From Rebecca billardiae RCC1528 (Eukaryota > Protista > Haptophyta): a stretch of 64,000 nucleotides of DNA. The position numbers were made by a program, and so were the translations under genes. The DNA lies in contig OZ251242.1 in NCBI GenBank assembly GCA_965240325.2, positions 372,001 through 436,000 on the forward strand, read 5' to 3'. Below, piece by piece: positions 1 to 64,000 of this stretch. How positions within the stretch are numbered: position 1 is the stretch's first letter; each line of letters starts with the position of its first letter. Below the pieces are notes generated by a model, which was not told where the DNA came from, did no database searches, and worked only from the letters and a program-made list of their open reading frames with translations.

Positions 1-365
1 ACCTCAGCCGGATCGGCCGTGTCGTCTTGCCCAAGGAAGACGCGCTCGTGGCCTTCGGTGAGGTCGCCGCGAGCGCCAAGCTCCAAGTGCGCGTGCGCGA
101 CGTGTATCAGCGCGAGTTCACATTCGGGTACCGTGTGTGGCCCAACAACAACTCGACCATGCACGTGCTCGAAGGCATGCGGCCATTCTTCAACGCGGTC
201 GGCGTGCAGCCGGACGACACGTTTGTGCTCGCGGTCGATGTCAACAACAACTTCCAGGTTGGCGTCATTCACGGCCCCTACGATCACAAGCAGCGAGCTC
301 GCAAGAAGAAGAAGACCGGGGTGAAGGCGTATCCTCTGCTTCTGCCGCCGCCCGTCGTGGGCTAG
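1..365 (+). CDS. B3 (ABI3/VP1-type) DNA-binding domain protein, 5'-truncated by window edge
   Basis: Frame 3 is open from the window start: LSRIGRVVLPKEDA...VRDVYQREFTFGYRVWPNNNSTMHVLEG. This matches the ABI3/VAL B3 signature GRxVLPK...F(R)YRxWPNNxSxMYVLE. Basic NLS-like RKKKK before the stop at 365. Confidence 0.8.
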   Translation, partial: LSRIGRVVLPKEDALVAFGEVAASAKLQVRVRDVYQREFTFGYRVWPNNNSTMHVLEGMRPFFNAVGVQPDDTFVLAVDVNNNFQVGVIHGPYDHKQRARKKKKTGVKAYPLLLPPPVVG

Positions 366-1989
366 CTGTACCTGCGCAGTGGAAGCAAGTATTGTCTGCC
401 GTCTCATGCATGCATGCGCCCGCGCGCGCGAGGGCTTTGCCCATTGTCATCGTCAGCTCTCAAATCTGGATCCGCTTGTGGCGCACATCGGCGAGGCGCG
501 ACGTCACAGCAGAGTATGTGTGTGAGCAAAACGCGCCGCATGCGAGGAAGCCCGAGCCTTGGCCTCTTCTGCATGGCCCAATAATCGATCATTCAACGTC
601 GACATGTTACGACATGTAGACATCTGCCGTTGGTGAACTGCGTGTGCAGGACCTATGGTGCAGGATTCACTCGCGAGCTCAAGTTTCGGCGGGTTGCTCG
701 AACGGGTCGCCCCTGACAAATGCGATGATGACAAATGATGTGCGCTCTGTATAGCTCGTACTCTCTGATCCATCGGCGAAGGGCGCGAGGCATGCATGAT
801 GACACCTGCATGGCTGCATAGAAGTACGTATGACAGCTATAGAGTGCCAATGTGCCAAATTGGCATTGATGTCCGTCTGACGTGAGAGTCAGCCTTGACA
901 CCATTCGCTGATGACTGCGTGATGATGATGTTTCCGGATTGATGCGTCAGTCAGATGGTGATGTGCGTACAAGCGCATAACTAACGCGTTTCGAAGTTAT
1001 CGATCTTATTGACGATCTATAGCAGTAGACTGGACAGTGCAGCAGGCTACTCTTTCTCCCACTTCTTCCCAACTCGGGGCTCATCAATCGCATCAATGTC
1101 TGACTCCTGGCAATAAAGAGCTGGTGGAAGCAATTCAGACTCCCACCGTGTGCTGACTACTTAGTAGTCGAGTCGTGACTACTGTAATGTCAGTCACTGA
1201 GGCTCGCGGCACGCCTTTGACTGAGCAGTACTCTGTACCGGTTCGGGCGTGTACTGGTACACCAGGCGCTGATGATGATGATTGATGGAAACAGTGACAG
1301 TACAGGGATATGTCATGCGACTAGGATTCCTCTCAGTGAAAAGTTAAACTGCAGTCGCGGCCTGCACTGAATCATTATCATATGCCAGTCCCGACTGTCC
1401 GAGCGGGCTCGGGGTCTGACTGACCCGTGACCGGCTGACCGCGCCCGGCCCAACAATTATAAGCTCGTCGCGTACCGAGTCTGAGTCTCCCTCGAAGGCC
1501 CCGAAGAGCGGAACGGCAGGCTTGAAGCTCACAGACGAGGGCGGCGTGGGGCACTTGTGCAGAAAGCGCGCCTGTGCTTTCTAGGAATCTAGCGACTGGA
1601 GTGTCCACGCGGAACTCGTACACCAAGGGCGGTCGTACACCATCCCACAATCAGAGGATGCACAGGACATAGACTTGGGAGCCGGACCAGCCGGTGGAAG
1701 TGGTCGTGAGTTCGGAGGAGGTTCCACCTCTCAACTCCAGAAATCTCCCTGCCAGAAGATGAATGGGTACATCCGAAATCAGGCTTGATCAGCCAATGAG
1801 AAGCGCTCCTATAGTCACCCGGTGCACACACACGCACGTCATCAGCAACATGATTGGTCGCCCGGCAAAACGGTGCCGAGTTGAACAATAATCCTCGCAT
1901 CGCGGTTCGTGGCAAATACATACCTCGCGCGACGCCGCGGCCGAGCCGCGCGGGCGAGACCCGCCGCGACCTCCTCCGCCGTCCAAGGG

Positions 1990-3952
1990 ATGCTCGCGCT
2001 CGCCAGGGCCGCGCGCCCGCTGACGCGGCGAGCGCCGCCGGCGCTCTTCGCCCGCTGCGCCAGCGCGGCGGCTGCCTCCGCCCCTGCCTCGATGTTCTGC
2101 TTCCAGTGCGAGCAGACCTCCGGCGGCACGGGCTGCACGACCGTGGGCGTGTGCGGCAAGACGCCCGACGTCGCCGCGCTGCAGGACCTGCTCGTGTACC
2201 GGCTGAAGGGGCTGGCGGGCTGGACGGCGCACGCGCACGACGTGGCGGGCGGATCGACGCCCACCACCACCGCCGCCACGCACCTCTTCCGTGCCGCCAT
2301 CTTCTCCACGCTCACGAACGTGAACTTCGACGCGCCTCGCTTCCAGGAGTACGTACGCGACACGAACGCGATGCTCGGCGAGCTGAAGAGCGAGGTGGCG
2401 GCGAAGGGCGGCGCGCCGCTGGAGGAGCCGCCCATGCTCCCGTGGTTCGACGGCGCCGTGCCGCACCCATTCGCGTGGGACATGCCCCCCGCGGACGAGG
2501 GCTCGCTCGACCGCCTCGTCGAGCTTGGCACGCAGGCGGGGATCGACGCCCGGCGCGCGCGGCTGGGCAACGAGACGCTGCTCGGCCTGCACGAGCTGGT
2601 GACGTACGGCGTGAAGGGCGCGGCCGCGTACGGCCACCACGCCGCCCTGGGCGGCGTGGACGAGTCCGCCGCCACCCTCGAGATCATGCGCTCGCTCGCG
2701 TTCCTGTGCACGCCCGCCGCGGCCGAGGTTGGGAATGTTCTCGGCCAGGCGCTCGCGGTCGGCGGGGCGAACATCGCGATCATGGGCGCGCTGGAGAGCG
2801 CGCACACGGGGCTGTTCGGCCACCCGTCGCCCACGCGCGTGAGCAACACGCCGCGCGAGGGCAAGTGCATCCTCGTCTCCGGCCACGACCTCACCGACCT
2901 GAAGGCGTTGCTCGACGCGACCGCGGGCAAAGGCATCTCGGTGTACACGCACGGCGAGATGCTGCCGGCGCACGGGTACCCCGGGCTGCGCGAGTACGAG
3001 CACCTGGCGGGGCACTTTGGCGGCGCGTGGTACCGCCAGAAGCACGACTTTGCGCACTTCCCCGGCGCCATCCTCATGACGACCAACTGCGTGCTCGACC
3101 CGCCGACGGTGCGTGCGCGCGCGCCGGCGTCGCGCGCCCCGCCGCTCGCCGCCGGCGCCCCCCCACCCCCACCCGCGCCTCGCGCGCGATTGACGCCGCG
3201 CCGGCGCGCGCGCGCGTGCGCAGGGGAAGGCGGGCGCGTACGCGGCCAACCTCTTCACCACGGGCGAGGTGGGCGTCAAGGGCGTCGCGCACTGCGCGCC
3301 CAAGCAGTTTGACGCGCTCATCGAGCGCGCGCTTGCACTGCCGGGCTTCACGGCGACCGACGTGGCCGAGAAGGCCGACGCGCCGACGCACCTCGTCGGC
3401 TTCGGGCGCGAGGCGACGATCGGCGCGGCACCGGCCGTGCTCGACGCCATCAAGGCGGGCCACCTCAAGCACATCTTCCTCATCGGCGGCTGCGACGGCT
3501 CGGAGGGCTCGCGCCGCTACTACCAGCGTGTGGCGCAGAAGCTTCCGCAGACGTCGATGGTGCTCACGCTCGGCTGCGCAAAGTACCGGCTGCTCGGGCA
3601 CGACTACGGCACGGTGCCGGGCACCGAGCTGCCGCGGCTGCTCGACATGGGCCAGTGCAACGACTCGTACGCCGCCGTGCAGGTCGCGCTCGCGCTCGTG
3701 CAGGCGACCGGCGCGACGTCAGTCAATGACCTGCCGCTCTCGCTCGACATCTCGTGGTTCGAGCAGAAGGCCGTCGCCGTGCTGCTCTCGCTGCTGCACC
3801 TCGGCATCACGGACATCCGGCTCGGGCCGCAGCTCCCCGCCTTCCTGACGCCCGAGGCGCTCGAAGTGCTCGTGAATGCATACAACATCAAGCCAGCGGA
3901 CCTCAAGCACCCGGAGGAGGACATCGACGCGATGCTGCAGCACGGTCACTGA
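1990..3952 (+). CDS. hcp: Hybrid-cluster protein / hydroxylamine reductase; join(1990..3108,3224..3952)
   Basis: Motifs MFCFQCEQT..GCT..GVCGK, ILVSGHDL, VYTHGEMLPAHGYP, TTNC, GGCDG, LGCAKY, LLDMGQCNDSY, SWFEQKA. A GT-AG intron at 3109..3223 joins the two ORFs in frame (PPT|GKAGAYAANLFTTGEVG). Arg/Ala-rich N-terminal extension. Confidence 0.95.
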
Positions 3953-4203
3953 TCAGACGGATCCGGTCAGCGAGCACCGCCGTCGAGACTCAGACAGACG
4001 GCGAAGTTCCGCGCGACCGCTCGTCGATGGATGCGAATAATTATGGCGCCCCCCCCCCCCCCCCCCCGAAAGGTCTGAGCGTGAGCCGGAAAGCCGGGGC
4101 CGGGGGGGGGGGGGGGGGGGGCGGCGCACGTGGCTCCGCGCAAAATCAAAACTTAGAGGCGCGGATACGACGATGCGCGCAGGATTTTCGTCTATCAGCC
4201 GCC

Positions 4204-4253
4204 TACAGTTTTACTAAGAATAATAAAGAGACGCACACAGCTCAGGCAGGCGA
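4204..4253 (+). repeat. ~45-bp dispersed element, copy 1 (solo)
   Basis: tacagttttactaagaataataaagagacgcacacagctcaggcaggcga; near-identical to the copies at 8364, 39287/39351, 43651 and 50563. Confidence 0.9.
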
Positions 4254-5424
4254 AATTGGCCATTGGGTGTTTTTGTACGGCGGGTGCGGATTATTTAGGT
4301 GGCCTAGCTGCTGTTTGAGCAATATACATCATTAATTGAATAATCAGCAATAATAATATTCAAACATTAACAATAACAGCGGGGGCCTGGCGGCCTTGTC
4401 CCGGTGGGGCTGGTCGAACACAGCGCGTCTAGGACGCGACGGAGAAGCTTCCTTCCCATGGCCGGCAGACCCGACGACGATGGGACGAGTTGGCGCCGTA
4501 GTTCAGCGCTGTAGAACGGTTATATATATATATACCAACAAATATGTGCCGTGACGGCGACATCCCCCGACGAATCAGGAGACCGGCGTCGTCCTACTCC
4601 TCGGTGTCAGCGGCCCCTGCAGGCAAGTAGGCTGCTGCGGGCCGGCTGTGACGCGGACTCGGAGGCGGGCTTCATTTGGGCTCGGGCTGCCCAATCCGGT
4701 ACTCGGTAGTGAATCCCATGAGCCACCACGGGCTTATATATGTACCGTCTGCGCAGTGATCGCGCTCGGCCCGGCCGCAGCCGGCTCCTGAGCGCGCGCC
4801 GCTCACTCAGAGCTGAGACTGATCACGGGCAGGCGCACGAGTATATATATATCGATCTCTCGTCTCCGATGTCGTCCGAGCCCTCCGTTGCTGTCTGACT
4901 CCGAGTCCGCGCGACTTGAATTATAATATGGCCGGTCCGGTCCGCGAGCGGGTGATGCCAGTCATCACTGACTATACCGTTTACCGTTAACTCGAGTTCG
5001 GAGGCGAAAATATATATCGGCCGCATGCTATAATAGCGCGCCAAATACTAGGACGGGCCAGGCCACACGGCGCCGGGTCACATTCACTCACATCGCCGCG
5101 TCGAGTCACATCGCCATCGGCGTGACTGAGTCGCGGCCCGGAAGTCACGGGCCGCGATCTGCCCCGATGGCCCGACGATTCCGCGGGATGACTTAGTGAC
5201 AGCAGAGTGGCTGATATATGTGGTCAGAGACGAGGGCCGCGCCAGTCAATGCATCAGCAGTAACAGTAATTCAGCCATCAGCAACTTCCACGTCAGAGAC
5301 AGGGTGCAGTCAGTGACTCAGTTAGTGAGTCAGACAGAGTGTCGGCAAAGTAACTGTTTGTGCGGACGAGTGTCGAGTCCCGGAGAGAACCAGGATCGTG
5401 CGCAGCGGCGGGCGCCACCGGAGC

Positions 5425-6078
5425 TCATCGAGACACGGCAAAGCCGCTCGGATTGTCGCTGCCGTGCAGCGCCGCGACGTAGTTGTCGTTGTTGATCGTG
5501 TCGACCGTCTGCAAATAGTCGGCGATGGCAGCTTGCCACATCACGCGCTGCAGCAGCTCAGCGGCCCCGGGCAAGGCTGCTGCGTGCGCTGATGCCGCCT
5601 GGACGGATACGCCCGCAAACGCCTGCGATTGCAACATCCACCCGCTCACTTCCGCCTGTGCTGCGTGCCCCACATCCGCTGCTTGCGCTGCGTACAGCGC
5701 AGCCGCATCAGGATACACGCCTGCTGTCGCAGTAGTAGTTGTTGTTGTGGCTGTTGCTATCGGCTGCGCCGGGAGGGGGACGGAGTGGGCTTGCGCGACG
5801 CGCCGATGCAGGTCCAGGGCGTCCGACCCCTGCAGGGTTGTGACCGGCAGCGCAGCGGGGCCGTGCCGCTTGCGTATGCGCTGCCGCCGGTTCTGAAACC
5901 AGATGCGCACCTTGTGTGGTTCCACATCGAGGACACTCGCGATCGTCGCGACCGTGAACCGGCTGGGAGTGTTGCACTCTTCGAAGACCGCCTCGAGCGT
6001 GACCTTCTGCGCGGGCAGAGGTCGCCATCGTTTCTGTCGAGTGCGCGTTGCGTCGTCGTCGCCGTCAAGGGCGGCCAT
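5425..6078 (-). CDS. Homeodomain transcription factor (intronless)
   Basis: RTRQKRWRPLPAQKVTLEAVFEECNTPSRFTVATIASVLDVEPHKVRIWFQNRRQR; helix-3 WFQNRR. ATG taken at MAALDG (6078). Confidence 0.9.
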   Translation of the reverse strand: MAALDGDDDATRTRQKRWRPLPAQKVTLEAVFEECNTPSRFTVATIASVLDVEPHKVRIWFQNRRQRIRKRHGPAALPVTTLQGSDALDLHRRVAQAHSVPLPAQPIATATTTTTTATAGVYPDAAALYAAQAADVGHAAQAEVSGWMLQSQAFAGVSVQAASAHAAALPGAAELLQRVMWQAAIADYLQTVDTINNDNYVAALHGSDNPSGFAVSR

Positions 6079-6549
6079 GTCGATGTGGGGAGGCGTACGT
6101 TCACGACGATCTGTGCGCGCGGATCGAGTGTGGGTGGATGCGGGTTGAGCTCGGCGAGGTAAATTCAAGGTAAACCAGAGTACCCAGCTAGACCCATGTT
6201 TCTTGAACTGGCGGGCGCTTGCACACTCATACATGAGGTGGAACGATATGTGAGCCCAACCACGTATCCACTAGAAGGTGAGATGCAGTATTCATCAACG
6301 TTTCGGATATAATACTGGTGCCGAGATTTGAGTGCTCCATGTACTCAATTTACCGAATGTTTTCGAATGGTCAGGGGGGAGGTTGATGAAGCTCCCGGCA
6401 TCACTATTACTATATGCGCTTCGACGACCGCGAGATTTGATTAGTGACGGTTCGTTCAAACAGCACATATCGGCGGATTCTGCGCTCTAACTAATTACTC
6501 AACTATACTCATTCTATCATTTAACGACACAAGTAGGACTACCGTAGTA

Positions 6550-7143
6550 CAGGTGGATACGGGTGATCTGGACAGTGGCCGACCCAACTCACGCGGAGGC
6601 CTCCCTGGGAGCATTGGGGTCGAAGGGGCGCCAGGGACGGACTTCAGGGGGTCCCTGGAGTTCCGCCACAGCGCGCTTTCTGCGCTGCGGGCCCGTCTCC
6701 GCGCGTGGCGGCCGCAATGGCACTGTCCAATTAGCCCCTGGCACTGGCTGAGGCATGGGAATCGAGCTCAGAGACGCGCGCGCGGAGGAAAAGCGTGTGC
6801 AGCGGCTCGGACGGTTGCTCTGGGACCTACCCACGCCAGCGCAACCGCGCCTTGCCTCGGAGTCCGCCCTTCCTGAGTCCGCGCACGCGCCTTGCGGCTT
6901 GAAACGCTGGCGTTCGCCCTTGTGCGCGGGACTCACGAAACAAGGCGAAGGCGGCGAGAAGCGCGACCTGGCGCGTGCGCAGACGACGTCTCACGACCAG
7001 GTGAGTTCAGCGAACATCGTGCGCCGTCGTGGCGACCCGCCAGTGGGCGCTCGTGCTCGTTCGCCCACGAGCCCTCGCCACGAGGCCCGCCGCCCGCTGA
7101 GTGTCCAGATAGCCCCTGTGTCCAGTTAGCCCGTATCCACCTG
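6550..7143. mobile_element. Tc1/mariner-type MITE (594 bp)
   Basis: TA|CAGGTGGATACGGG...CCCGTATCCACCTG|TA: 14-bp perfect TIR extending imperfectly to ~25 bp, TA duplication, and internal GTCCAnnTAGCCC copies near 6725, 7104 and 7120. Confidence 0.85.
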
Positions 7144-8363
7144 TAGTAACATCTATCGTAAACCTCACTCATGATTCCCTACAAAAAGAATAGTAGTTGA
7201 TCAAGGAGACTTTAAAAAGTGGGTTATTTGTAAGACCCCTTGAGTTGATGTCCGCTTGGGAATTACTCGCATCAATTCACTTATTTTGATACCGGTACGA
7301 AACGCACCCGCCCGTTCATCCTCCACCCAGGCGCCTGATGGCTGGAGCGGCCGCGCGTTGCGCGCATCCTCAGTGCACACTTGTAAGCGACCTTCGGCGC
7401 AGCAGACATGTGCCGCCTTGGGCCCTCCTTCGCCTGCTAGCGCGGCTCGACTGCAACGGTCGCCAAAGCCAAGCATTGCCTACTGAGTCCGCTTCTGCCC
7501 GCGACACGCGCTTCGGCTTGAATGCCCGCCTTGAGCGCGCGGAAACATGTACACTGGCCCTCTCTCCAGACAGCGCGCGCCTGGCTCCTGCAGCGTACTC
7601 TGTGCGATGAAGCGGTGGCGTAGGCGCCTGCCGGCCTGTTGTTGAAACGCACCCGCTCGGCTAGTAGTGAGGAGCATGGGCGCAGAAGACGCCGGGAAGC
7701 CGAGACATGAGCGCTCAGCGCCGGCAGGCTTTCTGAGGTACTACCAGACCAGCCCACCTGACGCGCCGTCGCACAGCCCTCGCCTACGCGCACGCGCACG
7801 ACCAGAGCAGCGAAGCTGCCCGCGCGGCAGACGGCCATGTTCTTTTTAAATGTTTTCGCTGAGTCAGCGGGCCGGCTGGGACGGGTGGAGCTAAGCCGAC
7901 GCGCGCAATGTGCTGAACCTGGAAGTGGCGGAGTCAGGCCAGTGGATCGGCTCGTCGTCGTCGACAACTTTATCTCCCCACGGTGCGGAGCGGCCCCGCG
8001 GCCGCCCCACGCTGCCTGCTCTCGCCGACGCCCAAGCCGAGCGGCAGGCCGCAGGTGCGGCGGCGGTCCGGTCGGCACCCCGCACCGCCGCCGCCGAACC
8101 GTGCCGGCTGACGTTGCTCGGCCCGGGCGGATGGCAATGTCCGCGGATGGCAGACAGGCAGTCACTCGTATGGCCGTGAATGCAGTAACCGCGCAGGCGC
8201 TACGCTGACGCCACACCGACCTCCATATACACCCGGGCGGCGCACTCGTGTCCAAGCCGCGGCGCGGGCGCCCGGCGCCGCCAGCACTCTGCGCCGCGCG
8301 TCGGCGCGGGAAGTCCGAGCGGGGCCGTGCTGCTCAGTCAATCGTGTAAGGCCGAGTGGCCGA

Positions 8364-8403
8364 TACAGTTGACTCAGGAGAAGAGACGCACACAGCTCAG
8401 GCA
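8364..8403 (+). repeat. ~45-bp dispersed element, copy 2 (solo, diverged)
   Basis: tacagttgactcaggagaagagacgcacacagctcaggca. Confidence 0.8.
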
Positions 8404-8565
8404 CCCTCTGGACTGATTAGATAATGAGGTAGCTACGTGTGCTCACTGCTCAGCCGCCATCGTGCTGAAGTCGGCTGAGCGGCGGGAGAGGAGCGCGGGC
8501 CGCGTCGCGTGGGGCTGTGCCCTCGCCGGCCGGTCGTCCGCGCCGCCCGCGCGGCTGGGCGCGGA

Positions 8566-9891
8566 ATGGGTCACCTGGAGGGCAAGGCGCTTCCGCTGGC
8601 GCACATCCTGCTCCCGCGACGGCGGCAGCGCGCGGTACGCTACGCCCTCGCCGCCGCACTGCCCGCGCTTGCACTCGCCCACTGGCTCGCAGGCTTCACC
8701 TCCACGCGATGCGGCTCGATCGACTGGTCGCAGCCGACGATCGACGACATGGGCTGGCGTGCGGTGCCTCGGCGCGCGTTCCCGCATGCGCGCTTCGACG
8801 AGAGCATGCGCGAGTACGCCAAGTCGCCCGTGCTCATCCAGAACGCGATGGACGGCTGGCCCGCGCTGGCAGGCTGGACGCCCGCGTCGCTGCGCGGCCG
8901 GTACGGCAATAAGAGCGTCGAAGTGTTCTACTGGGGCGCGACGGGGCTCGACTGGCACGCGAAGACCGAGATCGAGGCGATGCCGCTCGCGCAGTTCGTC
9001 GACGAGCTCACACGCGCCGCCGCGCAGCCGGCGGCAGCACTCGCGGCGGGCGCTCCGAGTGGGCCGCGCGCTCGCGCCGGGTATGTTCAGGAGTCAAGCT
9101 TCCTTGAGGAGGAGGAGGAGGAGGCGGGCGGCGAGGAGGAGGGCGAGGGCGGCGGGGCGGAGGGCGAGCCGCCCTCCGCCGCGCGCGCGGGCGCGTCGCG
9201 CGCCGCCGCGCCGCCCTTCGAGCCTCGCGCGCTGCCCGCGGCCGCGTCGGCGCCGCCGCCGCCGCCGCGCGTCCTGCGCGCCGCGCGGCGGCGCGCGCAG
9301 CAGCACGTGCCGCCGTCCAAGGCGCGCGCGTGGCAGGACGTGCTCTGGTTCCCGCACGCGCCGCTGCCCGACGAGCAGATCGCCTCGCTCGAGTCTGCCT
9401 TCTGGATGGGCGCCGCCGGCGTCGGCACTGGTATCCACTACGACGCGTCGCCCGCGTTCCTGCACCAGGTGTTTGGCTCGAAGCGCGTCGTGCTGTGGCC
9501 GCCGAGCGCGCGGCGCGCGCTGTGCATCTCGCCCAAGTACAACTACGGCGCGGAGCTCTCGACGGTGGACGCGCGCGCGTTCATGGGCGCGGAGGGCAGC
9601 GCGGCCGCCGCGCACGCCGCGCGCCGCGCCGACGCAGTCCGGAAGTGCCCGGACTTCGCCGCGCTGCCCAATGCCACCGTCGACCTGCGGCCGGGCGAGA
9701 CGCTCGCCATCCCTCCGGGGTGGTACCACGCGACCCTCACGCTCGACACGTCGATCTCGGTGGCGGTGCGCGTGCAGTCGGCGTGCCAGCGCCGCGCCGA
9801 CTGGCTCGACGACCTGCTTCTCGCGCTGCACAACGCGGGGCTGTACAAGCGCGGCAACTGCGTGTGCCACGATGCCGCCGCCGAGGAATGA
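8566..9891 (+). CDS. JmjC/cupin-8 2-oxoglutarate-Fe(II) oxygenase
   Basis: PVLIQNAMDGWPALAGWT, GTGIHYD (HxD), LHQVFGSKRVVLWPP, LRPGETLAIPPGWYH. The low-complexity middle (~9180-9300) may be an in-frame intron. Confidence 0.85.
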   Translation: MGHLEGKALPLAHILLPRRRQRAVRYALAAALPALALAHWLAGFTSTRCGSIDWSQPTIDDMGWRAVPRRAFPHARFDESMREYAKSPVLIQNAMDGWPALAGWTPASLRGRYGNKSVEVFYWGATGLDWHAKTEIEAMPLAQFVDELTRAAAQPAAALAAGAPSGPRARAGYVQESSFLEEEEEEAGGEEEGEGGGAEGEPPSAARAGASRAAAPPFEPRALPAAASAPPPPPRVLRAARRRAQQHVPPSKARAWQDVLWFPHAPLPDEQIASLESAFWMGAAGVGTGIHYDASPAFLHQVFGSKRVVLWPPSARRALCISPKYNYGAELSTVDARAFMGAEGSAAAAHAARRADAVRKCPDFAALPNATVDLRPGETLAIPPGWYHATLTLDTSISVAVRVQSACQRRADWLDDLLLALHNAGLYKRGNCVCHDAAAEE

Positions 9892-10266
9892 CGACAAGGG
9901 CGACGGTTGAGGACGCCTGCTACTCTGACTCACTCGGTCGACAGCGCGACGACGCGGCAGGCCGGGCGATTCGGTGACGACGTGGCTCACGTGGCAGGCC
10001 GGGCGTGCGGTGCGCACGCGCCGATGCACAGTGCGGCACGGCGATGGCTTCCACGGCGCTGCGATCTACACGACGGCGGCTACGATAGTACGACGACGAC
10101 TGACCCATATCGGATTTGGCACTGTCACGGCCAGGCTCCTTCGCCACACTCACAGGAGGACAGCCTGGTGTCGTCTGTCGACGCCAGCAGGCGGACGGAG
10201 TAGCGCGCGGCAGCATTCCGGAACCACTACTTCAGGTCCGGAGCCGCGGACTCGTCGTCGCTTGCC

Positions 10267-13200
10267 ATGGAGGGCGGTGGCCATCCGCTCCGTCGCTTGC
10301 CGCGCGCTGGCGACGCGGCGCGTGGCGGCGGCGACGAGGACGACGACGACGACGCGCTGCAGCGTGAGCAGGCTGCCTTCTTCGCGAAGGGCTCGCGCCC
10401 GGCGGCCAAGCTCATCTCCGCATCGCCGACCACCCCAGGCGCTGCGAAGGATGCGGGCGCGCACGCCCGGCCTGCGGCGCCTGCCGCGCCCCGCGAGGTG
10501 GAGGAGCGCGCGGCGGCGCAGCCCGCGCGCGAGGCCACCGACGCCCCCAGCCAACCGACGCCCGCACCGGCGCCCAGCCTCGACTCGCTCGTCCGCGAGG
10601 TCGTCGAGAGCGAGCGACGCGCCGCCGAGCCGCCGCGCATGCAATTTGCCTCCGGATTTCCGGCCGTGTATCACCGCGACTCGGCGGAGGGAAGGCGCTT
10701 CGGGCGCAACCGCGAGGCGAGGCGGCGCGATGCCACCGCCTCGCGGGGCGCACCGAGCGAGCCGGCACGCGCTGCTGCCGCCGCCGCCGCTGCTACCGCC
10801 GCCGCCGCCGGTGGCAGCGGCGGCGGCGGCAGCGCGGCGGTCGGCGCGCGCGCCACGGCCGGCGCGGCGGAGGGCTCCGAGCTCGCGCGGCAGATCGCCG
10901 ACGAGAACGCCGCGCGGATTGCGGCGATGAGCCCGGCCGAGCTCGCGGCCGCGCAGGAGGAGATCCTCGACGCGTTGGGCCCCGCGCTCGCAGCGCGCAT
11001 GCGCGCGCGCGGCGCCGCGCGCGGCGACAGCGGCGCCCCGCGCGCCACTGCCGGCGCCTCTGTCGCCGCGCGCGGCGGCGCCGGCGCCGGCGCGCCAGCT
11101 GCGCGCGCGGGAGAGGTGCACGAAGCGTCCGACGCCTCGCCAATGCTGCTCGCCGCGCGAGTCACCGAGCGCGAGCCATCCGCTGCCCAGCGGGCACGAC
11201 CAATGCCTCCCCCTCCGGGCGCGCGCGCGGCCGGCGCTACCAGCGTCGCCGGCGCGCCTTCAGCGCGCGGAGGCGACGACGACGCAGAGCGATGCGGCGA
11301 CGGCCGGGCGGCAGGGCCGTCGGCACCGCGCGCGCTCGCGCCGAGCGATGCGGCGGCGTCCTCTCGTCAAGGCGCCACGGCCACCGAGCGCTTCGGCCGC
11401 GGCGGTGGAGGCGGCGCGCCGGGCACCCACGGGTCGAACCGCGCCGCCGCCGCGGACGGCGCGCGAGCGCCGCGCGGCGAGATGGCATCTCCCCGCGGCG
11501 GCTCGGCCGAGATTGCATCTCCCCGCGGCGGCGGCGGCGCAGAAGACCGGCTGGACGCGGCGGTGCGCGCGGCCGCGGCCGCGTCCAAGCGGGCCGCGCG
11601 CCGTGGCGGCGCGCCGCGAGCCACGGCCGACGGCGCGGTGCGTCGCCACTTGGACGACGAGGCGCCTTCGCCAGATGCAATCTCGGCGCCGCCCGCGCGG
11701 GGAGATGCAATCTCGGCCGAGCCGCCGTGGGGAGATGCAATCTCCCCCGCGGAGGAGGAGGAGGAGGAGGAGGAGGAGGAGGAGGAGGAGGAGCTCAGCG
11801 TGCGAGCCGACCTCGACTTGGAGGACCTCGACCTGGCCGCGCTCGAGGCCGCGCTCGCCGACGGCCGCCGCGCGGACGCGCGCCCGCTCGGCCGCGCCGA
11901 GCGCGCGGCGCGCGCGATCCGCGCCGCGCCGCGCGCGCTGCGCTTCGACTTCAACGGGCGCGCGGTGCAGCCCGGCGCGCGGGGCGGCGGCGACGACGGC
12001 GCGTGCGAGCAGCGGACGGTGCGCGCGGGGCTGCACCACCACGGCCGCGAGCCCGAGCGCGCGGGCTACACCTTAGCCGAGCTACTTCACCTGTTGCGCT
12101 CGGCGGTGCCCTCGCAGCGCGCGGCCGCACTGCGCACGCTCGGCGCGGCGCTGCGCTGGGCGCGCGAGGCGGCGGTGGCGGCGGCGGGCACGGGCGGCGG
12201 CGAGGGCGGTGCCGAGGGCGGCCCCGAGCGCGCGGTGTACGAGCACGCCGCCGCGACGGCGGTCACCGCGTGGGTGCGCGCACACCCCGACCTTTTGCTC
12301 GCGCTCAGCGCGGGACTCGCAGAGCGCTCCGCGGCTGCGTTTTGCTGTGCGCTCGACGCGCTGACCGGCGCGCTCGCGCACGTGGCGCCGGCGCTGACGC
12401 CCGCGGCGCTGGGCGCGGGGCGGCGCACGGAGCCGCCCGCCGCGCTGCGCCGCGCGGGCGTGCTGCCTGCGCTCACGGCCACCGGCTGGCGATCGCAGTT
12501 CGGCGGACCCCCCGGCCCGGCGCGGCGCGCGCACGGCGGCGGCGGCGCCGCCGCCGTGGCCGGCGATGGCGGCGGCGATATGGGCGGCGGCGGCGGTATG
12601 GGCGGCGGCGGCGACGAGGGCGACGCGGCGGCGGACGCGTGCGCGGCGGACCCGCTCGCCGCGCTCGTCGAGGCGCACGCGGCCGAGCACCTGCTGCATG
12701 CGCTGCAGCGCGGCGGGCTCGGCGCGCGCGCGCGCGCCACTTGCTGGTGGGTGCTGAGCGCGTGCGCGGCGCGCAGCCTGCATCACGCCTCGGCGGTGGG
12801 CGCGCTGCGCGGCTTGTGGGCGGCGCTGCGCGCCGAGCTGCGCGGCGCGCACGGCGCGCCGGGCGTCGACGAGGGCGGCGCCGACGACGGCGCCGACGAG
12901 CCGTGCGTCGCGGCGCTCGCGCTCGCGTGCGCGCTCGCGCGCGCCGGCCGCGCGCTCGCGCGCGCGCTCGTGCGGTCGCGCGCGGCCGAGGCGACGACCC
13001 CGCTTGTCTGCGTGGCGCTGGCGGGCGGCGCGGGCGCGTCGGCGCGCGCGCGGCGCGTGTGCGTCGCCGCGCTCGCGCTGTGGCGCTGCCTCGCCGCGTA
13101 CGGCCTCCTCGACACCGACGCGAATCCGGCGCTCAGCAGCCGGACTATGCCGTTACTTTTCCCGTTACTGCTCGGCGCGACGGCGGCCCGGCCCGCCGCG

Positions 13201-14909
13201 CCGCCAAGCGTTGCCGCCGCGCCGCCGCCGCCGCCGCGAGGCGCGGGCGCGGGCGCGGGCGCCTCGGCGGCGGGCTCGGCGGCTCCGCCGACGCGCGCGC
13301 TCGGTGCGCCGGACGCGTGGGACGGCTCGGACGCGGCGGACGCGAGCGCGGCGGTGCTGTTTCTCCTAGAGACCCTCTGCCACACGCGCGGCCGCGAGGG
13401 CGAGCCCGCCGCCGGCGGCGGCGGTGGCGACGGTGGCGGCGGCGGCGTTGACATTGGCGGCGGCGGCGGCTCGGAGCCGTCCGCCGCCGCGCCGCCCGGT
13501 CAGGGGCACGGCGGCGCCGGCGCCGGCGGCGCGGCGGCAGAGTGGCATGCGCTGCTTGCTCCTTACGTGCAGCCCGCGCTTGCTCTGTGCGAGCGCGCCG
13601 CCGCGGCCGCCGCCGTCGACCGCGGCGCGGAGCGTGGCGCGGAGCCCGCCGCGCCCGGAGGCTGGCGCGCGCTCGGCGCGGCGCTTCACTTCCTCGCGTC
13701 GTTCTGCGAGCGGCTGAAGGCGGAGGCGCCTCGGCTGCTGCAGCCGTTGAGCGCGGTGCTGTCGGGCGGTGGCGCCGACGCCGACGCCGTCGGCGGCGTC
13801 GGCGGCGTCGGCGGCGGCACGGCGGCGGCGGCGCGCGACGCGTCGGCAGTTGAGCTTGCGCGTTGGGCTTCGGACTTGGCGCGCGCGCAGCTCGCGTCGC
13901 TGGCGCGCGCCGAGCACTCGCCCGTGCGCCGCGCCGTGGCGGTGCTCACGCGCGCGCTGGACGGCGCGGGCGCGGGCGCGGGCGGTGCGGATGCGAGCGC
14001 TGAGGGCGACGCGTCCGCGCCGGCGTGCGTCGGAAGCGGCGGCGGCCGCGCGGCGGCGGCCGACGACGCCTCGAGCGCTGCAGAGCGCGGCGCGGCGGAC
14101 ACGCCCGCTCCGGCGGCCGCGCGCCGGCAGGACGCCATCCTGCTCGGCGCGGCCGACGTGCTCAGCGGCTGGCTGCGCTGGGCGTGCGCGCTCGAGACCC
14201 TTCAGCATGGCTGCCTGCGCCACGCAGGGCTCGTGGACGCAGCGCAGCCAGCGCCGGGCGCGCCGCCGGCCGCGGCGCCGCGCGCGGCCGCGCCGTCGCC
14301 CCAGATTGCAATCTCGCCGTCGCCCCAGATTGCAATCTCGCCGCTGCCCCCGGTGGCAGACGCGCTGTGCGACCTCGCGGTCGCCCTGCGTGCGGCCGAG
14401 CTTGGCTCGTGGCTGCCGCGCGCCCCTCCGCTCAGCAGGGGCGGCAGCGTAGCAGACCCGCTCACACCCGCGCTCGCGCGCGCGCTCGGCGCGCTCGGCG
14501 CCGAGCTGAGCCGAGCGCTGCGGCTGGCGGCGGCGCACGCGCCGCCGGCTGGCGGCGCGCGCGGTGCGGCGCGCACGACGCTGCTCGCGAGCGCGCACGC
14601 CGCGGCGAGCGGCGCGCTGGGCGCGCTGCTCCCCGGCGACGAGGCCCTCGCGGCAGATCTGCTCGAGCTGGCTGTTCTGGAGGGCTCAGCACTCGGCGCG
14701 CTGAGTGTGCTCAACCGCGCCGCCGCCGCCGCCGGCGCGTCGGCGGCGGCGGCGGAGCACGCGAGCGCCGCCGCCGCCGGTGCGTCGGCGTCGGCGGCGG
14801 AGCACGCGGGCGCCGCCGCCGCCGCCGGCGGCGCGGCGTCGGAAGCGGAGGGCGCGGGCGCGGGCGCGGGCGCCGCCGCCGCCGCCGGCGGCGCGGCGTC
14901 GGAAGCGGA

Positions 14910-14944
<35 letters not shown>

Positions 14945-16278
14945 GCGCGGATGCGCAGGCTGCGCAGCAGGCGGAGGAGCTCGCGGCCGGCGCGGCCGCG
15001 GCGGCGGCCATGCTGCCGTGGGCGCGCGACGCGCTCGCGCCCGCCGCCGCGCTGCGCGCCTCGCGCGCGGTCGGCTCGCGCGAGCCCCGGCGGCTGCTGT
15101 CCTTGTGCAACCCGCCCCCGAGCGCGCCGGCGGCGCGCGCCGACGCGGCGGCGCGCTCGGCGGCGGTGACGCTTCCGCCGCCGCCGGACTGGCCGCTCGC
15201 GCCACTGGCGGCCATCGGCGCCGCCGAGCGCATCGCGCCGGCCGCGCTGAGCGAGGCGCGGCGCGTCGTCGCGCGCTCGCTGCGCGCGTGTGCGCTGCTC
15301 GCGCCGCCGGCGGCGGCGGGTGCGCGCGCGCGCGCCGCGCGGCACGCGCACGCGCGCGTGTGCGCGCGCGGCGCGCTGCGCGCGCTCGCGCTCCCGCCCG
15401 CGCTCACCGAGGACGAGCGCGTGCGCGGCGCGCTCGGCTGCGCGCTCGAGTCGGCGCTCGGCGCGCTCGACGCCGAGAGCGGACCGTTGCTCCGCGCGCC
15501 GGAAGAGTTTGATGCCGCGCGCGAGGCGGTGCGCGCGTGGTGCGCGCACGGCGCGGCCGGGCCCGCGGGCGCGCGCTGGGTGCTCGTGCTCCTGCGCGCG
15601 CGCGAGGCGGCGCCGGCCCGCGCGGCGGTGTGGCAGGAGTTGCACCCGTCGCTCTCGGCCGCGCTCCAGTGCGCGCTGCCGCTGCCGCCGCGGCTGCTGC
15701 CCTTGCTCCTCGCGCCGCCGTGCGAGCACCCTTCGGACTCGGCGCTGGTGGGCGCGGCGCGCGATGCGTGGCTAGTGGCTTTCGCCCCGCGCGGCGCGGG
15801 CGGCGCGCGGCGCGACGGCGGCGTCGGCGGCGGTGCCGGCGCGGGCGCGGCCGCCGCCGACAGCGGCGACGGCGCAGGCGGCGCGCGGCCGGCGCTGCCT
15901 CTCCTGTGCGCGCTCGGCGTGCACGGCGCGGCGTCGGCGCTGCTCGAGCGCGCGCTGGTCCGCGGCGAGTGGGGCGCGCGGCGCAGCCTGACCGAGCTCG
16001 TGCAGGGCGCGGCATGCACCGCCGTCTCGACCGGCGTGCTCTGCTGCCGCCCGCTGCCGGCCGGAGAGGTGCCGGCGGGCGAGCGCGGCGTGCGCGCGCT
16101 CGAGCGCGCAACGTCCGGCCGCGCGGGCTTGGCGCCGGAGCACCGCGCGGGCGTGGAGCGCATCCTCGCCGAGCTCGCGCGCGACGCGCGCGTCGTCGTG
16201 TCGGAGGCGTGGGCGCGAGTGCTCGCGCACGCGCCGGCGGCGCTCGACGAGCCGGCATTACATGCGGGCGGCCCATGA
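10267..16278 (+). CDS. RPAP1: RNA polymerase II-associated protein 1 homolog
   Basis: RPAP1_N motif IADENAARIAAMSPAELAAAQEEIL and RPAP1_C motif LRFDFNG...GLHHHG.EPERAGYTLAELLHLLRSAVPSQR. Long Ala/Gly-rich insertions. Confidence 0.88.
11479..11744. repeat. ~49-bp inverted repeat inside RPAP1 CDS (arms 11479-11527 and 11696-11744)
   Basis: gagatggcatctccccgcggcggctcggccgagattgcatctc is the near-exact reverse complement of gagatgcaatctcggccgagccgccgtggggagatgcaatctc. Confidence 0.85.
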
Positions 16279-16885
16279 TGATCTGCCCGTCGATCATTGT
16301 GAGGCGCCGAAGTCAGCCAGGTGCCGTGTTACAGTAAAGCCTATTATAAAGCCGACTGATGTTGATCAGTATGTTACGGTTGTAACCATTGTAATGTTCG
16401 GCATTGACTGCTCACTGCTCACAGCTCGGCAGGCCCGTGACCGGGCACCGGCCCGTGACCGCAGGCCGGACGCCTCGAGGCTCGAACTCGGTTAGTACGT
16501 TACTCATCGGGCTGTCGGTGACGATGTGCACTGTTACTGCGGACTGCGGGCTGGCCAGCTCGTCAGAGGCTACGAGTCAGGCGCAGTTTCGACGGACTTG
16601 CCCCGTCCGAACTGGGACTCGGCGGCCGTCGCTGGCGGCCGGGCCAGGCGGCCGGAAGTGACGGAGTCAGTTCATCTTAGCTGACAGTCAGTGACAGTGT
16701 TCGGGCAACAGCGGGCCAAAGAGTTAGGCCGCGATACTCTTGCCAGAGTCAGCATCATCGCACGCCTGCTCTGGCGGATGGGTTGATTGACCTTGGTGGC
16801 CCACGCTGGGCAAGACGAGATCATTACCGTGCCCTGACGCCCACTGCCAGACAGTTTTCTGCTTCGCACGGGCGGCGGCGAACAG

Positions 16886-16993
16886 GCTGGCCGACGGTGC
16901 TCGCCTGCTGCCTGACATCCCTGACAAGTGGGGTCACATGTGCACGCTGAAGCGGTCACGTTGTGGCGAATGGGGCGCAGATGGGCGCATGCG
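16886..16993 (+). repeat. Diverged copy of the arm of the 58495-59485 foldback element
   Basis: gctggccgacggtgctcgcctgct...tgacaagtggggtcacat...gctgaagcggtc...atgggcgcatgcg aligns with 59160-59275. Confidence 0.8.
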
Positions 16994-17711
16994 GGCCACG
17001 GCGAGGGGTCGGGGGCAGGCGGCTGTTCGATGTTGGTTGCGCGCGGCGATCTCCATTATTGTCCGGTCGGGAGTCCGACCTTTGAGTGCTACGACGAGTG
17101 GCCATGTCTTCCAGCGCCTCGCGTTCGCGAGGCGTGCCCGAAACAGCTACACACTCACCGGTGCCCTGGGGCACCGGCGCAACCCGCATCCAACACTCCG
17201 CATATCGCAGACACGACATATCCACCCGCGCTTGCACACGCACGCCCCCCCCCCCCCGCCTGCTTGCTGACCATGAAAGGACTGGCCCCGGGTGCGGACG
17301 CCAAGCGCATGCTCATCCCGACACGACGGCGAACACCTGCGGTGTGCCTGTGCGGAGGCACTGGGGAGCGACACGCGGAGTGTGGGCCGCCCTCCTTCCT
17401 GAGCAGCGCCCGGCCCTCAGGTGGAGACCGCGCCCGTCCCGGCCTCCCCGCGGCGGCCGCGAGCCCCCCCCCCCCCCCCCCTTTTCCCCATCCTGCCCGT
17501 TTCGCGACAAACCCCTCTCCCCCCGAAACGCACGACGGGCCGCCGTGGTCCGGGGGACCGGCGGGGCCACTCCGGACCTGGGTTTTGAAATTTGATTTCA
17601 ACCCCGCGCGCCGAAATGCCTTTGGCACCAGCACCGACCTCGCTCGCACCGCAGTGCTTCCGCACCCGCCCCCCGGCCCTCCGCAGCCCCGCGCCCGCCA
17701 CACCGGCCACC

Positions 17712-18816
17712 ATGCCCCCTTACCAGCACGGCTTTTTCCGCGACCGTCTCAACAGCAGGAGCGCCTTGAGCTTCTTCCCCTCTTCCAACAACTTCGAGCG
17801 CGGGCTGCAGGTGGAACGGCCGAGCACCCCCACCGCCAGGCGGGATGCGGGCCAGCAGATGTGCACGACGATGATCAAGCTGAGCGCGCGCTGCCTGAGC
17901 GACGTGGCGCCCAACTCGCAAGGCGGGCGACTGCTCTCAGGACTCACCCAGGACCCCAAAGGCAATAAGCACGTTTTCTCCTTCACCGGCTCGGTGCTCG
18001 AGAACATGACCATCTGCCGCCGCCTGGCCACCAGCCTGTGCATGCCGAACATTCTCACGGCGTGCACCACGGAGCTCACGCAGGAGATGCTCGCGCTGTC
18101 GGCGGCCGACCTCGCAACCCAGGCGAAGGACGTGTCCCTCACGCTCCCGGTTAGCCCCACGATGACGCTCGTGCAGTTTCACAGGGCCCTCTACGAGCAG
18201 ATCGTGCCCGACATCAACAAGTACGTGACCAACGGTGAGCACGTCGAGACCAACATCTACTCCGGCGGTGTGAACCTGATCTTCCTCCGCCTGCGTTTCA
18301 TGCCCATCGACCCCGAGCACCCCATCTTCTTCGCGCCGCTCAAGCCGAGCCGCCGCATCGCCGGCGCCGCCCGCGTCCCACACAACCTGTGGGGCGTGCC
18401 GCCCGCGCCGCCTGTGCCGCCCGCGCCGCCCGCCGCTGCGCGCCGCCCTGCTCCTCAGCCGGCCGACCAACAGGCGGCGGACCCCGCCGGCCCGGAGGCG
18501 GAGGAGCCCGAGGGGGAGGGTTCGGACGATGCCATCCCGCCACCCCAGCCACCAACCGCGGCCGCGCCGTCGGACGGGCCCGAGGTGCAACAGGCCAGGC
18601 CGGCGCTCGGGGAGTCCAACTACCGCCTGGTCCTGCCCCCCCGGCGCCGCGGCAGCCGGCAAGCGCGCGGCGACCGAGCCGTCCACGCCGGCGGAGGAGG
18701 ATGGGCCCTCCTCCGCTGGCGGGAGCGACGCCAAGCCGGCCAAGCAGGCTCGCACCGCGTCCCTCGGCGACCCCCCCCGTGACCTGGCTGCCGCCGCGCC
18801 GCAGTCGCTGGCGTAG
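17712..18816 (+). CDS. Orphan protein with a globular N-terminal region and a Pro/Ala tail; probable frameshift at the poly-C near 18635
   Basis: Host-like GC3 codon use and complex sequence (MPPYQHGFFRDRL...FHRALYEQIVPDINKYV...). The natural-looking tail (KRAATEPSTPAEEDG...QSLA*) continues in another frame to 18816. No family recognised. Confidence 0.55.
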
Positions 18817-18882
18817 AGCCGCGCGCGGCGCTGGCGCGCCAGACGCGCCCGGTTGGGCAGCGCAGGCACCCTCAGCGGCCAG

Positions 18883-19004
18883 GACGACGACTTCCTCAAC
18901 GGCAAGGGCGACGACTTCCTCTGCGGCCAGGGCGACGACTTCCTCAACGGCAAGGACGACGACTTCCTCAACGGCAAGGGCGACTACTCCCTCAACTCGG
19001 CAAG
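18883..19004 (+). repeat. 24-bp tandem repeat, about 5 copies (g[a/g]cgacgacttcctcaacggcaag)
   Basis: Directly visible; translates as (G/D)DDFLNGK or ATTSSTAR depending on frame. Confidence 0.9.
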
Positions 19005-19709
19005 GCCACTAGGCCGCGCACACCGGCCCGGGCGACCACATCCACTACCTGCACTACGGCATCAACTTGAACAGCCTCGGACGACGACGACACGGGCAAC
19101 TACATGATGACCAAGGCCGACGACGACTGCAAAACAGCGGCATCCCCGGGCGCCTACTACCTCAGTGACCGTGTGATCAGCATCGGTTACGACGACTCCC
19201 TCACCCGCGGCCAACGCGCTCCGACATCCTCCATTAACTCCATTCAGTATTACCGATTTTGGGCAACTGAAAACATGATTCTGCACTTTTTTGAAAAACG
19301 CACTTCAAAAAGTTTCAACTTTTGAAACCGGATTTAAAACATGTTTTGTTTTGTTTTTGGAAAAGAAGTTTTGCCAAAACGAAACAAAAACCGAAAACGT
19401 TTTTCAAAACCTGTTTTCAAAACGTGTTTTCAAAAAGTGCAAACCTGTTTTCCCTTTTTCAAAAACGTTTTCACTTTTTGTCTTTTTCCAAAAAGTGACG
19501 CTCGAAAACACACGGTGAACAGAATGGCGGCCAAATGTTCACTTTAGGGTGCCGCCGCGCGACGCGGGCCGGCGGCCTAGTAAGAACCCTGAGCCGGCGC
19601 GGACGGGCACTGGCAGGTGCGCAACCACCCAACACATGCTCCAGGCACCGCTCACCAGCCCCTGCCACTTCGTCTCCTCGTCTATTACTGCCCGCGACAC
19701 GCGCGAATG

Positions 19710-20309
19710 TCATCTCAATCGCCCTGGCGTCGCGCGACCGCGCGGCCGCGCGCGCATGCGGTGCGCAGGCGTCAGATGGCGGAGGTGGTGATGCGGTGCG
19801 ACGCGCATGGACGATCTCGCGCAGACGCACCTCGCTCGCAGGCCCGCTGCCACTGGATGCGCCCGGCTGCACCGTCCGTTTGCTGCGCGCAGTCGCAGCC
19901 GGCCGTTCTTGTCGACGGTGTTGGTGCGCTTCTTCATGATCTTCATCTTGCCCACGATCACCTGCTTGGCGGCCTGCTCGACGCGGCCAGCTCGCGGCAT
20001 GCTCGTGCCGCGTCTGTTCGAGCTCAGCCCGCCCGCCCGGCACGTGCGGTCGCGGAACGTGTTGCCGATGATCTTGCCGTCGTGCTCCGACGCTTGTGTG
20101 CTCGCGCGGTGCAGCTCGCCGCCGAGTCGCACGATGGCGCGAAGGGCGATGGCGACGACCACGTGCGGGTGGCACGCGACCGTGCTCGTCCACCGCTTGA
20201 GCTCACGCACATACGCGCACCTGGCGTTGAGCGCAGCAAGCACCATCACCTTCACCTCCGCGGCGGTCGTCGGACGCCGCCGACGAGTTCGCGCACCGCC
20301 ACCAACCAC
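19710..20309 (-). pseudogene. Possible Transib/RAG1-like transposase C-terminal fragment
   Basis: CHPHVVVAIALRAIVRLGGELHRASTQASEHDGK resembles the RAG1/Transib H...G.....SE..E..NK segment around the catalytic Glu. No upstream DD region is present. Confidence 0.35.
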
Positions 20310-20609
20310 AGTCGGCAGAAGTCCTCACACGTGAGCTGCGGCTGCTGCGGTGCCTGAGCAGCGTTGGCGTAGCCCTCGCACGGCACGTTGGCGTCACGCG
20401 CGTGCTGCATCCTCTGCTGCCCGCCGTCACCGGCGTGGCCCTGGCCCTGGCGGTACCTGGCCGCACGCGGCGCGCACTACGACTCGTCGTGTCCGCCGAC
20501 TTTGCGTCTGCCGACGGCTCGGTCCACACTGATCGTCAGCCCTGGGCTCCGCGGCCGTGCAGCGTCACTGCTGTCGTGCGACGATCGCATCGATATGACT
20601 CACAGCGAC

Positions 20610-21446
20610 TCACGCGTACTTGTGTCGTAGTAGTATGGCAGCGTCATGCACGGCATCAGACGACTGATGACGAGGGCTCCTGCCCGAAGCGCACGGGCCC
20701 GCGGAGGCGGATGAAAGTCGAAAGACATGATCGGCTCGTCCGGACGCGCGCATCATCACGCTGCTCGTCGCGCCCAGATTCCGCTGCTCGCCATGATGAC
20801 GAACGAAGCACGGACTCCTGCAGGCCGATGTGCTCAGCGGCGCGCTTACTGCGTCGGCGACAGGATCCTCCATCAGCTCCCGCCCCTGGCCCTGTCGCAG
20901 CAGGGCACGGCTGAGGGTCACACCCGCTGATGGCCGGGCGAGACCAAGCATCAAGCGCGCACGCATGCGCGGTCGCCGCGGCGCACTCGCGCGCACCACC
21001 GGAACCTCAACGGTCTTCTTGCGCGTCATGCGGATGACCTGCATTGCCCTGCAGACGGTCGGCTCGCTGACGCTCAGGCCATACCACAGCGCAAGGCGTG
21101 CACACGTTTGCGCCAGCGTGTCTCGCGGGTACATCTTGACGAGTGCTTTCAGCAGGAAGAGCTGGGGCAGTTCGAAGATCGGCGGGCCAGAGGACGCGAC
21201 GCCGCCCGACTGCGTGCTCACGATCTGCTGCGTCGCGAGGTACTCCCGCACCCACTTGAACACGGTCGATTTGGCGACGCCCGTGAGTTGAGCGATCTCG
21301 TCGTACGTGCACGACGAGTTGCCCGCGCGCAGTCGGAGGGCAGTCCCCACGACGCGCTGCCGAAGAACCACGTCGTAGCTCCTACCCTGTCGGTACACGC
21401 CGTTGTGCGCGTTGACTGCGATCCGCGGCCGTGGCTCGCGCGGCAT
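20610..21446 (-). pseudogene. Truncated transposase: paired-like HTH plus IS630-type winged HTH, no DDE domain
   Basis: VNAHNGVYRQGRSYDVVLRQRVV...TYDEIAQLTGVAKSTVFKWVREY and LVKMYPRDTLAQTCARL..YGLSVSEPTVCRAM..IRMTRKK. The sequence after TRKKTVE is unrelated. Confidence 0.75.
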
Positions 21447-21838
21447 CTCCTGTCGCCGCCGATTGCCCCGCCGCGCGACGCGGTGGACAACGGTCTTTCT
21501 TTCCTCGCTCCAAGAAAACTTTTTCAAAACAAAACTTGTTTTCAAAACACGTTTTGAAAACTTAAGTTTTGTTTTGTTTTTTTGAAACACGTTTTGAAAA
21601 CTTGTTTTGAAAACGTTTTTCAAAAAAACAAAACAAAACAAGTTTTTCGAAAATATTTTTTCAAAAAGATGTTTTGTCCAAAACATGTTTCAAAAAAGGA
21701 AAAAGTTCAAAAAACAAAACAAAACTTGCAAAAACGAAATGCATGTTTTCAGTTGCCCAAAATCGGTAATACTTCGACAGACGAATCAGGAGAGCTGCGC
21801 CCTCGTGCCTGTGTCTTTAAATCATAGAATTAGTCCAA

Positions 21839-24500
21839 GAGCAGCCCACAGCGGAATAAGGGGTTGGCCACTGCCGCGCGCCCTTCTCAGGGGCGTTCCC
21901 CGCACTGGTCATACGCCAAATCGAACCGCGTTCCTATTGAAATTGGCTTCCTCGATTTAAAACGGGTACATTTGATTACGGCCCGCGCCAGTCCGGTAGC
22001 AATGCCCCCCCCAGGGGGGGGCATTGCTTTCGATCGGGAGCGTGTGGCAGGATCCCGGGAACGCCCTTGGGGCGGGAGGGTTGGCCACTGGCGCCGCAGT
22101 GGCCAACCCCCCCCCCGGTGGCCAACCCCCCTTCGCCGCCGACGGAGCGCTCCGGGGGCGGCGCGGGCGGTTCGGGTGGGCCCACCCGACCACAATGACC
22201 CGCGCCGGCCACCGCAACGCCGCCTCGCGACCCACTTCGCGCCCCGCGGGCACCTCGCAGAAGCGCGCGGCCCCACTGTGCTGGCGGCGCGTGCCCAGCG
22301 CGCGCTGCCGAGCGAGTGTGCGCGGATGGCGCGGGTTCTCCGCGGCGCGGAATGTCGGGGATGATGCAGTCGGCCGTGTCGCTGTGCAGCGCCAGGTCGC
22401 CGGCAGGTTCGCGCGCTGTCACGACGCTGCCCACCACCGAGCGCGGAGTCCTGCGCTGGGACGGCCAGCTGGGTGCCTTGGCGAGTGCGGCGGATGGCGA
22501 GAGGGATACGGGCGCGCTCGACCGTCGCGAGCGTGGAGAGGAAGCACGTACCTGCGCGCAAGCTCACCCTGGTATTCGTCCAGCTGGGCACACTTGACGC
22601 GCTACTGGCCACACGAGCACACGGCGACAAGCCGACCCGGGCACTCAGTCTGAGCTCAGCTTGCCGTGCGCACGGTTGCCGTCGGTCGGTGCTCAGGTGT
22701 CGCAGACTCTGCGGGCAGGCCGGTCTGGAACGGTATGAGGGGTGCCTGCTGAGTCGCGCTCGGGGTACCGTTGCCAGCACTCACCAGTACTAGCAGCTAC
22801 GCGGCTTGCTGGCTGCGGCACATGACTGTAGCAGCAGTACTGAGTATGCTGCCGCGACCGCCCAACTGTGTGGTAACAGACCGATTCTATGATATATATA
22901 ACGACACAGGTATACGACGGCGCAGGTCTCTTTATTTGTCGTCGGCAGTGCTCGATCGTCATCGACAATTAAGTCGGCGTTGGTGAGCAGAGCTCCGCCA
23001 GCACTGCGAGTCGAACTGCTGCGGCGGGATCCACCTGCGCCGTGCGGCAGCTCGCATGGGCCCGTGCTGCGCCGGACTCCGCCCCTAGTTAGGGGCGAGA
23101 GTGCATGGCTAGATGTCATCAGGCGGCCGTCTCAGCGGCTGGGCCTGGCGAGTGCTCCGACGGTGATGTAGTCGTCCCGGTGTGCCCTGCGCGGCCGCGT
23201 GCGCGCTTGCCGCTCTGCTCATCTAGCTGCATCATGTCTGTGCGAGTGTGTGACACCGCCTGACAAATCGGCGAGTTTTCGACTTTTCGTCAGTTTTATT
23301 TATTCTTTTTGTTTCCAATCGTCCTGATATTACGCACGTTAAGCGCGCGCGAGGCGTGAGGCGCTGCGGCCGTAGAGTTGCCGTGCGAAGGCGGCGCGTT
23401 GCTTGCGTGGCATAAGCGCGCTCGTCATACTGCTCTCTGCTCCCCGCGGCTTGCTCCTCGTCGACTTGGCCGCGCCTATGATCAGCGCGCATGCAAGCGT
23501 CGCCTCAGAATGAGCAGTCCGCGCCGGCCTCAGCCGTGTGCGCCCGCCTGGCGCGCGATGCGATCATCTCGGGACACGAGCCGAGAATGAGCGAGGAAGC
23601 ATATCTATGTCGCAAGCCGCGCCGCCTTGAGCCACCGATCGTGCGTTTTGATGCAGCTTTAGACGGCTGTTGATGAGTGCGAATCAGCCTGCACGAGCCA
23701 TGCATGCGATGGAGATGAACCAACCGACCGTAAGCGCCTTGAAGCGATGAATCGGAGTCTTCGGGTTGTGTGTGGGCGCATCAACTTGTGTACATCTGTA
23801 TGCAACGCCTGCGCACGTGGCTATTGTCATGCCATGCCTGAGTAGTTACTCGAACGAGTAGTCTTGTCACTGAAGGTCTCGACGCCATTGCAAGGGCAAG
23901 AAGAAAAGACGCGTGCAAGGCGCATGGCATGCGAACGATCGGTAGCTCAAGGTGGCGCGGTTTGCGCGCAGGTACGTGCTTCCTCTCCACGCTCGCGACG
24001 GTCGAGCGCGCCCGTATCCCTCTCGCCATCCGCCGCACTCGCCAAGGCACCCAGCTGGCCGTCCCAGCGCAGGATCCGCGCTCGGTGGTGGGCAGCGTCG
24101 TGACAGCGCGCGAACCTGCCGGCGACCTGGCGCTGCACAGCGACACGGCCGACTGCATCATCCCCGACATTCCGCGCCGCGGAGAACCCGCGCCATCCGC
24201 GCACACTCGCTCGGCAGCGCGCGCTGGGCACGCGCCGCCAGCACAGTGGGGCCGCGCGCTTCTGCGAGGTGCCCGCGGGGCGCGAAGTGGGTCGCGAGGC
24301 GGCGTTGCGGTGGCCGGCGCGGGTCATTGTGGTCGGGTGGGCCCACCCGAACCGCCCGCGCCGCCCCCGGAGCGCTCCGTCGGCGGCGAAGGGGGGTTGG
24401 CCACCGGGGGGGGGGTTGGCCACTGCGGCGCCAGTGGCCAACCCTCCCGCCCGAAGGGCGCGCGGCAGTGGCCAACCCCTTATTCCGCTGTGGGCTGCTC
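21839..24500. mobile_element. Long-TIR (foldback-like) element, 2662 bp, 5-bp TSD TCCAA
   Basis: TCCAA|GAGCAGCCCACAGCGGAATAAGGGG...CCCCTTATTCCGCTGTGGGCTGCTC|TCCAA. Arms ~21839-22561 and ~23961-24500 are near-identical reverse complements, apart from ~185 extra bp in the left arm. Confidence 0.88.
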
Positions 24501-27500
24501 TCCAACGAAAGCCGGAGGCCGAGCGACCGGGACGGGTGTCTGTCTGGTACTCTCCTCCGGACTGCGCCGCCATCGTTACTCGGCGGGCACAGCCCGTCTG
24601 GGGTTAACCTCACAGGCCGGGGTGGAGCACCGGACTGGGCGTGGACTCCCACCTCGTGGTCGACCCGTCGCCGCAGAAGTGAGCGGTGCGCGTGGAGCCG
24701 CCGCGCTCGGGCCTGCGCGGCATGCCGAACGGCCGGACCAGGAAGCGTGACATGTCCACACCACCTCATATGTGCTCCACCGCACTCGCTCTGCCCGCAC
24801 GCGGGGCGCGTGTGCACGATTGCCGTGTTTGCGGGGGCGTGCACGTCAGGGGCTGCGTGCGCCAGAAGTGCGGCGAGGGGGGGGCTCGGAGGGGCGTAGT
24901 CCGATGGTACTTGCGGCATACCATCGGCCAAACGTAGGCTGCGCTTGGCCGGCCTTGGCCATGGTGTGCTCATGCGTGAGCACTGCAAGCCCTATCTCAC
25001 ACTGTCCCTATGTGCCCTGCTCGCACGCGCGCAGCCCCTGTCGGCGGTGTGTGAAGCACGGTGCCCGCGGAGATCTCTCCCGGGGCTCCCTCTGACGTGC
25101 TCTCGCCAGTGGCCCAGCGTGTCAGGCGCGTGGAATGGCAGCTGCGGTTGCGCGCGCAGTCGCACGACCTCGTGCGGCTGCTGATCTGAGCGAGCTTAGC
25201 GCTGCTGCGGCTGATGGCCTGCATGGGCGTGCGTTGTTCTGTTGGCGGCACGCGATCGACGCCGGAGCGTCGATGCGGCAGCCCACGATAAGCTCCAGCC
25301 GAGACTTGAAAAGGTTGGCATCGACTGGCAGACGCTCTGGAGGGCGCCGTGCCGCGATGGGCGTACTGCACGCCTAGGAGTGGTCGCGCACAGCTTCTGC
25401 GCGACGATGAGCTGAGGCCGCCGCCGGCGAGTCCGCCGCCGCCATTGCGGCTGCTTGGCTTTCCAGCCGTGATGTCTGTGCCAGGCGGGTAGGCAGGTCT
25501 CCAGTCTGCATCGCCTCAAGCAGATGTCTCACTATCTAACGCCTCAGCTGCTCGTCTGGCGGCGCCGCCGCCCGACTGTGCAGTGTGCGGGCCACCGCGG
25601 CGTTACCAAATACCAGTGCGCGCCTGCCGCAGCCAGTGCTGAGTGCCCTGCCCCGGGGCCCCGGGCCGGGTCGCGAAGGCGGTCTCGTAGGAGACGATAT
25701 AGCGCCCGGCGTTGAAGGAGAGTTGTGTGCGCGCCATGTAGTAGCAGTGCTGCCAGACGACTGTGTAGGACCGGCGCGCGAATCATCCGATCTGATTATC
25801 ACCGGCTGGCGGCGGCGTCGGATAGTTTAGTCAGTTAGACAGTTACCGTCAGTCGTCTCAATGATGTTTCACGATCCGAAGCGGGCGCGGCGCCGGTCAC
25901 CGATCAGCCTCACCAAGCAGTCTCTGCTTACTCACTGTAGTCCAGTCACTTTAGTCAGTGTCCGCCGCGATCTGGCACTACGAGCCACGACCGTCTGACA
26001 GAGAGTCAGAGTGGTAGTACACGGCCCATAAGTCCGACTGGTACGGCAGACCCGCGTACCCCTCGCAGCCCGCCGGGCCCAAGGGCGGGTCGGCTCAGTA
26101 GTCGCTAAGTCACGGTGATATAGGCTTACTGGTAGCAGCGGTCGCAACCACGAAGGCGATCAGCATTGGCAGCATCAGCACCAGATCATCCGCGCAGGCC
26201 TGGCCAGCATCACTCACATCAGCTGTCAGCAACTGCGCACCACTGCTACTACGGAATACGGTGGCGCTTCGCGCGGCCCGCACAGACGTGAGACGGCCCC
26301 GAGTCGCAGGGCGGCAGGCTGACGCGCGCGCCGCGTCGCCTACCGCGTACTCGTAGGTATTGTACTGATGTGCACTGGCCTCCACGTCGCCGCCACACTC
26401 AGTCTCACAGTAGGACCGTCGTCGGCCTGTTACCGCTCACCGCAGTCATCCACTGCTTGAGACCGGTGCCAGCCTGGCGTGTCGCCCGGCGCGCGGCCCC
26501 GGAGGCCAGTACGGCCAGCCTTGCCGACCTGGCACGGTGATGACGACTCGTTGTATAGCTGGGCAGCACGGCTCAGCACTCGACGCAAGCACGCCGAAGT
26601 CCGTGGCCGAAGTCGACCTAGGCTGGTCGTGAGTAGTGGCGTCTCGCGAGTGATGAGAGACGACGAATGCGTCAAGCTTCCGAGACTGACGACCCGTTCG
26701 ACGAGGGGCGAGCCAGCTAGCGGTGCCAAGCTTGCCCACGGCCATGGTGCCACCGCGCGAGAGAGCATGCTGCTGCTGATAGAGGGCTCGTTATCTGAGG
26801 CACCGTGTGATGAATGAAACATCACCGCACAGGCCACGACCACAGTCGGCTGCGGGCAAGTTCCAGCTGACAGCCACGAGGGGATTAGCTGTCGTGAAGC
26901 TGGTGGTTGGCACCGGGCGAAGACCAGTAACGTGCCGACTGCAGTCTTCTGGCTCCATCGCAGGGACTCGGGCAGAGCAGGTGTCCAGAGGTTGAGCAAC
27001 ACCGCCGGTGCAGCCGCCGATCATGTTGCAGTGGGTGGAGCACAACTGAGGGGCTGCGAGCGCGTGGCGCGTGAGGGCGAATGCGCACGAAGGAAATATC
27101 CGCTTAGTGAGCTCCGACTGGCCAACCGTATCTACCAGCCACTCGAAACACGCCGCGCGCCCGAAACCCCCGTGGTCCAGCCACCCGGTGCCCTTTCGGG
27201 GCAGGCACAGCCCAAACGGTTCATGTGCGTGCAGAACGGGCGTGGCGAGTGCACAACCAGCCGCGAGCGCTCACCTGCTCGCGCTCCCTCCTCCGTATGG
27301 TCCTACCGAGTGCTCCGCTCAGCGACGCCCTCGAACGGGGTCACACGGCTCCGCCGCTCGACCAGCCCAGAGGCGCACGCGACACGAGGGGAGGGCCTCG
27401 CCGGCTCTCCATCAGCCGCGGCTCCCGAAGTGCCCTCCTCTCCGCTCCCGGACTCTGTGAGGTCCAGCCCAGCCGCACTCGCGTGAAGCGAGTGCGATGG

Positions 27501-28366
27501 CGGAGAGTACCAGCCAGGACGGGTGTCGTGTTCGCGGCTCCTTCTAGCTGTCGCAGGGAGGCAAGTAATTCAAGTAGAGGAAGTGAGGGTTCATCGATCC
27601 TTAAATAGTACTTTGCAGGAGCGCTCCTGCAAAGTGTGAAAGTGAGTCCTGTTCCAAGGGCTTGCCTGTTCTATAGCTGGGAGCCGGGTAATTGGGTAGG
27701 AACGTCTCGAGTCAGAAGAAACGCCGAACTGCAAGCAGTCAGGGTTTTCTTCGCCCAGGCAGGTCGAATTTATGACGCTTTCCATGTGGGTCGGCATCTT
27801 TCGAGGAACCAGACTGGCAGACCCGCCGAAGCGTTTTGGCCCACACCGTCAATTGGGTGATGGAACTTCTGATGAGCGAACCTTCCTTGTTCATCTGTTG
27901 GCAAACGAAGATTGTATCGGGGGCTTGGGCCGTTAACGCAAAGTATTGCAAGCAACTACTTGCAATACTTTGCGCGGGCGCACACCCCGAACTCACCACC
28001 GTAAAATAAGAATCGAGGTCATCACCGGCGGTAAAAGCTGTTAAAGGAGGTAGGAAAATATGGATCTCGTCATCACTCGTTTGCTTTAAATAAAAGGGTG
28101 TACTTCAAGCGATTCAGAGTTATGGCTATATCTAATTTTCGCCCCCATATATGTCGGAGCATTTCGAGTTTACCAGGATCTTACTTACCATCAACAATCT
28201 TTTGACGAGGTTGCAATCTCGCACCACCAAACGCTTCGGCGCTGATGGCAAGTAAGATCGCTCCGTCCGGGTCGGTCACACCCCCTTCTTCGCTCGCCTA
28301 CCTTCGCCTTCGCTCCCGTCAGAGCAGCAGTCTCGGTTGACAACACCGGCTTCCACGCTTCTCGCG

Positions 28367-28746
28367 ATGCCTCCCTTCGCGCACGGGGCCATCTCGGACT
28401 TCCGAGCCCGATGGCAGCCGCTGGAGGAAGAGAAAGCCATCCTCGAAGGCGTGTTCGACAAGTGCAACACGCCCAACCACCTCACCATCAATACACTCGC
28501 GTCCGCGCTGGGCATCCGTCCGCGGCAAGTGCGCGTCTGGTTCCAGAACCGACGACAGCGCCTGCGCAACAAGCACGGGCGCGAGGCGGTGCCGCTCACC
28601 ACGCTGGACGAGGGCGTCGCGTTCGCCCTCCCCTTGCACCGCCCGGTGCTCACCGCCAGTCCGGCGGTACTGCCGGTGCAGCCGCCGCCGGCATTGGTCG
28701 CTCAGCCGTCGCCACCGCCCGTGGCAGCGGAGCCGCCAGCGGCGCA

Positions 28747-28799
<53 letters not shown>

Positions 28800-29338
28800 G
28801 GCCGCCGCCGATCGAACCCACGCCCATGCGCCCCCCGGCGCACGCGCCATACGCGCGAGCAGCGCCCGAGCCGTTCGCCGAGCTCATGCACATGACGCCA
28901 GCCACACCCAGCTCCGCCGGCGAGTACGCGCAACGGCCACCTCACAAAATGCTCAAGCAGTACGAGCACCCACCGCAGACCTTGGCGGCGGAGATGCCGC
29001 CGAGCGTGCAGGTCTCCGCGGGCGCAAAGCCGGCGAAGATCGCGATGGACGGCCCCGTGCCGCCCGCGGTACCCTGGCTGCCCGGCAGCGGCATCGAGCA
29101 GACCCTCTCGATGCTCGTGGACCGAGAAGTGTGGCACCACGCGCTCTCGTCCGGTTACATCGAGGCGCAGGCGGCGCGGCTGCAGAGCCGACTGAGCACG
29201 TACCAGGCGGCGGAGCACGCGGCCACGACGCGGGCGTCCGGGCAGACGGCGTACAGCATGGACACCGGCGTGACGGTGGGATGGGGCTCCATAGGCGCTG
29301 GCGCCAGAGGTAGGATGCACCATGGCGCCGGCAGCTAG
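28367..29338 (+). CDS. Homeodomain transcription factor (intronless), paralog of 5425..6078, with poly-Pro region
   Basis: RWQPLEEEKAILEGVFDKCNTPNHLTINTLASALGIRPRQVRVWFQNRRQRLRNKHG. Confidence 0.9.
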
Positions 29339-31349
29339 CAGCGCACGGGCGCGCCTGCCAACGCGGGAGCGTGTTGCCCGCACGCCCGCCGCCACGGCGC
29401 GGCGCGCGCGGTCGCATGCGTGGGGGTGCCCTTCCAGCATAGTGCCGCCGCCCAACAGCTCGCGCGGTGATTCTGCCACTGGCACTCATGCGCCGCTCCC
29501 TCAGAATCCCTCCGGGACTCGCGCGGGCGGCCCCCGCTGTACCGACTAACCGAGTGCCGTCCGCGCGGAAATGATCATCGGCGCCGCGATCTACGTCGGA
29601 TTCTGTGCCGATAATGGCGATATATCGGATCTGACGGTCAGCAGCCGATCCGCCAGCCCCGTGGCGCACGGGTCACGTCGTTGTCGACCGAACGGGCAAC
29701 GGCTGTAGTCTGTACTGCGTCTGCGTTTGACGAACACCTTGACTGCCCCCCAGCCCCGTTTTTCACTTTTTGGCCGCACGATTGCGAATCTCAGAGTTAC
29801 TTGGCCAGTCAATGTTTAGAGTTTTGAAGAAGGCGAAAGACTATCTGGCGGCCGAAACGAGGGACGGCTGTCCCGATGGCGTTCCGGCCGCGAAGTCCGC
29901 CGGTGCCTTGCACGAGGGCGGCCGATCAGTGGCGCCTAGCCCGGTCGTCCGCGCGGTTGTGTCAGCGCACGCGCCATGTGTGTGCCCCCCGCTGTCATGG
30001 CATGTTGTGCGCCAGCACCGTGGGAGCTCCTCGCCTGTTCCTGTCACTTACGGCTAAGCGACGGTGCAGAGATCTTCCGAGTCCGAGCCCGCGACTGCTG
30101 AACTTCTGTTGATACGTGTGCGAATCCTTGCAGAAAAGCACGCTCTGCTCCCGCAAATCTACCTGGCGAACGTGCGCTGGTGTCAATGCTTCACGCAGTG
30201 CACAAATGCCATGGCGAATCAGTCTTCCCTGCGTGTCACAGGCCTTGGCGTTTGCACATCGACAAGCTAACGGAGACGAGTCCCGACGAGCTGCGTATGG
30301 CTGTGGTCGCATGTAGTGTGGGCGTCGAACGCCGGAGAAGGTGGTGGCTGAAGGCGATAGAAGTATGCTCTCCCATCGGGTACAAGCCAGGCTTGGAAGA
30401 CGTCTGCTTGCATCACACACACAGCTTACGCCGACCCGTGCGACGTGAAGCGCCTCAAGCGTGACGGAAGCAACCCAAGGTGCGCGCAAGGCGTGAGGAG
30501 CAGGGTGATCTAACCTTACGCGGGCCTGCTCATCTAGCAGCGCACTCAGTAGATCGCCCCCGTCCTCAGGCGCACGATGACCACCGAATCGTGAATGTGT
30601 AGACGCTGACGCGTGCCAGCTTGCGGCGAGCAGCGACCGTGCCCGCGGACTCGGGCCTCGCGCAAGAACAAGCAGGTTTTTTTGGCGCGGAGGACGCTAG
30701 CATGACCTGCACGTACAGCGGGGAGATTTTTTGCAAGGCGTGCCCTACATACAGCTCGCGTGCCCCTCAGATATCCCGCGCGGAGAACGTCAGCAGCCCA
30801 GCATCGCAGTCCGCGCCGCAGCCCCAACCACTCAGCTCCGCCCCTCGCCCACCACGAGACGGCGAGATACCCCGCGAAGTGGAACCAAAGAAATAAAGGG
30901 GGGTAGAACGGAAAGCTTTGCTGATTAATAGGGATTCAGACTGCTGCGCCGACACGACCCCCCGGCGCTTCGTCAGGGGATCCTTCGCTCAGAGGCCGCG
31001 AATGGTGCCCTGGCTCCTCCCGCGATTCCGACGAGCCCTCGTAGCCGTCCTCGTACTCGCTGCTGGTGCGACCCTGGCCTGCTTTGAATCGATGCGCCCC
31101 AGGACCCGGTCTCTTGGCGCTGGCTCACGGCCGGCAGCTCAGCTCAATGATGGCGTGAGGTGTGCGCCCCGCCCCTTCTCGCGCGGAACCTGCAGCGACC
31201 CTTCGCAACTGCACGCGCGCGGTGCGCGGGACGTGCGCATACGATTTGGTGCCCTAAGTATTGTATGTGGGCTATGGCCACATGTGCGCCCGTACACACC
31301 TTAGGGCACCACACAAATCTCACCATTCCTCCGCGGCCGCGCGCGCTCC

Positions 31350-32600
31350 GTGTGCAGCGGCGCAGCGCGGTGGTGGTACCTGGACAAGGAGGTCGCGGAC
31401 GAGCTGCAGAGGCGTCTGACGGAGGAGGACCCGTTTGGCACAGCCTACGTGACCTACGCTCAGAAGGCGAACCACCTGTCGGGGATCAAGGCGAGGTGGA
31501 TGTACTACGTCGGCCCGGTGGGCGAGATGTTGCCTGCATGTTGAACAGAGCAGGTCATTACTTTGAGGCCAAGCTCAAAGCCGTCGTCGACGCGAGCGAG
31601 AGCCGACTGCTCGACGCAACCACGATCGCCTATGTGCTCGCTAACGACCCCGACTTCCTCCAGCGCCTCGAGGCCCTGAGGTTCACCGTGGGTGTGCGTC
31701 ACCCGCCGCCCGACGGGCCGCCCACGCGCGGCCGCTCGGACTACTACATTGTCATTGACCTGCTCGACAAGGTCCTGCGCGCCAAGCCGATCCGCACGGT
31801 GCCCACCCGTGTGGACGACAGCACCGGCTTGGCGGTGCTGGCGTACGATGCCCTCCGCCGCGAGCTCGACCTCGAGCGCACCGCCGCGCCTCCGCCCGCG
31901 CCCACGCCGGCGGCCACGGCACCTGCAGCACCGCTTCACGCTCTGGATGCTGAGAGCAAGCTCGAGGCGGCCGCAGCGCGGCTCGGTGAAGCAGGCTTCA
32001 GCCTCGCACACGGCTGCGGCTTCTTCCGGGCGGTGCGGGCTGGCGGGGGCGCGGCCGACAACCGCACGGAGATCCTGGTCGTGCACGAGCGACGCGATCA
32101 CGTGCTACGTGACCTTCGATGGCGTGTGCGTCGCTGGCGAGCCGGACGTGGCCAAGGCGCTTGCCCTGCACTCGAGCCTCGTCGCGGACGGTGCGGTGCT
32201 ATGTCCGGGCGCGGACGTCGGGCCGCCCGACGGCGACAGGGCCGAGTACTTGCAGCGCCGCTCGTACGCCTGCCTCTACGCGTACACGGGAGACCAGCTC
32301 GAGCCTCCCATCCCTTCGGCGAAGAGCATCGCCTCTGCACAGCTGCGCGGCGCGCAGCCGCGCGCAGCCGCGTGCTCAAACACGGTGACGTCGGAGGAGC
32401 CGAGGCGCACGGCACCGGCTTCACGCGCGACGTGAGCGCATTCTACTGCCGTGACGGTGACTTTCGCTCCCCGGCGTGCACTCTGCTCGCCAACGCGCAC
32501 GGCACGCGCCGCAGCCCTTGCGGCCCGTGCCGGCTGGCGCAGAAGCGGCTGCGCGAGGCATACGAGTCGCACGTGAGGATCGTCGACAGTGTCACCGGCA
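31350..32600 (+). pseudogene. Frameshifted ORF in the P-like element, probably the transposase N-terminal part
   Basis: Coding-like segments in alternating frames, ending in LCPGA...FRSPACTLL......PCGPCR, a Cys pattern recalled from P/THAP9-type transposases upstream of the catalytic domain. Confidence 0.45.
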
Positions 32601-32699
32601 GCGCTGCTGCTGCGACGGCGACGGCCGCCGCCGCGCCTGACCTCGGCCCCACCGACGTGGCGGTAGCGGCGGGAGCGGCTGCCGTCGACGCAGCAGCTG

Positions 32700-33790
32700 C
32701 GCGTGCGGGCGTGCTCCCTCGGAGGATCAGCTCGGACACCGCCGCAAAGATGTCGGCACCGAGCTCTTTGAGCCGCTCGCGCGTGAGCACTGTCGTCGTG
32801 AGCTGTTCCATGCGCGCCGTGAGGGAGGAGAGGCACGGGCCGGGTAGACAAAGCGCGTCCTCGATGTACTGCCGCCGGAGGGACAGCTGCGACGGCAGCT
32901 GGTCGTGGATAGTATCCCGCGCGCTCACCTCGTTGTGCACCAGCCAGGGGTGCCAATTCCACCTCGCATCAGCTCGCGCCGCTGCACCGCGAGCTCCGAC
33001 TCGAACACTGTACATCACTCATCAGCCCCCGAGGCCCGAGCCGGCCAGGTAGTACACGAGCTGAGCCCTCAGATCCTCGCGATCGAAGGCCACTGGCTCG
33101 GGCAGCTCGATCGGCGCTCTGTTCTGCAGCCGCTCGCACACGATCGCGTACAGCGCGTCGTCCAGATCGACGAGTAGCGCGACGTGGAAATCGGGCAGCT
33201 CCGTCGGCAGCTGCTGGCCGTGCAGAGCCGCCTCAGCGCTCTCTTTGTGCGCCGCCAGAAAGTCGTCGCGCGTGTCAAGAAAGCTGTGCTCGAGCCGCGA
33301 GCGCACGTTTCCGACGGACGCGGCAGAGCGAGCGCGGTGCTTTGCGATCAGGTGGACGATGGCCGTGGCACGCGCCACGAGCCCGGAGCGCAGCGCGACG
33401 CCAAGCGTGCTCAGCCAGCCGGCTCGCCTCGGGCCGGAACCTGACTGCCAGGCCAGACCTCTGGCTCTTCTCGACGGCAGCCGCCACGACCGAGCCGAGT
33501 GCGCCAATACGCTCGAATAGCGAGGCACGATACTTGGCCTCCGGCTCGAGCGTCTTGAGCTTCTGAGGCGGGTGGAGAAAGCTCTTGTAGACGGCATTCA
33601 TGTGCGTCCGCTTCAGCTTGTGACGAGCCGCAACGATGTCGAGCGGCAACGAACTGCCCTTGTACGGAAGCCGGTCGGGATGTTGCTTCTGCCACGCCGC
33701 GTGATGCTCGTCAAACACCGCGAAGAGCTCCGCGCGCGCCTCGGCCGTGAAGCGGCTCTCCCTCTTTCGCCTTCTTCGACGCCGACATTG
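32700..33790 (-). pseudogene. Second, convergent, disrupted ORF in the P-like element
   Basis: RFTAEARAELFAVFDEHH..., ...LRAQLVYYLAG (like the YIAG motif of P-element C-terminal regions), ...LTRERLKELGADIFAAVSELI; broken by frameshifts and a stop. Confidence 0.45.
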
Positions 33791-35105
33791 CCCCGGGCGG
33801 GGCTCCCGGGCTCTCAGCCCGAGCGGCAGGAAAATCGCGATAATAGGAATGACGATGACAGAAAATCGTTCCGCCGGGGGGTCGTTTTGGCCGATTTTCG
33901 AGCTTTCCGTTCTACCCCCCTTTATTTCTTTGGTGGAACGGAGCGAGCATCTATTTCCTATCAAGGGGCTCGCGGGAGCCATTGATCATTTTTCATTGAG
34001 CGAAGCCCGAGCTGGCTTCCCATTGGACGGATTGGCGGCTGCGCTACTCTCCGCATAAGGCGAAACACTTACAGCTTCACATCGCCCGAAAATGCAAGTT
34101 TGGACAATAGAGTGAGGCACCCTCGTCCAATGAAATTGCTGAAAATCCCGACGAAACTTTACTCGCACGTGCGGGTACACGCAATCTCCGGGAGATTAAT
34201 ATGGCCAAGTTCCGCCCACTGGGGCCATTCAAGGTGCATTACTCAGTAACTACAATGAGCTCCGTAGTCTAAGTCGGTACTGATCATATATATGGCGTAG
34301 ACGACAGAGAGTCTTAGACGTAGCCGATAATCATTTAACTCGGGCAGCATTAAACTAACCCCATCAAATTAATTATATATAACTAATTTTCGCCGTCGTA
34401 TATTTTTAAAAATATTATTTTCCGGCCTGGCGTCAGAGTCTGAAAGTGAAACTGAAATTCGGGGCCTGGCGGGACCACTACAGCCGTAAGTGGCTCGAAG
34501 AGAGGCCTAGGAGTACCCGGTACTCGCTCGGAGTCCGGGTAGTGCCTAGTGGGCACTCCCCCGAACGGGGTCGCCGGTCGGTACGGTCCGCATTCGGTCC
34601 TGCCAGTAGTGACTAGTGCCACACAGCACTCAGCACGGGCAACACTTACACTTGCGATTATCATTACTTGCGTCCGTTGCGACTGGGGCGGGCCTGGCAC
34701 CGCCCGAGCCCATCGGCGTCACCGCTCCCGAGCCGCTCTCGCGCATGCGCGCGTAAGTAGGCAGTAGCACCTAGCAGTTACTAGTTAGTGAATCCGACAC
34801 GGACGAAATAATATATAAGGGAGTAGTGAACGGCTGCCGGGCCGAGCCGGCGCCGGCCCGGGCCGCGTTCACGCCTGGCGGCCAGTTCCGGCGCGCCCCC
34901 CCCGGTCCGGGCGGTCGGGCGCGGGCATGACAGTCGGACGGTCGGCTGGGGACCTCCCCGACCCAAAACTCATCAAAGCCCAACTGAGGTGACGACTGGG
35001 GCGTCCATTCGGAAGGGCGCCGCGCACGCAAACATCGATGCGCCCGACGTCCGACCGAGCGGAGCACGCCCATGATCACTGCCCATCCGTCCGTGGCCGC
35101 GGCGC

Positions 35106-35983
35106 TCAGGGCTGCTTGCTGCGCCGCTTCTTGCCCACGCTCTTCGGCCGGTGCTTCTCGCAGTAGACCGCGAGCTCGACCCACTCCTCGTGCTCCTTCT
35201 CAGCCATGTGCAGGCCAGACTTGCGCGCGCACGTGACGTGGAACGCGCGCAGGCACTTGCGCTCCTTGCACTGCACGCACGCCCCCCTGCGCTGGTCGCA
35301 CAGCGAGCACGTGAGGCCGAAGCGTTTCTCGTCCATGCCGTACAGGTCGATCGCGTCGCGCGACTCGGGGTCGACGAAGCTCACGTTCGGCACCCAGAGT
35401 GCGCACACGATGTGCGCCCACCGCCAGTCAGTCGTGCGCTTCATCGCGCCGCCCTTCTCCGGGCAGAGGCAGCACTCCTGCGCGATGGCGGGCGGCGGCG
35501 GTCGGCACGCGGGCGTGGGCATCGTTCATCGCGAGGTGGTACAGGCGGGTGGGCGGGCACGCGTGCCAACCTCTGGCGCACGCGTGCGGGAGCGCGCGCG
35601 CGCGCACCGCTGGGCCCGACCAGCGTGCAGGGTCACAGCGGTCACAGTACCACGGGCCGTCGGGGATGCACGACGCGCCTCCGCCGTAGCAGACCTGGTG
35701 GACAGCGAGGTTGCACCCGTCGCAGAACAGGATCACGTTGTCCTCCTCCCAGTCCCCCTCGCCGCAGACCATGCAGTTGGCAGTCTCCTCATACCTGCGA
35801 GCGCGCGCGCGCGTGCGCGCGCTCGCCGGGGCTGTGAGCTCCTTCGCCTGCGGGGGCGCTGACGAGGCGAGCCAGCCCACTCCCGCGCGCTCACTTCGCG
35901 CCCGGTAGCCTCGGCGTGGCCACGTCCTTGCTCGAGGGCACCTCGTCCCCGATCGCGTTTGTCGGAAGCACGGCGCCCTCCAT
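35106..35983 (-). CDS. Small PHD + zinc knuckle/ePHD (PZP) chromatin reader, 215 aa; join(35895..35983,35608..35794,35106..35477)
   Basis: CMVC...ILFCDGCNLAVHQVCYG...IPDGPWYCDRC and CCLCPEKGGAMKRT..WAHIVCALWVP...CSLC...GACVQC...C..AFHVTCA...YCEKH (JADE/BRPF/AF10 type). Both GT-AG introns keep the frame. Confidence 0.92.
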
Positions 35984-36154
35984 TGAATTCCCGCTTGCGA
36001 GGCGCCAACGACCGCCAGAAAGCGGAGGTCCAGCGCAAACCGTCATCCTCATCCGCGGCGGCGCGTGGCGCGCTGCGCAGGCACCCCGAGAGTCCGGGAC
36101 TCGCCGGATGCTGTTTCTTCGTGCCAGCCGTGGCAGCAGGTCTGCACCAGCAGC

Positions 36155-37132
36155 ATGCCGCCGGCGAAATGGCTGTTCTCCGATGGGGAGTACATCCCCG
36201 AGCCGTTCGCCGCGGATAAGCGGTACCCGCCGACCACCTCGCGCCACCGTGGGCGGCAGGTCCTCGCGCCGCGCTCGCGCGTCGGTCAGACCGGCTCCAA
36301 CTGGTCGAGCATCGAGCAGCGCACAGAGGCGGAGCGCTCCGTCAACTCCTTTCCGACAGTCGACGACTACGACAAGGCGCTCCGCAGCAAGCCGAAGCTC
36401 GTGGGGCTGCAGGACCAGCCGCCTCGCGGCGCGTACTCGGGCAAGACCCCAACCGACTCGACCGCCCCCGTGCGCGAGCCGTGGAGGCCTACCACGTGGG
36501 GACGCCATTACGTGCCCGGCTCGGGCTCCTGGGACGGAACCTTCCGCGGCCGTCCGCATAAGCACATCGCGCCGGAGCGCGAGCTGCCGAAGGGGCAGCC
36601 GCCGCCGCGGCTGAAGCACAACCCGGCGCAAATCCTCTCCAAGCCCGCGCCGTCGGGCGGCCCGGGCACCACCACGCGCGCCATGTCCAACTTCGAGTAC
36701 ATGACAAACTCGACGCCGGAGCCGGACGGGCCGACGCGCCGAGCGCAGGCGAACCGCGAGCGCCCGCGCGCGTTCGTCGCGGGGCGCGGGCGCACGAGCG
36801 CGTTCGACAGCGGGGTGTACTCGATGGACGCGTACCGGCCCAAGCCGGCGGAGGCCGGCTCGAAGCCTGCCGTCCCCTCCGCCGCTCGCACCGAGTCCGC
36901 GGTCGCCTCCTGGCGGCCGGTCGGCACTAAGTCGCGGCAGGTGGCGAATCTGGCTGACTACCCGGCGCACGTCAGCGACCCGTACGACGCTGCGCGCGAG
37001 CGAGAGCGCAAGGCACAGGCGGCGGCGCGGAGGAAGCGCGTCGATGCCAAGCCCTTCGACCCGACCGGCACCTCCGGCTCCGGGCCGTACGGGCCGAACA
37101 GAAACTACGTGAGCACAACCGCTGTCTTGTGA
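36155..37132 (+). CDS. Pro-rich protein, probably CFAP96/C4orf47 (DUF4586)-like flagellar protein
   Basis: Clean intronless ORF with LFSDGEY near the N-terminus and YPAHVSDPYD...KPFDP near the C-terminus. Head-to-head with the PZP gene (171 bp between ATGs). Confidence 0.6.
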   Translation: MPPAKWLFSDGEYIPEPFAADKRYPPTTSRHRGRQVLAPRSRVGQTGSNWSSIEQRTEAERSVNSFPTVDDYDKALRSKPKLVGLQDQPPRGAYSGKTPTDSTAPVREPWRPTTWGRHYVPGSGSWDGTFRGRPHKHIAPERELPKGQPPPRLKHNPAQILSKPAPSGGPGTTTRAMSNFEYMTNSTPEPDGPTRRAQANRERPRAFVAGRGRTSAFDSGVYSMDAYRPKPAEAGSKPAVPSAARTESAVASWRPVGTKSRQVANLADYPAHVSDPYDAARERERKAQAAARRKRVDAKPFDPTGTSGSGPYGPNRNYVSTTAVL

Positions 37133-37285
37133 TGCGCCTGGTCTGAGTGGTCCGACGATGCCGGTTACACAGGCCTGCACTGTCACTGGTCAGCCGTCGA
37201 CCCGTTGCACGGGCGAGTGACCGTAGGGCGGTGAAAATGCGACGTACCCCCATACAGGTCGATGAGGGCAGAATGAGACAGAGGG

Positions 37286-38553
37286 GGCTCCGGATTCGGT
37301 TGACCCCTGCCAGTGGCAATGAGAACCGAGTCGAAGTCACTCGAGCGGACCATATAGCCGGGTCCCTCCCGACCCCGGATTGATGACTTCAAAGCGACAT
37401 TGAGCATACACCCACCTCCCAATATGTTTCAGGCTCAATTTTTATAAGTGACACATACAGAAATCTGACCGAAATCCGAAACATGGGTAAATGCATATTG
37501 ACGCGGGTATTTCTGACGGAACTTGTATTCCATTCATGCATCGACGTGATACGCACGCCATGACCATGTCACGCCTCACGGCAGCTCACCGCCCCGCACT
37601 TGCGAGCGCGCTCTGGTTGGTCAGCTGCGCGCGCATAGCATTGTGCCGCGCTCTTCTCTCAGCTGGTACACCGCCAGACGCGGCCGCTCCGCCGCCGCTG
37701 CCGCGTGCCTCCGCCTCGTGCCGCGTGCTGGGGCGCCGCTGAAAGTCAGGCGTGATCGGTTGCACGGGCGTGAGCACGACAACGCCGCGGACGATCGTGT
37801 CGCTCTCGATCTCGCCGGTGCCCAGCTCGCGCGAGCGCCGGTCAAGATCCATGCGCGCGTATCGCTTGAAATCAGACTCGCCCCCCCATCGTCCACCACT
37901 GCCCGTCCGCCTCCTTCTGCCGCTTGCTGCTTGTCTCGGGCTCGTGAGTCGCCCTCGTCGCGACTTGCAGTGTCGAGCGCGTAAGGATCACAAAGTACTC
38001 GTCCAGACAGAGAGGCCTGAGCATATCGACGACGAGATGGAAAAGCATCCGCTCCATCGTGTTGTGCGTCCTCGACATGTTCACCTTGATCTGATTGCAG
38101 AGGTCCGGAGACGGCGCAACGTGCAGAGAGGCTTGCACCGACCGTGGTGCACTGACGAGGTCGTGTCAGACACCGTGTGCACGATCTCCAGGTCACGCGC
38201 GACCGCAAAGAGGTGCTCGGCATCGCGGTCGCCAAGATTACCTCCCAGCTGTTCGTCCGAGACGTCGGTGTCGAACACGATGGGCACGTCCAACGCGACC
38301 CGCGCCCGCACCACCATAGTGGGCAAAAGGCCAATAAAAGTACCCGGACTCCCAGTAGAAATGGTGAAAATCGGGCTCTGGCGCCGTGTAAAAACAAGCG
38401 ATCGCGGCAAACGGTGCGGATTCGCGCTCAGCTCGCCAACCCGAGTCCAGCAAGCCTTCGACCGCCTCCGTGCGACCTCGCGAAGGTCGTTTTCATTTTC
38501 GGTACGCCCGGTTTCTATGACCGGACTGGCAGGGGTCAACCGAAGCCGGAGCC
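37286..38553. repeat. 29-bp inverted repeat pair (37286-37314 and 38525-38553) bracketing a decayed ORF
   Basis: ggctccggattcggttgacccctgccagt versus actggcaggggtcaaccgaagccggagcc (1 mismatch). Confidence 0.75.
37586..38317 (-). pseudogene. Frameshifted ORF of unknown family
   Basis: MVVRARVALDVPIVFDTDV.../HVAPSPDLCNQIKVNMSRTHNTMERMLFHLVV.../DLDRRSRELGTGEIESDTIVRGVVVLTP in three successive ORF-track segments. Confidence 0.45.
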
Positions 38554-39286
38554 AGGGCACTTTGAGACAAAGGCGGCGCGGCCCGCAGTCCGAGCCGACG
38601 TCCGGTGTGAGGCGCCCGCACTGGGCGTGGTGCATGGCGCCCGCCTCGCACGCGCTACAGCGCCCGGTGAGGTGGACGCAAGTCTGTCGAGACGCGTCAC
38701 ATGTGTGCCCAAGGTGCATGCCTGGCACCTCCGCTCGTTTGCCTGCCGCTCCGACGCTGCCCATGCCTGGCCTGCACGCACCAAACGCGGTAGCCGCCGA
38801 ACGTGCCCCGCCACTGTGAGACGGCCGCGAACCGCGATGCACGGTGCCCTTCAGTGACGTGAGCAAGGTAGTCTACTACTGCAAGGGGACGCCAACCTGA
38901 CGGCTGGCCATGCCATGGGAGGTAGTAGGGACGTCAGACACGCGCCAAGAGCCCATGGGAAGCTTGCCTCTCGCCCTCTCCCCAGTTGGTGAGCTCGTCA
39001 GGCGTGCGCACGCGGTTTGTCTCAAAGTCGCCCCCCCCCCCCCCCAAAGTGAGACAAACTTCATGGTGCTCGTGCTCCTCAACGGCATGGAGTTAGCCCA
39101 CGAGACTCGCAGCTTGAACTCTTCGTCTGATGCCCTCCACGACGACGTGCGCGAAGGGCGTGAGCGCCATCGTGGTGGAGCGCAATTGCGCACGCAAAAC
39201 ACGATCCGGGATTTTGTCTCCTTCTGCCCTCAGTGCTTTTCCTCACCCACCTGTACCGGTGAAAATACGGTTGTCGGTTTTGCAAC

Positions 39287-39398
39287 TACCGTTTACTAAG
39301 AATAATTAAGAGACGCACACAGCTCAGGCAGGCGAGATTGACGCCCGCCAAATCTCGCCTGCCTGAGCTGTGTGCGTCTCTTATTCTTAGTAAACTGT
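39287..39398. mobile_element. Inverted pair of the ~45-bp element (112-bp hairpin, minimal MITE)
   Basis: taccgtttactaagaataattaagagacgcacacagctcaggcaggcgagatt-gacgcccgcca-aatctcgcctgcctgagctgtgtgcgtctcttattcttagtaaactgt. Confidence 0.9.
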
Positions 39399-39527
39399 CA
39401 CCGCCCGTGAAGCCGTCGCCGATGGTAGCGCCGCCGGAAAAATTCGTTCAGCCGTCCGCCTGCGAGGCCTGGACGAGGGCTGCGACAGTAGCGCTGGGCG
39501 ATGGCGGCCGGGCGCGACGAGCCGAGC

Positions 39528-39568
39528 GGATTGGTGTACGGGGAATCCAATTCCCCGTGCACCAATCC
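39528..39568. repeat. 19-bp stem / 3-nt loop hairpin
   Basis: ggattggtgtacggggaat-cca-attccccgtgcaccaatcc (one T-G pair). Confidence 0.85.
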
Positions 39569-40313
39569 AATCCGTTCGTCGCCAGGTGCTGCCGTTGCCG
39601 AGATCGAACTGCAAAACCCTCAGCAGGTGGTCAATCAAGATTGAACGGAAACCGGGGAGGCCGGAGGGCTGTCGCAGCGCGCGCGCCGCGGTGGGAAGAG
39701 AGAGAGAAGGGCTTGCCTCCCAACTGCAGCTTTGGCAGCGTTCCCTCTTGCGGCAGTGGAAGCCGACGACGAGGAGAATGACGACGCAGCTGCTGACGAC
39801 TGCTGCGAAGCAGCAGCGGTGACACTCTGCGCGGTGCACAGCTGCCACCGCGCGCGCCGCGCGACTCGGACTCTGGTCGGATGGCGACAGCAGCGCACAG
39901 CACTCAGCAGTCCTCATGAAGACGATGAAGCTGCGTGCACGGGTGCACGAGGTGGCAGGCGAAAGCGCGCCGACGAGACAGCACTTGACACGCCTGAGCG
40001 CACGCCCATGCTCGCCGAGCGCGAGCGCTGCAAGCAGCAACTACTGAAGTGCGCGCCGCGCGGCAAGTGGATGCAGGCTGTACTGCGGCACAGGCACTGC
40101 GTCCGCGGTCATCGTGATCGTCTCTTCATTCACTTGTCGAGGCTGCTGCTGCGGCGGGCCGGGGGCACTACCTGGCACGCGCGGCGTAGCGCGCTACGGA
40201 CGGAACGGGTGATGCCGTAGACGCACTGTCACGCTCCCGCCGCCGCCGCGCCCGCCGCCGCCGGCACTAGACTATCGTCACTCTAGGCCGCCGACAAAGC
40301 CGGCAGTATATAT

Positions 40314-41311
40314 CCCCTTACCGCAGTTCACTTTGCTTCGTATGGAAGCAAAGTTGACGGCGCCCGCTGAGGGCGCCCTGCGGCCAGTCAGGGCGTCTTT
40401 GGGCGCTGAACGCCGCATGACACTGTGCAGGCATGGTCTAGCTACCCTCAGACAGCCGCCAGACTGGTCCCTCCAGCTACAATGCCTCCACGATGGCATC
40501 CCGCGGCAGCGCGCCGAGCTGCCGTACGGGCGTGCGTGTCGTGCCCGCCAGGCTGGCCGTGTGCCCGCGACACCCGGCTGCACGCCTTGCAGCTGCTTCA
40601 GGCAGGTAGGCGATCGGTCGAGATGGCTGTAGGCGGTGTACGTACTGCACGCGCTGGTCTGCGCGCGTTCACATGACTCGTCGCGCTGAACTCACTCACC
40701 TGCCAGTCGCGCGTGACACGCTTGGCGGCTTGCCGCACGCAGCAGCCGCAGGCCGCGCGCGCGGCGTGATTGCCGAGTGCAAGTCAGCCAGGAGCTCGGC
40801 GGGATGGGCGGTCATGTTTCTTCGTCTGTTTCGGTGTCGATCACATGCGCGACGCGCGCGCCCCGCTGCGCAAGTACACCCTCCTCATTGCCGACGTCAC
40901 ACAGGAAGCCGCATGATGGATCTCGAGCTCGGAGAGCAGCGTCCGAGCACCACAGGCACTGACTGGCAGCCCGAGAGCCGACCGGCGGGTGACGTCCTTC
41001 ACCCCGCCTGATGCGGTACCGCGTGCGGCACCATACCGCAGCGATACGAGCACCTCAGAGGCGAACTGAGCACCCCTCAAAACTTTGCTTCTGGGCGTGC
41101 TCGAACACTCGTTTGGCACTCCGTTTGGACGCCGTGGCACCGGAGAAGGGGGAGGGCGGCGGCGATGAGGCTCGGGTGGCCCACGAACATGCTCACAAAG
41201 ATGCCTCTCAGCCATCGCGCGCCCTCTCGCGGCGTCCACCTGCCCGCCGAGCACGCACCCGCGGGGGCGAACCCATCTTTGCTTCGTATAGAAGCAACCT
41301 GCGGTAAGGGG
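40314..41311. mobile_element. ~1-kb MITE inserted in a (TA)n site
   Basis: tatat|CCCCTTACCGCAG...CTGCGGTAAGGGG|atata; a subterminal hairpin CTTTGCTTCgtat(g/a)GAAGCAA lies near both ends. Confidence 0.8.
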
Positions 41312-42875
41312 ATATATATATATCGTCGCGTTAATTTTCGGCGCTCACGCTTGCAACGGGTCCGTCGCAATCGGCCATCGGGTGGAAGGCCCGTCGGGCC
41401 CCGCCGGTCGTGATCGCGCGCGGCCTGTTTCAATTCTACGTGAGCCCAACGGCGACATCAGCCAAAACGCGGTAAAATGGCGGCTTCAGCCCACTTGTGC
41501 GGGTGCCGGCGGTGGTGCAGAGTAGTGGCGGCCCCGCGGCACGTCGTTGGCACATCCTCGTACTCAGACGCTGAGCTGTGGCGAAAGACGTTGCCAAGAC
41601 ATGCTGCTTCCACTTGCCGAGGTGCTTCGCCTTGACACAGGGGTAACTTGCGGCGCACGTGCGCGACGGCGAGCCGCGGCGTGAAGGCGGCAGCGGCGGG
41701 CCCGCTGCAAGCTGCAAGCACTTTGTGCTGGCTGCGTTTAGCCCGTGCCATGTGACGACCAAGACCGGTTGATAGAAAGCTAGTCTGCCATCGAAACCAG
41801 CTCTACACGCTCCGCCGCCACTACCTTGTCGAGCTTGAGATGCTTCCGTTGCGTGTGCTCGCATGCAGCCTGCCGCCTGCATTTGAACGTGATCGCGGCA
41901 GGTCGGCTGGCCGGATTGTCACGCCTCCTCGGCGTAGACTACGACACGATGCGTGCCACACGCACCCATGACACGCCGAAAGGCGTATGCACGCGTCTTC
42001 GCGCATCTGGCAGGCTGCAGTCTTGGCCAAATTGATGAGAACAAGCCTGCATCAAGCGCTCGCGGCGCAGGCGCGAGCGCGCGGAGAGTTCTGGGATGAC
42101 CCATGGTGCCTTGCTCGGGGACGCAACTCCTCCTCAACGGCTGCGAGCGGCGACACCGGAGCTAGATCGCTGCACTCAGCACTCCTCGCTGAGTGCAGCG
42201 TGACCCTCGGAGTCGTGCGTCTCGGCTTCCCGCCGGAGCCTTTGCGTCCCCGAGCGGGGCGTGACACCGATTCCCACTGGCGGGCACGGGTTTGTCGCCG
42301 TGACATAGTAAATGGAATCAGGTAGAAATAAAACAGGCCGCGCGCAGGAATATATCAGATATGTACCGGTCGGTATACGTATTCGTCGTTATTTATAGAT
42401 ATATATATAAATTTTAAACTGGCGCATATATATGTATATATATCGGCACGACTTATTATTATAATTAATATAAATATTAATAATAATATTTTGATATATA
42501 TCAGAGACTGAGAGAGCGAGCGAGCGAGCGAGAGAGAGAGAGATCGAGACTCAGAGAGAGAGAGAGACGAGAGCTCAGAGATTCAGATTGTGAATGTGAT
42601 GCTGCTGGCGCTGCTTGGCGGCTCAGTCACTAGACTAGTCCGTAGTAGTCGGTTGACTCGGGTGCCACCCGCGCGGTGCCGACCGCCTCGGGCCCGAGTG
42701 CGGAGTGGCGCGAGTGGCCCGTGGCCGCCTGGGCCTGGGGCTCTGCCCGCTGCTGCCAAGAACATCAGCCGAGCCCGGCGGCCAGAGTCCCGGCCACGGG
42801 CACGCCCGCACGGGCCAGTCCGGGCAGTCGGCCAGACGCCGACGGCGCCGCTGTCTCGGACGGATGCGCTCAGCG

Positions 42876-42962
42876 CTGCTGCCTGATGCTGGTCCAATTC
42901 TCGGGGAGCCCTTCCGACAACTCGTCGTTTTGGGGGCCCCCGTCACGTGTGCATGGCAGCAG
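42876..42962 (-). promoter_or_regulatory. SECIS element (type II, GUGA variant) in the GPx 3' UTR
   Basis: Minus strand: helix I CUGCUGCC-AUGC / GCAU-CA-GGCAGCAG; core gUGAC...CGAG; helix II GGGGGCCC / GGGCUCCC; apical AAAA followed by mini-stem CGAC-gaguu-GUCG. Starts ~35 nt after the stop. Confidence 0.85.
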
Positions 42963-42997
42963 TATCATGGCGCGCCCGACGCCCGAGCTCGCCGGCC

Positions 42998-43632
42998 CTA
43001 GCCGTGGCTCTGCAGCTCCTGCAGAATGTCCGGGACCACGTTGGCCACCGGCAGCTTGTGCGGGTACCGACGGACCACGCGGCCCGATCGGCTGACGAGG
43101 AACTGGGCGCCGCAGGGCGAGCGTAGAGTGCGCGGCGGCGGGCGCATGAGCGCGGGATAGGGCGCGCGTGGCGGTGCCCTCGCCGCGTGCGCACCTTCTC
43201 GAAGTTCCAGCGCACGTCACCGGTGCGCACAGTCGCCGCCTTTAGGAATCGGTACAGGGGGTGCGTCTCCGGGCCATTCACGTCGATTTTCGCGAAGACG
43301 GGAAAGGACACGCCATACTTGCTCACAAACTCGCGAATCTCGCGCGACGTGCCTGGTTCCTGCTCGTGGAACTGGTTCGACGGGAAGGCGAGCACCTCGA
43401 AGCCTCTCGAGTGCAGCCGCTCACGCACCTTGACGAGCTCAATGTACGTGAGGTTCGTCAGCCCTCATTTGGAGGCGACGTTGACGATAAGGCACACGCT
43501 GCCGGAGTACTGCGAGAGGTGTACTGTCGCGTTCGTGTCGAGCTCGCGCGCGTTGAAATCGTATACCGAGAGCGCGCCCGCAGATACAAAAAGGCTGATG
43601 ACTGCCATGACGGCCCCCGCGCGGGCCGCCAT
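42998..43632 (-). CDS. GPX: Selenocysteine glutathione peroxidase, 180 aa; join(43195..43632,42998..43102); Sec UGA at 43465-43467
   Basis: MAARAGAVMAVISLFVSAGA (signal peptide-like)...CLIVNVASK[UGA]GLT...LAFPSNQF..QEPG...KIDVNG..HPLYRFLK...WNFEK|FLVSRSGRVVRRY. GT-AG intron at 43103..43194. Confidence 0.95.
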
Positions 43633-43650
43633 GCTGCTGCTGACGGCGGG

Positions 43651-43695
43651 TCGCCTGCCTGAGCTGTGTGCGTCTCTTATTCTTAGTAAACTGTA
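43651..43695 (-). repeat. ~45-bp dispersed element, copy 18 nt upstream of the GPx ATG
   Basis: tcgcctgcctgagctgtgtgcgtctcttattcttagtaaactgta. Confidence 0.92.
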
Positions 43696-44496
43696 TTCAA
43701 AACAAATTAAACAAAACGCCTCAGATCATCATCATATCGTCGTCATATCTGTCTTCATCACATGAAACATCTGCGCTTACCCCCATATCGTAAGAATTAT
43801 TATTAGCTAGACGAGAGCCGGCCTCGGAGTCACAGGCGGACATGGCATAACGCGCTCGACACTCGCACCTCACAAATGCAAGCGCGGCCAGAACCAGCAG
43901 CCCCCGCGCACCAGCTGCCGGCATTCTGGAAGCGCCGCTGCCGGCGGCGCGCGCCGGCATGCGCATCAACAGACTCAACTAGGTCGGACTTAGCGGCCCG
44001 CTTGGCCCGGCGGCCGCAGGACGCACCGCAGCAGCTCGTCCACAGTACCGCCGAGTGCCGACGTCGACCAGAGATGAAGTCGCCGGACTGGCGACAGCCG
44101 CGCCGCGATCGAAGCTCGTTGGCGCCACACCAGGAGATGTGCCCGCCGGGTAGAGACCACGCGCGCGCTTCGCTTGCGGCGCGCTCACGCCGAGCCCACA
44201 CCACCGCCACGCGCACGAAGCCAACAGAGGTCGGCGGCGGGACGCCGGCTCAGACTAGACGCGACGAGGCGGTGGCGACGGGCGACTGCTCGGATGTGGC
44301 TCAGCTCTCGATCAGCACGGCATAGGCACGCGCTGGGGACGATAGGCGGCCGCGTCGATGCAGACGGACGTCACGGTGTGCCGACAGCAGGGCCAGCTGC
44401 AAGTGCCCGGTGGGTGCGGGGCTGCGCGGTGCGCGCTCGCCAAGCGAGGAGCGGGGAGAAAGCGAGCGGGCGCAGCTGGCCGATAGAGCGTGAGCC

Positions 44497-44919
44497 TTAC
44501 TGCGGCTTTTCCAGCACCACGTTCACCGCCTCCGCGTACGCCTGCGCATCCTTCTGCGAGGCCGCCTTGAAGGTGACGGGCTTGGCGCCGTTCGAGAAGG
44601 TGAGAACAATCGACGTGCCATCTGCCCGCGCAGGCTTCATCGCGGCGAAGGAGAGCGTGTCGATGATCGTGCTCGAGCTCTCGGGCTTCGCAACCTGCAG
44701 CGACTCATCGTCGCCGGAGAGCATGACGACCCGCTTCTGGGGCATCAAACCAACCTTGAGCTTAAGGTGTGCCTCCTTGAGCACCGTCCGCGCCTTGATC
44801 ATGCGAGTGTCGTTGCGCGCCTTCTTTCCGCGGACGAAGCGGCTGATCGTCGTCGCCGCATCCTTGTCCTGCTTCGACGCCGTCACCGCGGGGGGGAAGA
44901 GGCAATCAAGGCAGCGCAT
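44497..44919 (-). CDS. Small IQ-motif + PH-like domain protein
   Basis: N-terminal MRCLDCLF (possible acylation), IQ-like AATTISRFVRGKKAR, PH-like LKEAHLKLK...KRVVML...VTFKAASQKDAQAYAEAV. Confidence 0.75.
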   Translation of the reverse strand: MRCLDCLFPPAVTASKQDKDAATTISRFVRGKKARNDTRMIKARTVLKEAHLKLKVGLMPQKRVVMLSGDDESLQVAKPESSSTIIDTLSFAAMKPARADGTSIVLTFSNGAKPVTFKAASQKDAQAYAEAVNVVLEKPQ

Positions 44920-46418
44920 CGTGCGAGCGTTGCGGGTCTCCGAAAGGGGTGGCCCTGCTTGCTGCTGCGGCTGTGGCGGCGCTGCTTTGAGAGCCGCTGC
45001 GCGTGTTTCTGAGTCGGCGATCTGTAGATCTGCCGCCGCCTTTGTTCCTGACGCGTGGTTGATTCGGCCCGCGCGGCTGTCCGGACGCGCATCCGAGCCT
45101 GATGATGTGAGTATGACCTGCCACTCATCAAGTCAGTCGCAACTGGGCATCTTACCCGCATACCAACGATATGCACGGGCACGAGGGTGGCAGTGGCTGT
45201 CATATCATCATCATCTATAAAGTTTGTATGAGCTCGCGTGAATCTCGTCGGATGAGTGCGCGCGAGGATGCACAACCACACGAACCGGCCCGCCGCACGG
45301 CTCCGGGGTGAGTTGGCATCTTGCAAGCGGACGCGCGGCCTCAACATCCCCCCAAAGAATGTCGTGCGATGTGGCGCCGCTCTCCCCGGTGCCTCGGGCT
45401 GGAGTCGTTCTGTCGGTGTCTTTGCGATCGTGTGTGCGCGTCGCATCGTGACCACGGGCACCTGCAGTGTTCTCAAGGGTCCACGCGGATTGGGCGCCAA
45501 CGTCAGAATCTCGTGCAGTCGCGGCTCGGCTCCCGGTGCCATAGCGGCTCCGAACGCCGTGCATGATGCAATATACAGACCGCGGTGGGCCTGCTGATCA
45601 TGAGCCGACTGGCCGACTCACCGCCGACCACGGCCGGCTGAGACTGGCGTCTGGCGGCCCGTCAGGTGTGAGGTGATGCAGGCCGCGCCCGGTAATGCAC
45701 TCATGCGGCCAGTAATGTACTCATTCCGCTGAGTGCCGCCGAATGGTCCCAGACGGCGCTCGGACTGAAGCCTGGCACCGGCAGCAGTCGGTCTGCTCAG
45801 TATGTCCGGGCGCACCGTGAGTGCCGGCCCGCGCGGACGGGCCCGAGCAGCCCGTCAGCAGTGAGCGGGCAGCACCATTTGGCGTTTATTCCGTTACGCG
45901 GAATATACGCGTCATCACGCCCGCGCCGATGAACAGACTTTGACCGCCCGCGCCGCAGTCATTCGGGCCGCGGTCCGGGCCGCCGGCGCGGCGCGGTACC
46001 GGGCACCGGCACGGCCCGGCCGGGCACCGTGACCGGACGGCCTGTGGCTGTGACACAGTAGTAATTGAGTAAAATTGTAGTGTCAACTCGGGGCGTAGTA
46101 ACTCGTAAGAGCCAATAAAGAGGCCGGCCGGCGTCGGGCGAATTATACTGACGATCGAGCAGTGTCCCACTACAGTCTCGATCTCTCTATATATATCAGA
46201 TATAGTCATAGATTATAGATCTGTGACGAGTCGTGAGCAGTTATGCCACTTATGGCCACCGACGGCAGTGCTCAGACGAGGGCTGACGAAGCAGCGCGGT
46301 CGGACTGCGCGGCTCGGGCTCGCCGACCGTCGGCCGGTCGCCTCCCGAGTGGCACAGAGTAGCTTACAACCGTCGTGATCCGCGCGCCGGATGCAGCCAA
46401 CGGACCAACGGTCGTCGC

Positions 46419-50072
<3,654 letters not shown>

Positions 50073-50562
50073 TGTCGTGGCGTGCGCGCACCGCGCGAGG
50101 CGCCGTGCGGAGGGGTGGCGTCGCACCCGTACGCGGACGAACGTTCGTGTCTCGGCGACCGAACACCAATCATGCCGCATCGACCCGGGATTCTCTCCGT
50201 TCGGCGAATCCGCGAGTACAAACTTCCCACAAATTTCCGGGCCCCGAACGTTCGGTGTACTACTACCACTATTGATTCATTGCGACGTCAGCTACTACGC
50301 TGTTCCATTTTCGTCAAACGACCTACGCTCATCAACTTTTGAAAGTGTTCGAACTCATACAATCCTTCAGGGAGATGGAAGCATCAAAGCACCAAGATGT
50401 CCAACAAAAACCGATCGAAAGGGTGATGTAGATATCTCTGTCTGAGCTGCGCTTCTCCTAGGTACATCCTGGTTTAACCTCCTCATTACGGTATTGGATG
50501 AGCGACTGACGGCAACAACTGTGATATCAGCCCAGAGAGTCAGAGAGATTCTCTCATACTGT

Positions 50563-50613
50563 ATCTCGCCTGCCTGAGCTGTGTGCGTCTCTTATTCTTA
50601 TTAGTAAACTGTA
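50563..50613 (-). repeat. ~45-bp dispersed element, last copy (solo)
   Basis: atctcgcctgcctgagctgtgtgcgtctcttattcttattagtaaactgta. Confidence 0.92.
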
Positions 50614-51449
50614 CTACTTCATAATCAACGAGGCGATTCCTCGGACCGTCGTCGGACGAGGACGTGCCTCTTCAGCCTCGCCGCGTTCGACAAGCGGCTG
50701 GTGCTCGTCGAGCCGCGCGCCATCGACTCGGGCGACGGGCACTTCGTGCTGCGCGGCCGGCGCCACCGGTACGAGAGCCCCATTGACTGTTGCCGTTGGG
50801 CACGGCTCGCGCCAGCCGCGCACTCTCGGCGCAGGCGCAGCGTGCCAGCCGCGCAGCGGCGGACTGATAGTGTCGGCCGACACTGCCCGGCGACGCAGTG
50901 CGGCAGGCGGCCCGAACAACGACACGAAGCTGGCTTAGCTCATCATCGCGGTGGAGACGCGCGATCCAGCCGGCGACCTCATCTTCGAGCAAGTGCACCA
51001 CGTGTGCGACTACTCGGAGCCGAGTCATCCCCGCCGTACTCGTACTATCAGTAGCGGCTTGCCGCAGACTAGTACAGGACTCGCGGCAAAGTGATGGACG
51101 GATTCATGAGATCTCTCTGAATCAGCCCGTCAGGCTGGCAATCAGTTTACGTACGGCATTATTTATAATTATATAATTATATAAGATTCTCAGAGCACCG
51201 TACTCTCTGCGCGCCCGTAACTGAGTCACACACTCTATCTATGTCTCGGACTCGGATGTCATCTGGCGGAGACAGTTACCGCCGGGTGATCCGCCGCGGT
51301 GTCCGCCACGGGCCCGGTTCACCCGATCATATGAGGCGCAGGCGCCGGCAGGCGGACGCCGGGTTCGCGGGCCGATACTCCCGCCTCCCGGTGACTCGGA
51401 CCGGGCCGGACGCCGGGTCTGCTGCCAGATATAGTTAGTACGCGGCATA

Positions 51450-51596
51450 TTGTCGGAGCCGGGTTGAAGAGCCCGGCGAAACGCGATGACTGAGCTATTT
51501 GCCATTGGCATTTGCCTTAAGGCTTAATCATTTGGCGGTTCGCGCGAACTGCAAATAGCTCAGTCGTTTCGGGCTGCTCTTCAACCCCTCCGACAA
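51450..51596. repeat. ~147-bp imperfect hairpin (MITE-like)
   Basis: ttgtcggag..gggttgaagagc..cgaaacg..gactgagctatttgc / gcaaatagctcagtcgtttcg..gctcttcaacccctccgacaa. Confidence 0.8.
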
Positions 51597-51764
51597 CAGC
51601 CAGATCCGCTGAGTGCCCGTCGGAGTGAGCATACTTACGGCTATCCGACTCCGACCGCGGACCGAGTAGTACTCACTGCGTACGCGTCTGCTGTCTGTAC
51701 GACGACACTTGAGACCTATAATAAGACCAGTCGATTTCAGACAGGGCCCACTATCGGGCGAAGT

Positions 51765-53024
51765 TCACACGCCTGAACCGTGAACGTCAGCGCCCGCGAG
51801 CCGGCGACCCACCGACCGACCCGCCCCGCCGGGCGCCGAGCGCGGCCGTGCCGGCGGCGTGCGCGAGCGGCCGGCTCCGCCGGCCGCCGGCCCCGCGGCC
51901 CCGGGCAGCGGCGGCGGCGCCGCGCGCCTGGCGGCCTCGGCTCGCGCGCCCGCGCCAGCGGCGACGCCGCTGCCCTCTCCCGCGCCCACCGCCTGCCGCA
52001 GCCATTCGAGCGGGTCGGCGGCGGCGAGCTCGAAGGACGGCGGCAGCGCCTCCATCCGCACGCTCAGCTGCATCCCCGCGTGCTCCGCCCACGGCTCCCC
52101 GCTCAGCGCCGGCGTCGTCGCGAGCTCGGCGCGCGCGCGCGCGATCGACACGAGCGCAGGCGTCGCCGACTTGCCGCGCTCCAGCGCGCGCGCTCGCGCT
52201 CGCGCCTCGCGCGCCTGCTCGTCGTCCTCGACGCCGAGGCCGTACAGGCCTGCGAGCTCGGCGCGCGTCCGCGCCTCGTCTCCCGCGCGCGCCGCGCGCG
52301 ACGCCTCGTCCAGCGCGCTCGCGATCAGGTCGTCGAGCGCGCTCGAGGCGCGGCGCGCGGCGCGGGACTCGCTCGCGTGCGCGCGCGCGGCCGCGGCGAG
52401 CGCCGCCGGGCCGTCCGCTGGCAGAAGCCCGTCGGCGGCGGCGGCGGAGGCGCGCGGCGACTGTGCCGCGCGGTACGGCGGCGCGGGCATCGCGCCCTCG
52501 CCGCGCTGCTCGGCGGCGCCGCCGCCCTGCGCCTCGCGCGCCGCGCGCGCGCGCGCGTCGATCACCGCCAGGGCGACCACTTGGCGCATGGCCGCGCGCC
52601 GGTCCGGCGAAGACTCTGCACGGCCGCGTCGGAACGTTCGTTGGATCCGGCTCGCGGCGTTGGCGGGCGAGAGCCGAGCCTCTTGGAAGGCGATGGCCGC
52701 GCGCTCTGCCTCCTCGCGCTCCGACATCTCCGACTCGCGCTCCGCCCACTCCTCCGTCGCCAGCCGCTGCCGATGCATCGCGATCGCGAGGCCGAGATCC
52801 GACCGACCTACCCACCGGCTCAGCACCTGCCTGCGCTGGCCGTCCGCCCAGCGCGCGCGCGTCGCGAGAGCCGGGCGTCGGCTCGGTGAGCGGGAGCGGC
52901 CGCTTGTGCCGCTCGCGCCGCCGGGCGACGGCTGCGCGTGCGGCCGCGGCGACGGCTGCGCGTGCGGCTGCGCTGTGCGCCGCGCGTGCGCGGCCGGCGC
53001 GTGCCGCGGCGGCTCGGCGGTGAC

Positions 53025-53060
<36 letters not shown>

Positions 53061-54020
53061 TGGAGGCGGTTCCAAGGAGGGCTGGCGGATGCGCAGTGGG
53101 CCGGCAGTGGATGGCACGCGCTCAGCGGCCGAGCGCGGCCGGGCGGACGTCGCGATCGAGCTCGACGCCGAGCTCGCCGGCGCGCGAGATGCGCCGCGCG
53201 CGCCGCGCGCGGACGCGGCCTGCGCCGCTTGCGGCGGCTGCGGCTGCGGCTGCGGCTGCGGCCGCGGCTGCGGCTGCGGCTGCGGCCGCGGCTGCGGCTG
53301 CGGCTGCGGCCGCGGCTGCGGCGCGGCGGCAGCCGATGCGCAGGAGTTGGCGCGGCTGCGCGGCGCCGGGGCGCGCGCGCCGAGCGCGTGCGCCGCGGGC
53401 GGCGCCGTGCACGCCGGCGCTGCGCCCTTCCTTCCACCGACGTCCCGCGCCGCGCCGCCGCCGCCGCCGCAGGCCGCGCCGCCAGCGGCCGTGCTCGCTG
53501 CGCCACCGCGCCGCGTCGGCACGCTCCCGTGCTGCTGCGCGCCGGCGGAGTCGCGCGCGGCCATGGCGGAGGGGCGCGATGGCTGGGCGTGGGCAGCGCG
53601 CGTGCACGCCGCGCTGCTTGGTGTGCACGCGCCGCCCTCGCTGCTGCGCCTTGGCCGCGCGGCGGCGGCGGCGGCGGCGGTGGCAGCGGCGGCAGCGGCG
53701 GCGGCAGCAAGCGGCGAGCGCTCAGCCGCGCCGCCCGCGCGGCATGAGCGCGCGGTGGACGCGCCGGATGGCCCGGGTATCCGGGGTATCCTCACGCCCG
53801 GGCTGCTCTGCCCGACGAGCACGGCCGACGACGGCGAGTCCAGCGTGCGAGAGGCGCGCGCGCCCGCGGGCACAGCCACGGCGGCAAGGAGCGCGTGCTG
53901 GCGAGCGACGAGCTCTGCGTAGGACGATGGCGGCGGCGGCGGCCCGTCGGGAGCGGCGTTCGCGGGCTGCGAGCGCACGAGCGAGCGGTCGGGCACGGCA
54001 GACCGGCGCTTCGCACCCAT
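51765..54020 (-). CDS. Low-complexity Ala/Pro/Arg-rich protein with one IQ-like motif; start uncertain
   Basis: C-terminal half of the 1311-aa track ORF: EEWAERESEMSEREEAERAAIAFQEARLSPANAASRIQRTFRRGR, plus a QP repeat. The upstream part of that ORF is the antisense shadow of 54460..56374. Confidence 0.6.
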
Positions 54021-54459
54021 CCCCACGCACCGGCGCGCGAGATGCGCGGCCGCCCTCGGCCCTCGGGGCGCCGAGCCTCGGGGCAGCCCTGCTGCGAGAC
54101 GTGCAGCTTGCTTTTCGTTCGCCTTTTCCTGTTCCGCTGCCCAGTGCCCGGCTCTGCAACAGCCGCCGCCGCCGTGGCGCGCAGGCAAGCACTGCGCACT
54201 TGCGCAGGCAAGCTCAACCGCAAAGCAGGCATGGTGAAAGTTGAAACGGCAGCAATGGCGGCTGCGCGCCCACAGCTTTTCAAGCAGAGGCCGGCTGCGC
54301 TGGGCCCGCGCGGCCGCTCTCGATCGGCGGCAGCACCAGGCACCGCGCCGTGGACGGCGGCCGTGTGGCCGCCGGCGCTCTCGAGGCGCGCGCGCTCCCG
54401 CCTCTCGGCACGCAGCGGCGAGGCATCCCTTCTCCGCCGCCGCCACCGCCGCGCCCGCC

Positions 54460-56374
54460 ATGCACCGCATCCACGGCGACCTGCTGACTCGCGCGTCGAC
54501 CGAGCGAGAGCTCAAGCAATTGCAGCAGCTGCTCACGCGCAAGGAGCGGCAGGCCGAGTCGCTGGGCGAGCGGCTGTACGACGCGGAGGCGGAGCGCGAC
54601 GAGCTCCTTGCCGAGGTCACGCAGCTCCGCGCCGCGCTCGACGACCTCGACGCGCGCGCGCACGAGGACGCGCGCGCGGCCGAGGAGGAGGCGGCTCGGC
54701 TGCGAACCGCGCTCGTCGAGACGGAGGACGACTTCATGGCGGAGCTCTCGCAGCTGCGCGCGCTGGTCAGCTCGTCGGCCGCCGCCTCGGACGACGAGCT
54801 CGCCGCCACGCGCGCCGAGGCTGACGTGCTCCGCTCGCAGCTCGACGCGGCGCGCTCACAACGAGACGGTTTCGCTGCCCGGCTAGGTCTTCCGCCCGGC
54901 TCGCCCGCGGCCGCGGCGGCGCTGGGCGGCGGCGGGGCGGAGGCGGCGCCGGGCGGCGCGGCGTTCAGCGCGGTGGAGGCGCGCGCCGCCGCCGACGCCG
55001 CCGCGCTCGCCGTGCAGGGCGCGCTCGGCCCCGAGCTGCGCGCGGCCGAGTCCCAGGCCGCGCGCGTGATGCGTCGGTGCGAGCGGCTGCTGCGCGCGGC
55101 CGCGGCCGAGGCCGAAGTCTCTGTCGAGGCGCTCGCGCGGGAGCTGGGCGAGGTGGACGGCGCGCTGGGGCACGCGCGCGCGGACGCGCACGCCGCGCGC
55201 GACGCCGCGCGCACCGCCGTCGCCCGCGCCGCCTCCTCGCCGCAGGCCGTCGCACTGAAGGAGATGGCGGCGGCACAGCGGCTGCTCGCGCGAGACCGGC
55301 AGTTATTGGCGTCGGAGCTCGAGAGCGCGCGCGCGCAGCTGGCGAGGGCGCACTCGGCGCCGGCGTCGCCGAGCGCGCGGAGGCGGGGCAGGGCGCACGT
55401 GCGCGCGGAGGGCTCGCCGCCCTCCCCCGGCTCGCCGCGCGGCTCGCCGCAGCCCTCGCCCTCCCCGACGGCCGCGTCCGCGGCCGAGGCCGCGGCGCTG
55501 GCGGCCGCGGCCGCGGCCGAGCGCGCGGCAGCCAGTGTCGAGGGGGGCGGCGCGGCGCGCGAGGCGGAGGGCTGGGACGCGGCGGCGGTGTTCGCGTCGC
55601 CGGAGCGGCGGCAGTGGCAGCGCGAGGTGCGCGCGCGCCCGCGCCGCGCCCGCGCTGCACCTGACGGCGACAGCGGCTGTCCGTGCGGCGCGCGACACAT
55701 GTTTTATCATGCTGCGCTACTGCTGCTGCGCGCGCGTGCGCGCACGCGCGCGCCCTGTGGTGGACGTGCGCGCCTGGTGTGATCACGCGCGGCGCGCCGC
55801 GCGCGCACAGGTGTACGAGCTGCAGAAGCAGATGCGCCGGCGCTCGATGGCGGAGCGCGGCGTGCGCGCCGCCGAGCGCGAGCGGAGCGCCTCGCCGCCG
55901 CAGAGCGAGCGAAGCCCGTCGCCGCTCGCCGCAGCCTTCCACGCGGAGGCGATGGCGGTGGCACGGGAGGCCGCCGAGGCGGCGCGCGGCGGCGGCGGCG
56001 CGCGCCGCCGTCTCGACTCGGCGTCGAGCTCGCCCGAGCGCTCGGGGCGCGGTGGCGTGGGGCTCTCCCCGCCGCCGTCCTCCGCGCGGCACGGCGGTGC
56101 CGACGACGAGCTCCGCGCGCGCGTCGGCCGCGCTGACTTCGATCGAGCGCGCCGCAGCATGGCCGCCGGCAGCGGTGCCAGCAGCCCGTCAGCCCGGCGC
56201 GGCGCCAGCGGCTCGCCGGGGGCGCAGCGGGCGGGCGCGGCGCGCGCCGTCGACCCTCGGCTCGACCGCACGCTGCCGCCCTCGCTGCGCCCGTCGCCGA
56301 CGACGCGCGCACCGGACTGGGCCAACGTGCGCAGCGGGAGGCCGCAGCACAGCCACACGCGCGGGCCCTCCTAG
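54460..56374 (+). CDS. Coiled-coil protein; join(54460..55626,55811..56374)
   Basis: Heptad-rich ERELKQLQQLLTRKERQAESLGERLYDAEAERDELLAEV. GT-AG intron at 55627..55810 gives QWQRE|VYELQKQM in frame. Confidence 0.75.
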
Positions 56375-57070
56375 TCCTGACCTCACTGCCGCACCGCCCG
56401 GCGGCCAGCCATGGGCATGCTGATCGGCGACGACAGTCTGCTGCTGCCAGCAGCCTGGATCAGCATGGGCTGCGCCTGGCATATGCTGACGTTGGCGATT
56501 CACGCGGTCCGGTCCCGGAGACCGGACCCGCCCGGTCTCGGTCTCGAGGCCTCTGGCGCAGCGATTCACTGCTACTCGACTACAGTCTGCAGCGACGACG
56601 CCGTAGGCGTATACTATAGTCAATAGCAGTAGTACGTAGCAGAGTCGCGATAAGCCTGCGCTTGGCCAGCAGCCTGCTTGCCAGCTTGCATCACATCCGG
56701 TCGGCCGGCCGCTGAGACCTGAGTGTAGTCGCGGTGTGCATGGGCGGCACGCCAGCTGCCAAAATGATCTCCGCCCGCCGCCACATAATATTAATAATGA
56801 TCTGATGAATCTGCGATGATCGATTATTCAGATCGATTTCAGTAGTTACTGATGAATTACTGATATATATATATTATATATATATATAATATCGTCAATA
56901 TAATGGAGCTTATATGACGAACTGGCACTTCTGACGCACGGGCACACGGTATTCTTCTAGTCGCGGCCCGCAAGCTGAAGCGGCAGCGGCCGTCGCCAGC
57001 GGGGGGCGGAGCGGAGCGCACCGTACCTCACGCGGCGCGCGGGTGCGCGCTGCGCGAGCCATGCATCTCG

Positions 57071-57480
57071 TCAGTCGTCACGCAGCAGGATGCCCTCGAT
57101 CCACCCCGACGCCCGGCGAGAAGGAGAACGCCGCGCACACGCAGCCGCCGCGGACCTCCCGTGCCAGCGTGCGAGGGCTCGGCGCGCGCGGCCGGTCTGT
57201 GTTGTCTCGCGCGCGCGCGGTCGTCGCCCCGGCACGCCGCTCGAATTTGCGCTGGAGCACGAACATGACGGAGGGCGACAGCATGTTGCCGTAGTCGGCG
57301 AGCACACATCCCACGAGTCCGCGTCGTCCTCATCCGACAGCCCCAGGCTCTCGCGCGACTGCTCGATGATGCGCGTGCCGCCCGGGTGCACGGCCCACTC
57401 GGTCACGTCCGCGCGGCCCATGCCGTGCCGCGCGAGCATCTCGTCGACGAAGGGGGCGACGCTCGACAGCAGCCAGCAGG
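57071..57480 (-). pseudogene. Type III polyketide synthase (chalcone-synthase family) C-terminal relic with two frameshifts
   Basis: WAVHPGGTRII (catalytic His), SWDV/LADYGNMLSPSVMFVL (catalytic Asn), AFSFSPGVGV/EGILLR. Frameshifts near 57305 and 57098; the N-terminal Cys half is absent. Confidence 0.85.
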
Positions 57481-57617
57481 GGCGGCGGCCCGGAGCCGGC
57501 GAGCCGCGCAGCCTACAGTACTTACACGGGGCGGCAGCGTGGTCGCTCGCGCGCCTCGCGCCTGAGCGGCTGCCAGACGTGATGCTGCTGACGACGGCCC
57601 GGCCTCGGTAGCAGGAG

Positions 57618-58283
57618 TCATCCCGCCTCTTCCAGCGCGCTCGGCGGCGGCGGCGCGAGCGCCGGGAAGTAGGCCTCGCGCAGCACCGCGCGCAGCGCGT
57701 CAGTGCCCTCGAAGCGCACAGCAGCGAGCCCCACCTCGCGCGCTGCCACCACGTTGCGCTCAGAGTCGTCCACGAAGAGGACGGTCTCGGGTGCGCGGCC
57801 CACGGCGGCGAGCGCCTTGCGGTACGCGTCGGGGTCGGGCTTGCGCACGCCCGCCTTGCCCGAGATGAACGCCCACGGGCCGACCACGCTCGAGAGCGCG
57901 CACGCCTCGTCGACGAGCGGCGCCCACGGTGCGGGGTAGTTTGAAAACAGCGCCATGGGCACGCCCTGCTCGCGCAGCTCGGTGCACAGCTCGCGCATGC
58001 CGTCGATCCAGCGGTAGTTCTCACGAAGGTGCGCCCGGACGCGCGCGCCGTCCACCGGCCGCCTGTCCTCGAAGTAGGTTCGCGTGCACTCGTCCTCGTC
58101 GATCAGGCCGAGCTCAAAGTTGATGAACGCGGAGTTGTCCTTCTCTGCGAAGAGCTGCTCGAGCGTCTCGCAGTCGAAGACGCTCTTGTGCATCCCGCGG
58201 AAGAAGGGGTCGACCACGAGCGTGTCCATCACGTCCCACAGCACCAGGCGCGGCTGCGCGAAGGCGCCCGAGAGCTGCACCAT
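57618..58283 (-). CDS. HAD-superfamily phosphatase similar to plant chloroplast FMN hydrolase (FHY1-like)
   Basis: LVLWDVMDTLVVDPF, FELGLIDEDE, YRWIDGMREL, FSNYP, GVRKPDPDAY, LFVDDSERNV. An alternative upstream ATG lies at 58366. Confidence 0.88.
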   Translation of the reverse strand: MVQLSGAFAQPRLVLWDVMDTLVVDPFFRGMHKSVFDCETLEQLFAEKDNSAFINFELGLIDEDECTRTYFEDRRPVDGARVRAHLRENYRWIDGMRELCTELREQGVPMALFSNYPAPWAPLVDEACALSSVVGPWAFISGKAGVRKPDPDAYRKALAAVGRAPETVLFVDDSERNVVAAREVGLAAVRFEGTDALRAVLREAYFPALAPPPPSALEEAG

Positions 58284-58494
58284 CGTGTCGAAGCGCGTGA
58301 GAATATATTGGCGAAAGGAGAAACCGAGTAGAAATCGCGCTATTTTCACGATGGCTGTCTTCCACATACCACCCGCTCCACGGGGTGTTGTACTGTTGTT
58401 CCGCCGCCAGGCGCCCCGCACAGCGGCTGGTGGCGGCAGGATGGCGATCAAGTGGCGCGTGGCCGACGTGCGGCCCGAGAGAAACGTGACTTGG

Positions 58495-59485
58495 GCGCCG
58501 CGCGCCGGGCTGGCGGGGTGGCCTGGACCCATGCGCGCCTTCGAACCCCCGGCGACCGCGCGCGCATCGGCTTCCTCCGCCTGCGAGTCGCCCGCGACCG
58601 CGCCCGCCGCCCGCTGGGAGTGGGTTGACCGCGCCCGAGCCTGCTCGCCGCCGAGCGCAGGGATGAGTTGAGCGCGGCGCGAGGCGGCGATCGCGATCGG
58701 GCGATCGCATGTGCCCACATGGGCCCCATCTGCCACGGCGCGACCGCTTCAGCATGCGTATGTGACCCCACTTGTCATGGTTGTCTCATGTCGGGTAGCA
58801 GGTGAGCACTGTCAGCCAGCGTGTCCGCGCGCGCGCGCGCAGGGCTCTGCGGGTCGGATGCCGCTCCGTGGCGTCTCGTGATGTCTGCACTACGCATACT
58901 GGGTGGCACGAGTGGTCCGCATCTGTAGTCATGTGGCGTCTGCTGATGCCGTGTTCGCGACGAGAACTCAAGCTAGCAAGTTCTTCTGGCAACCAGAGTT
59001 GCCGTCAGCATTGACGCACGTTGCGAGCTGGCAGTGCAGTGAAGGGCATGCCCTTGGTGGCCCACGCTGGGCAATACACGGCAATCGGCATGCCCTGATG
59101 CCAACTGTGACGTGTTTCCGACCCGTCTGGCCCTGCTCAGGTGCGGCGCGCGCGGACACGCTGGCTGACAGTGCTCACCTGCTACCCGACATGTGACAAC
59201 CATGACAAGTGGGGTCACATACGCATGCTGAAGCGGTCGCGCCGTGGCAGATGGGGCCCATATGGGCGCATGCGATCGCCCGACCACGATCGCCGCCTCG
59301 CGCCGCGCTCAACTCATCCCTGCGCTCGGCGGCGAGCAGGCTCGGGCGCGGTGAACCCACTCCCAGCGGGCGGCGGGCGCGGTCGCGGGCGACTCGCAGG
59401 CGGAGGAAGCCGATGCGCGCGCGGTCGCCGGGGGTTCGAAGGCGCGCATGGGTCCCTGCCGCCTCGCCAGCGCGGCGCGCGGCGC
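58495..59485. mobile_element. ~1-kb foldback element with ~340-bp inverted arms (58495-58833 and 59146-59485)
   Basis: Arms are near-identical reverse complements (mirror ORFs MGSHTHAEAVAPWQMGP on both strands). A diverged third copy lies at 16886. No clear TSD. Confidence 0.85.
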
Positions 59486-59898
59486 AAACAGCAACTCCTC
59501 GACAGCAGAGCGCGTGGACCCCCGCGACGTCGACGTCGCCCGCCCGCCCCCGCCCCTTCTCAACGGCCGCGGCCCCCCGCGTGCTCCCACTGTGGTCCGG
59601 GCGCTGATACGGTCGTGTCACGACCGTATCAGCTCCCGGACGTGTTCACACTAATCGCCCTTCGTGGAACGGGTGGTGTATGACCGTTGGTCGCGATCGG
59701 ATCGTTCAGTATGGGGGTACTGTAGCTAGTTTTTCGTCGGAACGCGTGCCCCTCCGCGGCATTGCCCGCGACTGACTGTCAACTGGTCCTCTAACAACTG
59801 GTAGAGCGCGGGTCTGCGCCAAGACCCCGGCGAGAGGAGATGCTCCAACAGGCTTACTGGGCTCTATCACGCTATAGACCTGCCCGCACCCAAGACGG

Positions 59899-62377
59899 TC
59901 ATCGGCGCGGCGGTGATATGACGCCTGCCTTCCGCCCGCGCGCGGCCGCGACCGCCGCGTGGCCCGCCCCGGCGGCTGCCGCGGGCGACCGTAGCCCCGC
60001 TGGCTGATGTCCACCCACCAGGCCGCCGCCACCCGCCCCGGCCATCTTGGCCACGCGCTCAAGCTTGTCTTTCTTGTCGGCGACCAGCATCGCGACGGCG
60101 CCATTCAGCTCCTGTGACGGTGTGCGCCGCGCGCGCGCGGGGGGGGGGGGGGCGCGACGGCATCGTTGGTAGTTAGCCAAGGCACGCCCGCAAGCGGCGC
60201 GCGCGCGCGCGCAGAGGCGGCGGCGACGAGTACACGGCAGCGGTACGCACGCACCTTGAGCTGCGCCTGGAGCTCGGTGTTGGTCATCGCGAGCTTCTCG
60301 ATCCGCATCACGTCGCGCGTGCGCGCGTCGCGCGCCTCGGCGCGCGACTCGTCCAGCTCGCGCTTGAGCTCAGAGTTCTCGTGCAGCAGCGCCGCGCTGC
60401 GCATGGCGGCGCGGCCGCCGAGGTGCGTGCGGCGTGGGGCGGCGCGCGTGCGGCGCGGCGCGCGTGCGGCGCGGGCATGGCGGTGCGTGCGGCGCGGGCG
60501 GGTGGCGGGGCGGGGCGGCGGGTGTGCACGCGGTCGGGCGCGGCGGGGTGGGACGTCACGGTGAGGGCTTGGCGCGCGTCGCGCTCGCCTGCGCATGCGC
60601 GCACGGCGCCGCGTCGCCCTGCCGCCCGCTCCGCGCCGCACCGCCCGCACCGCGCGCGCCCTCCCCTTCCCGCCACGCACCGTGACCGCACCAGCAGACG
60701 CCAGAGGCGCGCGCGCTCGGAGGCTTCTTTGGGAGGGGCATCGGTGAGACTCTCGAGTGCCAGCTCCTCCGCGGCGCTCAGCGGCGCCGGGCCGCCCGCT
60801 CGCTGCTTGGAGCCGCGCCGGTCGCCCCCCGTCGGCTGCTGAGAGCCTCTTTCACTGCCAGTGCCGGCGGCGGCGGCGGCGGCGGCGTTGCCCGCGCTCG
60901 CGTCGGCGTCGGCGGCGGCTCGTCGTCCCTTTGCAGTGCGGCCGCTGCGGCCGTCTTTTTGACTGCCTCCGCCGAGGCGCTGCTGCCTCCTCGCGCGCCC
61001 GCGCGAGCCTTCGCCTGCCGCCGTCGAGTCCTCCTCCTCGTCATCATCATCATCATCCTCGTCGTCGTCGTCGCTACCGCTGCCGCTGCCAGCGCCGCCA
61101 CCCGCCGAGCCCTTGTGAGCGCGCGCGCGCCCGGCGGCGCGCGCCCCGCCGTTGCGCTTGACCGAGCTGAACGAGGTTTCGTCGATTTCGTCAGCGTCAG
61201 TGGCCTCGGCCTCGGCCTCGTCGTCCTCGGCGCTGCCCTCCTCGCGCGCGCCGCCCCCTCTGCGCGGCTGCGACGAGCGCCCGCCCTTCGCGCCAGCGCC
61301 CGCCTTGCGCACTGCGCCCGCAGCCGCATCGGCCGCGCCACTTTCGCTTGCGCCGGGGGAGGGCTGACGGCCATTGGCCTGGCCTCGGCGCGGCTTGGCG
61401 CCTGAGCCGGCGCCGCGTCGGCGAGGCTTGTCGTCGTCGTCGTCGTCGTCGTCATCGTCGTCGTCGTCGTCAATCTCGTCCAGATCATCGTCGTTGTAGT
61501 CGTCCTCCTCCTCCTCCTCGTCGCCACCGCCACCGCCGCCACGCGCGCGCTCGGCGGCGCGCGCAGCGCGTCCGCGGCCCGTGTTGCCCGCAGCGCGCGC
61601 GCCGGCGGCATCGGCGCCCATGGCTGCGCCGCGCTTGGCGGGAGCGGCGACTTCGCCCGTGCCACCGAGCAGGGCGCGCACGTCCGCGGGATCGTCCGCA
61701 CCCTCCCCGCCCGCCGAGCCCCCGCCCTCGCCGCCCGCCGCCGCCCTGGCCGCGGCCGCGCGCCTGCGCTCCTGCCTTCCGCGCATGCGGCTTTGAATCG
61801 CAGTGGCAGATGCGCCGAGCTCGGCGCGCCTCGCGGCCTCGGCGTGGAGCCGGGCCTGGCGCGAGCGCACGCGCTTCTGGATCTTGATCACCGCGTCGAG
61901 CAGCATTGCCGCATCGTCGTCGCCGTCCATCGCCGCCGCCCACTGGATCAGCCCCTTCGCGATCATGTCCTGCTTGGCTGCGGCGATCTGCTGCCGAGCG
62001 GCCGCGTCAGCCTTGGACCCCGCCGCCGACCTCTTGGGCTTCTTGCCCGCCTTCTTCGGCGGGGCGGGCGCGGCGGCGGGGGGCGCGGCCGAGCCGAGCT
62101 CGCCGTACATCGCGTCGTCCGCCGCCACCTCGAGCGCCTCGTGCGCGTCGTCCGGCGCGACGCCGCCGCCGGCCGCGCCGCCGGCCGCGCCCGCGCCCTC
62201 CTCCTCGTCCTCCACGGCGGCGGCGGGGAGCTCGGGCGGCGCGGGCGGCCGCGCGGAGTCGGTCGACTGCGCCAGCTCGTCCTCCACCACCTCGGCCGCC
62301 TCGGCCGTCGCCTCGCCCGCCTCGATCGGCTCGGCGGGCAGCTCCTCCTCCTCGGGCACCTCGTCGTCGTCAGCCAT
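59899..62377 (-). CDS. Acidic low-complexity protein with two IQ motifs and a C-terminal coiled coil; join(60681..62377,60255..60396,59899..60111)
   Basis: AVIKIQKRVRSRQAR and SATAIQSRMRGRQER; two GT-AG introns with consistent phases (2 and 0); LLHENSELKRELDESR...LK|ELNGAVAML. Confidence 0.75.
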
Positions 62378-62547
62378 GCCCACGCCCAGGCTGCACAACA
62401 GGGGCTTGAAACCGCCCGGCGACAACTTCTAACGGCTTTGTCCGGTGAACTCCGGCCATTCGGCCACCTACCGGCTACCGGGTGCGGTCCGGTGACTTGA
62501 GTAGTTGAGTGTGGCGTGGCCGCGTAAAGTACTGAGAGCGGAGCGCG

Positions 62548-63696
62548 ATGGAGTCCGCGCTCTCGGGCGCGGCGTCGACGGCAATAACGGCGGCGGTGTC
62601 GAAGCGGTGCGCGGCGGAGCTCGGGTACGTGGACGACCCGTTCGCGCGCTGGTTCGACACCTCCGCCACGCGCTGCGCGCCCATCATCAACCGCGGCACC
62701 TTCGTCCGCATCGCCGCCATCGACAGCATCTGCGACCAGTTTGCGCCGCGCCCGCCGCCGCCGCCGCCGCCGGACGCCGGCGCGAGCGGCGCGCCGGCGG
62801 CGGACGCGGCGCCGAGCGGCGGCGCCGAGGAGGTGCGTCAGATCCTCTCGCTCGGCGCCGGCCTCGACACGCGCGCCTGGCGCCTCCGCCGCGCGCGCGC
62901 GCCCATCGCGCGCTATATCGAGGTCGACCTTCCGTCCGTCGTGGCGCATCGGCGCGCGCTGTGCGAGCGCGCGCGGCGCGCGGCGGCGCGCGGCGAGGCG
63001 GGCGGCGTGGAGGGTGGCGAGGCGTCGGAGCCGGATCCCGCGCACGACCCCGCCGTGCCCTCGCCCGCCGACGCGCTCGTCGCCGCCGACCTCTCCGACC
63101 TCGGCGCGCTCCGCGCCGCGCTCGACGGCCTCCGCGCCTCGTCGGGTTCGTCAATCGGCTTCGACCCGGCGGCGCCCACGCTCGTGCTGATCGAGTGCGT
63201 GCTCGTGTACATGGCGCCCGAGTCCGGCAGTGCCCTGCTCGCCTTCCTCGCCTCGTACCTCCCGGACTCGGCGCTGGTCGCGTATGAGATGGTCCGGCCG
63301 GATGACGCGTTCGGGGCACAGATGGTGACGAACCTCCGGGCGCGCGGCGTGGGCATCCCGGGCGTGGTCGGCAGCGCGGACGAGGCGGCGCTGTGCGCGC
63401 GGCTCGGCGCGTGCGGCTGGGTCGGCGCCGAGGCGCTCGGCATGCGCGCGTGGTACGAGACCTGCCTGCCGCGCGCCGAGCGCGCGCGCGTCGAGGGGTT
63501 ACAGTGGCTTGACGAAATCGAGGAGTGGGCGCTGCTGCTGGCGCACTACGCGTTCGTGCTCGCGCGGAGCGAGCGCGCGCGCGGCTGGGCGGAGGCGCTC
63601 CGCTGGGCGAAGGCGCCGGAGGGCTCGGCGCAGGGCGCGGGCCCGCCGCGGGGGCTGCCGCCGCTGGGCGCGGCGGGCTCGCCCCCGCTGGCGTAG
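62548..63696 (+). CDS. LCMT1: Leucine carboxyl methyltransferase 1 (PP2A methyltransferase)
   Basis: SKRCAAELGYVDDPF, PIINRGTFVR, QILSLGAGLDTR, YIEVDLP, PTLVLIECVLVYM, YEMVRPDDAFG..M..NL, LDEIEEW.LL..HY. Confidence 0.93.
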   Translation: MESALSGAASTAITAAVSKRCAAELGYVDDPFARWFDTSATRCAPIINRGTFVRIAAIDSICDQFAPRPPPPPPPDAGASGAPAADAAPSGGAEEVRQILSLGAGLDTRAWRLRRARAPIARYIEVDLPSVVAHRRALCERARRAAARGEAGGVEGGEASEPDPAHDPAVPSPADALVAADLSDLGALRAALDGLRASSGSSIGFDPAAPTLVLIECVLVYMAPESGSALLAFLASYLPDSALVAYEMVRPDDAFGAQMVTNLRARGVGIPGVVGSADEAALCARLGACGWVGAEALGMRAWYETCLPRAERARVEGLQWLDEIEEWALLLAHYAFVLARSERARGWAEALRWAKAPEGSAQGAGPPRGLPPLGAAGSPPLA

Positions 63697-63901
63697 TTAG
63701 AGTCTCCTGACTCGGACACGCGGCGCCGATACAGACCCGGCCCGGCTGCATTGGCTGCAGCACTGGCTGCTGCAGCTGCAGGAGTCGGCTGGCAGCTGGT
63801 GCTGCTGCTGCCCGAGTGCTGGCTGATCACGCGGATCACGGTACGCTGCCCCGGCGCCACCGCGAGTCACCGACGTCACTCTCAGTCTCAGCGGTCCCGG
63901 G

Positions 63902-63934
63902 TGAGTCTGAGTCTGAGTCTGAGTCTGAGTCTGA
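63902..63934 (+). repeat. (TGAGTC)n hexamer microsatellite
   Basis: tgagtc repeated 5 times. Confidence 0.9.
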
Positions 63935-64000
63935 CCCCGGCGGCGGCAGACGGCCCGCGGACGTAGCCCCGCCGGACCGGACTGTCCGGAGCCGGAGGCC

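Follow-up and report, generated by a model that had tools for sequence, protein, structure and literature searches.

Glutathione peroxidases (GPx), which mainly contain selenocysteine (Sec), belong to the most widespread selenoproteins of algae, and Emiliania huxleyi has ten GPX genes (PMC7539508). The algal Sec-GPxs described in PMC2375036 and PMC7539508 include the Chlamydomonas PHGPx, five Ostreococcus GPx and two Thalassiosira GPx. The locus studied here lies in the window, that is, the whole stretch of 64,000 nucleotides of the Rebecca billardiae RCC1528 genome that was analyzed, and it resembles the known algal genes in having a catalytic UGA within VNVAS-x-U-G, a GPx4-like fold of the monomeric class, several paralogs in the genome, and a type-2 SECIS element with a mini-stem in the 3'UTR, in which the known genes often have a G before the quartet. 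It differs from them in coming from a pavlovophyte-type haptophyte, Emiliania being the only haptophyte named in the accessible part of PMC7539508, and in two features missing from its closest paralog, a signal-peptide-like leader and a pair of N-glycosylation sequons. Genes of this kind being familiar from algae, the assignment of a Sec-GPx is in itself ordinary. What is mildly new is confined to the leader and the sequons, whose conservation hints that pavlovophytes may have a secretory enzyme of the Sec-GPx4 type.

Among animal enzymes, mammalian GPx4/PHGPx (PDB 2obi, 5h5q, 6elw) is one of the best structure matches, aligning end to end, and it shares with the window GPx the predicted Sec catalysis, the Gln, Trp and Asn residues, the short WNF region, and the lack of a tetramer-interface loop. 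It differs in its alternative mitochondrial, nuclear and cytosolic N termini, none of which is an ER signal peptide, and in the AUGA core of its SECIS. Extracellular GPx3 and the ER-resident GPx7 and GPx8 are the signal-peptide-bearing peroxidases of the same family. GPx3 contains Sec but belongs to the tetrameric class, and it gives only a partial match of 46 bits to the window GPx; GPx7 and GPx8 belong, like the window GPx, to the GPx4-like monomeric class, but they contain Cys and have ER-retention features. The window GPx would thus combine Sec with the monomeric class, and it has no KDEL-type end.

Structure of the GPx Gene

We consider it very probable that the locus is a functional nuclear gene of this haptophyte alga, which is arranged in two exons on the minus strand and encodes a GPx with a catalytic Sec (Table 1). 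The ATG at 43632 is the first start after an in-frame stop upstream, and the frame that opens there runs through the motif ...CLIVNVASK-TGA-GLTNLTY..., every element of the GPx frame proposed in the first-pass annotation being found in its place. The complete product of 180 codons (146 plus 34) requires the removal of a 92-nt intron, which the first-pass annotation did not mention explicitly, so that WNFEK is joined to FLVSR, after which exon 2 reads FLVSRSGRVV...SHG-TAG (43102-42998). The residues FPSNQF, with the NQF motif, and WNFEK, with the WNF motif, are intact and fall in the same columns in the relatives.

Protein searches were made with three pieces of the GPx used separately, with the exons unjoined and the TGA not read through. 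The N-terminal piece matched positions 1-32 of the Pfam profile PF00255 (GSHPx) with 24.6 bits (E 2e-5), and the piece that follows the TGA matched positions 34-108 with 79.3 bits (cut-off 27; E 1.9e-22). The TGA therefore corresponds to profile position 33, the one position left between these two matches, which is exactly the catalytic position at which GPx enzymes carry Sec or Cys, as had been proposed. A six-frame search of the whole genome with the GSHPx profile returned the window locus with 117 bits and one TGA inside the match.

The mechanical list of open reading frames contains, in the GPx frame, a 55-aa ORF (43465-43632) and then a 161-aa ORF that begins only after the TGA, at the GTG at 43428. 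The public gene calls at the locus are likewise fragments, of 70 and 161 aa, which are split at the TGA and run through the intron; the expectation that automatic annotation would truncate the gene was thus borne out, and the genome needs an annotation that takes selenoproteins into account. The public contigs of the locus retain the intron and therefore probably derive from genomic reads.

Table 1. Positions of the features of the GPx locus, of the repeat found near it, and of the genes for Sec machinery and SECIS-bearing redox proteins elsewhere in the genome. Positions without a prefix are those of the window.
Feature	Position	Strand	Description
Exon 1	43195..43632	-	146 codons: start, leader, GPx core to WNFEK; Pfam GSHPx matches
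Signal-peptide-like leader	43570..43632	-	~codons 1-21: MAAR, 17-residue hydrophobic stretch, small residues (VSA / AGA)
Sec codon TGA, in frame	43465..43467	-	codon 56; catalytic position
Intron	43103..43194	-	92 nt, GT..AG (GTGCGC...CCCAG), 80% GC
Exon 2, coding	42998..43102	-	34 codons, FLVSR...SHG, and TAG stop at 43000-42998
Whole type-2 SECIS	42877..42961	-	3'UTR; MFE fold with helix I, internal loop, helix II, apical mini-stem; descriptor matches
Helix I, 5' arm	42951..42961	-	7+4 nt; pairs with 42877-42889 across a 2-nt bulge
SECIS core, 5' side	42943..42946	-	G then UGA; C next at 42942
Helix II, 5' arm	42934..42941	-	pairs with 42904-42911; 8 bp, one G-U
Apical part	42915..42931	-	unpaired AAAA 42931-42928; 4-bp mini-stem with 5-nt loop 42927-42915
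Helix II, 3' arm	42904..42911	-	pairs with 42934-42941
SECIS core, 3' side	42900..42903	-	C-GA-G
Helix I, 3' arm	42877..42889	-	pairs with 42951-42961
Dispersed repeat	43651-43695	-	
Dispersed repeat	39295-39338	+	
Dispersed repeat	39352-39395	-	
Dispersed repeat	4226-4253	+	
Dispersed repeat	50566-50610	-	
tRNA-Sec	C12		anticodon TCA; 72 bits (threshold 47)
PSTK	C8		matches only L-seryl-tRNA(Sec) kinase structures, E 2.8e-7
SepSecS	C22		357 bits
SelD	C23		three exon matches
eEFSec	C23		best PDB match human eEFSec 5izk, E 2.5e-103; EF-Tu about 96 bits
SBP2	C11		sole PDB match SBP2 RNA-binding domain, 7zjw_B, E 7.5e-29
GPx (L009)			SECIS core AUGAC
GPx (L010)			SECIS core GUGAC / UGAU
SelT type, C-x-x-U (L107)	G000:C3:4492444-4492854		in-frame TGA; SECIS core AUGAC
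Rdx family (L108)	G000:C16:67966-68184		in-frame TGA; SECIS core GUGAC / CGAC
Redoxin/Prx type (L111)	G000:C19:72908-73339		in-frame TGA; SECIS core AUGAC

Paralogs and Relatives

The genome contains five GPx loci, three of which contain a single in-frame TGA, located at the catalytic codon, one of which has Cys there (L008), and one of which is a weak match. The TGA occupies the same codon in two paralogs (L009 and L010) and in 12 relatives from other samples, i.e. L024, L128 and 10 environmental loci, and in these last it lies within (V/I)VNVAS-x-U-G. The metagenome scan for GPx returned mainly bacterial loci of the Cys type. The closest paralog of the window GPx is L009 (67-69% identity), which is also the nearest relative of L024, a transcript-like contig that retains the TGA.

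An ortholog is encoded by the intron-less contig L128 (JGI sample 3300016936, with an MMETSP transcript as its source label), with 74% identity to the N-terminal piece of the window GPx and 72% to the post-Sec piece. It keeps the TGA in the same motif, the signal-peptide-like leader and both sequons. Exon 1 of the window gene aligns to residues 1-90 of L128, ending in WNFEK, and exon 2 to residues 91-116, so that the splice junction leaves neither gap nor overlap. No recognizable SECIS was found in the 582-nt 3' part of L128 by the descriptor, a flexible stem scan, the covariance model R1 or Rfam. A unit of ~24 nt (…CACCTGCTCTAATGAGCT…) is repeated three times in tandem across the region of the stop codon (L128:530-610), and the 3' end of the contig may be mis-assembled; otherwise the SECIS of the ortholog may truly differ in form or lie farther away.

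Two further environmental sequences were noted in the course of this comparison. L040 (Ga0115013_10116635, about 923-1330) has a catalytic TGA in a Sec-GPx frame that ends in KDEL and is followed by an AUGAC-type SECIS, and it would be an ER-retained Sec-GPx of another protist. L026 (Ga0247634_10028483) is a 1154-nt contig that has a Sec-GPx-like ORF with a catalytic TGA and, on the opposite strand, bacterial-type 23S and 5S rRNA, and it is likely a chimeric metatranscriptome assembly.

Class, Leader and Possible Localization of the GPx

When solved structures were ranked with the post-Sec piece, GPx4/PHGPx and poplar GPx5 came first with ~82 bits and matched it end to end (residues 1-90), followed by GPx7/8 with 59-62 bits and by GPx1/3/5/6 with 41-46 bits and only partial matches. 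The comparison with GPx4/PHGPx that had been recommended at the outset thus turned out in favor of that group, the pieces being searched separately. The long insertion before WNF that forms the tetramer interface loop is absent, and the sequence places the window GPx in the GPx4/PHGPx-like, monomeric class. No Cys follows the Sec position, and the protein hence lacks the resolving Cys of the thioredoxin type, which makes a GSH-dependent, GPx4-like mechanism the natural expectation for its reductant.

The N-terminal leader has a hydropathy peak of 2.96 and cleavage-type sites (-3/-1) after residues 18-22, and its composition fits a secretory signal peptide. N-x-S/T sequons are present at the same two places in the window GPx and in L128, one (NAT) ahead of the active site and the other (NLT or NRS) directly past the Sec; both the sequons and the leader are missing from the paralog L009. 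Targeting to the ER or the secretory route, which had been proposed from the leader, is plausible, since the leader and the two sequons are kept in the ortholog and are missing from the cytosolic-type paralog.

Alternatively, the leader might be non-secretory, so that the protein would be cytosolic, or the leader would serve as a membrane anchor or as the first part of a plastid-targeting presequence, a reading that concerns localization only and that we regard as rather unlikely. Proteins of haptophyte plastids also begin with a signal peptide, and the window GPx does not have a C-terminal signal of the KDEL type, both of which speak for this alternative. Nevertheless, no more than ~3 residues separate the predicted cleavage sites from the beginning of the GPx fold, leaving no room for a plastid transit peptide, and the retention of leader and sequons in the ortholog and their absence from the closest paralog also argue against it.

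Pavlovophytes might keep a dedicated, N-glycosylated Sec peroxidase of the GPx4 type in the secretory pathway, which would have arisen when a duplicate of a cytosolic PHGPx-type gene gained a signal peptide and sequons, a proposal to which we give an even chance. Such an enzyme would be an independent algal counterpart of the extracellular GPx3 or the ER GPx7/8 of animals, in which Sec is combined with the monomeric class.

The SECIS Element

A SECIS-shaped fold had been noticed about 35 nt past the stop codon. It starts 36 nt beyond the TAG, and it comprises helix I, the core, a helix II of 8 bp, the unpaired AAAA, which is preceded by CC, and the mini-stem (Table 1). The published SECISearch pattern is NTGA_(10-13)_AA_(15-39)_GA (PMC2375036), and in the window element the quartet is separated from the AA by 11 nt and the AA from the GA by 25-27 nt, so that it agrees in pattern and spacing with every published primary criterion. 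At the level of sequence and fold it also has the parts that define a SECIS structurally, i.e. the non-Watson-Crick quartet (UGA-N / N-GA), helix II, the unpaired apical AA and helix I.

A strict descriptor, which added to the published pattern a minimum of 8 contiguous bp for helix II and of 5 bp for helix I, gave two matches on both strands of the window (128 kb), one of which is the GPx element and the other lies at 40766 (+). The same descriptor gave no match in 295 kb of other DNA from the same genome and none in 30 simulated sets of 128 kb. Five other TGA-containing redox genes of the genome (L009, L010, L107, L108 and L111) have comparable elements at similar offsets past their stop codons. 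The hairpin of the window GPx is more than a chance fold.

The opposite reading is that the UGA acts as a stop or is passed by near-cognate read-through, that the GC-rich hairpin at 42961-42877 folds by chance, and that any real SECIS would lie elsewhere or be absent. Several results could be taken in this sense. The folding energy of the hairpin is unexceptional for a GC-rich sequence (z = -1.4), and 8 bp is near the lower limit for a helix II. The Rfam SECIS models (RF00031 SECIS_1 and related; gathering threshold 35 bits) gave no match in the window at E<=10, and the covariance model R1, built from the element of the paralog L010 alone, scored the GPx SECIS with 15.2 bits (E about 0.15) as the second match in the window. 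The lack of a recognizable SECIS in the ortholog L128 points in the same direction.

The Rfam models, however, were also silent on the GPx paralogs of the genome, and among nine other SECIS candidates they detected no more than two, L028 (26.8 bits) and L024 (21.5 bits), both of the AUGA type and both below the threshold. Because the same models miss or under-score the other candidates tested, their failure in the window carries little weight; we judge them insensitive to these algal elements, and the Rfam threshold is in our judgment not a defining feature of a SECIS. The single-sequence model R1 discriminated poorly and ranked a non-SECIS hairpin first. Given in addition the agreement with all SECISearch primary criteria, the clean background of the descriptor, the location 36 nt past the stop of a gene with a TGA at its catalytic site, and the same kind of element in the five other redox genes, we consider a chance hairpin very improbable and retain the reading of this fold as the SECIS of the GPx gene.

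In animals, a G before the UGA quartet is the less common form of the SECIS. The first-pass annotation had described the GUGA core of the window element in these terms, and the description holds for animals but not for several algae, in which the G is the usual form, nor for this genome, in which it was found in three of the six candidates seen, with the window GPx included, the remaining three being AUGA. Together with a long mini-stem, the G is the rule in Ostreococcus and is common in Chlamydomonas and in a sponge (PMC2375036, PMC3473315). The GUGA_AA type-2 elements of these organisms resemble that of the window GPx in the G before the quartet, the GA on the 3' side, the unpaired As 11 nt after the quartet and the apical mini-stem (PMC2375036, PMC3473315). 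The window element differs in scoring below detection by RF00031, and R. billardiae differs from Ostreococcus, whose elements are nearly all GUGA, in mixing GUGA and AUGA 3:3 among the candidates seen. The GUGA core is thus a variant at the level of the lineage rather than an anomaly or a defect.

Three other hairpins of the window were considered as SECIS candidates and rejected. The top match of R1, at 59035-59105 (+), is a perfect hairpin of 9-10 bp with GUGAA...UGAU flanks but has neither an apical AA nor a Sec-ORF upstream. The unit that contains it (58780-59195 (+)) is bounded by inverted repeats of ~45 nt (58783-58830 and 59150-59197) and resembles a small transposon-type element. At 40766-40805 (+), the second descriptor match has a GUGAU core, a helix II of 8 bp, AA at +11 and GGAU, but no frame with a TGA was seen upstream on the plus strand, and on the minus strand the element overlaps what looks like the beginning of an ORF (ATG near 40816), to which it is antisense; the match is probably due to chance despite the very low background of the descriptor. 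A third candidate, found with a relaxed descriptor at 49852-49800 (-) (GUGAA/CGAG), falls within an open frame, starting near 50070, that is of low complexity and rich in Ala and Pro, and was judged a false positive. A MAFFT alignment of nine SECIS candidates was not in structural register.

Selenocysteine Machinery and Proposed Recoding

The genome encodes a complete Sec machinery, consisting of tRNA-Sec, PSTK, SepSecS, SelD, eEFSec and SBP2 (Table 1), and it has a sizeable selenoproteome. A search for tRNA-Sec, eEFSec and SBP2 had been suggested as a check on the recoding of the UGA, and all three were found in addition to the other components. The closest named relatives of the eEFSec, with 77-78% identity, are the proteins of Diacronema lutheri and Pavlovales sp. 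CCMP2436, which are annotated as eEFSec, and this similarity puts the genome with the pavlovophyte haptophytes. Two further candidates were discarded: L016, taken for an eEFSec, proved to be an organellar EF-Tu, and L132, taken for a PSTK, proved to be a PFK-2/FBPase. A tight cluster of tRNA genes (Ser, Pro, His) together with an EF-Tu-like gene was observed at G000:C41:46788-48372 and 53020-53919, and contig 41 is probably an organelle genome contig.

From these elements the following course of events can be proposed. Once the gene is expressed and the 92-nt intron has been spliced out, the ribosome would meet the UGA at codon 56, with the core of the SECIS ~426 nt downstream in the mRNA. The SBP2 of the genome would bind the type-2 SECIS and recruit eEFSec carrying Sec-tRNA(Sec), so that Sec would be inserted at the UGA instead of termination. 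The hydrophobic N-terminal leader would most likely route the protein to the ER or the secretory route, where the GPx would reduce hydroperoxides via the Sec with the conserved Gln and Trp-Asn residues. The recoding that the first-pass annotation had proposed is supported by the Pfam match across the TGA, the TGA in the relatives, the SECIS, the full machinery and independent assemblies of reads.

An in-frame stop is also the classic mark of a pseudogene, and the locus could be a former Cys-GPx in decay whose catalytic codon has mutated to a stop; a search of a protein collection for a spliced transcript from this species found none, which would fit such decay. We consider this, too, very improbable. 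The frame past the TGA is fully intact (E 1.9e-22 against GSHPx), both splice sites are preserved and the exons join exactly, the SECIS is at the expected place, and the same TGA is found in two paralogs, in the ortholog transcript (72-74% identity) and in 11 other relatives, all of which argues against a pseudogene. The TGA could also stand for a TGC or TGT, misread or misassembled, in an ordinary Cys-GPx, a possibility that the first reading had named; one base change would suffice, and the Cys paralog L008 is an example of such an enzyme in the same genome. This explanation is effectively refuted by two Logan assemblies of separate runs (ERR14847148 and ERR14847151), which reproduce 1370 and 1109 nt of the locus, TGA and SECIS included, with 0 mismatches. 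TGA also occupies this codon in the paralogs L009 and L010 and in the ortholog.

A Dispersed Repeat near the GPx Gene

A sharply bounded dispersed repeat of ~50 nt, which is AT-rich at one end (ACAGTTTACTAA...) and ends in ...GGCAGGCGAGAT, was observed in the window, with unrelated flanks on both sides of its copies (Table 1). A 28-nt core of this repeat occurs in five exact copies in the window and in 962 exact copies genome-wide (469 forward and 493 reverse). The repeat could be a MITE remnant or an element of the promoter or 5'UTR type. One copy lies ~300 nt 3' of the stop codon of the paralog L010, two copies in the window form a near-perfect palindrome at 39295-39395, and another ends 19 nt upstream of the ATG of the GPx gene.
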